From positions 1 through 50,413 of the forward strand of contig JANNRN010000044.1 of the NCBI GenBank assembly GCA_031401375.1: a DNA stretch of 50,413 bases, written 5' to 3'. Numbering within the stretch: position 1 is the stretch's first letter; the number at the start of each line of letters is the position of its first letter. Below the pieces are notes generated by a model. It made no database searches. It had not been told where the DNA came from and worked only from the letters and a program-made list of their open reading frames with translations. This DNA comes from Phyllobacteriaceae bacterium (lineage in GTDB: Bacteria > Pseudomonadota > Alphaproteobacteria > Rhizobiales > Rhizobiaceae). The translations under genes and the position numbers were made by a program. Of this stretch, positions 1-50,413 are shown piece by piece.

Positions 1-383
1 TCGACAATCTTGCGCCAGCGCTGCCAGCGGTGGAAGTTCTTCAGGTTGTCAGCGCCCATCAGCCAGACGAAGTTCACATTTGGGTTGCGTGTCTTGACGA
101 GGTCCAGGGTGTCGGCGGTGAAACGGACGCGGTGTGAAGCCTCAAAGGCGGTCACTTTGATGCGCGGGTCCTCAGTCAGCGCTTCGCAGGCGGCAATGCG
201 ATCCGACAGCGGCATCAGTTCCCGCACGCTTTTGAGCGGATTGCCGGGTGTGACCATCCACCAGAGCTGATCAAGGTCAAGGCGGCGAAGCGCGATTTCG
301 GCCAGCAGGACATGTCCGGCATGCGGCGGATTGAAAGAGCCGCCAAACAGGCCGACCGCCATCCCGGCCTCGACATGGGGCAT
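1..383 (-). CDS. nadD: nicotinate-nucleotide adenylyltransferase, C-terminal part cut by the window edge
   Basis: Absent from the ORF track because it runs off the window. Reverse-strand translation from ATG 383 (alternative ATG 362) gives MPHVEAGMAVGLFGGSFNPPHAGHVLLAE..WWMVTPGNPLK..WLMGADNL, with the GxFxPxHxGH nucleotidyltransferase motif. It sits in the conserved position after proA. Confidence 0.85.
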   Translation of the reverse strand, partial: MPHVEAGMAVGLFGGSFNPPHAGHVLLAEIALRRLDLDQLWWMVTPGNPLKSVRELMPLSDRIAACEALTEDPRIKVTAFEASHRVRFTADTLDLVKTRNPNVNFVWLMGADNLKNFHRWQRWRKIV

Positions 384-430
384 AACAAGGTATCTCTCCG
401 CCACGCCATCGGGCGTCTGCGCCGCTGCAA

Positions 431-1723
431 TCACGGTCTTGTCTGACCATTCCCGCGCACGCGGTATTTGAAGGAGGTCAGCTGCTCGACGCCAACCGGT
501 CCGCGCGCATGCATCTTGCCGGTGGCGATGCCGATCTCGGCGCCCATGCCGAATTCACCGCCATCGGCAAATTGCGTAGAGGCATTGTGCAGGAGAATGG
601 CCGAGTCGATCTCGTTGAAGAAACGCTCGACAACTACCGGGTCCTCGGCGATCACCGCTTCGGTATGGCTGGAGGACCAGTGCTGGATATGTTCGATCGC
701 GCCGGAAATGCCGTCCACCAGCCGCACGGAAATGATGGCGTCGAGATACTCGGTTGACCAGTCGGCATCGGTCGCGGCCTTGGCGGAAGGGAACGCGCGC
801 ACCACGTCCCTGTCACCGCGGATTTCGCAGCCTTTGCCGGCAAGGTCTTCAAGGATGGGTTTCAAATGTGTGGCGGCGGCGGCGCGGTCGATCAGCAACG
901 TCTCCGCCGAACCGCAAATGCCGGTGCGGCGCAGCTTGGAATTGACGACAATTTTCCGCGCCATTTCAAGGTCCGCAGACTTATCGACATAAACGTGGCA
1001 GAGGCCTTCCAGATGCGCGAATACCGGCACACGCGCTTCGGCCTGCACCCGCGCCACAAGGCTCTTGCCGCCGCGCGGCACAATCACGTCGATGGCGCCG
1101 TTAAGGCCCTTGAGCATTTCCCCAACGGCGGCGCGGTCATTTACCGGGACGAGCTGAATGCATTCCGCCGGAAGACCCGCTTTGACAAGACCTTCAACAA
1201 GGCATTTGTGGATCGCCGCCGATGTGTGCACGCAATCCGAACCGCCGCGCAAAATCACGGCATTGCCGGACTTGAGGCACAGCGCGCCTGCGTCAGCGGT
1301 CACATTCGGACGGCTCTCGTAGATGACACCGATCACGCCCAATGGCGTGCGCACCCGCTCGATATGGAGGCCGTTCGGCCGGTCCCATTCGGCAATGATC
1401 TCGCCGACAGGGTCCTTCAGTTCCGCAATCGAACGGATCGAATCGACAATGGCGCGAATGCGGGTCTTGTCGAGTAGCAAACGGTCAAGCATGGAGGGCG
1501 CGAGCCGTGCCTCCTGCCCCAGCGCCAAGTCCAGCGCATTGGCAGTCAGGATGGTGTCGTTGGCCGCGTTGATCGCCTCAGCCATGCCGGTCAGCGCGGC
1601 GAATTTGCGCTCAGCCGTCGCCACTGCCAGCGCCGTTGCGGCCAATCTGGCGCGGCGGCCCATGTCCCGCATCAGCGCGGCAATATCGGTTTTTTCCGCC
1701 GGGTTCTGCATGGCTCCCGTCAT
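431..1723 (-). CDS. proA: gamma-glutamyl phosphate reductase
   Basis: 430-aa ORF with [30 protein letters not shown] and [32 protein letters not shown]. Its start overlaps the proB stop as ATGA. Confidence 0.95.
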
Positions 1724-2850
1724 TTCATCTTGGCGCTCACCGCCATGTCATCGCGATGGATCATGGCGGCGCGGGCTTCATAGCCCAAAATGCCGGGAAT
1801 GTCGGCAGTTTTCTTGCCGGCGATCTTCACGGCGTCGCCCGCGTCATAGGAGATGAGGCCACGCGCGGCTTCGCGGCCATCCGGTCCGAAGACCGCTACC
1901 GTGTCGCCGCGCTCGAAATTGCCGGACACGGATTTGACGCCCGCCGCCAGCAGCGACTTTCCCGACAGGAGCGCTGCCAGAGCGCCGTCATCAACCGTCA
2001 ACCGCCCTGCCGGTTCGAGATTTCCGGCGATCCACGTCTTATAGGCGCTGACGGGGCTCGCGCTCGGCTTGAACAGGGTGGCGCGTTCACCCTTGTCGAT
2101 GGCGCTGAGCGGGTTCATGCGCGTGCCCGAGGCGATGATCATCGCCGTTCCGGCAGCGGTGGCGATCTTGCCGGCCTCGAGCTTGGTTTTCATGCCGCCG
2201 CGCGAAATCTCCGAGGCTGGCGCGCCCGCCATCAATTCGATCTGCGGGGTGATTTTCTCAACAAGCGCCAGGTGCCTTGCTTCGGGGTCGAGATGCGGCG
2301 GGGCGGAGTAGAGGCCGTCAATGTCAGACAGAAGAATGAGCAGGTCCGCGCCCATCATCGTGGCGACGCGGGCGGCGAGCCGGTCATTGTCGCCATAACG
2401 GATTTCGCTCGTCGCCACCGTATCGTTTTCATTGATGATCGGCACGGATTTCAGCCGCAGCAAGGTGCCGATGGTGGCGCGGGCGTTGAGGTAGCGCCGC
2501 CGCTCTTCCGTGTCGCCCAGCGTCAGCAGAATCTGGCTGGTCGTCAGCCCGTGCCTGCCAAGCACTTCGTCATAGGCGCGGGCGAGCGCGATCTGGCCGA
2601 CGGCGGCGGCAGCCTGGCTTTCCTCGAGTTTCAGCGCACCCTTGGGCAGTTTCAAAACAGTGCGGCCAAGCGCGATGGCGCCGGAGGAAACCACCAGCAC
2701 GTCCACGCCCGATTTGGCGAGTGCGGCAATGTCCTGTCCAAGACTGTCAAGCCAAGCGCGTTTGAGGCCGCTCTCCCGGTCCACCAAAAGCGCGGAGCCG
2801 ATCTTTACAACGATGCGATGATAGGATTTCAGCAGTTTCACGCTTGCCAA
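1720..2850 (-). CDS. proB: glutamate 5-kinase
   Basis: 376-aa ORF with [32 protein letters not shown] and a C-terminal PUA-like region. The apparent start codon is TTG. Confidence 0.95.
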
Positions 2851-2851
2851 T

Positions 2852-4509
<1,658 letters not shown>

Positions 4510-4532
<23 letters not shown>

Positions 4533-5046
4533 CCGCTATGGTTCGGTCGCCATCGCGATACACTGGGTCACCGCTATCCTGATTATTGGCCTGGTCATTG
4601 CCGGGTTCATCGCGGCCGACACGGCGGATTCAGCGGCAAAGGCGTCAATCCTGCGCGTGCATGCCCCGCTCGGCGCCGCCGTGCTGGCGCTCACCATTTT
4701 CCGCATTTTCTGGTGGCAGTTTGCCGACAAAAAACCAGCCTCTGTCGGGGGCATTCCAAGGTATCAGGAAGTGGCGGCGAAGGCCGTGCATGGCCTGCTC
4801 TATATCGCCGTCATCGGCCTTGCCGTTTCGGGAATTGTGATGATTGCCCTGTCAGGCGCTGGAGAAATCCTGTTCGGCGATGCGCCGGGGCCGCTGCCGG
4901 ATTTCTGGGATTTCGCGCCACGCTACGGCCATGCGATCCTTGCCCGGTTGATGGTCGCACTGTTCGTCTTTCACGCGGGCGCTGCCCTTTATCACCAATT
5001 TGTCCGCAAGGACCGCCTTCTTTCACGCATGGGAATGGGACGATGA
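4510..5046 (+). CDS. cytochrome b561 family protein (CybB-like)
   Basis: Four TM helices with conserved His residues (AIHWVTA, RVHAPLG, AVHGLLY, FHAGAALYH). Overlaps the end of the MarR gene. Confidence 0.85.
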
Positions 5047-5495
5047 TGAGACGTTATTTGCCGGTCCTGTCTGTCGCGCTCGCGGCGCTTTTCTTCGGCA
5101 TTGCGCTCTATATCACAATTGCTGAACAGCCGGCGCGCCTCGCTCTTGCCGATGCGCCGTTGCTGGCGGAATGGAAGGTCAGTTTCGAGGTCGGGTTCAT
5201 GGTGCAGGGAACCCTGACCATTCTGGCGGGCCTTTGCGGCATGGCCGCGTGGTGGTTCGTCCGCGATTGGCGCTTCCTCGCCGGCGGCCTGTTCATGCTG
5301 GCAAACTGGCCCTGGACCCTTATGATGATTGCGCCGATCAACAACGCTCTCACCGGCACTGCCGCGGAAGCAGCCTCGCCGGCCAGCCGCGCGCTCATTG
5401 AACAATGGGGGCAGGTCCACTCGGTGCGCACCGCGTTTGCCCTGATCGGCACGCTACTCTTCACATGGGGCTTGGCGCGCCGTCAAAGCGCGTGA
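5043..5495 (+). CDS. DUF1772 (anthrone oxygenase-like) membrane protein
   Basis: 150-aa hydrophobic protein MMRRYLPVLSVALAALFFGIALYITIAEQPARL.. The ATG overlaps the stop of the b561 gene. It is the in-frame distal part of track ORF 4713..5495. Confidence 0.7.
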   Translation: MMRRYLPVLSVALAALFFGIALYITIAEQPARLALADAPLLAEWKVSFEVGFMVQGTLTILAGLCGMAAWWFVRDWRFLAGGLFMLANWPWTLMMIAPINNALTGTAAEAASPASRALIEQWGQVHSVRTAFALIGTLLFTWGLARRQSA

Positions 5496-5504
5496 GTGCG
5501 GCGC

Positions 5505-6002
5505 CTACCGCTCGAAATCCACTTTCACCTTGGCCACCGGCAATCCATATTTTGTCACCAGCGCGCGGTTCGCGATGGTCTTGCCATCGGCGGAGAGGAT
5601 CATCGTGTCCCAGAAGCGCACGATGTTCTTGCCCGGTCCTTCGTCAAGATCGACGAGATAGGTGAATTTGGCGCGGTTGCCTGAGATGCGCACGGTCGTG
5701 GTTCCGATCACATCTTCGCGCGTGCCGGTGTAAAGGCCGGGGCCTTTCTTGGTGAATTTCCACGTCTTGCGGTCCTTCTCGCCATCGGCATAGACGAAGT
5801 CCTCGACCAGCGTCAGCAATTGGCCGTTGAACCTGCCCTTGAGCCGGACATCGAATGTGCGCTTGACGCCATTGATCGCGGAAAACGAGCCGGTCGCCCG
5901 TGTGTTGCCGGTGAAGTAGCCTTCAAGTGTAAAAGCGCTGGCGGCAGCGGGAATGGCAAGTGTGGTAAGGGACAGCAGGGATGCAACATAAAGGCGGAAC
6001 AT
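5505..6002 (-). CDS. secreted DUF3833-like protein
   Basis: 165 aa with signal peptide MFRLYVASLLSLTTLAIPAAASA, then FTLEGYFTGNTRATG..; the family call is from memory. Confidence 0.6.
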   Translation of the reverse strand: MFRLYVASLLSLTTLAIPAAASAFTLEGYFTGNTRATGSFSAINGVKRTFDVRLKGRFNGQLLTLVEDFVYADGEKDRKTWKFTKKGPGLYTGTREDVIGTTTVRISGNRAKFTYLVDLDEGPGKNIVRFWDTMILSADGKTIANRALVTKYGLPVAKVKVDFER

Positions 6003-6169
6003 CAGGACCTCTCAAATGACCAGTTTCCCTGTTTTACGTTGGCTGCAGTGATTGGATTGCCTGGGGCCATTCCGCTTTTGCCTGTATCGTCAAAAGCAAA
6101 GGACAATTCGCCAACTCAGCAACTTGGGGGCACCCTCATTTGCGTGAAATGCCGATGCGCCTCAGGCGT

Positions 6170-6850
6170 TCATTGGCAAAATTTCGAGATGCCCTTCGCG
6201 CCGCGCGGCTCGATGTCGATATGGATGTGATTGGCGTGCGAAGGATCAGCGCCCGGCCCCAAAACCGTATTGAACGCCTCACATGCAGCTATGCGCAAGC
6301 GTGTGAGGAATTTCGCATCCGCCGCACCGTCCGGTTTCTCGACCACGATCTTCTGCCCACCGGCTAGTTCCAGTTCCATGATGTCGACCGCATTGCCCTG
6401 ACCATGGCTCGACATCTTGGCCCCTGCCTGCCTGTTGCGCGGGCGGCATTCATAGCCGGGACCCGTAGAGATCGAGTCAATCTGTTTGCCATGGGCGCTG
6501 AGCGCCATGGGCCCGGCTACATCCGCCGAAAACCGCGCCAGCCGCTCGGCCATCGCACAGGACAGCAACGGACGGTCGGGGAAAAGGATGGTTTGGCCGG
6601 AATGTGCGGTGATGGAAGTCAGGACGACGGGTTCGGCGACGACGCAGGCAGTGTAAGGCGGGGCGGGAATTGCGGCAGGGCGTTCGGCTTTGATGCCCGT
6701 GATGGCGAGACGGGTGAAGCAGTCGGGTTTGGTCAGGATGGACGGCGGGGAACTGGCTTGCCCGGCGGCGGAACTTGCGAAGGACGCAAGGATTGCGAGC
6801 GTTGAGAAGAGCCAGCCGGCTGGAAGCAAGGCGCGTCTGATGTAAGTCAT
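6170..6850 (-). CDS. extensin-like C-terminal domain protein (secreted)
   Basis: Signal-like N-terminus MTYIRRALLPAGWLFSTLAILASFASSAAG and C-terminal ..YECRPRNRQAGAKMSSHGQGNAVDI..GPGADPSHANHIHIDIE. Internal ATG 6850 is used. Confidence 0.7.
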   Translation of the reverse strand: MTYIRRALLPAGWLFSTLAILASFASSAAGQASSPPSILTKPDCFTRLAITGIKAERPAAIPAPPYTACVVAEPVVLTSITAHSGQTILFPDRPLLSCAMAERLARFSADVAGPMALSAHGKQIDSISTGPGYECRPRNRQAGAKMSSHGQGNAVDIMELELAGGQKIVVEKPDGAADAKFLTRLRIAACEAFNTVLGPGADPSHANHIHIDIEPRGAKGISKFCQ

Positions 6851-6957
6851 GGGGCAGTGTGTGGCAATTCCAGGCCAGCGTCTATCGGGACTTTCAAGCA
6901 GCCAAAGCACATGATATATTCTTACTAAATCTTTATCGATCAAAAGGCGTTAAGAAA

Positions 6958-7170
6958 ATGTCAGACACCGCAACCCTTTCGTCAAAATTCCAGATTTCGA
7001 TTCCAAAAGCCGTGCGCAACGCGCGGCAATGGAAGGCGGGGCAGGAGTTTGTTTTTGTGCCGAAGGGCAAGGGCATGTTGTTGATGCCTGTGCCGGAACT
7101 CGATGATTTGAAGGGTTTGGCCAAAGGCGCCAAAACTCAAGACGTGCGCGACCGGCAAGACCGGTTCTGA
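6958..7170 (+). CDS. vapB: AbrB/MazE/SpoVT-type antitoxin VapB
   Basis: 70 aa, MSDTATLSSKFQISIPKAVRNARQWKAGQEFVFVP (swapped-hairpin AbrB motif). Directly precedes and abuts the PIN gene. Confidence 0.85.
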   Translation: MSDTATLSSKFQISIPKAVRNARQWKAGQEFVFVPKGKGMLLMPVPELDDLKGLAKGAKTQDVRDRQDRF

Positions 7171-7547
7171 TGCTGGTTGTCGATACATCGGCATGGATCG
7201 AGTGGCTCATTGACGGGCCGCTGACGGCAGAAATCGCCAAACACATGCCGCCCCGCGATGAATGTATCGTGCCGACGCTTGTGCAGCATGAAATGGCGAA
7301 ATGGCTTCTGCGCGAGCGCGGCGAGGCAGAGGCGGACGAGTTCATCGCCTATACGCAAATGTGCGTTGTCGTGCCGCTCGATACGCCGATAGCGCTTGCC
7401 GCCGCAGTCCCGTGCCGCCAGCACCGGCTCGCGACCGCCGACGCCGTGATCTACGCGACGGCGCTCAGCCGCGAAGCGGGGCTGCTGACATGTGACAAGC
7501 ACTTTGAGGGGCTGGCGGGGGTGGCGCTGGTGCGGAAGGGCGGGTGA
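7170..7547 (+). CDS. vapC: PIN-domain ribonuclease toxin VapC
   Basis: 125 aa; MLVVDTSAWIEWL (first acidic PIN residue) and a later ..TADAVIYATAL..LLTCDKHF. Confidence 0.88.
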   Translation: MLVVDTSAWIEWLIDGPLTAEIAKHMPPRDECIVPTLVQHEMAKWLLRERGEAEADEFIAYTQMCVVVPLDTPIALAAAVPCRQHRLATADAVIYATALSREAGLLTCDKHFEGLAGVALVRKGG

Positions 7548-7572
7548 GGGTTGTTCATGTTGCATTCCGTTA

Positions 7573-7601
7573 TTGATGGTTAGTTGGTTTCAAACCATCA
7601 A
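7573..7601. terminator. 9-bp perfect hairpin between convergent vapC and the HTH gene
   Basis: TTGATGGTT-agttggtttca-AACCATCAA read directly in AT-rich surroundings. A further AACCATC copy lies at about 7615. Confidence 0.45.
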
Positions 7602-7658
7602 GATGATAATTAATAACCATCGTGAAGACAGATCATAACAGACGCCGCATCGCTCAAT

Positions 7659-7994
7659 TCATCCTTGGACTTTCGCCGTCAGTTCAATATTCAACGCCTT
7701 CATCACGGCGAGCGCCGTCTTCAAGGTTGGATTGCCATTCTCGCTGAACGAGCGGTAAAGCTGTTCGCGGGAGAGGCCGGTCTGTCCGGCAATCTGCGTC
7801 ATCCCTTTGGCGCGGGCGACGACACCAAGCGCCTTGGCGATAAACGCCGCATTGCCGGTTTCGAACGCATCCGCCATGAAGAACGCGATTTCCTCTTCAT
7901 TGACCAAGGCGGCGGCGGGGTCATAGGCGGTTAGGTGTTTGGGCATGTCAGTGGCTCCGTTCCTTGGCGGCAGATCATTCCCAAGAACTTTCAT
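7659..7994 (-). CDS. HigA-type 'addiction module antidote' HTH protein, no cognate HigB/RelE gene present
   Basis: ..LTAYDPAAALVNEEEIAFFMADAFETGNAAFIAKALGVVARAKGMTQIAGQTGLSREQLYRSFSENGNPTLKTALAVMKALNIEL matches the antidote HTH family by eye. ATG 7994 overlaps the RloB stop as ATGA (alternative ATG 7946). Confidence 0.8.
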   Translation of the reverse strand: MKVLGNDLPPRNGATDMPKHLTAYDPAAALVNEEEIAFFMADAFETGNAAFIAKALGVVARAKGMTQIAGQTGLSREQLYRSFSENGNPTLKTALAVMKALNIELTAKVQG

Positions 7995-8554
7995 AGCAGG
8001 CCGATGTTTCGGAGAAATACAGCAAATGAGCGGTGGCTCGCAGAAAGCCGAATTACGTCACCAATTGTAATCTTTTGACGCAACTGCTGTCTGGTCACGG
8101 GCTTTTCATAATCTGGCCAAACCCGACGCAAGTCATGTTCAGCAAGTATGGATGTTGGCGGAGCACGACTAATATGGCCATCGAAATGGTTCAACAAAAA
8201 GGCCTCATGGCAAGGCGTTTGCCAGATTATTGTAATTCTCTGTGCTGCGGCGAGAGTTTCTAACTCCTGGCGTTGTTGCGGAAATCCATCAATTTGGTCG
8301 GAATCAATCAAAACAGCCATGTGCTGAAATTTGGTCCGGTTCCTTGCGTGCTTGGCGATTTCCTTCTGGGCTCTTATCAATCGAGCGCGCGGATCACCGG
8401 CGCCGGGACTAAGGTTCACAACTTCAATATGAAACGGCAGCCCTTTTTCGTTCAGCGCGCCATTCAAGAACTGGCCATAGGATTGCTCGGATTCACCCTC
8501 GCAGCCGAGAAAGACTGGAGTGCGAGGTTCGATAATGGCTCTTCTGCCAGTCAT
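7991..8554 (-). CDS. RloB-like (TOPRIM-like) protein, AbiLii-like
   Basis: 187 aa; N-terminal VFLGCEGESEQSYGQFL and later AVLIDSDQ, the CEGxxE and DxD pattern of RloB proteins. ATGA overlap with the upstream ATPase gene. Confidence 0.75.
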   Translation of the reverse strand: MTGRRAIIEPRTPVFLGCEGESEQSYGQFLNGALNEKGLPFHIEVVNLSPGAGDPRARLIRAQKEIAKHARNRTKFQHMAVLIDSDQIDGFPQQRQELETLAAAQRITIIWQTPCHEAFLLNHFDGHISRAPPTSILAEHDLRRVWPDYEKPVTRQQLRQKITIGDVIRLSASHRSFAVFLRNIGLL

Positions 8555-9768
8555 CCGATTTGTGGAACAGCGCCGTAAGTGCCGCCCAGATATTTCTTGT
8601 AAAGGTTGTCAACACGCAGAGCAGCCTTCACATCCATGAGAGAGTAAATCCGTGATCTCCCACGATGGTCCTTCTCACATAAGACGACCTCTTCCTTCAA
8701 CAGGTCATCCAGCAGCGAGACGGAATGACACGACATCCATATCTGAGCCTTGTTTGGATTACGGGCTGAATCGTAGAACCAGCGCATGATTTCGGGTAAG
8801 ATCAATGGATGAATCGATTGATCGAGTTCGTCTATGACGGCAATTCCACCGCGCTGAAGGGCAAGCAAGAGAAAGGGAAATATGCGGATGAACGAACGGG
8901 TGCCTTGGCTTTCCAACAGCCATGGCATTTGATGGCGAAGCCCTTCGTGCTTGAAAAGCGCGGCAGGTCCGGTCGCAGTTTGCACTATCTGCATTTGTTC
9001 AACACCAACGTCTATTCGCTGTAACTCCCGGTTCAGTGCTTCAACGATGCCAGGATTGAGGGCGAGGAACTGTATGGCGTCAGCATCGTTCGGGTCGGTT
9101 CGGTCGATCAAGATGTTCCTGATCACGGTTTCAGCTGATTGAACCAGCGCTTTCGCCGCCGGATGCTCAAAAAGCGCCAATGTTGCCACGACGCTCGCAT
9201 TTGGCCGAACTTTGTCGATAATTTTGCTAAAGCCAGTGAGCGGAAATGACTTTGAGCCCTTAATTACGTCGCTTTGCCGTTCATACACACGAACCCATCT
9301 GCCCTGACCATTCGGCTTTTGGAGCAAGGCTTCTCGCCAGACTTTGTCAATTGCTCCATCCTTTGGATGAAGCTCAAGCTCGTAACGATAAGTTCCGTAC
9401 CTTGTTTTGGAACTCGCCGCCTCTCGCACCTCCGAAGAAAGCTCCATCGGGCCGCCAATTTCGACGGCAAGCCGGATAGGCGCATTTGACGATATTTCAT
9501 CGTTGAAAGGTTCACATGGCAAATTCCCAGTATGCTGGAAACTGTCCTTAAGAAACCACGAAATGAAGGCCAAGGCCTTCAGGACCGTTGATTTTCCCGA
9601 CCCATTAGCGCCAAACACGGCCACTACTTTTGGCACGCGCTCACTTGCTCCCTCAAAAATTGGAGCGAATCTTTCCGGGTACTCTGGCACACTCTTTGAA
9701 ATCCGCAGATCAATTACCTGCAAATCTCTTATTGAATAGAAATTCTCGATCTCTAATCGGTATAGCAT
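8551..9768 (-). CDS. ABC/SMC-like AAA_21-type ATPase, AbiLi/RloA-like
   Basis: MLYRLEIENFYSIRD.., Walker A GANGSGKST, signature-like ESQGTRS, Walker B IAVIDELDQSIHP and H-loop SCHS. ATG 9768 is preferred over the TTG at 9804. Confidence 0.8.
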   Translation of the reverse strand: MLYRLEIENFYSIRDLQVIDLRISKSVPEYPERFAPIFEGASERVPKVVAVFGANGSGKSTVLKALAFISWFLKDSFQHTGNLPCEPFNDEISSNAPIRLAVEIGGPMELSSEVREAASSKTRYGTYRYELELHPKDGAIDKVWREALLQKPNGQGRWVRVYERQSDVIKGSKSFPLTGFSKIIDKVRPNASVVATLALFEHPAAKALVQSAETVIRNILIDRTDPNDADAIQFLALNPGIVEALNRELQRIDVGVEQMQIVQTATGPAALFKHEGLRHQMPWLLESQGTRSFIRIFPFLLLALQRGGIAVIDELDQSIHPLILPEIMRWFYDSARNPNKAQIWMSCHSVSLLDDLLKEEVVLCEKDHRGRSRIYSLMDVKAALRVDNLYKKYLGGTYGAVPQIG

Positions 9769-9880
9769 GCGCTTACAAATACACCTGCGAAATGCCAATT
9801 TCAACAGAAAAAACTCAAATTTGTCCTTTCACGCAATAGATGCCGTGATTTAAAGTCTTCTTACAGGTGTGCGACTGACC

Positions 9881-10468
9881 TCACCGCCACCCCTTCAAAC
9901 TCGCCCACACCCGTCTGTCCAGCGTGAAATGCTCGGCAGAAAACTGTCCGGCGGCGATTGAGTTCAGCAGGCCGATGCCGGTGAATTGAAATCCGCATTT
10001 TTCGATGACCCGGCGCGAGGCGGTGTTGGCGAGGCGGCAGCGTGTGTGCAGCCGTTCGACGGCGAGGCGGTCAAAGGCCAGGTCAACCAGCGCGTGCGCG
10101 GCTTCGGTGGCATAGCCCTTGCCCCAATGCGACTCGCCCAGCCAAAAGCCGAGCTGCAGCTTGCCGTCACGATCGCTGGACAGACCCGCGCAGCCGAGGA
10201 AGCCGCCACTCTGTTTTGAGGTCACCGCATAGGTTGAGGCCGAGCGGTCAGGCTCGCCGGCGCGGCAGATGAAAACCTCGGCGTCTCCCCGCGTATAGGG
10301 ATGCGGCATGCCGGTCATCATGGCGGCGACCTTGATGTTGTTGGCAAGCCGGGCGAGCTGTTCAGCGTCCGCCATGCGCGGTTCGCGCAGGACCAGACGA
10401 TGGGTGGCAAGGACCGGCGCCTCATGCCGGTCCTTCAGAAACTCTCGTTCACTTTCGCACGCGGCCAT
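9881..10468 (-). CDS. GNAT family N-acetyltransferase (RimJ/RimL-like)
   Basis: ..HRLVLREPRMADAEQL..MPHPY..LGFWLGESHWGKGYATEA..NTASRRVIEKCGF. ATG 10468 is preceded by GGAGGA. Confidence 0.85.
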   Translation of the reverse strand: MAACESEREFLKDRHEAPVLATHRLVLREPRMADAEQLARLANNIKVAAMMTGMPHPYTRGDAEVFICRAGEPDRSASTYAVTSKQSGGFLGCAGLSSDRDGKLQLGFWLGESHWGKGYATEAAHALVDLAFDRLAVERLHTRCRLANTASRRVIEKCGFQFTGIGLLNSIAAGQFSAEHFTLDRRVWASLKGWR

Positions 10469-10540
10469 CTTCTTTCCTCCAACCAATTGTTTTGCGTATT
10501 TCCGGACGGAAACCCGGTTCCCGCTTTTCCTGGAAATGCT

Positions 10541-11146
10541 TCAGGCGTCGTGGCAGGGTTGAACGCAGGACAGATCCCGTTGCGCAGGCGCAGCGATGAC
10601 CCCACGGCTCACCCGTCCGGCGTCGGCGCGAACGAAGTCGGCGCGCGTCAGCACGGTTTGATATTCCGGCACCATTTCATTGCGCGCGCTTGACCATTTC
10701 AAACCGTTGCCCGCCAGCTTGAACCCGAGCTTTTCCTGCACATTGAACGAGGCGTTGTTTTCCTTGAACACCGCTGATTCAATGCGCTCGATAGTGCGCG
10801 TTGAAAAGGCATGACGGATGAGCGCAGCCGCCCCTTCCGTCGCAAAGCCCTTGCCCCAGAAGGGTTCGGCCAGCCAGTAGCCAAGTTCGGGCGTGCCTGA
10901 AAGACCCTCGATCGAGACGACGCCAATCAGCCGTTCGCGGTGCATGGTGAACACCAGATCCTCGCCGGCATCGACGTTTTTCGAGATGCGTTCGATCCAT
11001 TCCATGGCGTCAGCGCGGAAATAGGGATGCGGCACGCGGGCGAGCATGCGCGAGACATTCCAGTTGCTGATGAAATCGGCGATATCGTCCGCGTCCACCT
11101 CGAGAGGAGGGCGCAGCGTCAGGCGCTTGGTGACCAGGATGTCCAT
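10541..11146 (-). CDS. GNAT family N-acetyltransferase (RimJ/RimL-like), paralogue of the previous gene
   Basis: MDILVTKRLTLRPP..VPHPY..LGYWLAEPFWGKGFATE..NNASFNVQEKLGF. ATG 11146 is preceded by GGAGG. Confidence 0.85.
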   Translation of the reverse strand: MDILVTKRLTLRPPLEVDADDIADFISNWNVSRMLARVPHPYFRADAMEWIERISKNVDAGEDLVFTMHRERLIGVVSIEGLSGTPELGYWLAEPFWGKGFATEGAAALIRHAFSTRTIERIESAVFKENNASFNVQEKLGFKLAGNGLKWSSARNEMVPEYQTVLTRADFVRADAGRVSRGVIAAPAQRDLSCVQPCHDA

Positions 11147-11162
11147 TGTTTGCCTCCAGAAG

Positions 11163-11198
11163 AAAAAAGGGAAGATGGCGGCCCATCTTCCCTTTTTT
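11163..11198 (-). terminator. rho-independent (bidirectional-looking) terminator after rpmA
   Basis: AAAAAA-GGGAAGATGG-cggc-CCATCTTCCC-TTTTTT: a perfect 10-bp stem flanked by A and T runs, about 65 nt downstream of the rpmA stop. Confidence 0.8.
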
Positions 11199-11261
11199 GA
11201 TCTCTGGAGTTTCCAGACACCGGGTCCGATGGGACGCCGGTGTTTGTTAAAAACTACCGGC

Positions 11262-11531
11262 TTATTCTGCGGCCTCCGCTTTCGGCATGACCGAAATGAA
11301 ACAGCGGTTGTTGGCTTTGGTGTTGAACACCACGGTGCCCGCAACGGTCGCGAAAATGGTGTGGTCCTTGCCCAGACCTACACCGGTTCCGGGATGCCAC
11401 TGGGTTCCGCGTTGGCGGGCAATGATGTTGCCGGCAAGGACGCTCTGTCCGCCGGACTTCTTCAGGCCGAGGCGTTGCGAGGCCGAGTCGCGGCCGTTGC
11501 GCGATGAACCGCCAGCTTTCTTGTGTGCCAT
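11262..11531 (-). CDS. rpmA: 50S ribosomal protein L27
   Basis: [43 protein letters not shown].. Confidence 0.97.
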
Positions 11532-11542
11532 GGGTTTTCTCC

Positions 11543-11947
11543 TTACTCGGCTGCGGCAGCTTCGACTTCGGCTTTCGCCTCAGGCTTGGCTGTCTTGGCG
11601 GGCTTTGCGGCGGCCTTCCTGGACGGCTTGGCGCCGCCCGTGAGGATTTCCGCAATACGCACCGTTGTCAGGTGCTGGCGATGGCCGCGGGTGCGCTTGG
11701 AATTCTGCCGGCGGCGCTTCTTGAAAGCGATGACCTTGGCGGCGCGGCCCTGCTCGACGACTTCCGCCGTCACGATCGCACCTTCCACTGTGGGCGCACC
11801 GATGGCCGCATCGGCGCCTTCGCCGACAACCAGCACTTCGGTAAACTGCACGATGTCACCGGCATTGCCGGCGAGTTTCTCGACCTTCAAAAGGTCGTTG
11901 GCGGCGACGCGATACTGCTTGCCGCCGGTTTTGATGACTGCGAACAT
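11543..11947 (-). CDS. rplU: 50S ribosomal protein L21 with an Ala/Lys/Pro-rich C-terminal tail
   Basis: [25 protein letters not shown].. from ATG 11947. The last ~35 aa are [31 protein letters not shown]. Confidence 0.95.
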
Positions 11948-12070
11948 TATTTTCCCTTTCGGTTGTTCGTCCGGCTCATCAGGCACAGGGCCTGCGGCCG
12001 TCTTTTTGTCAGTCTATGACCGGGTTGATTAAATGCATATGGCGCGGAAAGCCCACGCCACACACGGCGC

Positions 12071-12099
12071 GTCATAGGCGATGGCGGTTGTGAAGTCAA
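12071..12099 (-). promoter_or_regulatory. candidate sigma70-type promoter of rplU-rpmA
   Basis: On the minus strand, TTGACT-17 nt-TATGAC (plus-strand agtcaa 12094-12099, gtcata 12071-12076). This implies a leader of about 115 nt. Confidence 0.45.
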
Positions 12100-12271
12100 C
12101 GCGGCGGGCAAAGTTCCTGACATGAACTGCCGCATTGGCCGCCAAGGTTGGCAGAATCGGGGCTTGCGGGAGATTTTGCGAATAGATTGGCTTGGAAAGG
12201 TGGATAGATTCGGGCTTGTTTTGATTGGTCGCCAAGGATAAAACCCGCGCGCCTGACCGGCAGTCCCTTCA

Positions 12272-12361
12272 GGAGAGGTGGCAGAGTGGTCGAATGCACC
12301 GCACTCGAAATGCGGCATGCTCGCAAGGGCATCGGGGGTTCAAATCCCTCCCTCTCCGCCA
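12272..12361 (+). tRNA. tRNA-Ser (anticodon CGA)
   Basis: GGAGAGG acceptor stem pairs with CCTCTCC, followed by G-CCA. Anticodon loop is CTCGAAA, with a long variable arm and T-loop GGTTCAAATCC; 90 nt. Confidence 0.93.
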
Positions 12362-12646
12362 ATCATTTTTGCAAGCAACTGATTTTTTTTGGCGCGGACG
12401 TCAAAGCGCCCATCATTCCGTCCTGCATTTCTTCTCGCAATAGGTGACGCGCGCGTCAATCGATCGGACTATTTGGAGTTGGAATTTTCCAATCACGATA
12501 CATGACCGGGAGGAGGAGAGTTCCATGAAAGTGCCGAAGTTCAGCCAGATGCGTCTGCCTTGATGCAGGAAGAGGATGGCAAGGTCTTGAGCTGGAGCGA
12601 GCAATTCTTCGTCACGCCGCCGTTCGAGGACTTGAGTTCCTTAAGG

Positions 12647-14020
12647 TCAGCGGGAACCTTCACCCAGCAAAATGACGCGCACGGTTTGCAGCAGGATTGC
12701 AATATCCAGCACCAGGCTTCCGTTCTTCACATAGTAAAGATCATACCCGGTTTTCTCGATCGCATCCTCCACCGATGCGCCGTACGAATAGTTGATCTGC
12801 GCCCAACCGGTAATCCCTGGTAGCACACAGTGGCGAATGGCGTAGTGCGCGACCTGCTGCTCGAGCTGGGAGACAAAAACGGGACGCTCGGGGCGCGGCC
12901 CGACAACGCTCATCTCGCCGCGCAAAACATTCAAAAGTTGCGGCAGTTCGTCAATGCGGGTCAAGCGGAGCAATCGTCCAAACGGTGTCACGCGGGCGTC
13001 CCGCTTGCATGCCCAGCGCTGGACACCGTCAGCTTCGGCATTTGTGGTCATTGACCTGAACTTGATCAATGTAAATGTCCGCCCGTGCAAGCCCACGCGT
13101 TCCTGCGTGTAGAATACCGGGCCGCCGTCATACATCTTGATGAAAACCGCCGTGACGATGGAGACCGGCAAGGTCAGCAAGACAAGCGCCAGCGAAAAGA
13201 TCACGTCGAAGACCCGTTTTGCCATCGCGGCGCCGGGCGACAGACCAAGTCTGTGGGAGGCAAGAAACCGCGCGGTCTCGACATCATTGATCTCAAGCTT
13301 GCGCGCCTCACGTTCCACAAGCGTTGACAGCGAAGTCACTCGCACGGAAGGACCCTGCCCGCTTGCAACGGCCGAGGCGCACCAGTTCTTGAACTCGTCG
13401 CCGCCGCCAATGACCAGCTCTTCGGCCTGCGCGCGTTGTACTTCATGGGCGAGCTTCAGCGCCAGGGTGCCATTGAGCGCGGTTCCGGCCGTCAGCGAAC
13501 CGACGACCGCAAAATGCCTGTGGCTGTTTGCGATTTCATAGTTTCGCAATTGAGTCAGGCCTGAATCTGATCCGAAGAAGACGACGCGCCGCTTCAATTT
13601 CTCTTCGAAATTGCAGCAGATGATGCGAAGCGCCAGCATGGAAAGGAAGGCCGAAACGACGAAATTCGCCAGCGCGGTCAAGGTTTTCGGGTTGAGTGGC
13701 TGATGCTGGCCAAACATCATCATCAACGCCAGCGACATCACGAGCGCAAGCGTGAACCGAAGCGGCAGCTTTTCTGCCGAGAGGAATCTTCGCTGATACA
13801 GACCCATGGCAAACGCGGCGCCGACTATGCTCGCTGTCGCCAAGACCAGATTCAATCCGCCATCCAGCGACAACGCGCTGCCGGGCAAAATGTTAACGGC
13901 AAGCACCGCAACCACCACCACGTCCAAGCCAATCAATGTCAAGGCAAGGAGTGGAACATCCACATTCAATACACGCATTTCAACCGCCTCTAAATGCCTG
14001 AAAGCGCCCCTTTCAAGCAA
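12647..14020 (-). CDS. polyprenyl-phosphate glycosyl-1-phosphate transferase (WbaP/ExoY-type priming enzyme)
   Basis: N-terminal TM helices, then KRVFDVIFSLALVLL..PVFYTQERVGLHGRTFTLIKFRSM..DELPQLLNVLRGEMSVVGPRP. The start could be 13978. Confidence 0.9.
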   Translation of the reverse strand: MLERGAFRHLEAVEMRVLNVDVPLLALTLIGLDVVVVAVLAVNILPGSALSLDGGLNLVLATASIVGAAFAMGLYQRRFLSAEKLPLRFTLALVMSLALMMMFGQHQPLNPKTLTALANFVVSAFLSMLALRIICCNFEEKLKRRVVFFGSDSGLTQLRNYEIANSHRHFAVVGSLTAGTALNGTLALKLAHEVQRAQAEELVIGGGDEFKNWCASAVASGQGPSVRVTSLSTLVEREARKLEINDVETARFLASHRLGLSPGAAMAKRVFDVIFSLALVLLTLPVSIVTAVFIKMYDGGPVFYTQERVGLHGRTFTLIKFRSMTTNAEADGVQRWACKRDARVTPFGRLLRLTRIDELPQLLNVLRGEMSVVGPRPERPVFVSQLEQQVAHYAIRHCVLPGITGWAQINYSYGASVEDAIEKTGYDLYYVKNGSLVLDIAILLQTVRVILLGEGSR

Positions 14021-14237
14021 GAAAGCCGGACCAAACCAACTTGACAGAAACCCTGGAGATCAACCGAACTCGCCGAGGCGCTCATTTGCCTCACTTAGCG
14101 GAAGCATTTCAGCCTCCTGTCCGAAGTCAATCACCTTCTGTTAACGAAATGTTTACACATTTTACTGGCGGCGTCGAGAAAAAAATTTGAATTACCGTTT
14201 GAAGCACCAAAGCAAATCCGGTCACTAAATCTATGGT

Positions 14238-15320
14238 TTAGCGTGATTCAACTTCGCGTAGAATGTTCAGAAGCTTCGGCGCAACAACACCCAGAGAGTA
14301 TCTGTCAACAACGGCTTGGCGGCCACGCACACCAAACGACTTTCGCAGTTGCCGATCCTCAATGAGATGGGCAAGGCTTTGCTCCCATTGCTGGTCGGTC
14401 TGCGCAAACAGGCCTGTTCTTCCTGCTTCGATAATCTGCGTGTTTACTCCATAGGGGCTCGCAATGGCCGAGACGCCGCTGCTCATGTATTGGATGAGTT
14501 TGAAACCACATTTGCCGCGCGTTTCTTCATCATCGGTCAAGGGCATGATGCCGATGTCAAATCCGGCAATGTCCGCAGGCTCGCGGGCAAGGCTCCAGTC
14601 GCGGAATTCAATCGGCAAGCCGTCGGTTGCGAAGGCTTTTGATCCGACAAAGACGAATTTCGCCTGCGGATATTTCTGACTAATGCGCGCGAAAACCTGT
14701 TTGAGGTCCTCGACATATCGTGAGCCGCGGGGCGTGCCGATCCAGCCGATCGTGACCTTGCCGCCGCCATCGCTGTCAAGCCGGGGCTTGTACACATCCG
14801 GATCGACAACGGTTGGCAGTATCTCGATTCGCGCTCCCGGCTTGGCATGCTGGCGCGCGTAACCCGCGAGGTGATCGTTGCCGGCAATCGTCGCATCGGC
14901 GAGCGAAATGATCTTCGCGGTTTTTGACCAATCCCGGAGTCGGTCAATCGGATTGCTGTAAGCCAGGGATGGCAGGTATATCGCATCGTCGAAGTCGAAA
15001 ACGATCCGCTTTGTCACCCTTCTCATCATCATCTCGATAAAAGGGGGTCCGAGCGCAAAGGCTTCGCGCAAAACGAACACAACATCAAACCGCGAACTCA
15101 AAGCCACGTCGGATAAACGGCTGGCAAGACCCCCGAGTGTCAAGCCCGCCTTTGATAGGATACCGCCCTGGCTGTACAGCTTGCCAATGTGCCTGGAGGA
15201 CAGGAACGGCCTGACTTCAGTGCTGACACCGTGGGCATTCAAATAAGAAAGAAACTGGTAGGCCCTGAAACGGCTTGACGGTCCTTCGATCGGATGGGGC
15301 AGAACGAACAAGACGCGCAT
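14238..15320 (-). CDS. glycosyltransferase family 4 (GT-B)
   Basis: 360 aa, MRVLFVLPHP.. with a C-terminal GT1-type region ..GFKLIQYMSSGVSAIASPYGVN. Confidence 0.8.
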   Translation of the reverse strand: MRVLFVLPHPIEGPSSRFRAYQFLSYLNAHGVSTEVRPFLSSRHIGKLYSQGGILSKAGLTLGGLASRLSDVALSSRFDVVFVLREAFALGPPFIEMMMRRVTKRIVFDFDDAIYLPSLAYSNPIDRLRDWSKTAKIISLADATIAGNDHLAGYARQHAKPGARIEILPTVVDPDVYKPRLDSDGGGKVTIGWIGTPRGSRYVEDLKQVFARISQKYPQAKFVFVGSKAFATDGLPIEFRDWSLAREPADIAGFDIGIMPLTDDEETRGKCGFKLIQYMSSGVSAIASPYGVNTQIIEAGRTGLFAQTDQQWEQSLAHLIEDRQLRKSFGVRGRQAVVDRYSLGVVAPKLLNILREVESR

Positions 15321-15430
15321 TCAGGTCTTGTCCGCCGGCTCGCACGTCATTGAATTTGCAATTGGCTGCACTTGGCGGCAAATCCCCGGGGCAAGACCGG
15401 GTTTAAGAAAAAGCAGTTCAGAGCGCCGGA

Positions 15431-16471
15431 TCAATTCCTGTATGCCTTGACGATGTCGATAATATCGGGCCAGGGCGCCTGATCAAGATTGTTGAGCATC
15501 CCCTGACCCCAAAAGACAACAAGGCTCAAGTCCGATTGAACCGCTGCCGCAATCATGCTGCTGAGCTCTTTGCGGTTCGGAGGCCGTATCGCGGCGATGT
15601 CATCAGCGGAGATCAGGGATCTCAGATATGATTTTTCGAACATGTCGACATATGAGAATCCCTGATACACCATCAGGTGCTGCTTGTTGGGCAGATTGAC
15701 ACGCAGCCAGTTGATATAGCTCGGAATTGCGTCGGCATAACCAACGATGTTGCCCCCACTGTCAGGGGAGCCGACTTTCGCAACATCTGCCGTCACGGGA
15801 TAGACGTCAAAGCCGACAATGTCGGCGTACGCGCTGAAGCTTGCCACCTTTTGCAAATATTCCGCCCGTTGTTCTTCGCTGGCAAACTCGGGCTTGTCCA
15901 GAACCAGGGGTCCATGCACCATCAGGACCGGGATCGTGCTGTCGATCTCCTTGACCCTGTTGTAGAGCGCCTGAACTTTCTTCAGTTTGATCGACTGAAA
16001 AACCGGCTCGTCATAATTGCTGACACCATAGATTTGCGCCCGCCCAGCACAGGCAATCAACTGCGCCAGCGGATCCTGGTCGAGGTCCGGCATTCCGGCA
16101 TTTTGGGGGTAGACCAGTTCGGCGGGAATGACAATCTTGATGCCGGTTTCGGCCATGGCCCTGAACGCCGGACCGTCGGGACTGCAGGGCGCAACAAAAT
16201 CGGTCTCAAATCCAAGCGACAATGCCGACGGAGCTTCCAAGTATTGAAAAGTTGGAAAGAACACGCTGACGCCATTGCTCTTGAGATGGCTGAAAATGCG
16301 GGCATAGTCCCGGCTCTCGGCCAACTCGACGGGGACGCCCGCCGCCATGAACTCGGTCGCTGAAACGTGCGCTGCACTGAAGCAAAGGACACTTGCTCCG
16401 GTCAGTGCGCGCAAAGAACTGAGAAGACCAAAGCAAATCGATGTGGTCAGGTTTTTGTTGCAGTTTTTCAT
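15431..16471 (-). CDS. secreted hypothetical protein, possibly TIM-barrel glycoside-hydrolase-like
   Basis: Signal-like N-terminus (MKNCNKNLTTSICFGLLSSLRALTGASVLCFSAAHVSA) and alternating beta/alpha-like pattern with YDEP. I do not recognise the family. Confidence 0.5.
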   Translation of the reverse strand: MKNCNKNLTTSICFGLLSSLRALTGASVLCFSAAHVSATEFMAAGVPVELAESRDYARIFSHLKSNGVSVFFPTFQYLEAPSALSLGFETDFVAPCSPDGPAFRAMAETGIKIVIPAELVYPQNAGMPDLDQDPLAQLIACAGRAQIYGVSNYDEPVFQSIKLKKVQALYNRVKEIDSTIPVLMVHGPLVLDKPEFASEEQRAEYLQKVASFSAYADIVGFDVYPVTADVAKVGSPDSGGNIVGYADAIPSYINWLRVNLPNKQHLMVYQGFSYVDMFEKSYLRSLISADDIAAIRPPNRKELSSMIAAAVQSDLSLVVFWGQGMLNNLDQAPWPDIIDIVKAYRN

Positions 16472-16617
16472 GATGCCGTCCTGTATCCAGATTAAGGGCT
16501 CAGGGAACGCTGTTCGCAAGAGCTATCAGCACACAAAAAATCACCGGATTGCAAGGCATATTTTGGCGCAAGCATCCGGTGCTAACAGGCCGCGCCTGTT
16601 GAACAAGAAAATTGCGC

Positions 16618-17595
16618 ATGCTAACTCATTTGCTGCTTCAACGAGACATGATCATGCATTCAGGGGCTGTGATTTTTCCGGAGTCTGGGATTGGCGCTGG
16701 AATGCCCTTGCATGAAAGCGGCACGCATTTGCAGCTATTGGCGGTCGCCGCCCGCGAGATCAAGTCCGGCAGACTGCACTCGCAGCAAGTGATCCGAGTG
16801 CTGGATGTCGGCTGCGGCGACGGCAGACTTATCGCCTACCTGGCTACGGCGATGCCTGTCATGTTCGCCGGACAAGAATTTGAGTTTTATGGTTTTGATG
16901 TTGATGATCACGGCGTACAGCCGGCTGACTATTTCAGGCAAACTGCGGAGTTGCTTTCCGCCGCGCAGCCATTGACTGACTGGCGCTCTCGACTCGCCTT
17001 GATCTCTGAACGTGATTCATGGCCCTATGCTGACGGCTCGATTGACGTGATTGTTTCCAATCAGGTGCTGGAGCATGTGATTGATCATGACTTCTTCTTT
17101 GGTGAAACGGCGAGGGTTCTGGCTCCGGGTGGCTTTGCCGTCCATGTGTTCCCGTCCAAACACTGCCTGATCGAGCCGCATTTGCACGTTCCGCTGGTCC
17201 ACCGCTTCAAGAGCGAAAACGTCGTCCGCAGCCTCATCATGCTGTTCACCAGATTGCGGCTGGGGATTTTTTCCAAACTAAAAATGGGAAACCCGGACCT
17301 GAGCGCGAAACGCTTTTCAGAAACGCACACGGATTTCATCGTGCGTTTGACGAACTTCAAGTTTGAAAAAGAACTGCATGCCTTTGCCAAGCGTCACCGG
17401 CTGCATTCGAGTTTCAAATATACGCCGCAATACTATGCCGCCAAAATTCGCAGCCTGCTTGGCCTTGCGCCGCAGTACCATTTGTCCAGCCGACTTGGCA
17501 TCAGTTCGAGTTTGGCTGCGATGGTCTGCCGCTATATCGCGAGTTCGACATTTGTTGTGCAAAAGCGGCAGGATTACATCCACGAAGCCCGGTAA
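16618..17595 (+). CDS. class I SAM-dependent methyltransferase
   Basis: Motif I VLDVGCGDGRL and post-I/II ..IDVIVSNQVLEHV..LAPGG. ATG 16618 lies two codons inside the TTG-started track ORF. Confidence 0.8.
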   Translation: MLTHLLLQRDMIMHSGAVIFPESGIGAGMPLHESGTHLQLLAVAAREIKSGRLHSQQVIRVLDVGCGDGRLIAYLATAMPVMFAGQEFEFYGFDVDDHGVQPADYFRQTAELLSAAQPLTDWRSRLALISERDSWPYADGSIDVIVSNQVLEHVIDHDFFFGETARVLAPGGFAVHVFPSKHCLIEPHLHVPLVHRFKSENVVRSLIMLFTRLRLGIFSKLKMGNPDLSAKRFSETHTDFIVRLTNFKFEKELHAFAKRHRLHSSFKYTPQYYAAKIRSLLGLAPQYHLSSRLGISSSLAAMVCRYIASSTFVVQKRQDYIHEAR

Positions 17596-17601
17596 TTTGT
17601 C

Positions 17602-18501
17602 ATGAACAAGCAAGCCGCATTGAGCATCGCGCATCAGGCTGACACTGTCGGCAAAATCGTCAATGCCATGACTGTCGATGTCGAGGATTACTATCACGCG
17701 AATGCGCTCGAAGCGTATTTTCAGCGGACAAAATGGCCAACGCTGGAGCGCCGGGTCGATGGCAACACACGCCGAATTCTCGACCTTTTTGACGAGCACG
17801 GCGTCAAGGGAACATTCTTCATTTTAGGCTGTGTGGCCGAAGAATTTCCGCTTCTGGCAAAGGAAATCGCCCGGCGGGGACATGAAGTGGCCAGTCACGG
17901 CTACGAGCATCGCAAGGCGAACACGCAGACGCCGGCGGAATTCCGCGCCGATGTCTCGCGCGCCAAGAAAAGTCTTGAGGACATTACCGGTGTTCATGTG
18001 GCGGGATACAGGGCGGCCAGCTTTTCGATCAGTCACCTGAACTGGTGGGCCTTCGATATCTTGCGCGAAACGGGGCACGCCTATAGCTCGAGCACCAGTG
18101 TCAAAGGCAATGGCGTGCTGCAAATGCCTCCTGAGCGCAGGTATCCTTTCAAACCCTGCGGAAACGACTTCGTGGAACTGCCAATCACCTCCTATCGGGC
18201 ATGCGGATTGACTTTCCCCGCAGGCGGCGGCGGATATTTTCGTCTCTTGCCCTATGCATTGTACAAGTTTGCCGCAAACGCGGTAAACCGGCGTGAATTG
18301 AAACCAGCCGTATTTTATTTTCATCCTTGGGAGATTGATCCCGGACAGCCCCGCGCCGATGTCAACAAACTGACACGATTTCGCCACTACGTGAATCTGC
18401 AAGTTATGGAGCGGAAAGTTGAACGCGCATTGCACGATTTCCGGTGGGGGCGGATGGACGAGGTTTTTGGCGGATTCCTGCCCGTTCGCTCACGCGATTA
18501 A
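17602..18501 (+). CDS. polysaccharide deacetylase with DUF3473-type C-terminus (the type found in XrtA/PEP-CTERM EPS loci)
   Basis: NAMTVDVEDYYHANA.., GVKGTFFILG and ASHGYEH; family assignment is from memory. Confidence 0.8.
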   Translation: MNKQAALSIAHQADTVGKIVNAMTVDVEDYYHANALEAYFQRTKWPTLERRVDGNTRRILDLFDEHGVKGTFFILGCVAEEFPLLAKEIARRGHEVASHGYEHRKANTQTPAEFRADVSRAKKSLEDITGVHVAGYRAASFSISHLNWWAFDILRETGHAYSSSTSVKGNGVLQMPPERRYPFKPCGNDFVELPITSYRACGLTFPAGGGGYFRLLPYALYKFAANAVNRRELKPAVFYFHPWEIDPGQPRADVNKLTRFRHYVNLQVMERKVERALHDFRWGRMDEVFGGFLPVRSRD

Positions 18502-18593
18502 CCTGCGTTCCAAGCTGTCGTTGACAATCCAATTCCGCAAGGTCAATGAATTGCGCTGTGTTTGGCAGTTTGTTTACGTGAGTTTGACGGTGA

Positions 18594-19877
18594 ATGGCGT
18601 ACAAGATCAGTGACATGCAATCGTTTTGCGAGGGTTTGGCCATCTGCCTGTCAAGACTTTGGCTTCGGCGGCTATCGGCTTCACTCCTTTTGACTCTGGT
18701 CCTTGCTTCGCCCGTTCGAGCCGGGGAGCAAACAGACTACAAGCTCGGTGTGGGCGACGTTATCAGTCTTGTGATCCTCGAAAAGCCGGAGGTATCAGGC
18801 AGCTATCGCATTGGTCCTGACGGCGCCTTTACGGTGCCGGGCCTCGGTCCCGTTCAAGTCGAGGGCCTGACTGCGCGTGAACTGGAACAGCGCATTGTCG
18901 GCATCTCGGCGGCAATGATCAACTCGCCATCCGTTGCCGTGCAGATTGCGGAGTTCCGTCCCATCTATATTCTGGGCGACGTTGCCAGACCTGGCAAATA
19001 TTCCTACATCCCGGGCCTCAACGTTCTTCAGGCGGTTTCATTGGCGGAAGGCTTCTACCGGCGGGGAGGAACCAACGCCGATTTCTCGGAAGTGCTCGCC
19101 GATATTCGCGCCAAACAAGGATTTGCCGCGGCCATGGCGGAACTGGCTGCGATCAAAGTGCGGCTGGCGCGCCTGCTGGCCGAGCAAAAGGATCAGCCCG
19201 GTTTCATATTTGGGGCTGATGAGTTTCCCGCCACCCAGCAGGAAATGATCAAGTCGATTGTTGGCGAGGAAACAGCAACGCTTGAGCTCAGGGCCAAAGC
19301 CTTGGCGGACCAGCGCACTTTGCTGGAAGAGGCGATTTCGATCCGGGTCAAGGAATTGCAAACCTATGATGAACGGCTGGCCTCACAGAACGAGCTTCTC
19401 GCTCAACTTGCCGAAGAGCTTAGCCAGGCGCGTGACCTTCAAAAGAAAGGGCTCGCCACGACCGCCAGGCTGAATGATCTGATCAGGGAAGAACTCAGGC
19501 TGCATGGCGAGGTCATTCAGACCCGCATTCAGGCACAGCAGGTTGCTTCCGCGATAAGTGCCGACAGGCAGTCACTTTCCTATCTCGAAAACTCCCGGCG
19601 TGTTGCCATTGCCGAGGAAATCCGGGCCACGCAGGATCGCATCGTCCAGCTGAAAAAACAGTTGGAGGGCGAACGGGCCGTCATCGAGGAAACTTCTCAG
19701 CTTGGCCTTGGTGTGACCCAAGGGCCCGAGCCGGCGTATGAATACGAAATTCAGCGGTCCTCTGGCGGGGGTCAGCCCCTTGCAAGTCCGGTGGACGCCG
19801 TGCAGCCGGGCGATATGCTGATTGTTCGCCGTTTGCCGTCTCTTACCGGCCCAGACAAGACGTCCTCAACAAAATGA
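18594..19877 (+). CDS. polysaccharide export protein (Poly_export/SLBB, ExoF/Wza-like) with a long coiled-coil C-terminus
   Basis: Signal peptide, then YKLGVGDVISLVI..IGPDGAFTVPGLGPVQVEGLTARELE..IYILGDVARPGKYSY, then a heptad-rich region. Confidence 0.85.
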   Translation: MAYKISDMQSFCEGLAICLSRLWLRRLSASLLLTLVLASPVRAGEQTDYKLGVGDVISLVILEKPEVSGSYRIGPDGAFTVPGLGPVQVEGLTARELEQRIVGISAAMINSPSVAVQIAEFRPIYILGDVARPGKYSYIPGLNVLQAVSLAEGFYRRGGTNADFSEVLADIRAKQGFAAAMAELAAIKVRLARLLAEQKDQPGFIFGADEFPATQQEMIKSIVGEETATLELRAKALADQRTLLEEAISIRVKELQTYDERLASQNELLAQLAEELSQARDLQKKGLATTARLNDLIREELRLHGEVIQTRIQAQQVASAISADRQSLSYLENSRRVAIAEEIRATQDRIVQLKKQLEGERAVIEETSQLGLGVTQGPEPAYEYEIQRSSGGGQPLASPVDAVQPGDMLIVRRLPSLTGPDKTSSTK

Positions 19878-19965
19878 AACCAGTCCCCCAATATCCGTCA
19901 GAGGCAAAGCCCGAAATCAGACATGGGCAGCCGTGTCTTCGCAGCTTTCATCAGGACGGCAGGCC

Positions 19966-20700
19966 ATGAGCCTTTATGAAACCGATCAGTATCTCAAGAA
20001 CAACCCGGGCTGGCACGAGGAAGACAGTCCCTGGAAAGTTGAGCGCATTCTTGAAATGCTGCGCAGGCACAACTTGACGCCAAAAGACATCGTGGATGTC
20101 GGGTGCGGCGCTGGCGCACTCTTGTCACTTCTGCAAAAATCATTGCCGCCGGACACACGGCTTTGCGGCTACGATGTGGCGCCTACGGCAATCGGCGTGG
20201 CGGAAAAGCGCAAGAACTCTCACCTCGATTTTGTCTGCCAGGACATTTTGACCACGCAAAAACGCGGTGCTGAACTGCTGCTGTTGATGGATGTGTTCGA
20301 GCACATTCCCGATTACATGGGGTTCCTGACGGCGCTGAGCGGTTATGCAAAGATGTTCATTTTCCATATTCCGCTCGACATGAACCTCCTGCATCTTCTG
20401 CAGGATCGCCACATTGCCAGCCGGGATGTGGCCGGGCACTTGCACTATTTCTCGAAGGCGACGGGATTGCGCACGCTGGAAGACTGCGGTTACCGGATCG
20501 TCGACTGGACCTATACGCGTGTCTTTGAAACGGACAAGGCGATGCGCAGCCCGCTCAAGCGGGTGCTTGCCCTGCCGCGCTCGCTTGGACTGGCTTTGGT
20601 GCCGGATCTGTCTACCAAAATATTCGGCGGATGTTCGCTTCTGGTGCTGGCAGTGCCGTCGCAGGGCACGTCAACGCCGTCCGGCAAGCTGGCTCATTGA
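19966..20700 (+). CDS. class I SAM-dependent methyltransferase
   Basis: MSLYETDQYL.., motif I IVDVGCGAGALL and ..LLLLMDVFEHIPD. Internal ATG 19966 of track ORF 19822..20700. Confidence 0.8.
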   Translation: MSLYETDQYLKNNPGWHEEDSPWKVERILEMLRRHNLTPKDIVDVGCGAGALLSLLQKSLPPDTRLCGYDVAPTAIGVAEKRKNSHLDFVCQDILTTQKRGAELLLLMDVFEHIPDYMGFLTALSGYAKMFIFHIPLDMNLLHLLQDRHIASRDVAGHLHYFSKATGLRTLEDCGYRIVDWTYTRVFETDKAMRSPLKRVLALPRSLGLALVPDLSTKIFGGCSLLVLAVPSQGTSTPSGKLAH

Positions 20701-20714
20701 AGGTGCCGACACGC

Positions 20715-22112
20715 ATGTCAAACCACGCCGAGACCAAAAATCTGACGCAGCAGGATGCCACAATGCCCGCACCCGCCCCGAAGAACTTTGACTCATTCGT
20801 GAAGCTCTTTGTCAATCTGCTGAAGCGAAGGAGACGGCTCTTTTGGACCGTGTTCGCGCTGGCCATGATCGGCGTCATTGCGGGCGCCTACGTCAAGCGT
20901 CCCTACTACGAGTCCTCGGCAAGCATTCTTGTCACCCTCGACACACCCAGTGTTTCTTCGTCGGGATCGGAGGTGCGCCGGGTTGTGGCGTCGCTTGAAG
21001 CTGATGAGGTCATTGCCTCTCAGGTCGAGTTGATCAAGACCCGCCAGCTGGCCGAGGAACTCGTCGACGTCCTGCCGGAAAGCGTCTTCACCAAGAAACC
21101 CTCCGACAAATGGTACATTCGTCTCGTTAGCGGGACAGTCGCAACGCTGACCAATGCGGCAAGGGGCGCCCTCGAGAGGCTCTTGCTCGTCGAGAAGACT
21201 TCGGAGAGGTACAAGCGTGTCAGGTTCGTCGAAAAAGGACTGAACGTTTTCGCAATCCGCCGGGCACAAATGCTGATCGTCTCATTCCAGTCGAAGGATC
21301 CCGAGGATCCGCAGGTCGTGCTCAACGGGCTGATTGATCTTTACACGCGCAAGGTTACAGAGCTGCGGAACAAGGCCGAAGGCTATCAGTTGTACACAAG
21401 GCAGGCGACGCGGCTGAGCGAAGAACTGAGCGCCGCCGAGAAATCGCTTTCGGCATTCATGATCGAGCACAAGGTTCTCGATTTCGACACCGAGCGCCAG
21501 CGACTTTTGGCGCGCGTGAATTCGCTGTCAGCGGTCGTTGACGCTCTCGCAAATGCCGGGGCCGACATCAATCCCGCGGACGCACGTTACTTCGTCACCG
21601 GACCGGATGCGCCGCCGCAAATCGTCCAGATGATGGCCAGCCTCAACAACTTGATTGTGGAGCGCGCGCGGCTGAAGGTGTCCTTCGCCAGCACTCACCC
21701 GGATGTGCAGCGGCTGCAGACGCAGATCGATACGATCCGGGCAGAGCTTCAAAGGGAAATGGAGCGGCTCGCCACCGTGAAAAAGCTGGATCGGGAGCGG
21801 CTGCAAGCCATGCTCGACATCGCTCCTGAATATAACAGGCTGTTCAGATCGGTGAGAATTCTGACCGATGCTTACGAAGTCTACAGGAAGGCCGCTTCGG
21901 ACCAGGAAACCACTGCAGAGCGTGACCAGAAAGTACTCACACAGGTCGTCGACCCTCCAAACAAGACCTATGCGCCGCTGCCGCCAAACCGGCTGATGCT
22001 GATTCTTGCCGGTTTGGTTTTCTCCCTGGTTTTAGCGCTCGCCATTGTGACCCTGACCGAATGGATTTCATCCGTTTATCCGGCGGGCAAACAAGCAGAA
22101 GCGGCGGCCTAG
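20715..22112 (+). CDS. polysaccharide co-polymerase / chain-length determinant (Wzz/GumC-like), no kinase domain
   Basis: N-terminal TM (LFWTVFALAMIGVIAGA), a long coiled-coil periplasmic region and C-terminal ..VVDPPNKTYAPLPPNRLMLILAGLVFSLVLALAIV. No Walker motifs. Confidence 0.8.
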   Translation: MSNHAETKNLTQQDATMPAPAPKNFDSFVKLFVNLLKRRRRLFWTVFALAMIGVIAGAYVKRPYYESSASILVTLDTPSVSSSGSEVRRVVASLEADEVIASQVELIKTRQLAEELVDVLPESVFTKKPSDKWYIRLVSGTVATLTNAARGALERLLLVEKTSERYKRVRFVEKGLNVFAIRRAQMLIVSFQSKDPEDPQVVLNGLIDLYTRKVTELRNKAEGYQLYTRQATRLSEELSAAEKSLSAFMIEHKVLDFDTERQRLLARVNSLSAVVDALANAGADINPADARYFVTGPDAPPQIVQMMASLNNLIVERARLKVSFASTHPDVQRLQTQIDTIRAELQREMERLATVKKLDRERLQAMLDIAPEYNRLFRSVRILTDAYEVYRKAASDQETTAERDQKVLTQVVDPPNKTYAPLPPNRLMLILAGLVFSLVLALAIVTLTEWISSVYPAGKQAEAAA

Positions 22113-22155
22113 CCATGCCTGAGGCGCGCAGACAAAGCGGCGCGGACAAGGCGGT

Positions 22156-23745
22156 TTGGCCGTCGCGCGGACTGCGGTCACTGGCGTGCCGGTTGCCTGC
22201 CTTTCATCGTCCAGAACAGGTGCTTTCATGTTTCCGGGACTAGGCGGCGACTCGACGCCAGGCATTCTTGTCAACCGCGCGTTCATCGGCACGGGTGTGG
22301 CCCTGGCTGTCGTGTTCCTTGCCGGCCTGGCCTTTGCAGCGACGAACCCCGCCATCGTCGGCGCCATGCTGGCCATCACGATTTTCGGCGTTGCATTTGC
22401 CTATCTGGTGCTCTCGCGGCCCACTGGTGCGCTTGCCGTCTTGTTTTTGGCACAGATATTACTGCCCGTTTACATCCGGATCCCGCTGGTGCCGGGCATT
22501 CCCGCCCTACCACCGGCACTGGTGCTGCTCGTTGCGTTGATCGTCTTGGTGATCGTCGCCGAGATGCTCCACGGTTTGCCAAGATCCCCTTCGGGCAACA
22601 GAAACGTTCTTACGGCATTGATCCTGATTTATGCCGGCGTGCTGTTGCTGTCGATTTTGATTAACCGTTCGTATTCGTCGGCGGCGGTGTTCATGACCAT
22701 CACCATTGCCATTCCTGTTGCTGTCTATTTCGTCACGCTAAGACTGCTGCCCAACATCAAAGAGGTGGAGAAAATATACTTTGCCGTTCATATCGCAGGA
22801 ATTTTGGCCGGACTGCTCGCACTTCATGAATTCTTCTCAGATTACAACATTGTGGCGCGTCATCTCGGCCCGGCGGTAACCCAGGACGCTGACTTCGTTG
22901 TCTGGTATCTGACCACTGGCCGGTCCGAATCGGGCGATGATTCACTCTACCGCGTCTTCAGTTTTTTCACGAACCCGCTGGAATATGGCGTGTTTGCCAT
23001 CATGGTTTATCCTTACGCCCTGCTCCGGTTCGTGGAACCGCAGCCGCTTGGCCGCAAGTTTGTCAACGGCATCGCGCTTCTCACCATTGTGGCCGGTCTT
23101 CTGATCAGCTTTTCACGCGGACCAGCGCTTGCATTTGTCTGCGTGACAATCGCGCTCGCGATCCCGGTCAAGCCGGTGCGGCTTTGGCTCGCTGCCGGTA
23201 CAAGTGCAATCGCTGGCGGACTGGTTCTTGCCTGGCCCTGGATTGGTGCTCAGCTTTCCGAACGGGTGCAGGGAGTGCAAAATGTGACGCTGCGCTTCAA
23301 GCTCTGGGAGAATGCCGTCAAGATATTCAGCGATAATCCGGTGTTCGGAATCGGCTATGGAAATTACTCACAGCTGCATGCAGAAACGCTCAGGACCAAC
23401 AAGATCGGCCCATTCGATGACTTCTCCTGGGACCGGATTGAAAAAATCCGCACTATCGAAAGCATCTATCTTTCGCTGGCCGCCGAAACCGGACTGCTCG
23501 GCCTTGCTGCATTTTTCGCGCTGATCATCGGACATTTCGTGCTGGGTTATCGCCTGCTCAAAGTCCTTCCCCTTGGATCCGCCCGCACGATCGTGCTTTC
23601 GAGTCTGGCCTCCAGCCTCGGGTTCCTTGTCAGCGGCCTCACTGTCGCGAACAACATGTTGTATACTCCCTCGATCCTGTTTTTCGGACTCCTGATGTCA
23701 TCGGTCGCAATCGTCGCGCGCGATCAGTCGCAATCGAGCCGGTAA
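22156..23745 (+). CDS. O-antigen ligase/polymerase-like membrane protein (Wzy-type)
   Basis: At least 10 predicted TM helices and a Wzy_C-like ..LLISFSRGPALAF.. segment with a large loop. The start is uncertain (ATG 22228 likely). Confidence 0.75.
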   Translation: MAVARTAVTGVPVACLSSSRTGAFMFPGLGGDSTPGILVNRAFIGTGVALAVVFLAGLAFAATNPAIVGAMLAITIFGVAFAYLVLSRPTGALAVLFLAQILLPVYIRIPLVPGIPALPPALVLLVALIVLVIVAEMLHGLPRSPSGNRNVLTALILIYAGVLLLSILINRSYSSAAVFMTITIAIPVAVYFVTLRLLPNIKEVEKIYFAVHIAGILAGLLALHEFFSDYNIVARHLGPAVTQDADFVVWYLTTGRSESGDDSLYRVFSFFTNPLEYGVFAIMVYPYALLRFVEPQPLGRKFVNGIALLTIVAGLLISFSRGPALAFVCVTIALAIPVKPVRLWLAAGTSAIAGGLVLAWPWIGAQLSERVQGVQNVTLRFKLWENAVKIFSDNPVFGIGYGNYSQLHAETLRTNKIGPFDDFSWDRIEKIRTIESIYLSLAAETGLLGLAAFFALIIGHFVLGYRLLKVLPLGSARTIVLSSLASSLGFLVSGLTVANNMLYTPSILFFGLLMSSVAIVARDQSQSSR

Positions 23746-24067
23746 TGCTTTTCAATTCCTGCTCATTCATGTTTTTGTTTGCCAGTGTGCCTTGTTCTTT
23801 ACTGACTCGCATCGCGCATTTCCCGCGCAGCCGGCATCGCGCCGCTCGCTCTTGCGTCGCTGTTTTTCCACGGATGTCGGGAAGTTCGTTTTCTGTCTCT
23901 TCTGTTGAGGTCAACTGGCAATTTCCGCCAGTTCGATCTTTGACAAAAAAGTTCTTGAACTTGCGCACGCGATTGCATTCCATTGGTCAACGCAGTTTGG
24001 AAAACGGTGAAATGATCAATCCCCAAAGCATCCGAGGCACCGATCGCCGCTTTCAGTCCGGGGCAGC

Positions 24068-24991
24068 ATGACCTCATTGCATTTTTCAAGATTCCGCATT
24101 GGCCTGAAATCGTTTCTGAAAGTGCTGCTTTGCCCTGCCGGACTGATCTTCAGACCGCAAACCAATGGGCCGCTTGTCCTCATGTATCACCGGGTAAACT
24201 CGATCCCCTTTGCGAAACTGGGTCCGGTTTCACGGGAGCTCACGGTGCCCATTGCCGCGTTTGAGGACCAGATGCTCTATCTGAAGTCACACGGCTACAA
24301 GAGCGTTTCACTGGCGGCACTGGCCTTGATGCTGGAGGGCAAAGCCCCGCTTGACCGGAAATCCGTGCTGATCACTTTTGACGACGGGTATGAGGACAAT
24401 CTTCTCGATGCAGCGCCGCTCTTGCGCAAACAAGAGTTTGGCGCGACGGTGTTTGCCATGTCAGATCATTTGGGCAAAGGCACTGCGGACCTTTGGCCCT
24501 TGGGCGATCCTGACGGCAATGGCAAGCTGATGAGCGGGAAGCAAATTGCCGAATGGACCAGGGCCGGTTTTGAACTCGGCTCGCACACCAGGTCCCATCC
24601 GGTTCTGGTGCAGCTTGATGATGCGGCGCTCTGGGAGGAACTCAACGGATCAAGAGAGTCGCTGGAAGCCATTTCCGGTTTGCCCGTTTCGGCGCTGGCC
24701 TACCCCGGCGGCGAGTTTGATTTAAGGGTTGAGAAAATGGCGCTGAAGGCGGGCTACCGCTTGTGCTTTACCACCAAATCGGGGCGGTCTGGCGTGGGCA
24801 GCAGCTTGACCTCAATCAGGCGTGTTGAAGTGTCGGCTAGTGACAATTCTCTGGTGTTCCGGATCAAGATGGCCGGATTGCTGGATTGGACGGGATTTCG
24901 CGACTCAGGTCCCTACCGCAGTTTTCTGCGGGCACTGCACCGGTTCGTCATTGCCGCGTCAAAATTGTTTAAGCGCCGGGGCGCTCACTGA
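24068..24991 (+). CDS. polysaccharide deacetylase (NodB homology domain)
   Basis: LMYHRV.. and ITFDDGYEDN..ATVF..GSHTRSHP. Confidence 0.85.
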   Translation: MTSLHFSRFRIGLKSFLKVLLCPAGLIFRPQTNGPLVLMYHRVNSIPFAKLGPVSRELTVPIAAFEDQMLYLKSHGYKSVSLAALALMLEGKAPLDRKSVLITFDDGYEDNLLDAAPLLRKQEFGATVFAMSDHLGKGTADLWPLGDPDGNGKLMSGKQIAEWTRAGFELGSHTRSHPVLVQLDDAALWEELNGSRESLEAISGLPVSALAYPGGEFDLRVEKMALKAGYRLCFTTKSGRSGVGSSLTSIRRVEVSASDNSLVFRIKMAGLLDWTGFRDSGPYRSFLRALHRFVIAASKLFKRRGAH

Positions 24992-26160
24992 TGCATTCCG
25001 CGCAATCGCTTTCACGCAAAAAAATCGCCATGCTTGTGACAAGAATGGACATTGGCGGCGTGCCTGATCACATCATGACGCTGATTGCCGGCCTGTCGGA
25101 GGAATTCAGCTTCACCGTTATCTGCGATCACATCCATCCTTCGCATGCAAAGCTTCTGTCGGAGCTTGGGGTTCGCATGGAGGAATTGCCGATGCGCAGA
25201 ACGATCAGTCTCACGCGTGACTTTCGGTCCTTCAGTCAATTGCTGACGCTCTTGAAGCGAGAGAAGTTTGACATCATCCACACGCATATGTCCAAGGCGG
25301 CTTTGCTCGGCGCCATAGCCGCCCGGCTGACGCGAACACCTGTTTCAATCAACACGGCGCATAATCTGGGCTTCATTGCGCTGCCCAACCCGATCGCCAA
25401 GGCTCTTTTCTGGGTCTATGACCGCCTTCTGTTTGCCCTGGGCACGGACGCGGTGATTGTCGTGTCAGACTTCGTCAAACAAAAGACCCTTGCGGCGCAT
25501 TTGGTGTCGCCCCAAAAACTTCATGCAATTCACAACGGCATTCGCACCGGCGCCATACAACACCGAAACCTTGCTGATCCCGGCACCGGGAAAACAGGCA
25601 TGACGATCCTTTGCGTTGCAAGACTGGTCTGGTTCAAGGGTTTGCACACGTTGATCGCCGCAATGCCGGCCATTGTCCATGCGCATCCGGACTGCCGGTT
25701 GTTGATCGCTGGCGATGGCGAACTCGAACAGGATTTGCGCGAGCAGGCTGAACGTTTGGGCGTCAAGGCTCAGGTGCAGTTCCTTGGTCTGAGAGACGAT
25801 GTTCCCCAGCTCCTTGCGCAGGCGGCGATATTCGTCTTGCCTTCGGTATCGGAAGGCCTTCCCATTTCGATTCTCGAAGCCATGGAAACCGGCTTGCCCG
25901 TTGTCGCAACGAGCGTAGGCGGAATTCCCGAACTGGTGAAAAACGACGTGACGGGATTGCTGGTGCCGCCGCAGAATCCAGACAAGCTCGCAAGTGCCAT
26001 TTGCCGATTGCTTGCCGATGGAGCGCTGCGCGAAAGAATGGGCATTGCCGCGAAATTGCGGGCGATTCGCGAATTTTCGGCGTCTGCAATGCAGCGCCGC
26101 ACCGCAGCGCTTTATCGCGAGATGCTTGAAGCTGGCGAGGCGGGCAAGGGAAATGGCTGA
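24991..26160 (+). CDS. glycosyltransferase family 4 (GT-B)
   Basis: ..VLPSVSEGLPISILEAMETGLPVVATSVGGIPELV (E-x7-E). The start overlaps the previous stop. Confidence 0.88.
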   Translation: MHSAQSLSRKKIAMLVTRMDIGGVPDHIMTLIAGLSEEFSFTVICDHIHPSHAKLLSELGVRMEELPMRRTISLTRDFRSFSQLLTLLKREKFDIIHTHMSKAALLGAIAARLTRTPVSINTAHNLGFIALPNPIAKALFWVYDRLLFALGTDAVIVVSDFVKQKTLAAHLVSPQKLHAIHNGIRTGAIQHRNLADPGTGKTGMTILCVARLVWFKGLHTLIAAMPAIVHAHPDCRLLIAGDGELEQDLREQAERLGVKAQVQFLGLRDDVPQLLAQAAIFVLPSVSEGLPISILEAMETGLPVVATSVGGIPELVKNDVTGLLVPPQNPDKLASAICRLLADGALRERMGIAAKLRAIREFSASAMQRRTAALYREMLEAGEAGKGNG

Positions 26161-27238
26161 AAGAGTATTTGTCCCGGGGCAAGACGATGAAGCCGTTCTG
26201 GATTTGCGCGCACGCGTGTGGGGCAAGGATCACCCGCATACGAGCGCGGCGTACTATGAATGGCTGTTCCGCAAAACACCTTCCGGGACCGGGTCCGGCA
26301 TCGTGGCCATTCATGAAGACAAGATCGTCGGATTTGCCGGACTATGCAATCGAAGCGCCGCCATGGGCAGTCAGGATTTGCGGTTTTGCCACGGTTTGGA
26401 CTTCATGGTCGATCCCGCTGTTTCGGGCACGCTCTCGAGCCGAATCGCTGTCAAGGTTATGAACAAGCATGTCGATCTGGCGAGGGACCTAGGATTTGAT
26501 CTCAGCATCAACTACCCCAATCAGCGTTCGCGCCGTATGCTCGTCTCCAAAAGGGGCGCCTTCAGCGAGGTCCTGCGGCCCGATCTGATGATTTGTCCGC
26601 TGACCAGTTTCGCCGCATCCAGCGAAAGCCAGTCGAGTTCTTTGAAACGGGCGGTGATGACGCTTGGCGGTCGCTCCCTCGCCGCCGCCGGGGCAGTTCG
26701 GCGCGCCCTGCGGCGTTCCAGCGGAGCCCGAATTGAGCGCATCGAGCAATTTGACGCGGCGTTTGATGGGTTTTGGGCGGAGTTGCGCCGGGATGGCAAA
26801 CTGCGTCTTTGCCGCGACCGCGAGAACTTGCACTGGCGTTTTTCCTGCCATCCGCTTCACCGCTACACGATCTGGACCGCCGTGCAAAACGGCAGGTTTG
26901 CCGGATATCTTGTCACGGCCGGGCGTGAGATTTTGGGGATGCAGGCCGCCATCATTGCTGATCTGTGTTTCTTGCCCGGGGCGGAGGATGCCGCGTCAGA
27001 TCTTCTGGCGGAAGCAGTCCGCGCGGCCGCAGCACAAGGATCGATGCTGCTCGCGGCGCAGGCCGTGACAAATTCGCCATTTCGTTTGGCGCTTCTCCGG
27101 GCAGGGTTTGTTGCAGTGCCCGACGCGCTCAATCCAAAACCCTTCATGATGGTCACGCACATTCACACCGAGCTTGCCAAGCCGGCATTGCAGGGCGGAA
27201 ACTGGTCATTCGCATGGAGCGATATGGATGTTGTCTAA
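26153..27238 (+). CDS. GNAT-fold acyl/acetyltransferase (two-domain, about 361 aa)
   Basis: MAERVFVPGQDDEAVLDLRARVWG..IVGFAGL..; ATG 26153 overlaps the GT4 stop. Subfamily not resolved. Confidence 0.65.
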   Translation: MAERVFVPGQDDEAVLDLRARVWGKDHPHTSAAYYEWLFRKTPSGTGSGIVAIHEDKIVGFAGLCNRSAAMGSQDLRFCHGLDFMVDPAVSGTLSSRIAVKVMNKHVDLARDLGFDLSINYPNQRSRRMLVSKRGAFSEVLRPDLMICPLTSFAASSESQSSSLKRAVMTLGGRSLAAAGAVRRALRRSSGARIERIEQFDAAFDGFWAELRRDGKLRLCRDRENLHWRFSCHPLHRYTIWTAVQNGRFAGYLVTAGREILGMQAAIIADLCFLPGAEDAASDLLAEAVRAAAAQGSMLLAAQAVTNSPFRLALLRAGFVAVPDALNPKPFMMVTHIHTELAKPALQGGNWSFAWSDMDVV

Positions 27239-27974
27239 AACCACAGCGGCATCTGCAAAGCCTGAAAACGCTGACCTTCTGTGCAACCTTCAATATATGG
27301 AAAGGTACAAGGCTCATCTGTCTGGAAATCTTCCGCCAAATCTCAGCGAACTCACCCGGTTCTTTTCGGCGCCGTCAAGATTGCGCACGCTGGCGGAAAT
27401 CCTTTCCTCGCGAATGAAGGGTTCAGGAAAGTCCGTCTTGAATGCCGGTTGCGGGCCGTTTGCGACAGAGCTGTTTGTGCCTGCCTTGCAAGACCAGCAT
27501 ATCGAGTCATTTGACTACACCAGCGGATTTTCGCCTTTCTACGATCTTTTTCGCAAGGACGGCATGATTGCGAATACGAACTTCAGAATAGCTAACGCCC
27601 TTACCGTCGCTTATCCGGCCAATTCGTTTGATCTCATTATCATTCACGACGTGTTTTATGAGACCGGCCTTCCCGTTGAGGTGCTTCTGGACCGCTTCCG
27701 GCCCATGCTGAAGCCTGGCGGGTTGCTGTTTTTTGACTTCGTCAATGCCCGGACCGAGCGCTTGTGGAGATTGCTTGGAAGCAAGCAGAAATTTCAACGC
27801 TATGATCCGGACGCGGTCAGGAAATTGATTGCCGGTCTGGGCTATGCCATTCTCGAATGGAGACCCACCTACGGAAACAGTGGAAAAGCCAAGATGGTGA
27901 TTCACAAGTTAAGCGAGGCGTTGTTGCGGCAAAGCAATTCATATGCGGTCCTCATTCAAAAGCACGGCGCCTGA
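27228..27974 (+). CDS. class I SAM-dependent methyltransferase
   Basis: Motif I VLNAGCGPF, ..FDLIIIHDVFYE and ..LKPGGLLFFDF. The start overlaps the previous gene. Confidence 0.75.
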   Translation: MLSKTTAASAKPENADLLCNLQYMERYKAHLSGNLPPNLSELTRFFSAPSRLRTLAEILSSRMKGSGKSVLNAGCGPFATELFVPALQDQHIESFDYTSGFSPFYDLFRKDGMIANTNFRIANALTVAYPANSFDLIIIHDVFYETGLPVEVLLDRFRPMLKPGGLLFFDFVNARTERLWRLLGSKQKFQRYDPDAVRKLIAGLGYAILEWRPTYGNSGKAKMVIHKLSEALLRQSNSYAVLIQKHGA

Positions 27975-28987
27975 TGATGGGCGGAAAAGAGCGCGTCTCG
28001 GTGATCATTCCAAATTGGAACGGCTTGAAATGGCTTCCCGTCTGTCTCGACTCGCTGCGAAACCAGACATACGCGGATTTTGTCACGTACGTCGTGGACA
28101 ATGGCTCGGTTGACGGTTCGGCTGAATTCATCACCACGCAGTATCCGGAAGTGCGTTTGATCAGGAACGCAAAAAATCTCGGCTTCGCCGGCGGGATGAA
28201 TGTGGGTATCTTGGCGTCAAAAGGTGAATATGTTGTCTCGCTGAACAATGACACAGAAGCCGATCATTTGTGGCTGGCCGAGCTTGTCGAGCACATGGAC
28301 CAGCGCCCCGGCATCGGCTTTGCAGCTTGCGCGCTCCTCGATTTCAACGACCGCGGCAGGATCGACGCGCTCGCGGACGGATATTCGATTGATGGAAGGT
28401 CCTACAAGGTCGGCAGCGGACAGATATTTCGCGACAAAGACACGCCGCCCTTCGAGATATTGAGCGCCTGCGCCGCCGGTTGCCTTTACCGCCGCTCCAT
28501 GCTCAACAAAATCGGCCTCTATGATGAGGATTTCTTTGCCTATATGGAAGATGTGGATCTCGGGTTGCGCGCGCAGCTGGCGGGTTACCGCTGCGTGTGC
28601 GTTCCGTCGGCCATTGTGTATCACATGGGAAGCGCAAGCTCGGGAGGCCCGGCGTCCGCCTTTTCAATACGGCAGACCAGCCGTAATCTCTACCGCGTCA
28701 TCTTCATCAACGTGCCCGCCCTCCTGATACCGGTATTCGTGGCGTCGGCGCTTGTTTCGCAGTCGGGACTTGTGCTGCTGTCGCTCGTTGTGCCTCGCTA
28801 CCGCTGGTTCAGAGTAAACCTGCCGGCCTACTTTCAAGGCATCGCTCAGGCATTGCGGGACGTTCCGCAATCTCTGGCCAAGCGCCGCAAGATTGCGAAG
28901 CTGAGAAAAATGGGCGCCGTCGAGTTCGCCCGCATGATTGCTTCCAGCTACCGTCTTGCTAGCCGGCATTCCAAGCGCCGCGGTTGA
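27974..28987 (+). CDS. glycosyltransferase family 2
   Basis: VSVIIPNWNGLKWLPVCLDSLRNQTYADFVTYVVDNGSVDGS, ..LNNDTE and ..EDVDLGLR. ATG 27974 overlaps the previous stop. Confidence 0.88.
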   Translation: MMGGKERVSVIIPNWNGLKWLPVCLDSLRNQTYADFVTYVVDNGSVDGSAEFITTQYPEVRLIRNAKNLGFAGGMNVGILASKGEYVVSLNNDTEADHLWLAELVEHMDQRPGIGFAACALLDFNDRGRIDALADGYSIDGRSYKVGSGQIFRDKDTPPFEILSACAAGCLYRRSMLNKIGLYDEDFFAYMEDVDLGLRAQLAGYRCVCVPSAIVYHMGSASSGGPASAFSIRQTSRNLYRVIFINVPALLIPVFVASALVSQSGLVLLSLVVPRYRWFRVNLPAYFQGIAQALRDVPQSLAKRRKIAKLRKMGAVEFARMIASSYRLASRHSKRRG

Positions 28988-29010
28988 GAAAGAGGATTTG
29001 CATTGGCGCC

Positions 29011-30462
29011 CTATTTGCCCAAAAATCTGCTTGGCATCCAGTTCTTGGCGATCCCGGTACTCCAAATCACGGCCAGATAAGCAACCAGTGCCACCCCAAG
29101 CGCAAGAAACGGGTTGATGCCCGTTATCAACGCCATTGAAAACGCGATGAGCGCTGCCGCGACCAGACATGGCAAGACTGCCGCAAACACGGCGTTCACA
29201 TTGACATATTTTGCGCAGATCAGCGCTGTGGTTGAGATGGCGCCGATGATTGAACAAACGACTGATGCGGAGACCGTGCCGTAAATCCCGAAGTTTCTTT
29301 GAAGAATGACGTTGATGAGGAACTGCAGCGCAGCCAGCAAGCACCACGCGACCAGCGCGGTTCTTTGCCTTGGCGCCCCCAGAAGGAGGAACGTGTTGAA
29401 GACGAAAACACAAGCAAACGGATAGCCGAGGAACTGGAAACTTGCGAGCGAACCGCTGATGCCGAACTCTGGGGAGTTGAGCGCCAACGGCAAAAGAAAG
29501 GCAAAAGTCCAAACAAGGGCAGCGACCGGAATTGAAGCGCACAAGAGAAATTGCAGACCGGCCGCATAGACTCTCGTAAGGGAATCGCCTTGGCCCTCGT
29601 GAGCCACTGCGAAGCGCGGCAGCATCACCGATCCAAGCGCCATGGGCACGAGCAGCGCCACTTCGACAAGCTTGGCAACAACGCCGTATACGCCAAGATC
29701 GGCGGCACTGCCGTACCAGGATAAGACGAAGAACTCGATTCGTGTCGACAAAAGCATGATGACAGCGCCCAACATGAACGGCAGCGCGCCCGGCACACAC
29801 GCAGCGAATGTACGCTTGCTTGCGAGCCTGACCTTGGAAGTGCGGATTTTGCTCAATCCGAAAAGCAACACGCTCAAATATGCCGCGTTCGCGGCGACAA
29901 ATACCAGTGCTATGCTCGACGTTTTTGCCGAGAGCCAAAGCACAAGGACACCTAGTCCGGCCTGGGAAACGCTGAGAGCAATATGGGCGAGCGAGATCAG
30001 CCTGAATTTATGGTGGGCCTGAAGCACGTTTTCAACCAGCATTGATGGTGCTGTCAGGAAAAGGCCAAACGCAAAATAGAGCACGATGGATTTCCCAGGC
30101 TGCTCAACCTGGCCCCAATCCAGCCCGATCCAGACTAACCCGAAAGCGGCCAAGGCGGCGGCAAGCTTGTAGGGCATGAAGAGCCGCAGAATCCAGAAGG
30201 TCTCTGCGTGGTTCTTGGCGACCTCTCTCGACGCAAAACGTGACAGACCCAGATCAATCACGATGTCGATCATGACAATCAGGACGAGAGCGAAATTAAG
30301 ATACCCAAATTCGTCAACCGGCAGTGAACGGGCGAGGACGAAGTAAAAGGCAAAGCTCAGTCCCCTCGCACCGAGTTGCGCAAAAAAATAGACGGCCGAG
30401 TCGCGCAATGCGACGCCGAAGTCACTTCTTTCGTCGCTGCTGGTAACCGGCGAAACATCCAT
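29011..30462 (-). CDS. oligosaccharide flippase (Wzx, MOP superfamily)
   Basis: 483 aa with about 12-14 TM helices and a typical polysaccharide-biosynthesis-protein N-terminus ..ALRDSAVYFFAQLGARGLSFAFYFVLAR. Confidence 0.85.
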   Translation of the reverse strand: MDVSPVTSSDERSDFGVALRDSAVYFFAQLGARGLSFAFYFVLARSLPVDEFGYLNFALVLIVMIDIVIDLGLSRFASREVAKNHAETFWILRLFMPYKLAAALAAFGLVWIGLDWGQVEQPGKSIVLYFAFGLFLTAPSMLVENVLQAHHKFRLISLAHIALSVSQAGLGVLVLWLSAKTSSIALVFVAANAAYLSVLLFGLSKIRTSKVRLASKRTFAACVPGALPFMLGAVIMLLSTRIEFFVLSWYGSAADLGVYGVVAKLVEVALLVPMALGSVMLPRFAVAHEGQGDSLTRVYAAGLQFLLCASIPVAALVWTFAFLLPLALNSPEFGISGSLASFQFLGYPFACVFVFNTFLLLGAPRQRTALVAWCLLAALQFLINVILQRNFGIYGTVSASVVCSIIGAISTTALICAKYVNVNAVFAAVLPCLVAAALIAFSMALITGINPFLALGVALVAYLAVIWSTGIAKNWMPSRFLGK

Positions 30463-30932
30463 GGTTTAGAAGGTATTCGCACGGCGTGGGCTGTGATTTC
30501 GCGGACCCGACCGGCTCAATCGCACCAGACCCTCCTCGCAAACTCGCCTCGCAATTGCAGGAAGTCCGGAAAATGCCATGCGACAATCCAATCTCAACGC
30601 GAACTTTGCGGCGCTTTTGACGAAGGAGAAATTGCGTCTGCAGCGTCATCAATTATGTCCACCTGCTAACACTCAAGTTCGAATGTCCGCAATGGGCTTG
30701 TGCTGATTGAGCGGCGCCATCGAACCGCAATGAGAACAACACTTTGGGTTTGAAGATATCGTGCAATTGAAGGTGGGTTGCAAACCGCACCATAAAGTTA
30801 ATACTCCGCGCTAGAGCATTTCCGCTTTTGATGGACTCATCAAAGCAAGGAACGAGGCGCTCCATAAGGCCCGATGCCAGATCAGGACCGGGTTGGGTTA
30901 CCAAGAGCAAACGCGTCTATTTTCAGGTTGTC

Positions 30933-32003
30933 ATGTCCGGCCACGAAACAAAAACAGTGATGGTCACAGGCGGCAGCGGCTTTATCGGATCAGCCTTCTG
31001 CCGCCATTGCGTCAGCGATTTGGGGTGGCGGGTCGTCAATCTGGATGCGCTGACCTATGCGGCCGCAGACGGCACGATGAAGCAGATTGAAGGTCACCCG
31101 CGCTATCACTTCGTCAAGGGTGACATTGCTGACAGGGTCCTGGTCGCGGACCTTTTCTTGCGACATTCACCTGCCGCCATCGTCAATTTTGCGGCCGAAA
31201 GTCATGTTGACCGCTCAATTGACGGCCCGCTGGCGTTCATCAACACAAACGTCGTCGGGACGGCATCCTTGCTTGAGGCGACACGCGAATTCCTCGGCGG
31301 CAGGGATGCGGGGTTTCGCAGTGCGTTCCGCTTTCATCACGTTTCGACGGATGAAGTTTATGGCAGTCTGGCGCTTGACGAGAACGCCTTTGTGGAAACG
31401 ACGGCCTATCAACCGTCATCTCCCTATTCAGCCTCGAAGGCGGCCTCCGATCACTTGGTGCGGGCATGGTGGCACACATTTGGGTTGCCGGTCACAATCA
31501 CCAATTGCTCCAACAATTATGGGCCGTTTCATTTCCCGGAAAAACTCATTCCGCTTGTCATCATCAAGGCGCTCAGGGGCGAACCCCTGCCGGTCTATGG
31601 CACGGGCCGCAATGTGCGCGACTGGCTGTTTGTAGAGGATCATGCCCGTGCGATTGCCATGGTTCTGCAAAATGGCGAAACCGGAGAAACCTACAATGTT
31701 GGAGGAAACGAGGAGCGGTCAAATCTCGAAGTTGTCGAGGCGATCTGCGATCTGGTTGATCAGCGTGTGCCATTGAGCAATGGCAAGCGCAGACGTGACC
31801 TCATCACTTTCGTTGCGGACCGTCCCGGGCATGACCTGCGCTATGCAATTGACAATACAAAGATTTGTGATCAGCTGGGCTGGCGGCCGTCCACACGTTT
31901 TGAATCCGGCTTGGCCAAAACTGTTGACTGGTATCTTGATAACGAGTGGTGGTGGCAGCCTCTTCTCGAGAAACGGTATCAAGGACAGAGGCTTGGAGTT
32001 TAG
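30933..32003 (+). CDS. rfbB: dTDP-glucose 4,6-dehydratase
   Basis: VMVTGGSGFIGSAF.., ..YSASKAASDHLV and ..SNNYGPFHFPEKLIP. Confidence 0.95.
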   Translation: MSGHETKTVMVTGGSGFIGSAFCRHCVSDLGWRVVNLDALTYAAADGTMKQIEGHPRYHFVKGDIADRVLVADLFLRHSPAAIVNFAAESHVDRSIDGPLAFINTNVVGTASLLEATREFLGGRDAGFRSAFRFHHVSTDEVYGSLALDENAFVETTAYQPSSPYSASKAASDHLVRAWWHTFGLPVTITNCSNNYGPFHFPEKLIPLVIIKALRGEPLPVYGTGRNVRDWLFVEDHARAIAMVLQNGETGETYNVGGNEERSNLEVVEAICDLVDQRVPLSNGKRRRDLITFVADRPGHDLRYAIDNTKICDQLGWRPSTRFESGLAKTVDWYLDNEWWWQPLLEKRYQGQRLGV

Positions 32004-32033
32004 CCTTTGAATCGTCTTTCCGGGGAGCCACAC

Positions 32034-32903
32034 ATGCGCGGGATTGTATTGGCGGGGGGAACGGGCACAAGGCTTTTCCCGATCACAATGGGAATCTCAA
32101 AACAGCTTCTGCCGATTTTCGACAAGCCGATGGTTTACTATCCCATTTCGGTTCTGATGCTTGCCGGAATACGCGACATTCTGATTATCACCACGCCGCA
32201 CGAACTGTCCCTGTTTCAGCGCCTTCTTGGCGACGGATCGAGATTTGGCGTCAGTTTGCAATATGCCGCGCAACCGTCTCCTGACGGCATTGCCCAGGCA
32301 TTCCTCATCGGCGAGAGCTTCCTTGATGGGGGCCATGCCGCGCTTGTGCTCGGCGACAACATCTTTTTTGGCCACGGTTTCTCCGCCATGCTGACAAGAG
32401 CGGCAGCCCGCGCAAGCGGCGCGACGGTTTTTGCCACGCGTGTTACAGATCCCAGCCGGTTTGGCATCGTCGAGTTCGATGACAAGGGCGTTGCCTTGTC
32501 GATTGAGGAAAAGCCGCTCCAGCCTCGCTCTCCTTTTGCTGTAACAGGGCTCTACTTCTACGATTCCGATGTCGTAGAAATCACAAAATCCATCAAACCC
32601 TCGGCAAGGGGCGAGCTTGAGATTACGTCGGTCAATCATGCATATCTTGAAGCTGGAAAGCTCAATGTCGAGATTTTGGGACGGGGATTTGCCTGGCTCG
32701 ATACCGGAACACATGAAAGCCTTCTTGATGCCGGTGAGTTTGTGCACACGATTGAAAAACGCCAGGACATGAAAATCGCCTGCCTTGAGGAAATCGCCTT
32801 TCAGAAAGGATTTATTGGAAAATCCGAGCTGATTGACGCAGCAGAGCTTCACGGCAAGAGTGACTACGGAGCCTATCTTAAGCGGCTCATCGCGGAAATC
32901 TGA
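32034..32903 (+). CDS. rfbA: glucose-1-phosphate thymidylyltransferase
   Basis: [36 protein letters not shown]; GGGGAG lies 7 nt upstream of ATG 32034. Confidence 0.95.
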
Positions 32904-33466
32904 TGATCATTACCAAAACGCCGCTGGACGGTCTCCTGTTAGTCGAGCCAAGAGTTTTCGGCGACGACCGCGGCTCTTTTTTCGAGATCTGGCAAGAGAA
33001 GCGCTACTGCGAAGCCGGCATCTCAAATGGCTTTGTCCAGGATAATATATCTTTCTCTCGCCAAGGCACTTTGCGCGGCCTGCATTTCCAGAATCCCCAT
33101 CCACAGGGCAAACTGGTTTCGGTGATGGAAGGCGAAGTGTTTGATGTCGTGGTTGACCTAAGGCTGGACAGCGCGACATATGGAAAATGGACCGGAACGC
33201 ATTTGTCTGCTCAAAATCACCTTCAGCTCTGGATTCCGGAAGGGTTTGCGCACGGCTTTCTGGTGACCAGTGATACGGCGGTTTTTTCCTACAAATGCAC
33301 CGCCTATTACAATCCGGTCACAGAGAAATCACTGCGCTGGGATGATCCGGACATTGGCATCAATTGGCCTTCGGGACAAAAGTTCCTTTCCCCCAAAGAC
33401 AGGGACGGGCTTTCATTTCGTGAGATCGAGACCACGGGCCTCTATTTCGGGAACAGGAAAGGCTGA
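32903..33466 (+). CDS. rfbC: dTDP-4-dehydrorhamnose 3,5-epimerase
   Basis: ..FGDDRGSFFE..RGLHFQ..KLVSVMEGEVFDVVVDLR..PEGFAHGF. Confidence 0.95.
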   Translation: MIITKTPLDGLLLVEPRVFGDDRGSFFEIWQEKRYCEAGISNGFVQDNISFSRQGTLRGLHFQNPHPQGKLVSVMEGEVFDVVVDLRLDSATYGKWTGTHLSAQNHLQLWIPEGFAHGFLVTSDTAVFSYKCTAYYNPVTEKSLRWDDPDIGINWPSGQKFLSPKDRDGLSFREIETTGLYFGNRKG

Positions 33467-34344
33467 TGGTTCGCAAGAAAGTATTGCTTACCGGTGGTTC
33501 TGGTCAAGCGGGTTCGCAGATCATTCGCTGCATCCCCTCTTGGGCGGAAGTCATTGCGCCGGGCAGGCAGGACTTGGACCTCTCCGACCCCGCTGCCATC
33601 GCGAGGCTGGTCAATGAACTTCGCCCGGATGCAATTATCAATGCGGCCGCCTTTGCAGCGGTCGACAAGGCGGAAGCCATGCCCGAGCTTGCGCGTGCGA
33701 TTAACGCAAGGGCTGCGGGACTCCTTGCCCAAGCGGCATCGCAGGTTGGCGCAAGGCTTGTTCACATTTCGACCGACTACGTCTTTGATGGCCGCAATTG
33801 CGTGCCCTACCTGCCCACGGACGTGGCCCGGCCGCTTTCTGTTTATGGAAGCACAAAGCTGGAAGGCGAGCTGGCTATCCGCGCCAGCCTGCCCGGCGAA
33901 GACTACTTGATATTGCGCACGGCATGGGTTCACACGCCAGGGCATTCGAACTTCGTCACCGCCATTTTGCGGCGATTGCAGGATCAGGCGGCGCTAGGGG
34001 TCGTCAGCGACCAGATCGGCACGCCGACCGCCGCCCAGGATCTTGCTGTCGCCATTTGGAACGCGGTCGGCAACGACGCCAGCGGCTTGGTGCACTTCAC
34101 CAATTCGGGGGTGGCCAGCTGGTTTGACTTTGCGGTTGCCATACAGCGGCTGGCAAAATCGTCGGGGCGTGTGTCGAATTTGTGCGAGATCAGCCCGATT
34201 TCAACGGCGCAGTACCCGACGCCCGCCAGACGGCCGCAATTCTCCGTGCTTGACAAGACCAGCGGCTGGGCGGCCCTGGACATGACCCCGGTGCATTGGA
34301 TGGACGCCTTGGAACGCACATGGTTCAGCGAAGGCCCTGCATAA
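33466..34344 (+). CDS. rfbD: dTDP-4-dehydrorhamnose reductase
   Basis: VLLTGGSGQAG.., ..INAAAFAAVDKAE.. and STDYVFDG..YGSTKLEGE. Confidence 0.93.
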   Translation: MVRKKVLLTGGSGQAGSQIIRCIPSWAEVIAPGRQDLDLSDPAAIARLVNELRPDAIINAAAFAAVDKAEAMPELARAINARAAGLLAQAASQVGARLVHISTDYVFDGRNCVPYLPTDVARPLSVYGSTKLEGELAIRASLPGEDYLILRTAWVHTPGHSNFVTAILRRLQDQAALGVVSDQIGTPTAAQDLAVAIWNAVGNDASGLVHFTNSGVASWFDFAVAIQRLAKSSGRVSNLCEISPISTAQYPTPARRPQFSVLDKTSGWAALDMTPVHWMDALERTWFSEGPA

Positions 34345-34759
34345 CAAGGCGGCCATTGGCCATCCCGCTCCAAAGCCCGCCACGACGGCGTTCCGGTATC
34401 TGCGCGTTCGCTTGAATGCGGGTCTAATGTTGCTGATTGATCGCTACAGGCAAGATTCCGCAGATTGATTACTTGTCGCAAGCGAAGATACTCGCTCTGG
34501 CTTGGCGGCATCGCGTTTGGCACATGCCCATTTGTGTTGAGCAAACATGAAAAGCCCCCCTTTGTTGAATGCGAACCTTGCAAGTCCCCTCTTCGCTCTC
34601 GGTTCACGAGATGCTGCCAGGCGCCAGGGGCCATGACGCAAAGTGAAGAGGCATCGGCTAAACTTTTGAAACGATTGATTTGCAACGCCAAACAATTGTG
34701 CTTTGCTCTTCGCATTGAGGCCTGAGCGGGCCTGTCAAAAACAAACGGGGAACTGAAAA

Positions 34760-35551
34760 ATGATGAATTCCAGCTGGCGCGGGCTCATGGCCTTTGCGCT
34801 ATTTGTGACACTGATATTGCCGTTTGCGGCGCGCGCGGAGGAAAGGACCCTTACGATCGGCACGGAAGGGGCCTATCCGCCATTCAATTTCATAGATGCG
34901 GACGGCAAGATCGGCGGCTTTGATGTTGAGATCGGCCTTGCGCTCTGCGCGGAGATGAAAGCCAAATGCGATGTCGTGGCGCAGGACTGGGACGGCATCA
35001 TCCCGGGTCTTCTTGCGGAAAAATACGACATGATCATCGCCTCAATGTTCATCACCGAAGAGCGTAAGCAAAAGGTCGCCTTCACTAACCCCTACTACAA
35101 GGCGGCGATGACGCATGTTGCCAAGAAGGGCGCAGGGCTCACAGATTTCACCGATGCCGGCATGAAGGGCAAAACCATTGGAGTTCAGGCCGGAACGACG
35201 CAGGCGACCTTTGCGGAAAAGACCTATCCAAGCGCCGAGATCAAGTCTTATCCGACACAGGACGAGGTCAATCTCGACATGGCGTCCGGACGTCTGGATC
35301 TGCAGGTCGGCGATATGATTCCGATGCTCGACTGGGTCAACAAGTCCGAAGACGGCGCCGGTTTTGAACTTGTCGGCGAGCCGGTCATCGACCCTGCCTT
35401 TGTAGGTGAAGGCGTCGGTATCGCCGTGCGCCAGTCAGACACGCAACTGCGCGAAGACATCAACGCGGCACTGAAGGCGATCCTTGCAAACGGCGCCTAC
35501 AAGGCAATCAATGACAAGTACTTCACCATCGATGTCTATTCGATGAAGTGA
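34760..35551 (+). CDS. amino-acid ABC transporter substrate-binding protein (His/Lys/Arg/opine-type), orphan
   Basis: Signal peptide, then LTIGTEGAYPPFNFIDADGKIGGFDVEIG..AQDWDGIIPGL..KYDMIIASM. No adjacent permease or ATPase. Confidence 0.88.
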   Translation: MMNSSWRGLMAFALFVTLILPFAARAEERTLTIGTEGAYPPFNFIDADGKIGGFDVEIGLALCAEMKAKCDVVAQDWDGIIPGLLAEKYDMIIASMFITEERKQKVAFTNPYYKAAMTHVAKKGAGLTDFTDAGMKGKTIGVQAGTTQATFAEKTYPSAEIKSYPTQDEVNLDMASGRLDLQVGDMIPMLDWVNKSEDGAGFELVGEPVIDPAFVGEGVGIAVRQSDTQLREDINAALKAILANGAYKAINDKYFTIDVYSMK

Positions 35552-35567
35552 TTTTGACGATGGTGCG

Positions 35568-35586
35568 CGCCCGGATTTTCCGGGCG
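35568..35586 (+). terminator. GC-rich hairpin after the binding-protein gene
   Basis: CGCCCGG-atttt-CCGGGCG, 17 nt after the stop, with a weak T tract. A second hairpin, GCGGGC..GCCCGC, follows at about 35604-35625. Confidence 0.4.
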
Positions 35587-35772
35587 GCATTTGTCTGAAG
35601 ACAGCGGGCCGGGAAAACCGCCCGCATCTTGGAACCGGCCTTGCCGTCCCCCGTTTGGGTGATGACGCCCGATGGGCCGCATGCTCAATTTCATCACCCC
35701 AAATCATCCATCTGTACTTGAACAGGATTCGGCGTATCATTCGCCGCGGGGGCGCGAAACGGGGAGATTTCC

Positions 35773-36618
35773 ATGGTTTCTTCTGTACCCAAAAACATGT
35801 TCACGTCGACTGAAATCCGCAAGCATCGTGACACGCTCGATGTGTTTACCGACGCTGCCGCTGACTTTCTCGACTGGGTCTATGCCGATCATCTGGCCTT
35901 CTATGCCAAATGGGGTGTGTCGAAATATTACGGCAACCGCAAACCTGAGCACAAGACCTATGAGAAGCGCGTCGCGCAGCTGAAGAAGTTCGGCAAGCCT
36001 GCATTTCTCGCTGACCAGCAGGTCTCGACAGCCTGCATACTGCTTGCCATGCAATCGATGGAGCGCGGCTTCAATGCGACCGGCATGGGCAATACCTGGA
36101 AGAAGATCAACGCCCAGCTCAAGGTCGACCAGAAGTTCTATGGCACCGATCTGCAGATCATGCTGCAGCAGCTTGGCTGGAAGCTCTATTACTGGAATCC
36201 GGACCCGTCCCAGAATGCCAAATGGGATGCCGAAGACCAGGCGCTCAACCCTTTGAAAGCAGGACGCAAATGGATGCCGGTTTGGGGCGGGCACGCGCTT
36301 CGTTTTGCCAGCGCCAAGAACAAAGGCACCTATTACGACGCCAAGCTCGATAATGTCACTGCGTTGGTCGGGTTCGGCAAGGTGCAACCCGCGACATTCA
36401 AGGATGTGCCGGTTTTTGTCGGCATTGCTCATGCCGGGTATCACGTCTTTCCAGGCCGCCGCGGCGATGTGGTCGAGGCGCATTCCATGCGCGAAATGAT
36501 CGCCAAGGACAATATCGAAGTCTCGGCATTCAATCCGCTGGCGACAGGGGGCGGACCGCGCTGGACCCGCTCGGAAAAGTACCGGTCGGGCGTCATCGCT
36601 GTTCCGCAGGATTTCTGA
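35773..36618 (+). CDS. hypothetical protein, putative papain-fold Cys-His hydrolase (single Cys), no signal peptide
   Basis: 281 aa. The only Cys (C88) sits in DQQVSTACILLAM (Q-x5-C as in papain). The distal GIAHAGYHVFPGRRGDVVEAHS supplies His plus acidic candidates. GGGGAG SD lies upstream. Confidence 0.5.
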   Translation: MVSSVPKNMFTSTEIRKHRDTLDVFTDAAADFLDWVYADHLAFYAKWGVSKYYGNRKPEHKTYEKRVAQLKKFGKPAFLADQQVSTACILLAMQSMERGFNATGMGNTWKKINAQLKVDQKFYGTDLQIMLQQLGWKLYYWNPDPSQNAKWDAEDQALNPLKAGRKWMPVWGGHALRFASAKNKGTYYDAKLDNVTALVGFGKVQPATFKDVPVFVGIAHAGYHVFPGRRGDVVEAHSMREMIAKDNIEVSAFNPLATGGGPRWTRSEKYRSGVIAVPQDF

Positions 36619-36666
36619 CCGCGGCCGCTGTACAGGCGGAATTTGCACATTACCAGGAGGGATCAA

Positions 36667-37491
36667 ATGCTGAAACGCGCCATCCTCATCGTTCAAAATC
36701 ACTTGCGGGCGCTCGGCCATTTTGCCGGAAATCCGGATGGCGTCAGCGGGCCTATCACCGAAGCCGCTGTCGTCAAGGGGCTGACCGCCCGTGCCGGCGA
36801 AATTCCCGCCGGCGCACTCGCGTTTGCGCCTGAGCGCCGGATGACGCTCATGCTGCAGCTCATCTGCAAGGACAAGGGCATCGAATGCGAGCCGGCCGAT
36901 GGCTATTGGGGGCCAGTCACCCAGAATGCCTATGAATCGCTTGTCCACCTCATTGATCGCGGCACGCTGCCGCCCAACTGGCGCGATGACGAGCCGTCGG
37001 ATTCCAATCCGCATGTATGGCCGCGCGACCGCGGCAATCAACAGGACATGCGCAATTTCTACGGGCCCGCGGGCAATCCGCCGATGAAGAAAGTGCGTTG
37101 TCCGTGGACGCTCAAACTCGCCTGGGACAAAAGCGTCACCATCACCCATGTCGGTGTTCACGCCAAAGTTGCCGGCAGCGTTGAGGACGTGCTGCAACGG
37201 GTGCATGCCCATTACGGCGACGCTGAATTGAAGCGGCTGCGGCTCGATCTTTATGGCGGCTGTTTCTTCAATCGGCGAAAACGCGGCGGTTCAACGTGGT
37301 CGACCCATGCATGGGCCATCGCCCTTGACTGGGATCCGGAACGCAACCAGCTCAAATGGGGTCGCGACAGGGCGACACTTGATCATTCGAATTATGATTT
37401 CTGGTGGCATTCCTGGGAGGCGGAAGGCTGGGTCAGCCTCGGCCGGTCACGAAACTTTGACTGGATGCATGTCCAGGCGGCGCGGCTTTGA
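36667..37491 (+). CDS. peptidoglycan-binding-domain protein with C-terminal M15/LAS zinc peptidase domain, no signal peptide
   Basis: Two PG_binding_1-like repeats (LRALGHFAGNPDGVSGPITEAAV; ADGYWGPVTQNAYESL). The H-x6-D motif is STHAWAIALD and the terminal motif is DWMHVQ. AGGAGG lies 6 nt before ATG 36667. Confidence 0.75.
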   Translation: MLKRAILIVQNHLRALGHFAGNPDGVSGPITEAAVVKGLTARAGEIPAGALAFAPERRMTLMLQLICKDKGIECEPADGYWGPVTQNAYESLVHLIDRGTLPPNWRDDEPSDSNPHVWPRDRGNQQDMRNFYGPAGNPPMKKVRCPWTLKLAWDKSVTITHVGVHAKVAGSVEDVLQRVHAHYGDAELKRLRLDLYGGCFFNRRKRGGSTWSTHAWAIALDWDPERNQLKWGRDRATLDHSNYDFWWHSWEAEGWVSLGRSRNFDWMHVQAARL

Positions 37492-37510
37492 CGCATTCGC
37501 AGGAAATGCG

Positions 37511-38632
37511 CTAGTCAAACCGGACTGGCAGGAATTCGGCGCCGGTCAGTCCCGCCCGGTGCAGGCTTTCATCCAGCGGCTCTTGGCGCAACAGGTTTGC
37601 CGCATACTGCCCCAGCGCGGGAGAGGACTGGATGCCGGAGCCGCCTTGTCCTGCGAGCCAGAAATAACCGGGAACATCGCCCGCCAATCCAACCACCGGC
37701 AGCCTGTCGGGCGAAAACGTGCGCAAACCCGCCCATTTGCTCGCGACTGACTTCACCTGAAGCTTTGTTGCCTCCTCGAGATAGTAAGCCGCATAAGCAA
37801 TGTCGATATCTTCGGGCTGCGCGTCGCAAGGTTCGGAAGGCGTTGCATCCGCCGGTGAGACAAGCAGCCGTCCCGCATCCGGTTTGAAGTACCAGGCCTC
37901 GTCCACTTCGTTGACTTCCGGAATTGGCGTCAGATCAATCTCCGGCGGCACATCCACCGTTATCACAGTGCGGCGGTAAGGAACGAGCCCGAGCTGTTTT
38001 GCTCCAAACAGGGCAGCGATGTTGTCGGCCCAGGCGCCGGAGGCGTTGACCACCGTGGTTGCAGAAAATTCCCCTTGCGACGTTTTAAGACGCCAGACCT
38101 TGCCGTCATGCGCCGCGGAGAGAAGCTCACATGATGTGCGGATTTCAGCGCCGCTGTGGCGGGCGCTGCGGACATAGCCTTGCAGCAGCGTCTGCGCCTC
38201 GATGTCGCAGCATGAAGGGTCAAAGAATGCCGCCTTGAACTGACCAGGATTGAGAAACGGCACCAGCGTCAGGCATTCCTCGGTACTGCAAAGCCTCAGA
38301 TTCTCCACCTGCCGGCTTTCCAGTTGAAAAATCTCGTGCAAGTGCGCCGCCTTGTCTTCACCCGCCACGACAAGGTTTCCCCGCACCTTGATAAGCGGAA
38401 TGTCTGCAAATCCATCGGGCGCGTTCGTGAGAAATTCGGCGCTTGCGCGAGCCAGTTTTCCGATGAGGGGGCCGTGATGGATCCGGCTAAACTCGGCGGC
38501 GGACCGGCCGGAGGAATGGTAGCCGTGATGGGCCTCGCGTTCGAGGACGAGGACCGAGCGGCTGGCGCCAAGAAAGTGGGCAAGCGACGCACCGGAAATG
38601 CCGCCGCCGATGATCGCAATATCAAAAAACAT
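37511..38632 (-). CDS. FAD-dependent oxidoreductase (DAO family)
   Basis: MFFDIAIIGGGISGASLAHFL..VLVLERE from internal ATG 38632; the upstream 111 codons of the track ORF are not DAO-like. Confidence 0.85.
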   Translation of the reverse strand: MFFDIAIIGGGISGASLAHFLGASRSVLVLEREAHHGYHSSGRSAAEFSRIHHGPLIGKLARASAEFLTNAPDGFADIPLIKVRGNLVVAGEDKAAHLHEIFQLESRQVENLRLCSTEECLTLVPFLNPGQFKAAFFDPSCCDIEAQTLLQGYVRSARHSGAEIRTSCELLSAAHDGKVWRLKTSQGEFSATTVVNASGAWADNIAALFGAKQLGLVPYRRTVITVDVPPEIDLTPIPEVNEVDEAWYFKPDAGRLLVSPADATPSEPCDAQPEDIDIAYAAYYLEEATKLQVKSVASKWAGLRTFSPDRLPVVGLAGDVPGYFWLAGQGGSGIQSSPALGQYAANLLRQEPLDESLHRAGLTGAEFLPVRFD

Positions 38633-38648
38633 AAATATGAACCTTTGT

Positions 38649-39530
38649 TCAATTAAAAATAGGGCGATCACGTTCGACGATTTCGGCGATAAACTGGGTG
38701 ACGGCTGTAATGCGGCGAAGTTTGCGCATGCTCTCGTGATAGACAATGTAATAGGCGCGTGACAGCTTTCTTTGCGGCAATACCTGAATGAGCTCGGAAT
38801 GCTCGCGCGCGATGAAGCGGTGCAGGATGCCAATGCCGGCGCCGGAACGAACCGCCTCCAGCTGCCCAAGCGCGCTGGAGACGGAAAAATTCGGTTTCGC
38901 GCTGGAAAACAATTCCGGCCCGTAGTTGAGCGACGGGGTGGCGACGAGGTCTTCAACATAGCCAATCAGGCTGTGTCCGGCGAGTTCAGCTTCGTTCTGT
39001 GGTGCAGGACATCCCGCCAAATAGGTGGACGATGCGTAGAGGCCGAGCGTGTAATCCACCAGTTTGGCCGCGACCAAGCGGCCGTGATCGGGGCTCTCGA
39101 CGGTGACCGCAACATCGGCTTCCCTGCGTGACAGCGAAAAAGACCGCGGCACGGGCACAAGTTCTATGGACAGATCCGGATGCCTTCGTGTCAGTTCGCC
39201 CAAGCGCGGCGCCAGAAATGCGACGCCGAAACCATCGGGCGCGCCGATGCGCACGGTGCCGGAGATCGAAATCGAGGCATCGCCCACTGCGGCGCGCGCC
39301 CCAAGCATCTCCGCTTCCATTCGCTCGGCAGCGATCAAGAATTCTTCTCCGATGCGGGTGAGTTCCGTGCCCGACGGACGGCGCAACAGAAGCTGGGCCC
39401 GCAATTCGGTTTCAAGAGCCGTCAGGCGCCGCGCCACCGTGGCATGGTTCAACCCCAGCCGCCGCGCCGCGCCAAGGATTTGCCCGGCACGCGCCACAGC
39501 AAGGAAAATACGGATGTCGTCCCAGTTCAT
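38649..39530 (-). CDS. LysR family transcriptional regulator
   Basis: MNWDDIRIFLAVARAGQILGAARRLGLNHATVARRLTALE.. from ATG 39530. The 17 codons upstream in the track ORF are encoded by the repeat element. Confidence 0.9.
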   Translation of the reverse strand: MNWDDIRIFLAVARAGQILGAARRLGLNHATVARRLTALETELRAQLLLRRPSGTELTRIGEEFLIAAERMEAEMLGARAAVGDASISISGTVRIGAPDGFGVAFLAPRLGELTRRHPDLSIELVPVPRSFSLSRREADVAVTVESPDHGRLVAAKLVDYTLGLYASSTYLAGCPAPQNEAELAGHSLIGYVEDLVATPSLNYGPELFSSAKPNFSVSSALGQLEAVRSGAGIGILHRFIAREHSELIQVLPQRKLSRAYYIVYHESMRKLRRITAVTQFIAEIVERDRPIFN

Positions 39531-39538
39531 AAGGTTTG

Positions 39539-39712
39539 CGCGAGGCGCCCCCCTCTGTCCTGCCGGACATCTCCCCCGCAAGGGGGGAGATTTTCATGCT
39601 GCACCGTTTTGGCTCCTCTCTTCAACGTTACAGAAGAGCGCAAGGCGGCGACGTATTCAATCTCCCCCCTTGCGGGGGAGATGTCCGGCAGGACAGAGGG
39701 GGGCGCCTCGCG
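39539..39712. repeat. intergenic palindromic element: perfect 54-bp inverted repeats separated by 66 bp (REP/RIME/MITE-like)
   Basis: Arm 39539-39592, CGCGAGGCGCCCCCCTCTGTCCTGCCGGACATCTCCCCCGCAAGGGGGGAGATT, is the exact reverse complement of 39659-39712. Each arm holds its own C/G hairpin with a GCAA/TTGC loop. Confidence 0.9.
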
Positions 39713-39784
39713 ATTAGTTTTCCGCATCATCAGCCCTCCAATATGCGCTTCAATTTTTGCACAATAGGTGCGCTTTCTTGAGTG

Positions 39785-39813
39785 TTGCAATTGCTTTTTT
39801 ATAGAACGATAAT
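39785..39813 (+). promoter_or_regulatory. candidate sigma70-type promoter of mmsA
   Basis: TTGCAA-17 nt-GATAAT read directly. The palindrome GCAATTGC (39787-39794) overlaps the -35. GGAGGA SD lies 6 nt before ATG 39844. Confidence 0.45.
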
Positions 39814-39843
39814 TCCTCATCACAAAAATTCGGAGGAAGTCTC

Positions 39844-41340
39844 ATGCGACATTACGGGCATTTCATTGGCGGCAAGAATGTCGCCGGCAATTCCGGCCGG
39901 CAGGCGGATGTTTTCATGCCGATGACGGGCGAAGTGCAAGGCAGGGTGGCGCTGGCTTCAGCGGCCGAGGTCCGCGCGGCCGTCGAAAACGCCAAGGCTG
40001 CGCAACCCAAATGGGCGGCGACCAATCCTCAGCGGCGCGCCCGCGTCTTCATGAAGTTCCTCGAACTTGTCCATGCCGAATATGATTCACTGGCCGAGAT
40101 GCTCGCATTGGAACACGGCAAGACCATTCCCGATGCCAAGGGCGATATTCAGCGCGGCCTTGAGGTCATCGAATTCTGCATCGGCTCGCCGCATCTGCTC
40201 AAGGGCGAGTTCACCGATGGGGCCGGTCCTGGCATTGACGTTTACTCGATGCGCCAGGCGCTTGGCGTGGTCGCCGGCATCACGCCGTTCAATTTTCCTG
40301 CGATGATCCCTTTATGGAAGGCCGGTCCGGCGATCGCCTGCGGCAACGCATTCATTCTCAAACCGTCGGAGCGCGATCCGGGCGTGCCGCTGCGCATTGG
40401 CGAACTCTTCATCGAAGCAGGACTGCCGGAAGGTATTTTCAACGTCGTCAACGGCGACAAGGAAGCGGTCGACGCGCTTCTTGACGACCCTGATGTCAAG
40501 GCCATCGGCTTTGTCGGCTCGACGCCGATCGCGCATTACATTTACTCGCGCGGCTGTGCGGCGGGCAAGCGCGTGCAGTGCTTCGGCGGCGCAAAAAACC
40601 ACATGATCATCATGCCCGATGCGGACATGGACCAGACCGTCGATGCGCTGATTGGCGCAGGCTACGGGTCGGCGGGCGAACGCTGTATGGCGATTTCCGT
40701 CGCGGTGCCGGTTGGCGAAGACACCGCCAACCGTTTGATGGCCAAGCTGACGCCGCGTGTGGAGAGTCTTCGTGTCGGGACTTCAACCGATCCGTCAGCC
40801 GATTTCGGCCCGCTCGTCACCAAGGCGCATCTCGACAAGGTCAAGGGTTACGTTGATATCGGCATTGCCGAAGGCGCCAAGCTCGTTGTCGATGGCCGCA
40901 GCTTCAAGATGCAGGGCTATGAGAACGGCTACTACATGGGCGGCTGCCTGTTCGACAATGTCACGACAGACATGCGCATCTACAAGGAAGAGATATTCGG
41001 CCCCGTTCTCTCGGTCGTGCGTGCACCACACTATGAGGACGCGCTGCGCTGGACCAATGAGCATGAATATGGCAACGGCACCGCGATTTTCACCCGTGAC
41101 GGCGATGCCGCCCGCGACTTCGCCAGCCGTGTCCAGGTCGGCATGGTCGGCGTCAACGTGCCGATCCCGGTGCCGATCGCCTATTACACATTCGGCGGCT
41201 GGAAAGGTTCGGGTTTTGGCGATCTCAACCAGCACGGCCCGGATGCCTTCCGCTTCTACACCAAGACCAAGACAGTGACCTCGCGCTGGCCAAGCGGCGT
41301 CAAGGATGGCGCGGAGTTTGTCATCCCGACGATGCGGTAG
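39844..41340 (+). CDS. mmsA: methylmalonate-semialdehyde dehydrogenase (CoA-acylating)
   Basis: 498 aa, MRHYGHFIGGK.. with ALDH motifs FNFPAMIPLW, VGSTPIA and GERCMA (catalytic Cys). Confidence 0.92.
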   Translation: MRHYGHFIGGKNVAGNSGRQADVFMPMTGEVQGRVALASAAEVRAAVENAKAAQPKWAATNPQRRARVFMKFLELVHAEYDSLAEMLALEHGKTIPDAKGDIQRGLEVIEFCIGSPHLLKGEFTDGAGPGIDVYSMRQALGVVAGITPFNFPAMIPLWKAGPAIACGNAFILKPSERDPGVPLRIGELFIEAGLPEGIFNVVNGDKEAVDALLDDPDVKAIGFVGSTPIAHYIYSRGCAAGKRVQCFGGAKNHMIIMPDADMDQTVDALIGAGYGSAGERCMAISVAVPVGEDTANRLMAKLTPRVESLRVGTSTDPSADFGPLVTKAHLDKVKGYVDIGIAEGAKLVVDGRSFKMQGYENGYYMGGCLFDNVTTDMRIYKEEIFGPVLSVVRAPHYEDALRWTNEHEYGNGTAIFTRDGDAARDFASRVQVGMVGVNVPIPVPIAYYTFGGWKGSGFGDLNQHGPDAFRFYTKTKTVTSRWPSGVKDGAEFVIPTMR

Positions 41341-41362
41341 GATTTGAGTGAATGCGATTGAA

Positions 41363-41391
41363 GCGTCCGCCGCAGAAGGCGGGCGTTTTTT
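41363..41391 (+). terminator. rho-independent terminator after mmsA
   Basis: GCGTCCGCC-gcagaa-GGCGGGCGT followed by TTTTTT, 23 nt after the stop. Confidence 0.75.
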
Positions 41392-41448
41392 GTTGCATTT
41401 TGGGCAATTTCGCCATACATACTGGCAATCTTGCCGAGGAGCGTAGCA

Positions 41449-41904
41449 ATGTCTGTTTCACCTGTCCCCCAGTTGCGAAAATCCGTTGAGATTGTTCATG
41501 ACCAACTGACAGGCCTTTCGGCAGAACTGAAGAAAAACACCTTGGCGTCAGAGATCGCCATGAGTGAATCGATCAAGGCCGGAATTCTGGTTGCTCAAGT
41601 TGTTGCAGACAAGGCCTTTTCGGAACGCTTGGTGCAGTCCGGCGTCATTCCTCGGCGCACATTGCAATATGCTCACGAGAACAACATGCAGCGATTTACT
41701 CCTGCACAGTCCGAGCGGATCGTGCGGGCCTTGCGCGTTACCGGGCTTGCAAGGGAGGCGTTTGGCGACAAGGCCGACGAATGGCTTGACCGGCCCACGA
41801 CGGTCTTTTCCGGGGCGACACCTGCCGAAATGCTGGTCACCGAGGCCGGCGCGCGGGCGGTCGAGATGTTTATTGGCCAGGCTATGCACGGTTTTGCGGC
41901 GTGA
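41449..41904 (+). CDS. Xre/MbcA/ParS-type antitoxin (DUF2384 toxin-binding domain)
   Basis: C-terminal ..ALRVTGLAREAFGDKADEWLDRPTTVFSGATPAEMLVTEAGARAVEMFIGQAMHG. GGAG lies before ATG 41449. 4-nt overlap with the RES gene. Confidence 0.8.
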   Translation: MSVSPVPQLRKSVEIVHDQLTGLSAELKKNTLASEIAMSESIKAGILVAQVVADKAFSERLVQSGVIPRRTLQYAHENNMQRFTPAQSERIVRALRVTGLAREAFGDKADEWLDRPTTVFSGATPAEMLVTEAGARAVEMFIGQAMHGFAA

Positions 41905-42335
41905 AACTTTGGCGTGTCGCTCACGCAGATTTTGCGGATTTGAGCGGACATGGCGGGCTTCTCAGGCCAGGGCGCTGGCACAGTGTCGGGAGGCCCATCG
42001 TCTATGCCGCTGAGCACTCGGCCTTGGCCATGCTGGAGGTGCGGGTGCATCTGGATTTGCCGGCTTCGTATTTGTCAAAGTTCGTGATGCTGAAAATTGA
42101 TGTCCAAGACGATGTGCGGATAGATTCGATTGATAACCAGCCCGATGATGAAACTGTCACGCGGGCGCTTGGGGACGTTTGGCTGGGTGCAGCCCCTACA
42201 TGCATCTGCAGGGTGAAAAGTGCGCTTGCGCCAGACGCCTTCAACTATTTGATCAATCCTCGGCATCCGGACATAGCCAGGGTCAATGTCGAGGCCGTTG
42301 CGCCGCTGGTTTTTGACGCACGCTTGTTTCGATAG
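41901..42335 (+). CDS. RES-domain toxin (NAD+-degrading/ADP-ribosylating family, MbcT/ParT-like)
   Basis: MKLWRVAHADFADLSGHGGLLRPGRWHSVGRPIVYAAEHSALAMLEVRVHL.. (R..E..S pattern). GTG start overlaps the antitoxin stop (GTGA). Confidence 0.82.
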   Translation: MKLWRVAHADFADLSGHGGLLRPGRWHSVGRPIVYAAEHSALAMLEVRVHLDLPASYLSKFVMLKIDVQDDVRIDSIDNQPDDETVTRALGDVWLGAAPTCICRVKSALAPDAFNYLINPRHPDIARVNVEAVAPLVFDARLFR

Positions 42336-42389
42336 AATTCCGGGCTTTGCAAGGGCACAACGCAGTATTTCCGAATTGCCACGCATGCG

Positions 42390-43031
42390 CTACCGTCCCA
42401 AATGCGCGATCAACTCTTCTGCCGCGCGTTCGGCGCTTGCCTCATCTCTTGCAATAATTGCGTCGATCAGCGCTACATGGTGCTGCGCCGAGAGCTTGAG
42501 CGAATCCGGTCGCTGCAGCCTAAACCAGAACCGGCGCGAATGGGTTTGCAAAGGCGCGGCGAGGCGGGCGGCAAAGGGGTTCGCGGCCGCTTCGCCCAAC
42601 ACGGTGTCAAGCGCCTTGTCAGCATCGAGAAACGCCTCGACGTCGCCAGTTCCGGCGGCGGCTTGCATTTTGGCTTCGACGTGGCGGAACATCCGGTCGT
42701 GCCCGGGCGAGGCATAGGAGGCCGCTCCCCAGGCGAGCAGCATTTCAACGCCTTTTCTGGCTGCTAGAACCTTGGGAAAGTCCGCCGGATCGAGCGCGGC
42801 GATTTGAATGCCCGAGCGCGGCCTGATCTCAAGGAGCCCCTCCCAGGCAAGGCGCTGTATCGCTTCGCGCACCGGCGTGCGGCCAAGATGCAGCCGCTCG
42901 ATCAGCGTGCCTTCCGTCATTGTTTCACCCGGCTGCAGCTTCAATGTGACAATCATGCGCTCCAGCGCGCGATAGGCGCGTTCGGTTTGCGGCAGATTGT
43001 TTTCGTCGCCGGAGGGAGTAAGGTCGGTCAC
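42390..43031 (-). CDS. GntR family (FadR/FCD subfamily) transcriptional regulator, probable hydroxyproline-operon repressor
   Basis: N-terminal wHTH ..AYRALERMIVTLKLQPGETMTEGTLIERLHLGRTPVREAIQRLAWEGLLEI and a helical FCD C-terminus. Divergent from the DapA-like gene. Confidence 0.88.
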   Translation of the reverse strand: MTDLTPSGDENNLPQTERAYRALERMIVTLKLQPGETMTEGTLIERLHLGRTPVREAIQRLAWEGLLEIRPRSGIQIAALDPADFPKVLAARKGVEMLLAWGAASYASPGHDRMFRHVEAKMQAAAGTGDVEAFLDADKALDTVLGEAAANPFAARLAAPLQTHSRRFWFRLQRPDSLKLSAQHHVALIDAIIARDEASAERAAEELIAHLGR

Positions 43032-43052
43032 GATTTTTCCTGATAAATGACG

Positions 43053-43093
43053 TTGACTGCGGTCCTGTATACAGATATATCACTGATATATCA
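43053..43093 (+). promoter_or_regulatory. candidate promoter plus GntR operator cluster
   Basis: TTGACT-17 nt-TATATC. The palindrome TGTATACA (43066-43073) lies in the spacer. Two tandem self-palindromic GATATATC boxes (43074-43081 and 43085-92) cover the -10 and start region. Confidence 0.5.
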
Positions 43094-43108
43094 AATGGAG
43101 AATGAATC

Positions 43109-43999
43109 ATGTGGAAGGGTGTATTTCCAGCTGTCACGACAAAGTTCCTTGCCGACGATTCCCTCGACCACAGGGAAATGGAGCGCTGCTTTGCCATTCA
43201 GGTTGAAGCCGGTGTCGATGGGTTGATTGTAGCCGGTTCGCTCGGCGAGGGTCCGATGCTGAGCACGGATGAAAAGCTCGCCGTTCTCAAGACAGCGAAG
43301 TCTGTTGCGGGCAAGCTGCCGGTGTTGATGACCATCAATGATGCAGGCACCCGCGAGGCCGAGGCCATGGCGCGTGCTTCGGCGCGGGCCGGGGCGGATG
43401 GGCTGATGGTGGTGCCCTCGATGGTCTACCATACCAATGCGAAGGAAACGGTCGCCACGCTCAACGACATCGCCAATGCCGGCGGTTTGCCGGTGATGAT
43501 TTATTCCAACCGCATCGCTTACCGGGTCGATGTGACGACGGACATCATGGAGGAGCTTGCCAAAAATCCGCTCTTCGTCGCGGTCAAGGAATCCTCTGAC
43601 GACATCCGGCGCTCGACCGAGATCATCAACCGCTTTGACGACCGCTTCGATCTTTTCACTGGCGTTGACAACCTTGCCTTTGAGGCGCTGGCGGTAGGTG
43701 CGGTCGGCTGGGTCGCCGGTCTGGTGGTGGCGTTCCCCAAGGAAACCGTCGCCATCTACCGGCTGATGCGGGCGGGGCGCACACAAGAAGCGCTCGAACT
43801 CTATCGCTGGTTCCGGCCTCTTCTGGATCTGGATGTGTCGACCTATCTCGTGCAAAACCTCAAACTTGCCGAGGCCATCGCGATTGGCTCGACCGAAACG
43901 GTGCGGCGTCCGCGTCAACCGCTGGAAGGGGCGGAACGGGCGCGTGTCGAGAAGATCGTCCGCGATGCGATCGCTGCGCGCGAAGAACTGGCCGACTGA
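43109..43999 (+). CDS. DapA/DHDPS-family lyase, probable 1-pyrroline-4-hydroxy-2-carboxylate deaminase
   Basis: DHDPS fold motifs (GLIVAGSLGEGPML; VAVKESS with Schiff-base Lys). Functional call rests on context with the Hyp epimerase and the D-amino-acid dehydrogenase-like gene. Confidence 0.75.
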   Translation: MWKGVFPAVTTKFLADDSLDHREMERCFAIQVEAGVDGLIVAGSLGEGPMLSTDEKLAVLKTAKSVAGKLPVLMTINDAGTREAEAMARASARAGADGLMVVPSMVYHTNAKETVATLNDIANAGGLPVMIYSNRIAYRVDVTTDIMEELAKNPLFVAVKESSDDIRRSTEIINRFDDRFDLFTGVDNLAFEALAVGAVGWVAGLVVAFPKETVAIYRLMRAGRTQEALELYRWFRPLLDLDVSTYLVQNLKLAEAIAIGSTETVRRPRQPLEGAERARVEKIVRDAIAAREELAD

Positions 44000-44001
44000 G
44001 C

Positions 44002-45243
44002 TTGGCAAAGTCCGCGATACTTGTCGGCGGCGGGATCATCGGGATCACTGCCGCCATCGCACTCGCAGAGGCCGGCTACGCGGTCACGGTGATTGACCGG
44101 ACCGGCATTTGCGAGGAAACAAGCGCCGGCCACGCCGCCGCGTTTGCCTTTTCCGACATCATGCCGATGGCGCACAAAGGGTTCCTCAAGAATGTGCCCG
44201 GCTGGCTGATGGACCCGCTCGGGCCTTTGACGATTGCGCCAAACTATTTGCTGACGATCACGCCCTGGCTGTTGAAAGTCGCGCGCGAAGGTCAGGCATC
44301 AAAACGCGATGCCGCCATTGCCGCGCAAGCGTCTCTGATGAAACTGGCCGCGAACGAGATGAGTGCGCTGGTGGCGCGGGCCGGTATTGACAGCCTGGTG
44401 CGCCACGATGGTTCACTGGAACTCTACAAGAGCGAGGCGGCATTCAGCTCCGCACAGCCGGGCTGGGCGTTCCGCGAAAAACATGGCGTGCCGTTTGAAC
44501 ATGTGCGCGGTGAGCGATTGAAGGAGTTGCAGCCCGGCCTGTCCGACAAGGTCGTCGCGGCGACGTTTTCGCCGTCATGGAAAACGGTCAGCGATTCAAA
44601 AGGTTTTGGCAAAGCGCTTTGGGCCCATGCCGAGACGCTGGGCTGCCGTTTTGTCAAAGGCGAGGTGGCTGTTATTCGCGGGCAAGAAGGCGGTGCGGGC
44701 GTGGTCACGAAAGACGGCGCCGGATATTCTGGCGATGTCGCGCTTGTGTGTGCGGGCGCATGGTCGCATCGCCTGGCCAAGCAATTGGGCGACATCATTC
44801 CGCTTGAAACCGAGCGCGGCTATAACACGACGCTGCCGAAGAACGCGGCGGATGTGAAGCGCATGCTGATCTTCTCGTCGGAAGGCTTTGTGCTGACCCC
44901 TTTGGAAAACGGCATCCGGATCGGCGGCGCCGTCGAGTTCGCCGGTCTCGAGAATCCGCCCAATTACAAGCGCGCCGATGCGATGCTGACCAAGGCCAAG
45001 CGTTATCTGCCTGACTTGAACATCTCCGGCGGCACGCAATGGATGGGTTTCAGGCCGTCGCTGCCCGATACTTTGCCGGCTATCGGACGGTCAAGGTTCT
45101 CACCGCATGTGCTCTATGCATTCGGCCACGGACACCTTGGCCTTACCCAGTCGGCGGCGACTGCGCGGCTTGTCATGGATTTGGCGCTTGGCAACACCGC
45201 AGCCCTTGATTTGAAACCGTTTTCGCCGCAACGGTTCGGGTGA
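44002..45243 (+). CDS. FAD-dependent D-amino-acid dehydrogenase-like oxidoreductase, probable D-hydroxyproline dehydrogenase
   Basis: (TTG)AKSAILVGGGIIGITAAIALAEAGYAVTVIDR dinucleotide fold; DadA-like length of 413 aa; operon context. Confidence 0.75.
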   Translation: MAKSAILVGGGIIGITAAIALAEAGYAVTVIDRTGICEETSAGHAAAFAFSDIMPMAHKGFLKNVPGWLMDPLGPLTIAPNYLLTITPWLLKVAREGQASKRDAAIAAQASLMKLAANEMSALVARAGIDSLVRHDGSLELYKSEAAFSSAQPGWAFREKHGVPFEHVRGERLKELQPGLSDKVVAATFSPSWKTVSDSKGFGKALWAHAETLGCRFVKGEVAVIRGQEGGAGVVTKDGAGYSGDVALVCAGAWSHRLAKQLGDIIPLETERGYNTTLPKNAADVKRMLIFSSEGFVLTPLENGIRIGGAVEFAGLENPPNYKRADAMLTKAKRYLPDLNISGGTQWMGFRPSLPDTLPAIGRSRFSPHVLYAFGHGHLGLTQSAATARLVMDLALGNTAALDLKPFSPQRFG

Positions 45244-45252
45244 GGATTTTTC

Positions 45253-46254
45253 ATGGCGCGGCACACATTCTTTTGCATTGACGGACATACGTGCGGAAAT
45301 CCGGTGAGGCTGGTTGCGGGCGGCGGCCCCCTTCTTTCCGGCGCGACCATGATGGAGAAGCGGGCGCACTTCCTCGCCGAATTCGACTGGATCCGCACCG
45401 GGCTGATGTTTGAGCCGCGCGGCCATGACATCATGTCGGGGTCGATCCTGTATCCGCCGACGCGCGCGGACTGCGACATCGCAATCCTTTTCATCGAAAC
45501 ATCCGGATGCCTGCCGATGTGCGGCCACGGCACGATTGGCACCGTCACCATGGCGCTGGAAAACGGCTTGGTCACGCCAAAGACGCCAGGCGTGCTGCGG
45601 TTGGATACGCCCGCGGGGCTGGTCATTGCGGAATATCGCCAGGATGGCCAGTTTGTCGAAGAAGTGCGCATCACCAACGTGCCGTCATTTCTTTACAAAC
45701 AGGGGCTCGAGGTCGAATGTCCTGATCTTGGCGCATTGACTGTGGATGTGGCCTATGGCGGGAATTTCTACGCCATTGTCGAGCCGCAAGAAAACTACCG
45801 GGACATGGCGGACTACACGGCGCTTGATTTCATCAAATGGAGCCCGGTGCTTCGCCGCAGACTCAATGAGAAGTACACATTCGTGCACCCGCAGAGCCCG
45901 GACATCAACCAGCTTTCACACCTCTTGTGGACAGGAGCTCCGATCCATCCTGATGCGCACGGCCGCAACGCGGTCTTCTATGGCGAGAAGGCCATCGACC
46001 GGTCACCTTGCGGGACCGGCACGTCGTCGCGGATGGCGCAGCTCCATGCCAAGGGCAAGCTGAAAGCGGGCGAGGAATTCGTGCACGAATCAATTATCGG
46101 CTCCATGTTCAAGGGCAGGGTTGAACGCGAAGTCGACTTCCACGGTTACAAGGCAATCATCCCTTCGATCGGCGGTTGGGCGCGGATGACAGGCTACAAC
46201 ACGATTTTTATCGATGACCGCGATCCGCTGTCGGCCGGGTTCACGGTGCGCTAA
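45253..46254 (+). CDS. 4-hydroxyproline 2-epimerase (proline racemase family)
   Basis: FFCIDGHTCGNPVR. Both catalytic positions are Cys (LPMCGHGTIG and DRSPCGTGTS), which indicates an epimerase/racemase rather than a dehydratase. Confidence 0.88.
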   Translation: MARHTFFCIDGHTCGNPVRLVAGGGPLLSGATMMEKRAHFLAEFDWIRTGLMFEPRGHDIMSGSILYPPTRADCDIAILFIETSGCLPMCGHGTIGTVTMALENGLVTPKTPGVLRLDTPAGLVIAEYRQDGQFVEEVRITNVPSFLYKQGLEVECPDLGALTVDVAYGGNFYAIVEPQENYRDMADYTALDFIKWSPVLRRRLNEKYTFVHPQSPDINQLSHLLWTGAPIHPDAHGRNAVFYGEKAIDRSPCGTGTSSRMAQLHAKGKLKAGEEFVHESIIGSMFKGRVEREVDFHGYKAIIPSIGGWARMTGYNTIFIDDRDPLSAGFTVR

Positions 46255-46502
46255 AGGTTAATATCCACATGGGGTTTTGCAAAATCAACGATGTTTCCAC
46301 GGTGTTTTCGGCAATTCTGCGGTTCGATATCCTTCTACTTCGCACAATCATGGTGACTTTCACCAAAATCCGGCTAACCAAGAGTCAATTTGACTAGACC
46401 TGTGCAAAAGCGGTTGCTTTCCGCGGGCGTCTCGCTAGTCTTTGCACAAAATCAGGGAACGAGGCCGCGCAACGTCGCGGCGAAACGGGGGAATTGTACC
46501 GC

Positions 46503-47417
46503 ATGGAGTATTTCGTCCAGCAGGTCATCAACGGCTTTACGTTGGGTTCAATCTACGGCCTCATCGCCATCGGCTATACGATGGTTTACGGCATTATCGG
46601 CATGATCAATTTCGCGCATGGCGACATCTTCATGATTGGCGCCTTCATGGCGTTGATCATGTTCATGATTGTCGCGCCGATCCTGGGCACCGGGGCGGTG
46701 GCCATTGCCCTGGCGATCATCATCATGCTCGTTGTGGCGATGTTGCTGACAAGTCTTTGGAACTGGTCGATTGAGCGCATTGCCTACCGGCCGCTGCGCG
46801 GTTCGTTTCGCCTCGCGCCGCTGATTACGGCGATTGGCATGTCGATCGTGCTGTCGAACTTCGTGCAGGTCATGCAGGGTCCGCGCAACAAACCGATCCC
46901 GGCGCTTGTCACCGGCAATTACACGATTCCGGGAACAGACGTGAACGTGTCGCTGAAGCAAATCCTGATCTTTCTGGTGACGGCGGTTCTGCTTTACGGC
47001 TTCTGGTACATCGTCAATCGAACGCCGCTTGGGCGGGCGCAGCGAGCCTGCGAACAGGACCGCAAAATGGCGGCGCTGCTCGGGGTGGACGTCGACCGGA
47101 CGATTTCGATCACGTTCATCATGGGCGCGGCGCTGGCGGCTGTGGCCGGCACGCTGTACCTGTCCTATTATGGCGTCGTCGTCTTCACCGATGGCTTCGT
47201 TCCGGGCGTCAAGGCGTTCACCGCCGCGGTTCTTGGCGGCATCGGTTCGCTGCCGGGGGCTGTCGTCGGCGGGCTGCTGATCGGGATGATCGAAGCCTTG
47301 TGGTCGGCCTATTTCTCGATTGATTACAAGGATGTGGCCGCTTTCTCGATCCTTGCCATCGTGCTGATCTTCCTGCCGTCCGGTATTCTCGGACGTCCTG
47401 AAGTGGAAAAGGTATAA
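46503..47417 (+). CDS. livH: branched-chain amino-acid ABC transporter permease
   Basis: [41 protein letters not shown].. Confidence 0.92.
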
Positions 47418-47422
47418 TCCCC

Positions 47423-48805
47423 ATGGCGATGAATTCCGCTTCTTCCGGACCCGAAAATCGCGGTTCCAAGGCCATACGCGACGCGCTTTTCACCGGGCTC
47501 ATTGCGTTCGGGCTGTTTGTGCTCCTGGTCGGGCTCGAAACCGGCCAGAACATCCGCAATGAGCTGATCCTCATTCCCCACTGGGGATTGCTGGCGATCT
47601 TTGTGATCACGGCCATGGTTCTGCGCTATCTGATTGATATGGTCTTCAGACCTTATTTCGCCGAACGCCGGACGGCAAAAGCGGCCGTCGTCGTTGATGT
47701 GAACGCCAAGCCGAGTTACTTCCGGAAGAACTTTTCCAATATCGCCATCGCATTTCTGTTTGTATACCCATTCCTGGTCCTCGCACTGGTCGGTGTTCCC
47801 GGTTCGCTCAAATGGGTCGATAATTTCGGCATCCAGATTCTTATTTATGTGATGCTGGCCTGGGGTCTCAATATCGTGGTGGGCCTGGCGGGCCTGCTCG
47901 ATTTGGGTTATGTCGCGTTCTACGCCGTTGGCGCTTATTCCTATGCCCTGCTGTCGACCTATTACGGGCTCTCATTTTGGGTGCTGCTGCCGATGGCCGG
48001 GATTTTTTCTGCGCTCTGGGGCATCATGCTTGGGTTTCCGGTCCTGCGCCTTCGCGGTGACTATCTTGCCATTGTGACGCTGGCGTTCGGAGAAATCATC
48101 CGGCTGGTGCTGATCAACTGGACGGCGGTCACCAAGGGAACATTCGGTGTTTCCGGCATTGCCAAGGCGACGCTGTTCGGCATGAATTTTGACGCCACGC
48201 CAACCGGATTCGCCGCGACTTTCGGCCTTGCGCCATCGTCGGCCTATTACAAGATTTTCCTCTATTATCTCATCCTGCTTCTGGCATTGTTGACCGCCTT
48301 TGTGACAATCCGCTTGCGCCGCATGCCCATTGGCCGTGCGTGGGAAGCGTTGCGTGAGGACGAGATCGCCTGCAAGTCGCTTGGCATCAACACCACGACA
48401 ACCAAGCTCACGGCCTTTGCCACCGGCGCCATGTTTGCCGGCTTTGCGGGTTCGTTCTTTGCCGCGCGGCAGGGCTATGTCTCGCCCGAATCCTTCGTCT
48501 ATCTGGAGTCAGTCATCATTCTCGCCATCGTCGTGATTGGCGGCATGGGTTCGCTGATCGGCATTGCAATTGCCGCGGTGGTAATGATCGGCGGCACCGA
48601 AATCCTGCGCGAACTGTCGTTCCTCAAAATAGTTTTCGGCGAAGGCTTTACGCCTGAGCTTTACCGCATGCTGCTCTTCGGCCTCGCCATGGTGGGCGTC
48701 ATGCTCTACAAGCCGCGCGGTTTTGTCGGCAGCCGCGAACCGACCGCATTCCTCAATGAGCGCAAGATGGTTTCCAGTGAATTTACCAAAGAGGGGCATG
48801 GCTGA
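47423..48805 (+). CDS. livM: branched-chain amino-acid ABC transporter permease (long LivM type)
   Basis: ..[43 protein letters not shown].. with a C-terminal cytoplasmic tail. Confidence 0.92.
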
Positions 48806-50413
48806 TGGCCTCTGATCCAATACTCTCGCTCGAACACGTGTCGATGAAATTTGGCGGCCTTATCGCCGTCAACGACCTGTCGTTTGTGGCCGAACGCGGT
48901 GAGATCACAGCGCTGATCGGTCCGAACGGTGCGGGCAAAACCACGGTGTTCAACTGCATTACCGGCTTTTACAAGCCGACCGAAGGCATGATGACGCTGA
49001 AGCGCAAGAATGGCGAGAGCTATCTTCTGGAGCGTATGGCCGATTTCGTCGTGACGAAGAAGGCGAAGGTCGCCCGCACATTCCAGAACATCAGGCTGTT
49101 CTCCGGCATGACCGTTCTGGAAAATCTTTTGGTGGCCCAGCATAATGGTTTGATGAAAGCGTCGGGTTACACCGTTCTTGGCCTGCTCGGCTTTCCGACT
49201 TACAAGAAAGCGGAAAAGGCCTCGATCGAAAAGGCGCGGCGCTGGATTGAAAAAATCGGACTGATCGATCGCGCTGATGACCCGGCCGGTGATCTTCCCT
49301 ATGGTGCGCAGCGCCGGTTGGAAATCGCCCGGGCCATGTGCACGGATCCGGAACTCCTGTGCCTGGATGAACCGGCTGCCGGTCTCAATCCAAAAGAATC
49401 CGCCGAGCTTAACGATCTGCTGCGCGCCATCCGCGACGAGACGGGCACCTCGATCCTTCTCATTGAGCACGACATGTCTGTCGTCATGCAGATTTCCGAT
49501 CACGTCGTGGTGCTCGAATACGGCATCAAGATTTCCGACGGTTCGCCCGCTCACGTGACAAGTGACCCCAAAGTCATTGCGGCCTATCTCGGTGTGGAGG
49601 ATGAAGAGGTTGGTGAAGTGCTGAGTTCGGTCGGCGACGAGGGCGTGCTGAATCGACTCGACGTGGAGCCTGACCGGGCACATGGCCCCGGCGCATCGTC
49701 CTCGATGATGGCCGGACCGATTTCCGATACAATTGGGCACAGCGACAGACGTGGCGAAGTCGTTCGTGTTTCAGCCGGCGCCTCAAATTCGGCGCGGGTC
49801 AAGAGCGCCAAACCGGGCGCCGTTGCCAAGCCAAAGACCGCCGCCAAAGCTGCTCCTTCTACCGTAGTTTCGGCAAAGGCCCCGGCCAAAATTGCTGACA
49901 TCAAACCAGCCGCCAAGGCAACAAAGCCTGCGGCCAAGCCCGCCGCCGCCAAGCCCGCCGTTGCCAAGGCGGTTGCAAAGCCGGCGGCGAAACCCGCATC
50001 CGCCAAAGCCCCGGCGGTGAAGGCTGCTGCAAAACCTGCAGCGCCCGCCAAGGCAACCAAGCCTGCGGCCAAGCCCGCCGCTGCCAAGGCAGTCGCAAAG
50101 ACTGCGGCGAAACCCGTATCCACCAAAGCCCCGGCGGTGAAGGCATCTGCAAAACCTGCGGCGCCCGCCAAGTCTGCGGCCAAGACCGCCGCTGCCAAGG
50201 CGGTTGCAAAGCCGGCGGCGAAAACCACATCCGCAAAGGCCCCGGCAGCTCCTGCAAAACCGGCTGCCAAGGCTGCGGCCAAAACCGCGCCGACCAAAGC
50301 ACCGGTGGTGAAAGCCGCTGCGGCGCCGAAACTTGCCGACGATCTTCTCATCATCAAAGGCATTGGCCCGGTGAACAAGCAGAAGCTCGCTGCGCATGGC
50401 ATCACGACTTTTG
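48805..50413 (+). CDS. livG: LivG-type ABC ATPase fused to an Ala/Lys/Pro-rich repeat tail and a helix-hairpin-helix motif (3' end beyond the window)
   Basis: Not in the ORF track (no stop in the window). The ATG overlaps the livM stop (ATGA). Hand translation: [82 protein letters not shown]. It continues open for another ~270 codons through (K/A/P)-rich repeats to ..LADDLLIIKGIGPVNKQKLAAHGITTF. Confidence 0.85.
   Translation, partial: MASDPILSLEHVSMKFGGLIAVNDLSFVAERGEITALIGPNGAGKTTVFNCITGFYKPTEGMMTLKRKNGESYLLERMADFVVTKKAKVARTFQNIRLFSGMTVLENLLVAQHNGLMKASGYTVLGLLGFPTYKKAEKASIEKARRWIEKIGLIDRADDPAGDLPYGAQRRLEIARAMCTDPELLCLDEPAAGLNPKESAELNDLLRAIRDETGTSILLIEHDMSVVMQISDHVVVLEYGIKISDGSPAHVTSDPKVIAAYLGVEDEEVGEVLSSVGDEGVLNRLDVEPDRAHGPGASSSMMAGPISDTIGHSDRRGEVVRVSAGASNSARVKSAKPGAVAKPKTAAKAAPSTVVSAKAPAKIADIKPAAKATKPAAKPAAAKPAVAKAVAKPAAKPASAKAPAVKAAAKPAAPAKATKPAAKPAAAKAVAKTAAKPVSTKAPAVKASAKPAAPAKSAAKTAAAKAVAKPAAKTTSAKAPAAPAKPAAKAAAKTAPTKAPVVKAAAAPKLADDLLIIKGIGPVNKQKLAAHGITTF
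49915..50270 (+). repeat. in-frame imperfect tandem repeats (135 nt, 120 nt, then a degenerate ~100 nt unit) inside the livG extension
   Basis: Unit 1 (49915-50049) encodes KATKPAAKPAAAKPAVAKAVAKPAAKPASAKAPAVKAAAKPAAPA. Unit 2 (50050-50169) encodes KATKPAAKPAAAKAVAKTAAKPVSTKAPAVKASAKPAAPA. Unit 3 starts at 50170 and is degenerate. Confidence 0.85.

Follow-up and report, generated by a model that had tools for sequence, protein, structure and literature searches.

The window, a stretch of 50,413 nt from the genome of a Phyllobacteriaceae bacterium (contig JANNRN010000044.1), carries three co-oriented open reading frames (ORFs) on its minus strand, as an earlier sequence-only reading had described. 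They encode an ABC/AAA_21 ATPase, an RloB-type protein and an HTH protein of an antitoxin family (Table 1). That reading had joined the three into one tripartite module, in which a HigA-type protein is an obligate part. Profile searches with PF13304, PF13707 and TIGR02684 uphold all three of its domain assignments; the third gene, examined among its relatives, points to a different history.

Table 1. Features of the locus, in window coordinates
Feature	Position	Strand	Basis and details
GNAT acetyltransferase, second of two, downstream of rplU-rpmA; conserved left flank	9881..10486	-	PF13302 at 9e-33
Variable segment: promoter, ATPase, RloB, toxin relic	7948..9880	-	1933 bp; homology break relative to L086
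AbiL cassette promoter (predicted)	9776..9816	-	T-tract, -35-like TTGAAA (9799-9804), 17-nt spacer, -10-like TATTTG (9776-9781), then 7 nt to the ATG
AbiLi-type ABC/AAA_21 ATPase, 405 aa	8551..9768	-	ATG 9768; PF13304, PADLOC AbiLi
AbiLii/RloB-type TOPRIM-like protein, 187 aa	7991..8554	-	PF13707, AbiLii; start overlaps ATPase stop
Relic of HI1419-type RelE/ParE toxin 3' end (last codons and TGA)	7947..7969	-	Alignment to L174
Orphan HI1420-type (HigA-like) antitoxin HTH, 95 aa	7659..7946	-	ATG 7946; TIGR02684, PF21716
vapBC pair, convergent: AbrB-type VapB (6958-7170), PIN VapC (7170-7547)	6958..7547	+	TIGR01439

The ATPase-RloB pair and its promoter

The ATPase matches PF13304 AAA_21 at 5e-24, above the cutoff, and the PADLOC profile AbiLi at 1.5e-66, and its translation contains all four motifs previously read from it (Walker A GANGSGKST, ESQGTRS, IAVIDELDQS and SCHS). 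Walker A, E286/S287/G289/T290 and D313/D316 are invariant across 27 homologues, and the gene has a dN/dS of 0.06-0.11. A search at E<=1e-10 returned 1232 homologues, the best 120 of which are mostly 403-413 aa long with a query coverage of 96-100%. The nearest named homologues come from Mesorhizobium, Brucella and Xanthobacter. Among solved structures, PtuA is the only one reached by the ATPase profile, at 9e-6. The ATPase also matches AriA at 4.6e-28, far more weakly than it matches AbiLi, and this alignment places ATPase residues 49-354 on profile positions 2-304 of 304, which is the generic AAA_21 region also found by PF13304. Membership in PARIS was rejected on the finding that the second gene has no AriB/DUF4435 match.

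The RloB assignment of the second gene likewise holds, with PF13707 at 1.1e-10 (42.4 bits; gathering score 31.5) and PADLOC AbiLii at 1.1e-7, the latter covering the N-terminal motif only (profile positions 26-72 of 170). Across 46 homologues, residues E19/E23 and D84/D86 (D84-S-D86) show little or no variation. In the AF2 model (pLDDT 92), four strands alternate with helices and the acidic motifs follow strands 1 and 3. When the model was compared with the PDB by Foldseek, no hit fell below E 0.01 and the top 50 contained no OLD/TOPRIM entry; sequence and profile searches of the PDB retrieved no solved-structure relative. Because the fold search returned generic alpha/beta folds only (E >= 0.012), the putative TOPRIM membership rests on Pfam, motifs and topology.

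RloB lies directly 3' of the ATPase gene in 20 of 23 close genomic relatives (at least 42% identity), and downstream of RloB no gene family recurs except between syntenic genomes. The ATGA at 8551-8554, reported earlier as a junction of ATPase stop and RloB start, is real, and an identical 4-nt overlap is found in L081, L082 and L087. As judged from the conserved overlap and from the AbiLi and AbiLii matches, the ATPase is translationally coupled to RloB and the two form an AbiL-type two-gene system, the architecture already proposed for them.

The promoter-like box noted upstream of the ATPase gene is also present, with no Shine-Dalgarno (SD) sequence before ATG 9768, and it is conserved in relatives. 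Specifically, TTTTTTGTTGAAA occurs at a fixed distance and without an SD in the window, L081, L082, L087, L090, L001 and L002, with constant spacing of the T-tract and TTGAAA from the ATG, and it is conserved with or without a neighboring HTH gene. More distant ATPase homologues have GGAGG-type SDs. Since no SD precedes the ATG, the AbiL mRNA is probably leaderless. A consensus sigma-70 scan did not call the promoter because its -10 element lacks the final T; the scan returned one weak site only, inside RloB (8064-8093), which does not exceed the chance expectation.

The HTH gene and the lost toxin

The HTH protein matches TIGR02684 at 4.1e-36 (123 bits, cutoff 53.7) and PF21716 at 6.3e-23, in agreement with its earlier placement in the 'addiction module antidote' family; sequence and profile searches found no solved-structure relatives. 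The second proposed coupling, of RloB to the HTH gene through an ATGA at 7991-7994, did not stand. The four letters are literally present, but they are not the HTH start. Nearly all of the best 120 of 6645 homologues (77-98% identical, nearly all 95-97 aa) start at the equivalent of M17 of the 111-aa ORF, the profile match starts at residue 21 of that ORF, and ATG 7946 is preceded by GGAG after a spacer of 44 nt from the RloB stop. Furthermore, the overlap is not kept in relatives: L087 has TAA without ATG at the equivalent position, and the overlapping ATG of L090 leads into a stop codon. These comparisons place the true start at ATG 7946, with no translational coupling to RloB. Because no terminator-like site lies between the two genes, they are probably co-transcribed.

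The claim that no killer gene exists here was borne out. By tblastn and by an HMM built from 12 canonical toxins, no RelE/ParE-type toxin ORF or significant fragment was found in the 50-kb window; the best match (28555-28665, E 0.02) is spurious and lies inside a glycosyltransferase gene. What survives is a relic of 23 nt, revealed only when the DNA was aligned with the intact syntenic locus of L174 and not by protein search. In it, CGCCAAGGAACGGAGCCACTGAC agrees with the end of the L174 toxin gene at 18 of 23 positions, and the score of the alignment was matched by 0 of 2000 shuffles of the spacer. The relic, a similar copy of which is kept in L087, now provides the GGAG ribosome-binding site of the HTH gene. 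Its survival supports the earlier view that the ATPase-RloB pair occupies the position of a killer gene.

In L174-L177, toxin, HTH and operator are intact between the same GNAT gene and DUF3833, in the order GNAT2, operator GTAGTCAAAAAACTAC, toxin, HTH, DUF3833. The L174-type toxin is 97 aa long, matches TIGR02683 at 8.4e-39 and ends 1 nt before the HTH ATG. This arrangement is the usual one: among 80 loci with relatives of the HTH, at least 63 carry an HI1419-type toxin just upstream of the HTH gene, and the toxin is frameshifted in many of the canonical loci surveyed. The operator, a palindromic GTAGT-N6-ACTAC between -35 and -10 derived from 60 promoters, is found in 65 of 80 canonical HTH loci as well. 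In the whole window, GTAGTTTATAAACTAC with up to 3 mismatches has 0 matches, as does exact TAGT-N6-ACTA, and no comparable palindrome is apparent by eye in 9769-9880; the syntenic AbiL loci also lack the operator at up to 3 mismatches. By synteny, the HTH gene is identified as what is left of a higBA-like pair that L174-L177 still carry intact at this site. A chance remnant of such a pair was the outcome that the earlier reading had set beforehand as counting against its own proposal.

The remnant has not decayed. Its ORF is intact in the window, L086, L087 and L090, its HTH-region residues are identical to those of toxin-linked copies (67-88% identical to the window HTH overall in the surveyed loci), and its dN/dS is 0.13-0.16 against L087 and L090, at a dS of 0.4-0.6 since the shared toxin loss. 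The intact frame and the low dN/dS after toxin loss argue that the HTH gene has some function, which may conceivably be linked to AbiL. A second orphan HTH copy occurs at another site (L178-L180).

Cassette exchange at a variable slot

The rplU-rpmA-GNAT-GNAT synteny is shared by L081, L086, L087, L090, L173 and L174. The closest comparison is with L086, in which both flanks are 98.3% identical (nt) and the HTH protein 96% identical (aa) to those of the window, and in which DUF5131+TcmP (PADLOC PDC-M30) takes the place of AbiL. Homology to L086 ends at the stop codon of GNAT2 (9881) and picks up again at 7947, a single nucleotide ahead of the HTH ATG. The slot between GNAT2 and HTH is accordingly filled by AbiL in the window, DUF5131+TcmP in L086, parDE+AbiL in L087 and higB in L174, and each of the two occupants known upstream of the orphan HTH is a defence cassette. 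The AbiL pair has a G+C content of about 50%, compared with about 58% for the HTH gene and 62-65% for the flanks. The vapBC pair (VapB, TIGR01439 at 2e-8; VapC, NF047959 at 4e-6, below the cutoff with 27 bits against 80) has orthologues in L086 and L087, with PIN and weak MazE_antitoxin Pfam matches, and is missing from L090 and L174; it forms a unit of its own within the same hot spot. Taken together, the syntenic loci define a variable toxin-antitoxin (TA)/defence hot spot between rplU-rpmA-GNAT-GNAT and obg. Gene calls show no integrase or transposase beside the slot. Direct repeats of target sequence, 124-168 nt long, flank the AbiL cassette in two relatives and hint at how integrase-less cassettes move.

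These observations are best explained, in our judgement with high probability, if 7948-9880 is an ordinary two-gene AbiL-type defence cassette that replaced a resident toxin gene and left the HTH as an antitoxin without a partner. On this reading, the cassette has in this lineage taken the place of the promoter and the HI1419/RelE-ParE-type toxin gene of a resident chromosomal higBA-like module, of which nothing is left but the final ~23 nt of the toxin gene and an undamaged HTH gene. The HTH is an orphan as a result of this replacement, and it is assigned by synteny to the conserved flank, not to AbiL as a component. The AbiL pair has a conserved promoter of its own, without a ribosome-binding site, and the mRNA probably starts at or adjoining the ATG. 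By analogy with PARIS and NetFlax AAA-antitoxin/TOPRIM_OLD-toxin pairs, the ATPase may hold back the nuclease-like effector RloB, which a phage cue would then release, resulting in abortive infection. The HTH gene has lost its own promoter and operator and would therefore be expressed by read-through from the AbiL promoter; it may be kept for anti-addiction, as a protein that still neutralises or represses HI1419-type toxins, whether these are encoded at other loci or come in with mobile elements.

The original tripartite proposal, in which the HigA-like HTH is co-opted as a repressor or neutraliser of ATPase/RloB at least in the clade of the window, L087 and L090, can point to the shared strand, to the 44-nt spacer with no terminator-like site, to the pair sitting exactly in the former toxin position and to an AbiL-HTH adjacency held under purifying selection of the HTH in these three lineages, whose core genes are only 61-87% identical. 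The survey of gene neighborhoods nevertheless makes it highly improbable. The HTH lies next to ATPase-RloB homologues in 0 of 80 ATPase genomic loci, and ATPase or RloB is found in 0 of 80 loci of HTH relatives; the HTH is absent beside intact AbiL pairs that are 75-82% identical (L081, L082, L173) and in 23 of 23 more distant ATPase relatives (42-73% identity), and in the near-identical genome L086 it is retained beside the unrelated cassette, without the AbiL pair. Relatives do not keep the ATGA coupling to the HTH, and the HTH region shows no change from toxin-linked copies. The AbiL promoter lacks the operator and does not differ between loci with and without an HTH gene. Consistent with this, AbiL is described as a two-component system (PMC13064643), and RloB/TOPRIM_OLD toxins form two-gene modules with AAA ATPases that neutralise them (PMC10440598); in the literature we found no description of AbiL/RloB with an HTH or antitoxin third gene, or of an orphan HigA adjoining defence genes.

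The remaining explanations differ on function. An antitoxin is purposeless once its toxin is lost, decay of such modules is common, as the many frameshifted toxins attest, and the second orphan copy could be read in the same way; the HTH might then be a functionless remnant heading to decay, its adjacency and intactness being historical accidents. The low dN/dS over the divergence since toxin loss, the ORF intact in all four genomes and the breakpoints of two independent replacements, which spare the ORF exactly from its ATG, make this very unlikely. A more elaborate version of the replacement, which we hold to be decidedly unlikely, treats the higBA locus as a landing pad in which AbiL or PDC-M30 replaces toxin and promoter precisely up to the antitoxin start codon, and the surviving HTH, transcriptionally fused to the upstream defence operon and since then kept under purifying selection, is possibly co-opted, be it as a dosage reporter for the cassette, as its repressor, or as anti-addiction immunity through which the cell tolerates losing the toxin. 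Alternatively, ATPase-RloB could be a plain TA or addiction cassette that stabilises the hot spot, with RloB as toxin, the ATPase as antitoxin and no phage role. NetFlax validated AAA-ATPase/TOPRIM_OLD as toxin-neutraliser pairs (PMC10440598), and vapBC and, in L087, parDE are TA-module neighbors. This too is unlikely, given that the best HMM matches are AbiLi/AbiLii, that lactococcal AbiL confers phage resistance (PMC13064643) and that the pair in the allelic position of L086 is listed by PADLOC as a defence candidate; TA and defence roles are, moreover, not exclusive.

Relation to known systems

The comparison of loci removes a false lead, as no evidence speaks for a new OLD/AbiL architecture of three components, and probably supplies in its place a clean, dated example of a defence cassette replacing a resident TA toxin and leaving an orphan antitoxin, for which the ancestral intact state, the relic and an alternative allele were all recovered from relatives. 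It also carries a caution for neighborhood-based defence discovery, in that adjacency, shared strand and even a stop/start overlap, when observed in a single genome, can reflect hot-spot turnover. Of remaining interest are the conserved, apparently leaderless AbiL promoter, the rpmA-GNAT/obg defence/TA hot spot and the orphan antitoxin under purifying selection.

The window pair resembles AbiL of Lactococcus lactis and RloA/RloB-type pairs in having two co-oriented overlapping genes, the first for an ABC/Rad50-like AAA_21 ATPase and the second for a small RloB-family protein with TOPRIM-like acidic motifs, and no third gene is needed across the family. It differs in being chromosomal, in a hot spot of the alphaproteobacterial rplU-obg type, whereas lactococcal AbiL is on a plasmid, in its apparently leaderless promoter and in an AbiLii HMM match confined to the N-terminal motif. 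With PARIS (AriA/AriB) and split OLD-like systems, with which a FEMS review and NetFlax group AbiL as ATPase + TOPRIM systems, it shares an ABC ATPase and a separate effector of putative TOPRIM type and, likely, the logic of an ATPase complex that keeps a nuclease in check until phage triggers it; the solved structures closest to its ATPase, however, are PtuA, at an E of only about 1e-5. The HTH is a full-length member of the HI1419/HI1420 (TIGR02683/TIGR02684) HigBA-like module, which is intact at the same chromosomal site in L174-L177, but here the toxin is gone save for ~23 nt and the GTAGT-N6-ACTAC promoter/operator is gone with it, so that the window holds an orphan and not a module. Finally, varying slot occupants between conserved flanks are a trait of defence/TA hot spots with allelic cassette exchange, although the slot boundary here is an antitoxin start codon rather than a tRNA- or integrase-associated site.

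The AbiL gene pair and the start of the HTH gene

Three ORFs lie in the same orientation on the minus strand of window positions 7659–9804. The sequence-only reading assigned them to the AAA_21, RloB and antidote HTH families, and the profile matches in the table bear this out; the four ATPase motifs it listed (GANGSGKST, ESQGTRS, IAVIDELDQS and SCHS) are all found in the translation of gene 1, whose Walker A, signature-like and Walker B residues show no variation across 27 aligned homologues. The ATPase has 1232 homologues at E ≤ 1e-10, and since the 120 best listed are mostly 403–413 aa long with a query coverage of 96–100%, we place its start at ATG 9768, not at TTG 9804. Across 46 homologues of RloB, residues E19/E23 (CEGESE) and D84/D86 (LIDSD) show little or no variation. 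In the confidently predicted RloB model (pLDDT 92), four strands and helices alternate and the acidic motifs follow strands 1 and 3, a modelled topology as expected for TOPRIM; Foldseek returned no significant match of the model to the PDB, and sequence and profile searches of the PDB returned none.

Features of the AbiL locus and its surroundings in the window
Feature	Position	Strand	Evidence
Gene 1, AbiLi-type ATPase	ATG 9768 to stop 8551	-	405 aa; PF13304 AAA_21 5e-24; PADLOC AbiLi profile 1.5e-66
Gene 2, RloB	8554-7991	-	187 aa; PF13707 RloB 1.1e-10, above gathering score; AbiLii match weaker
Gene 3, HI1420-type antitoxin HTH	starts ATG 7946	-	TIGR02684 4e-36; PF21716 6e-23
Toxin-gene 3′ relic	7947-7969	-	CGCCAAGGAACGGAGCCACTGAC; aligned to L174 toxin end
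vapBC pair	6958-7547	+	AbrB-type antitoxin and PIN toxin

The anatomy first proposed, with ATGA overlaps at both junctions, is thus largely real, but the coupling of the HTH gene is not. The ATGA at 8551–8554 is a true stop/start overlap between genes 1 and 2, and the same 4-nt overlap recurs in L081 and L082, two loci with close AbiL pairs, and in L087, a diverged relative with AbiL beside an HTH gene. At 7991–7994, however, the HTH gene does not start. Within the 111-aa ORF, the match to the HTH family profile starts only at residue 21, homologues are 95–97 aa long in nearly all of the 120 best listed, and the gene caller gives 95 aa on an identical contig. Furthermore, the equivalent position in L087 reads TAA and has no ATG, while in L090, a second diverged relative, the overlapping ATG runs into a stop after ten codons. 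We therefore assign the start to ATG 7946, which is preceded by GGAG and lies 44 nt past the RloB stop; the ATGA at 7991–7994 is a coincidence restricted to the window's lineage.

The HTH gene as an orphaned antitoxin

Scanning GTDB with one genome for each species yielded 80 ATPase loci. RloB is directly downstream of the ATPase in 20 of the 23 loci with ATPases 42–73% identical, and none of the 80 contains an HI1420-type HTH within 6 kb (phmmer; tblastn at E ≤ 10); the ORFs 3′ of RloB have no common family, syntenic genomes excepted. The close pairs in L081 (ATPase 82% identical, rpmA-GNAT-GNAT context as in the window), L082 (ATPase 80% identical, cassette inserted at the obg 5′ end) and L173 (RloB 75% identical, ATPase split) also lack the HTH. 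Among 80 metagenomic loci encoding HTHs 67–85% identical, none encodes an ATPase or RloB and at least 63 have the canonical toxin just upstream, intact toxin genes typically having a stop that overlaps the HTH start or lies within a few nucleotides of it. The HTH is thus not kept beside ATPase-RloB homologues, an outcome that the sequence-only reading had itself named as refuting its proposal, and the proposal of a tripartite system with a HigA-type HTH finds no support. Many loci of HTH relatives (L093–L172) pair a frameshifted toxin gene with an intact antitoxin gene.

Four contigs (L174–L177) carry an intact toxin and HTH (88% identical) at the same chromosomal site, in the order GNAT1, GNAT2, promoter (TTGACA...GTAGTCAAAAAACTAC...), 97-aa toxin, HTH and DUF3833. 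The toxin matches TIGR02683 (upstrm_HI1419, RelE/ParE family; 8.4e-39), and its gene stops 1 nt short of the HTH ATG. At the DNA level the window and L174 remain homologous for 23 nt 5′ of this ATG; the L174 counterpart of that stretch, CGCAAGGGAATGGCGCCACTGAC, comprises the last toxin codons and TGA. When the 44-nt spacer was shuffled 2000 times, no shuffle attained the alignment score. The intact state and the relic identify the HTH as the higA-like partner in a module that has had its toxin gene and promoter displaced. L087 carries the same relic, and because relic and junction are common to the window and L087, less clearly L090, the toxin loss predates their divergence. The relic now supplies the HTH ribosome-binding site.

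HTH dN/dS is 0.13–0.16 at dS 0.41–0.57 in comparisons with L087 and L090, and the orphan has thus stayed under purifying selection since toxin loss. In the same genome pairs, the ATPase, RloB and GNAT2 genes have a dS roughly twice as high (1.0–1.9), and VapB and VapC are unusually conserved (93% and 89% amino-acid identity with L087); gene conversion, horizontal exchange of toxin–antitoxin genes and nucleotide-level constraint are possible explanations. Orphaning also recurs without AbiL: at an unrelated site upstream of kefF/kefC (L178:376–663, L179 and L180, against toxin-bearing L181:229–516), the toxin is gone and homology restarts exactly at the start codon of an HI1420-type HTH. The HTH beside AbiL is best read as an antitoxin orphaned by the decay of a higBA-like module, and its real co-option is improbable. 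By analogy with the anti-addiction concept, the most economical role would be in trans, as an antitoxin or repressor countering HI1419-type toxins that other parts of the genome or incoming elements encode.

Cassette exchange between rpmA and obg

Contig L086 has flanks of 3.9 and 6.3 kb with 98.3% nucleotide identity to the window and an HTH 96% identical in amino acids, and lacks the AbiL pair. Homology ends exactly at the GNAT2 stop codon (9881) and restarts at 7947, 1 nt before the HTH ATG. In place of AbiL, L086:4075–5985 encodes DUF5131 (TIGR04471-like; PADLOC PDC-M30B/M41B, 1e-100) and TcmP (TIGR04474; PDC-M30A match), together matching the PADLOC candidate system PDC-M30; this defence cassette is allelic to AbiL in the slot. 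In L087 the AbiL pair is preceded by genes for a ParD-type antitoxin and a ParE_toxin-family protein (L087:1386–1969), and vapBC is missing from L090 and L174. The interval from rpmA-GNAT to obg is an accumulation site for toxin–antitoxin and defence modules. G+C stands at 62–65% in the flanks, compared with about 58% for the HTH and about 50% for the AbiL pair.

Long direct repeats of target sequence bracket the cassette in L081 (2072–2195 and 4125–4248; 124 nt of the GNAT2 3′ end, 80% identical) and in L082 (880–1047 and 3047–3213; about 168 nt covering sequence upstream of obg and its 5′ end, 93% identical), suggesting that the cassette moves through recombination of a circular or duplicated intermediate and not through a transposase. 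The L082 cassette, despite its position at obg, also seems to hold a short GNAT2-end-like stretch. In L173:4779–6004, a syntenic relative, the ATPase lies in two ORFs (202 and 186 aa) beside an intact RloB, which could reflect a decaying cassette or an assembly frameshift.

Expression and proposed mechanism

HI1419/HI1420 family promoters (n = 60) have a common 16-bp palindrome between −35 and −10 (consensus GTAGTTTATAAACTAC), the obvious predicted operator of this antitoxin family. With at most one mismatch in ten specified bases, it occurs in 65 of 80 canonical loci and in L174–L177 (L174:1606–1621); it is absent from the 50-kb window at up to 3 mismatches, and from L081–L083, L086, L087 and L173. 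Altered HTH specificity is unlikely, because orphan and toxin-linked copies have identical residues in the HTH region. The predicted operator is strongly conserved across promoters from very different metagenomes (L093–L172).

The window, L081, L082, L087, L090 and two further ATPase loci (L001 and L002) share a conserved AbiL promoter region (T-tract, TTGAAA, 17 nt, TATTTG-like box, 7 nt, ATG), HTH present or not, so the cassette carries its own expression signals. None of these seven has a Shine-Dalgarno before the ATPase, and more distant homologues have one. The promoter abutting the ATG and the missing Shine-Dalgarno, both conserved in relatives, support the earlier suggestion of a leaderless AbiL mRNA. 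No terminator-like site was found between RloB and the HTH, and read-through probably accounts for expression of the HTH. The space between the HTH gene and the convergent vapC gene contains an imperfect, AT-rich palindrome (7602–7621, GATGGTTATTAATTATCATC) and a hairpin without a T-run (7575–7599, GATGGTT-N11-AACCATC), which may act as a bidirectional terminator or as a site for protein binding.

By its genes, the locus is a member of the known AbiL kind in a defence and toxin–antitoxin hot spot; new here are the precise replacement of a toxin by a cassette and the retention of the orphan antitoxin. AbiL, a two-component system, is grouped with PARIS as an ABC ATPase plus TOPRIM/OLD nuclease system (PMC13064643). 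NetFlax experiments showed neutralisation of TOPRIM_OLD toxins by AAA ATPases encoded in two-gene modules, and the partners assigned to the same ATPase node include RloB homologues (PMC10440598). On these grounds the ATPase would be expected to hold RloB in check until a phage cue sets it free.

Follow-up and report, generated by a model that had tools for sequence, protein, structure and literature searches.

The window analysed here, a stretch of 50,413 nucleotides of DNA from a Phyllobacteriaceae bacterium, ends within a livG gene whose predicted product carries, beyond a complete ATPase domain, a long C-terminal tail read in the same frame. Comparison with homologous proteins and loci shows a genuine in-frame fusion, with translational coupling to livF and conservation in several genera; the conserved element of the tail is its terminal helix-hairpin-helix (HhH) domain, and not the Ala/Lys/Pro (AKP) tract. 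The tail may be a flexible tether joining the transporter to the nucleoid, a reading to which we give an even chance.

The livHMGF operon and the extended LivG protein

The features located in the region are collected in Table 1. The livH product was aligned over its full length to the NCBIfam LivH model, with a score (330 bits) below the cut-off of 379, and the livM product exceeded the cut-off of the LivM model (407 bits against 366). The TGA stop of livM and the ATG of livG (48805) share one base, in the arrangement TGATG. The genes downstream of livG were identified on contigs of relatives: in the syntenic contigs L001 and L002 it is followed by livF, a DUF6867 gene and a Peripla_BP_6 gene, while L085, a near-identical contig of another strain (99.7% nucleotide identity to the window outside the repeat described below), contains the start of livF. 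The gene order at livH is common to the window and L001. The operon is accordingly predicted, from gene content and order, as livH-livM-livG-livF-DUF6867-binding protein, and the components by which a HAAT operon is recognized, i.e. two BPD_transp_2 permeases, LivF and a periplasmic binding protein, are all found, the last two on the contigs of relatives.

Table 1. Features at the end of the window, with coordinates counted from its first nucleotide
Feature	Coordinates	Strand	Evidence or details
livH/braD-type permease gene, first of the operon	46494..47417	+	Pfam BPD_transp_2, E 8e-48
livM/braE-type permease gene, N-terminal DUF3382	47423..48805	+	Pfam DUF3382 and BPD_transp_2
Long livG ORF, running off the window end	48805..50413	+	536 codons, 0 stops
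LivG nucleotide-binding domain (NBD), aa 1-263	48805..49593	+	Motifs, Pfam, NCBIfam
Acidic His-containing linker, aa 264-331, net -7	49594..49797	+	Homologue alignment
AKP low-complexity tract, aa 332-508	49798..50328	+	Composition; predicted disordered
Tandem repeat in AKP tract, 120-nt (40-codon) unit x2.6	49948..50246	+	TRF score 388, 83% matches
C-terminal five-helix (HhH)2-like domain, first 28 codons; remainder beyond window	50329..50412	+	PhaH/NuoE-C-terminal type

In the translated livG frame all NBD motifs are intact: Walker A (GPNGAGKT), Q-loop (Q94), signature (YGAQRRLEIAR), Walker B (LLCLDEP) and H-loop (IEHD). Pfam ABC_tran covers residues 22-191 (E 3.8e-29) and the LivG-specific BCA_ABC_TP_C (PF12399) residues 242-266, with 36.8 bits against a cut-off of 25.5. 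Positions 2-253 of the 255 of the NCBIfam LivG model correspond to residues 3-263, with 321.7 bits, below the cut-off of 362 for the E. coli-type equivalog. The ORF encodes the genuine LivG/BraF ATPase subunit of an ABC importer of the LIV/Bra type, for branched-chain (general) amino acids. This subunit is not the E. coli equivalog but a Bra-type orthologue of the Alphaproteobacteria. The canonical E. coli LivG and Rhizobium BraF proteins, of 255 aa, share with it the end-to-end NBD, BCA_ABC_TP_C and the same operon genes, but the LivG of the window has about 325 extra C-terminal residues.

Since the alignment to the NCBIfam LivG model ends at residue 263, the frame runs 272 codons past the canonical end to the window edge, with no stop, as the sequence-only reading had proposed. 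The complete product is predicted to be about 590 aa long. The stop, which was to be sought by extending the sequence, lies outside the window; in the L085/P0001 orthologue (P0001 being a near-identical protein) it is located 51 codons past the window edge, and in L085 it overlaps the ATG of livF, a stop/start overlap also found in L001.

Such an ORF might in principle be an artefact, in which a frameshift introduced by sequencing or assembly, or the loss of a stop codon, joins a normal livG of about 260 aa to downstream sequence: a 120-nt GC-rich tandem repeat is handled poorly by short-read assemblies, the window and L085 are not alike in the repeat region, and GC-rich DNA yields long spurious ORFs, for example the antisense ORF of 273 aa present here. 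However, the same in-frame fusion was found in 117 of the 120 closest homologues, each with 1-3 copies of the terminal domain, and LivG fusions account for 76 of the best 80 genome loci. More than 100 independent assemblies share the architecture, including complete genomes such as those of Mesorhizobium sp. L-8-3 and several Aminobacter chromosomes. The frame is not a chance ORF, because it ends in a conserved folded domain in those 117 of the best 120 homologues; neither a separate stop for livG nor space for a further gene is present. Together with the overlap of the livG stop with the livF start, the homologues and genome loci effectively refute an artefact, the probability of which is vanishingly small.

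The fusion was detected in Mesorhizobium, Aminobacter, Phyllobacterium, Brucella (ex-Ochrobactrum), Pseudochrobactrum, Aestuariivirga, Aquamicrobium, Pseudaminobacter and Limoniibacter. Within its clade, the suggestion that the protein is architecturally unusual is therefore not borne out: genomes of the Phyllobacteriaceae and Brucellaceae types have this architecture as a rule, and it has already been machine-annotated, JGI using the name 'ABC-type BCAA transport ATPase component/predicted flap endonuclease-1-like 5' DNA nuclease'. This removes the novelty, not the feature. Annotation names are inconsistent, 'ATP-binding cassette domain-containing protein' being used alongside 'flap endonuclease-1-like nuclease'. 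Literature searches on COG3743, on the NuoE C-terminal extension and on LivG combined with helix-hairpin-helix returned nothing relevant.

Linker and repeat tract

The order of elements read in frame, acidic linker, AKP tract and HhH domain, is the one originally described. The acidic linker, which had been noticed as such, is indeed present and could be refined to a conserved 68-aa motif, confined to a Mesorhizobium/Aminobacter-like clade. Its pattern is EDEEV..VGDE..PDxAHGPxxSSSMMAGPxSDTIGHS..GE..V..GAS, with P289, D290, H293, P295, S298, S300, A303, G304, H312, G317, E318, A326 and S327 invariant in 16 homologues. The motif occurs in all of the 120 closest homologues and in 39 of the genome loci; it was not found in Phyllobacterium, in Brucella or in the non-LivG carriers of the HhH domain. 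It has no Pfam match, and AF2 models it with low confidence, with two short helices only.

The AKP tract is 177 aa long (77 A, 38 K and 26 P, or 80% A+K+P), with a net charge of +37 and a pI of 11.3, and the AF2 pLDDT is below 50 over residues 275-505. Nothing in Pfam, HC2 included, matched the tract at E <= 0.01; of the properties considered for a histone-H1-like tail, the charged A/K/P repeat was found, and a family match and conservation among orthologues were not. The window and L085 are separated by 123 differences, of which approximately 112 fall inside 49886-50300, with a net indel of 9 nt that keeps the frame, and the 120-nt repeat is the hypervariable core of the tract. The repeat is also a likely source of assembly errors.

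Among orthologues, the segment connecting the NBD to the HhH domain is between 50 and 365 aa long, with a net charge between -16 and +36. Brucella/Ochrobactrum and Pseudochrobactrum lack the AKP tract or have a short acidic linker in its place, Phyllobacterium has a much shorter tract, and in some Mesorhizobium-like orthologues it is again absent or acidic; depending on the genus, basic K/A/P-rich stretches flank the HhH domain on either side. The tract is thus not a conserved functional core, being variable both across the clade and between otherwise near-identical strains, and its candidacy as the key conserved DNA-binding element was ruled out at clade level on these two grounds.

In Brucella-type orthologues the linker immediately preceding the HhH domain is strongly acidic (net -11 to -16), a charge that would not favour the tethering role considered below.

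Ala/Lys/Pro repeat tracts of high positive charge are known in PhaF, PhaM, AlgP and the mycobacterial HupB tail; LivG resembles them in having such a tract joined to a non-DNA protein, the resemblance being compositional only. PhaF, PhaM and AlgP link granules of PHB or polyP to the nucleoid (PMC13052382). Unlike the PhaF/AlgP-type tails, the LivG tract is not conserved among orthologues and is followed by a folded HhH domain. Within the window, a short AKP-type tail is carried also by L21 (gene at 11543-11986, minus strand), as had been pointed out before.

The terminal domain and its family

The domain opens with LADDLLIIKGIGPVNKQKLAAHGITTF, and its 28 visible residues are 100% identical to residues 506-533 of P0001, which supplied the remainder. 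Once completed from P0001, the domain matched Pfam HHH_5 with an E of 4.7e-5 and 24 bits, slightly under the 27-bit gathering cut-off. Stronger matches of the domain, completed from P0001/L085, were obtained to the extreme C-terminal portions of NCBIfam models: positions 321-386 of the 400 of NuoE PRK12373 (72 bits), the end of L21 (67 and 59 bits), positions 169-233 of the 234 of the phasin PhaH (NF045508; 58 bits, E 1.3e-15) and the end of S2 (41 bits). Among PDB sequences, the domain matched the C-termini of Urf1/protein-3h and protein-O (9wqv_a and 8yy9_O, E 5e-11 and 4.5e-10), and an ORF of the S. meliloti nuo operon carries the same C-terminal module. The occurrence of this domain on NuoE and other alphaproteobacterial proteins, anticipated from the sequence, is confirmed by these matches. 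No further copy was found elsewhere in the window.

AF2 assigned a pLDDT of 85-90 to residues 506-578, and a model of the domain alone (pLDDT 85) has five helices, H16-24, 30-34, 38-48, 53-56 and 59-67. Entries 9wqv and 8yy9 contain the domain sequence, with the domain cleaved or untraced according to the papers, and no experimental structure of it exists. Foldseek searches of the PDB gave weak neighbours only (E >= 0.3), all (HhH)2/SAM-like: the AR2 domain of NusA, bound to SuhB, at the top, then the RadA/Rad51 N-terminal domain, BAF, the Y-family polymerase thumb and SAM domains. At these values the model-based comparison supports the fold class only, DNA-binding and protein-binding (HhH)2 domains being not separable.

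Twenty-four positions are invariant among 21 diverse LivG-linked copies of the domain. In LivG fusions the domain is only weakly basic (mean net +1.4, pI 8.3); in multi-copy, membrane-anchored relatives it is slightly acidic, with a mean net charge of -0.9, and the inter-domain linkers are neutral to acidic. After the domain, the livG product ends in a short basic stretch (..KAGGRK). The same five-helix (HhH)2-like class with a GIG hairpin includes ComEA, the RadA/Rad51 N-terminal domain and RuvA domain II, which bind dsDNA non-specifically. The layout of many family members, with membrane anchor, linker and HhH domain, is ComEA-like, although the sequence similarity of ComEA to the LivG domain is not significant (2duy, E 0.78), the arrays of the family are predicted to be cytoplasmic rather than periplasmic, and the second hairpin has the family-specific form FDGRIxREDW.

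The family comprises 8,772 clusters at 50% identity, named 'hypothetical protein' or 'flap endonuclease-1-like', and includes tandem arrays of 3-25 domain copies on membrane anchors. Most multi-copy members start with a transmembrane helix followed by RR, and the arrays are therefore placed in the cytoplasm, at the membrane. Pfam analysis of the best 150 representatives found partner domains of HhH-type families only; this set consists mostly of multi-copy membrane-anchored proteins, the single-copy fusions (NuoE, L21) being deduced from the NCBIfam models. In contig L007, a sugar-type ABC ATPase carries the same domain and an AKP linker of about 200 aa at its N-terminus, and represents an independent fusion. 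A tblastn search against plasmids returned 8 records, mostly mislabelled chromosomes or chromids, which include non-LivG carriers in Rhizobium and Sinorhizobium; the LivG fusion was not found in these two genera among the 8 records. Overall, domains of the family are appended, via low-complexity linkers, to subunits of big assemblies (NuoE, Urf1, L21, S2, PhaH, ABC ATPases) or to N-terminal membrane anchors.

Possible functions of the tail

A DNA-binding or tethering role, put forward in the sequence-only reading, is the best supported one, on the strength of the match between the domain and the C-terminus of the PhaH model, although its probability is placed no higher than evens. Caulobacter crescentus PhaH resembles the extended LivG in having a cargo-binding N-terminal part, a low-complexity linker and a terminal HhH domain of about 65 aa. 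Its N-terminus is reported to bind PHB granules and its HhH domain to bind DNA non-specifically, so as to position a large cytoplasmic object along the nucleoid, and deletion of phaH to leave granules disorganised (PMC13052382). The cargo of LivG differs, being an inner-membrane ABC importer and not a PHB granule, and its linker is much longer and polycationic. A second parallel is provided by the best family match, namely the long NuoE (PRK12373) and Urf1/protein-O/protein-3h of Rhodobacterales and Rhizobiales, which are likewise membrane-complex subunits with a long flexible loop and a compact C-terminal domain, but have an Fe-S subunit or a transmembrane hairpin in place of the ABC NBD. [quoted passage not shown]

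In such a tether the acidic linker would be followed by a disordered, fast-evolving polycationic spacer, the five-helix (HhH)2-like domain and the short basic end. By analogy with PhaH in Caulobacter, the domain would bind double-stranded DNA without sequence specificity, and the membrane-bound transporter would thereby be loosely tied to the nucleoid surface. The disordered segment of about 245 residues would on average reach about 10-25 nm, and at full stretch about 90 nm, by our own polymer estimate, and in this lineage the +37 tract would contribute further affinity, of an electrostatic kind, for DNA or other polyanions. The outcome would probably be spatial: the transporter would be spread and inherited evenly along the cell, or the nucleoid would be anchored to the membrane at its periphery; an altered transport chemistry is a less likely effect. 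Against the tether, the charge of the domain, in LivG as in its relatives, is unlike the signature of an electrostatic DNA binder, and its best Foldseek neighbour is a protein-binding (HhH)2 domain. In RC-LH1 structures the C-terminal domain of Urf1/protein-O is invisible or cleaved off, and its function was termed obscure by the authors.

More tentatively, and at clearly less than even chances, the PhaH-type HhH domain could be a general nucleoid-attachment tag in Alphaproteobacteria, the long LivG being a true membrane-DNA tether. If so, disposable linkers of low complexity would join it to abundant assemblies, namely ABC importers, complex I, the RC-LH1 accessory protein, ribosomal proteins and PHB granules, with arrays of up to about 25 copies displayed on dedicated membrane anchors. 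Part of the inner-membrane proteome would then owe its position and its partitioning to the chromosome on which it rides, and transport and respiratory complexes would in turn pin the nucleoid periphery to the envelope.

The observations on charge and fold are shared by a somewhat unlikely alternative, in which the domain is a protein-protein docking module of the NusA AR2/SAM type. It would bring together its carriers (LivG, NuoE, Urf1 and the membrane arrays), through a shared partner or by mutual contacts, and so cluster membrane complexes, the AKP tract being only a spacer. This alternative would account for the NusA AR2-SuhB complex and the SAM domains among the structural neighbours, for the near-neutral or acidic charge of the domain across the wider family, for the tandem arrays, which resemble multivalent scaffolds, and for the number of membrane-complex subunits among the carriers. 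However, no partner candidate is known, PhaH, for which alone biochemistry has been reported, is described as a DNA binder (PMC13052382), and Foldseek does not discriminate significantly between NusA AR2 and the RadA N-terminal domain. It is also hard to reconcile a single membrane partner with the presence of ribosomal proteins and a phasin among the carriers.

Less probable still is a tail of little or no use to the transporter, being a tolerated, mobile cassette of linker plus small domain spread by recombination among abundant alphaproteobacterial proteins, and acting at most as an entropic bristle or solubility spacer, or proteolysed after assembly. Such a cassette would fit the lack of constraint on length, charge and sequence of the orthologue linkers, the hypervariability of the repeat between near-identical strains, the variable number of domain copies in close LivG homologues, and the cleavage of Urf1 in its linker, its C-terminal domain being missing from the purified complex (RC-LH1 structure paper). 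It is opposed by the strong conservation of the domain, by its retention at the LivG C-terminus across several genera, by the preservation of the reading frame in every repeat change, by the independent gain of the same module in a second ABC ATPase family, and by the reported phaH deletion phenotype (PMC13052382). Finally, the FEN-1-like 5' DNA nuclease suggested by the COG3743-derived name, which JGI gives to many homologues, can be dismissed with near certainty, the tail containing only the HhH/H3TH-like helical module of about 65 aa and no PIN/5'-3' exonuclease catalytic domain having been found by Pfam in the livG product or in 82 family members scanned.

The use of the nucleoid as a scaffold is known for PHB granules, polyP granules and carboxysomes. 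If the tail binds DNA as proposed for the tether, this principle would be extended to integral membrane machines, a large uncharacterised domain family would gain a function, and in rhizobia and bacteria of the Brucella group a major importer of amino acids would be physically coupled to the chromosome. The Bra/LIV system is reported to matter for symbiotic nitrogen fixation (PMC2978685). Even if the tail is dispensable, its hypervariable in-frame repeat offers a clean natural case of an unconstrained spacer between constrained domains.

The extended livG reading frame and its distribution

From its ATG the livG frame contains 536 stop-free codons up to the window edge and, running off the end, it was omitted from the ORF listing. 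Its ATG shares one base with the livM stop (TGATG). By translation, residues 1-263 form a complete LivG-type ABC ATPase, in which Walker A, Q-loop, signature, Walker B and H-loop are all legible; residues 3-263 align to positions 2-253 of 255 of the NCBIfam LivG model, with 321.7 bits, below the 362-bit cut-off of this E. coli-type equivalog. Three more segments follow the canonical end (..VIAAYLG): an acidic one of 68 aa (aa 264-331, net charge -7), an Ala/Lys/Pro-rich (AKP) tract of 177 aa (aa 332-508; A77, K38, P26; net +37) and, reaching the window edge, LADDLLIIKGIGPVNKQKLAAHGITTF. The sequence-only reading had described this same succession past the LivG end, up to the start of a helix-hairpin-helix (HhH) motif, and translation and composition bear it out.

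Features of the window and of related loci
Feature	Position	Strand	Remarks
rpmA (L27)	11262-11531	-	follows rplU
rplU (L21, 147 aa)	11543-11986	-	short AKP/Glu-rich tail
tRNA-Ser(CGA)	12272-12361	+	sole tRNA and sole Rfam match in the window
FAD-dependent oxidoreductase (DAO)	44002-45243	+	with the next gene, directly upstream of the liv operon
Proline-racemase-family gene	45253-46254	+	between DAO and the liv operon
livG	48805 to window edge	+	cut by the window edge
ABC_tran	LivG aa 22-191		Pfam
BCA_ABC_TP_C	LivG aa 242-266		Pfam, LivG-specific
Acidic His-containing motif, 68 aa	49594-49797		livG linker; PDxAHGPxxSSSMMAGPxSDTIGHS..GE..V..GAS
120-nt tandem unit, x2.6	49948-50246		encodes the AKP tract
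Sugar-type (YtfR/RbsA-like) ABC ATPase	L007 3908-5470		uncultured alphaproteobacterium
291-aa protein	L079 3362-4252; L080 3365-4249		Rhizobiaceae and Mesorhizobium MAGs
Small DUF6867 gene	L001 10848-11189; L002 4102-4443		between livF and the binding-protein gene; equivalent region past the window end

The nearest protein in the database is P0001 (587 aa), encoded on L085, a near-identical Logan contig from another strain; it matches the window protein residue for residue over aa 1-360 and at the start of the HhH domain. In L085 livG runs 51 codons beyond the window edge, completing the domain and ending in ..KAAKAGGRK, and its TAA stop overlaps the livF ATG. The livG stop and livF start overlap likewise in L001, a syntenic locus, whose genes run DAO, proline-racemase-like gene, livH, livM, long livG, livF, DUF6867 and periplasmic binding protein.

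Among the 120 best homologues (470-740 aa), 117 carry the terminal domain in frame, in one to three copies. A genome scan for the domain, using one genome per species, detected 536 relatives; among the 80 top-ranking loci, LivG fusions account for 76 and occur in Mesorhizobium, Aminobacter, Phyllobacterium, Brucella (ex-Ochrobactrum), Pseudochrobactrum, Aestuariivirga, Aquamicrobium, Pseudaminobacter and Limoniibacter. As the same in-frame fusion occurs across homologues and genome loci, complete chromosomes included, a frameshift or lost stop is excluded, and the chance that the long ORF is an artefact is negligible. The feature proposed from the sequence alone is thus real, and its reading was for the most part of the right kind. 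It is no rarity, the architecture being the norm in the clade and already machine-annotated, nor is the AKP tract its core. The fusion is annotated by automatic names only, and no paper connecting LivG with an HhH domain was found in the literature searched.

A LivG-HhH fusion is also contained in L062 (JAHREI010000006.1), titled Bacillus subtilis strain SK6B4. Its linker and C-terminal tail are nearly identical to those of a Pseudochrobactrum locus (L073) and of a Rhizobiales isolate (L064); contamination or a wrong label of this public assembly is the probable explanation.

Terminal domain, linker and wider family

In an AlphaFold2 model of full-length P0001, based on a 16-sequence alignment, the nucleotide-binding domain (NBD) is predicted with moderate confidence. 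The pLDDT stays under 50 over residues 275-505, as would fit a disordered region, and reaches 85-90 over residues 506-578. Modelled alone, the terminal domain folds into five helices (pLDDT 85). Among LivG fusions it has 24 invariant positions (D..L..IKGIGPVN..KL..HG...F.QIAAW...D....E.YL.FDGRI.RE.W..QA). Pfam HHH_5 gives 24 bits for the single copy, under the 27-bit threshold, and 45 bits for a three-copy homologue. In NCBIfam, the domain corresponds to the very C-terminal end of the models for long NuoE (PRK12373, positions 321-386 of 400, 72 bits), for a pair of long L21 forms (67 and 59 bits), for the phasin PhaH (positions 169-233 of 234, 58 bits, E 1.3e-15) and for a long S2 (41 bits). 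Searched by sequence, the PDB yielded the C-terminal ends of two proteins of the nuo operon, Urf1/protein-3h (9wqv_a, E 5e-11) and protein-O (8yy9_O, E 4.5e-10). The domain is present in S. meliloti as well, on an ORF of 214 aa lying between nuoF and nuoG.

The segment joining NBD and domain varies among LivG fusions from 50 to 365 aa, and in net charge from -16 to +36. AKP sequence exceeds 300 aa in Aminobacter; in Brucella/Ochrobactrum and Pseudochrobactrum the linker consists of about 50-60 acidic residues without AKP, a K/A/P-rich stretch being placed after the domain instead, and in some Mesorhizobium-like genomes it is only an acidic segment of 85 aa. Given a variable linker and a retained domain, the conserved unit is formed by the NBD, a flexible linker starting acidic, the HhH domain and a short basic end; the AKP tract is a spacer that changes rapidly and is peculiar to the lineage. 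Outside the repeat, window and L085 differ at about 10 synonymous sites in ~3.3 kb (99.7% identity); within it (window 49886-50300, L085 3300-3720) about 112 positions differ, with a net indel of 9 nt, so that the frame is kept. The difference reflects either strain-level hypervariability or mis-assembly of the repeat in one contig.

The acidic motif has 13 invariant positions among 16 homologues and was found in all 120 closest homologues (120/120), and not in Phyllobacterium, Brucella or non-LivG carriers; judging from sequence, only Mesorhizobium/Aminobacter-like LivG fusions possess it. It has no Pfam match, and its AlphaFold2 confidence is low.

Queried with the 69-aa domain, an exhaustive HMMER search (E <= 1e-3) retrieved 8,772 clusters at 50% identity. 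The top matches carry 3-25 tandem copies, the largest being a protein of 3,115 aa from a Verrucomicrobiota MAG; in the representatives of these multi-copy members (P0121-P0269) no other Pfam domain was found. They usually start with a transmembrane helix followed by RR, which by the positive-inside rule would keep the tandem copies at the membrane on its cytoplasmic side; an Ala/Pro linker connects helix and domain copies. Inter-domain linkers are Ala/Pro/Ser-rich, neutral to acidic. Many multi-copy members end with a conserved cap, GGxTEFSRRVDxGxV, present also on Brucella-type and some Mesorhizobium LivG tails and absent from the window protein.

The single-NBD ATPase of L007 bears the domain and an AKP linker of ~200 aa at its N-terminus; here the module was fused independently to a second ABC importer family. 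In Rhizobium lusitanum, within the one replicon searched (a 2.4-Mb 'plasmid'), the nearest domain copy is on a 4-TM protein, not on LivG. The 291-aa protein of L079 and L080, made up of a transmembrane helix, a coiled-coil-like segment, a K/A/S/T-rich linker and one HhH domain, is another membrane-anchored carrier from the same clade.

Possible role of the LivG tail

PhaH is the sole family member with a reported function. According to the review PMC13052382, which cites Salinas et al. 2023, Caulobacter PhaH attaches to PHB granules by its N-terminus and to DNA, non-specifically, by its C-terminal HhH domain, and granules are disorganised in the absence of PhaH. By homology to PhaH, a DNA tether is the best-supported mechanism for long LivG, with about an even chance of being correct. 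The protein would sit in the LivHMGF complex on the cytoplasmic face of the membrane, projecting ~245 disordered residues that end in a non-specific dsDNA-binding (HhH)2 domain, and the importer would be loosely tethered to the nucleoid surface. A polymer estimate gives the disordered segment a reach of 10-25 nm on average and of ~90 nm when fully extended; in the window lineage, the +37 AKP tract may strengthen polyanion binding. The module, whose cargo in PhaH is the PHB granule, would here serve a new cargo class, an ABC importer. The analysis shows the architecture and how far it is conserved, the predictions of disorder and fold, and homology to the C-terminal part of the PhaH and NuoE family models; we infer both DNA binding by long LivG and any spatial or partitioning role.

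Some evidence speaks against a tether. The domain is weakly basic in LivG fusions and slightly acidic in arrays, and the top Foldseek neighbour in the PDB, NusA AR2, is a protein-binding domain, within a set of matches weak throughout (E >= 0.3, TM 0.55-0.64) and all (HhH)2/SAM-like, including the RadA/Rad51 N-terminal domain, BAF and Y-family polymerase thumbs. A further point against the tether is that the homologous Urf1 domain is cleaved off in purified complexes. The structure papers describe the Urf1/protein-O domain as attached through a long flexible loop and as cleaved or untraced; they report it on NuoE, on an ATP synthase subunit and on an 'endonuclease' too, and call its function obscure (PMC12079452, PMC13066640). 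The terminal domain might be a protein-docking module, a possible though rather unlikely alternative. That the tail is a largely dispensable spacer or cassette is doubtful. The name 'FEN-1-like nuclease' is misleading, since by Pfam the nuclease domain is absent; a nuclease tail is extremely improbable. Were the module a general nucleoid-attachment tag for membrane complexes, the interest of the LivG fusion would rise considerably.

Neighbouring genes

The L21 of the window had been noted for a similar, shorter tail; it lacks the HhH domain, unlike the long L21 models of NCBIfam. The DAO/proline-racemase region looks like a hydroxyproline/proline-derivative catabolic cluster adjoining an amino-acid importer. 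In L001, DHDPS-like and GntR genes precede this gene pair.
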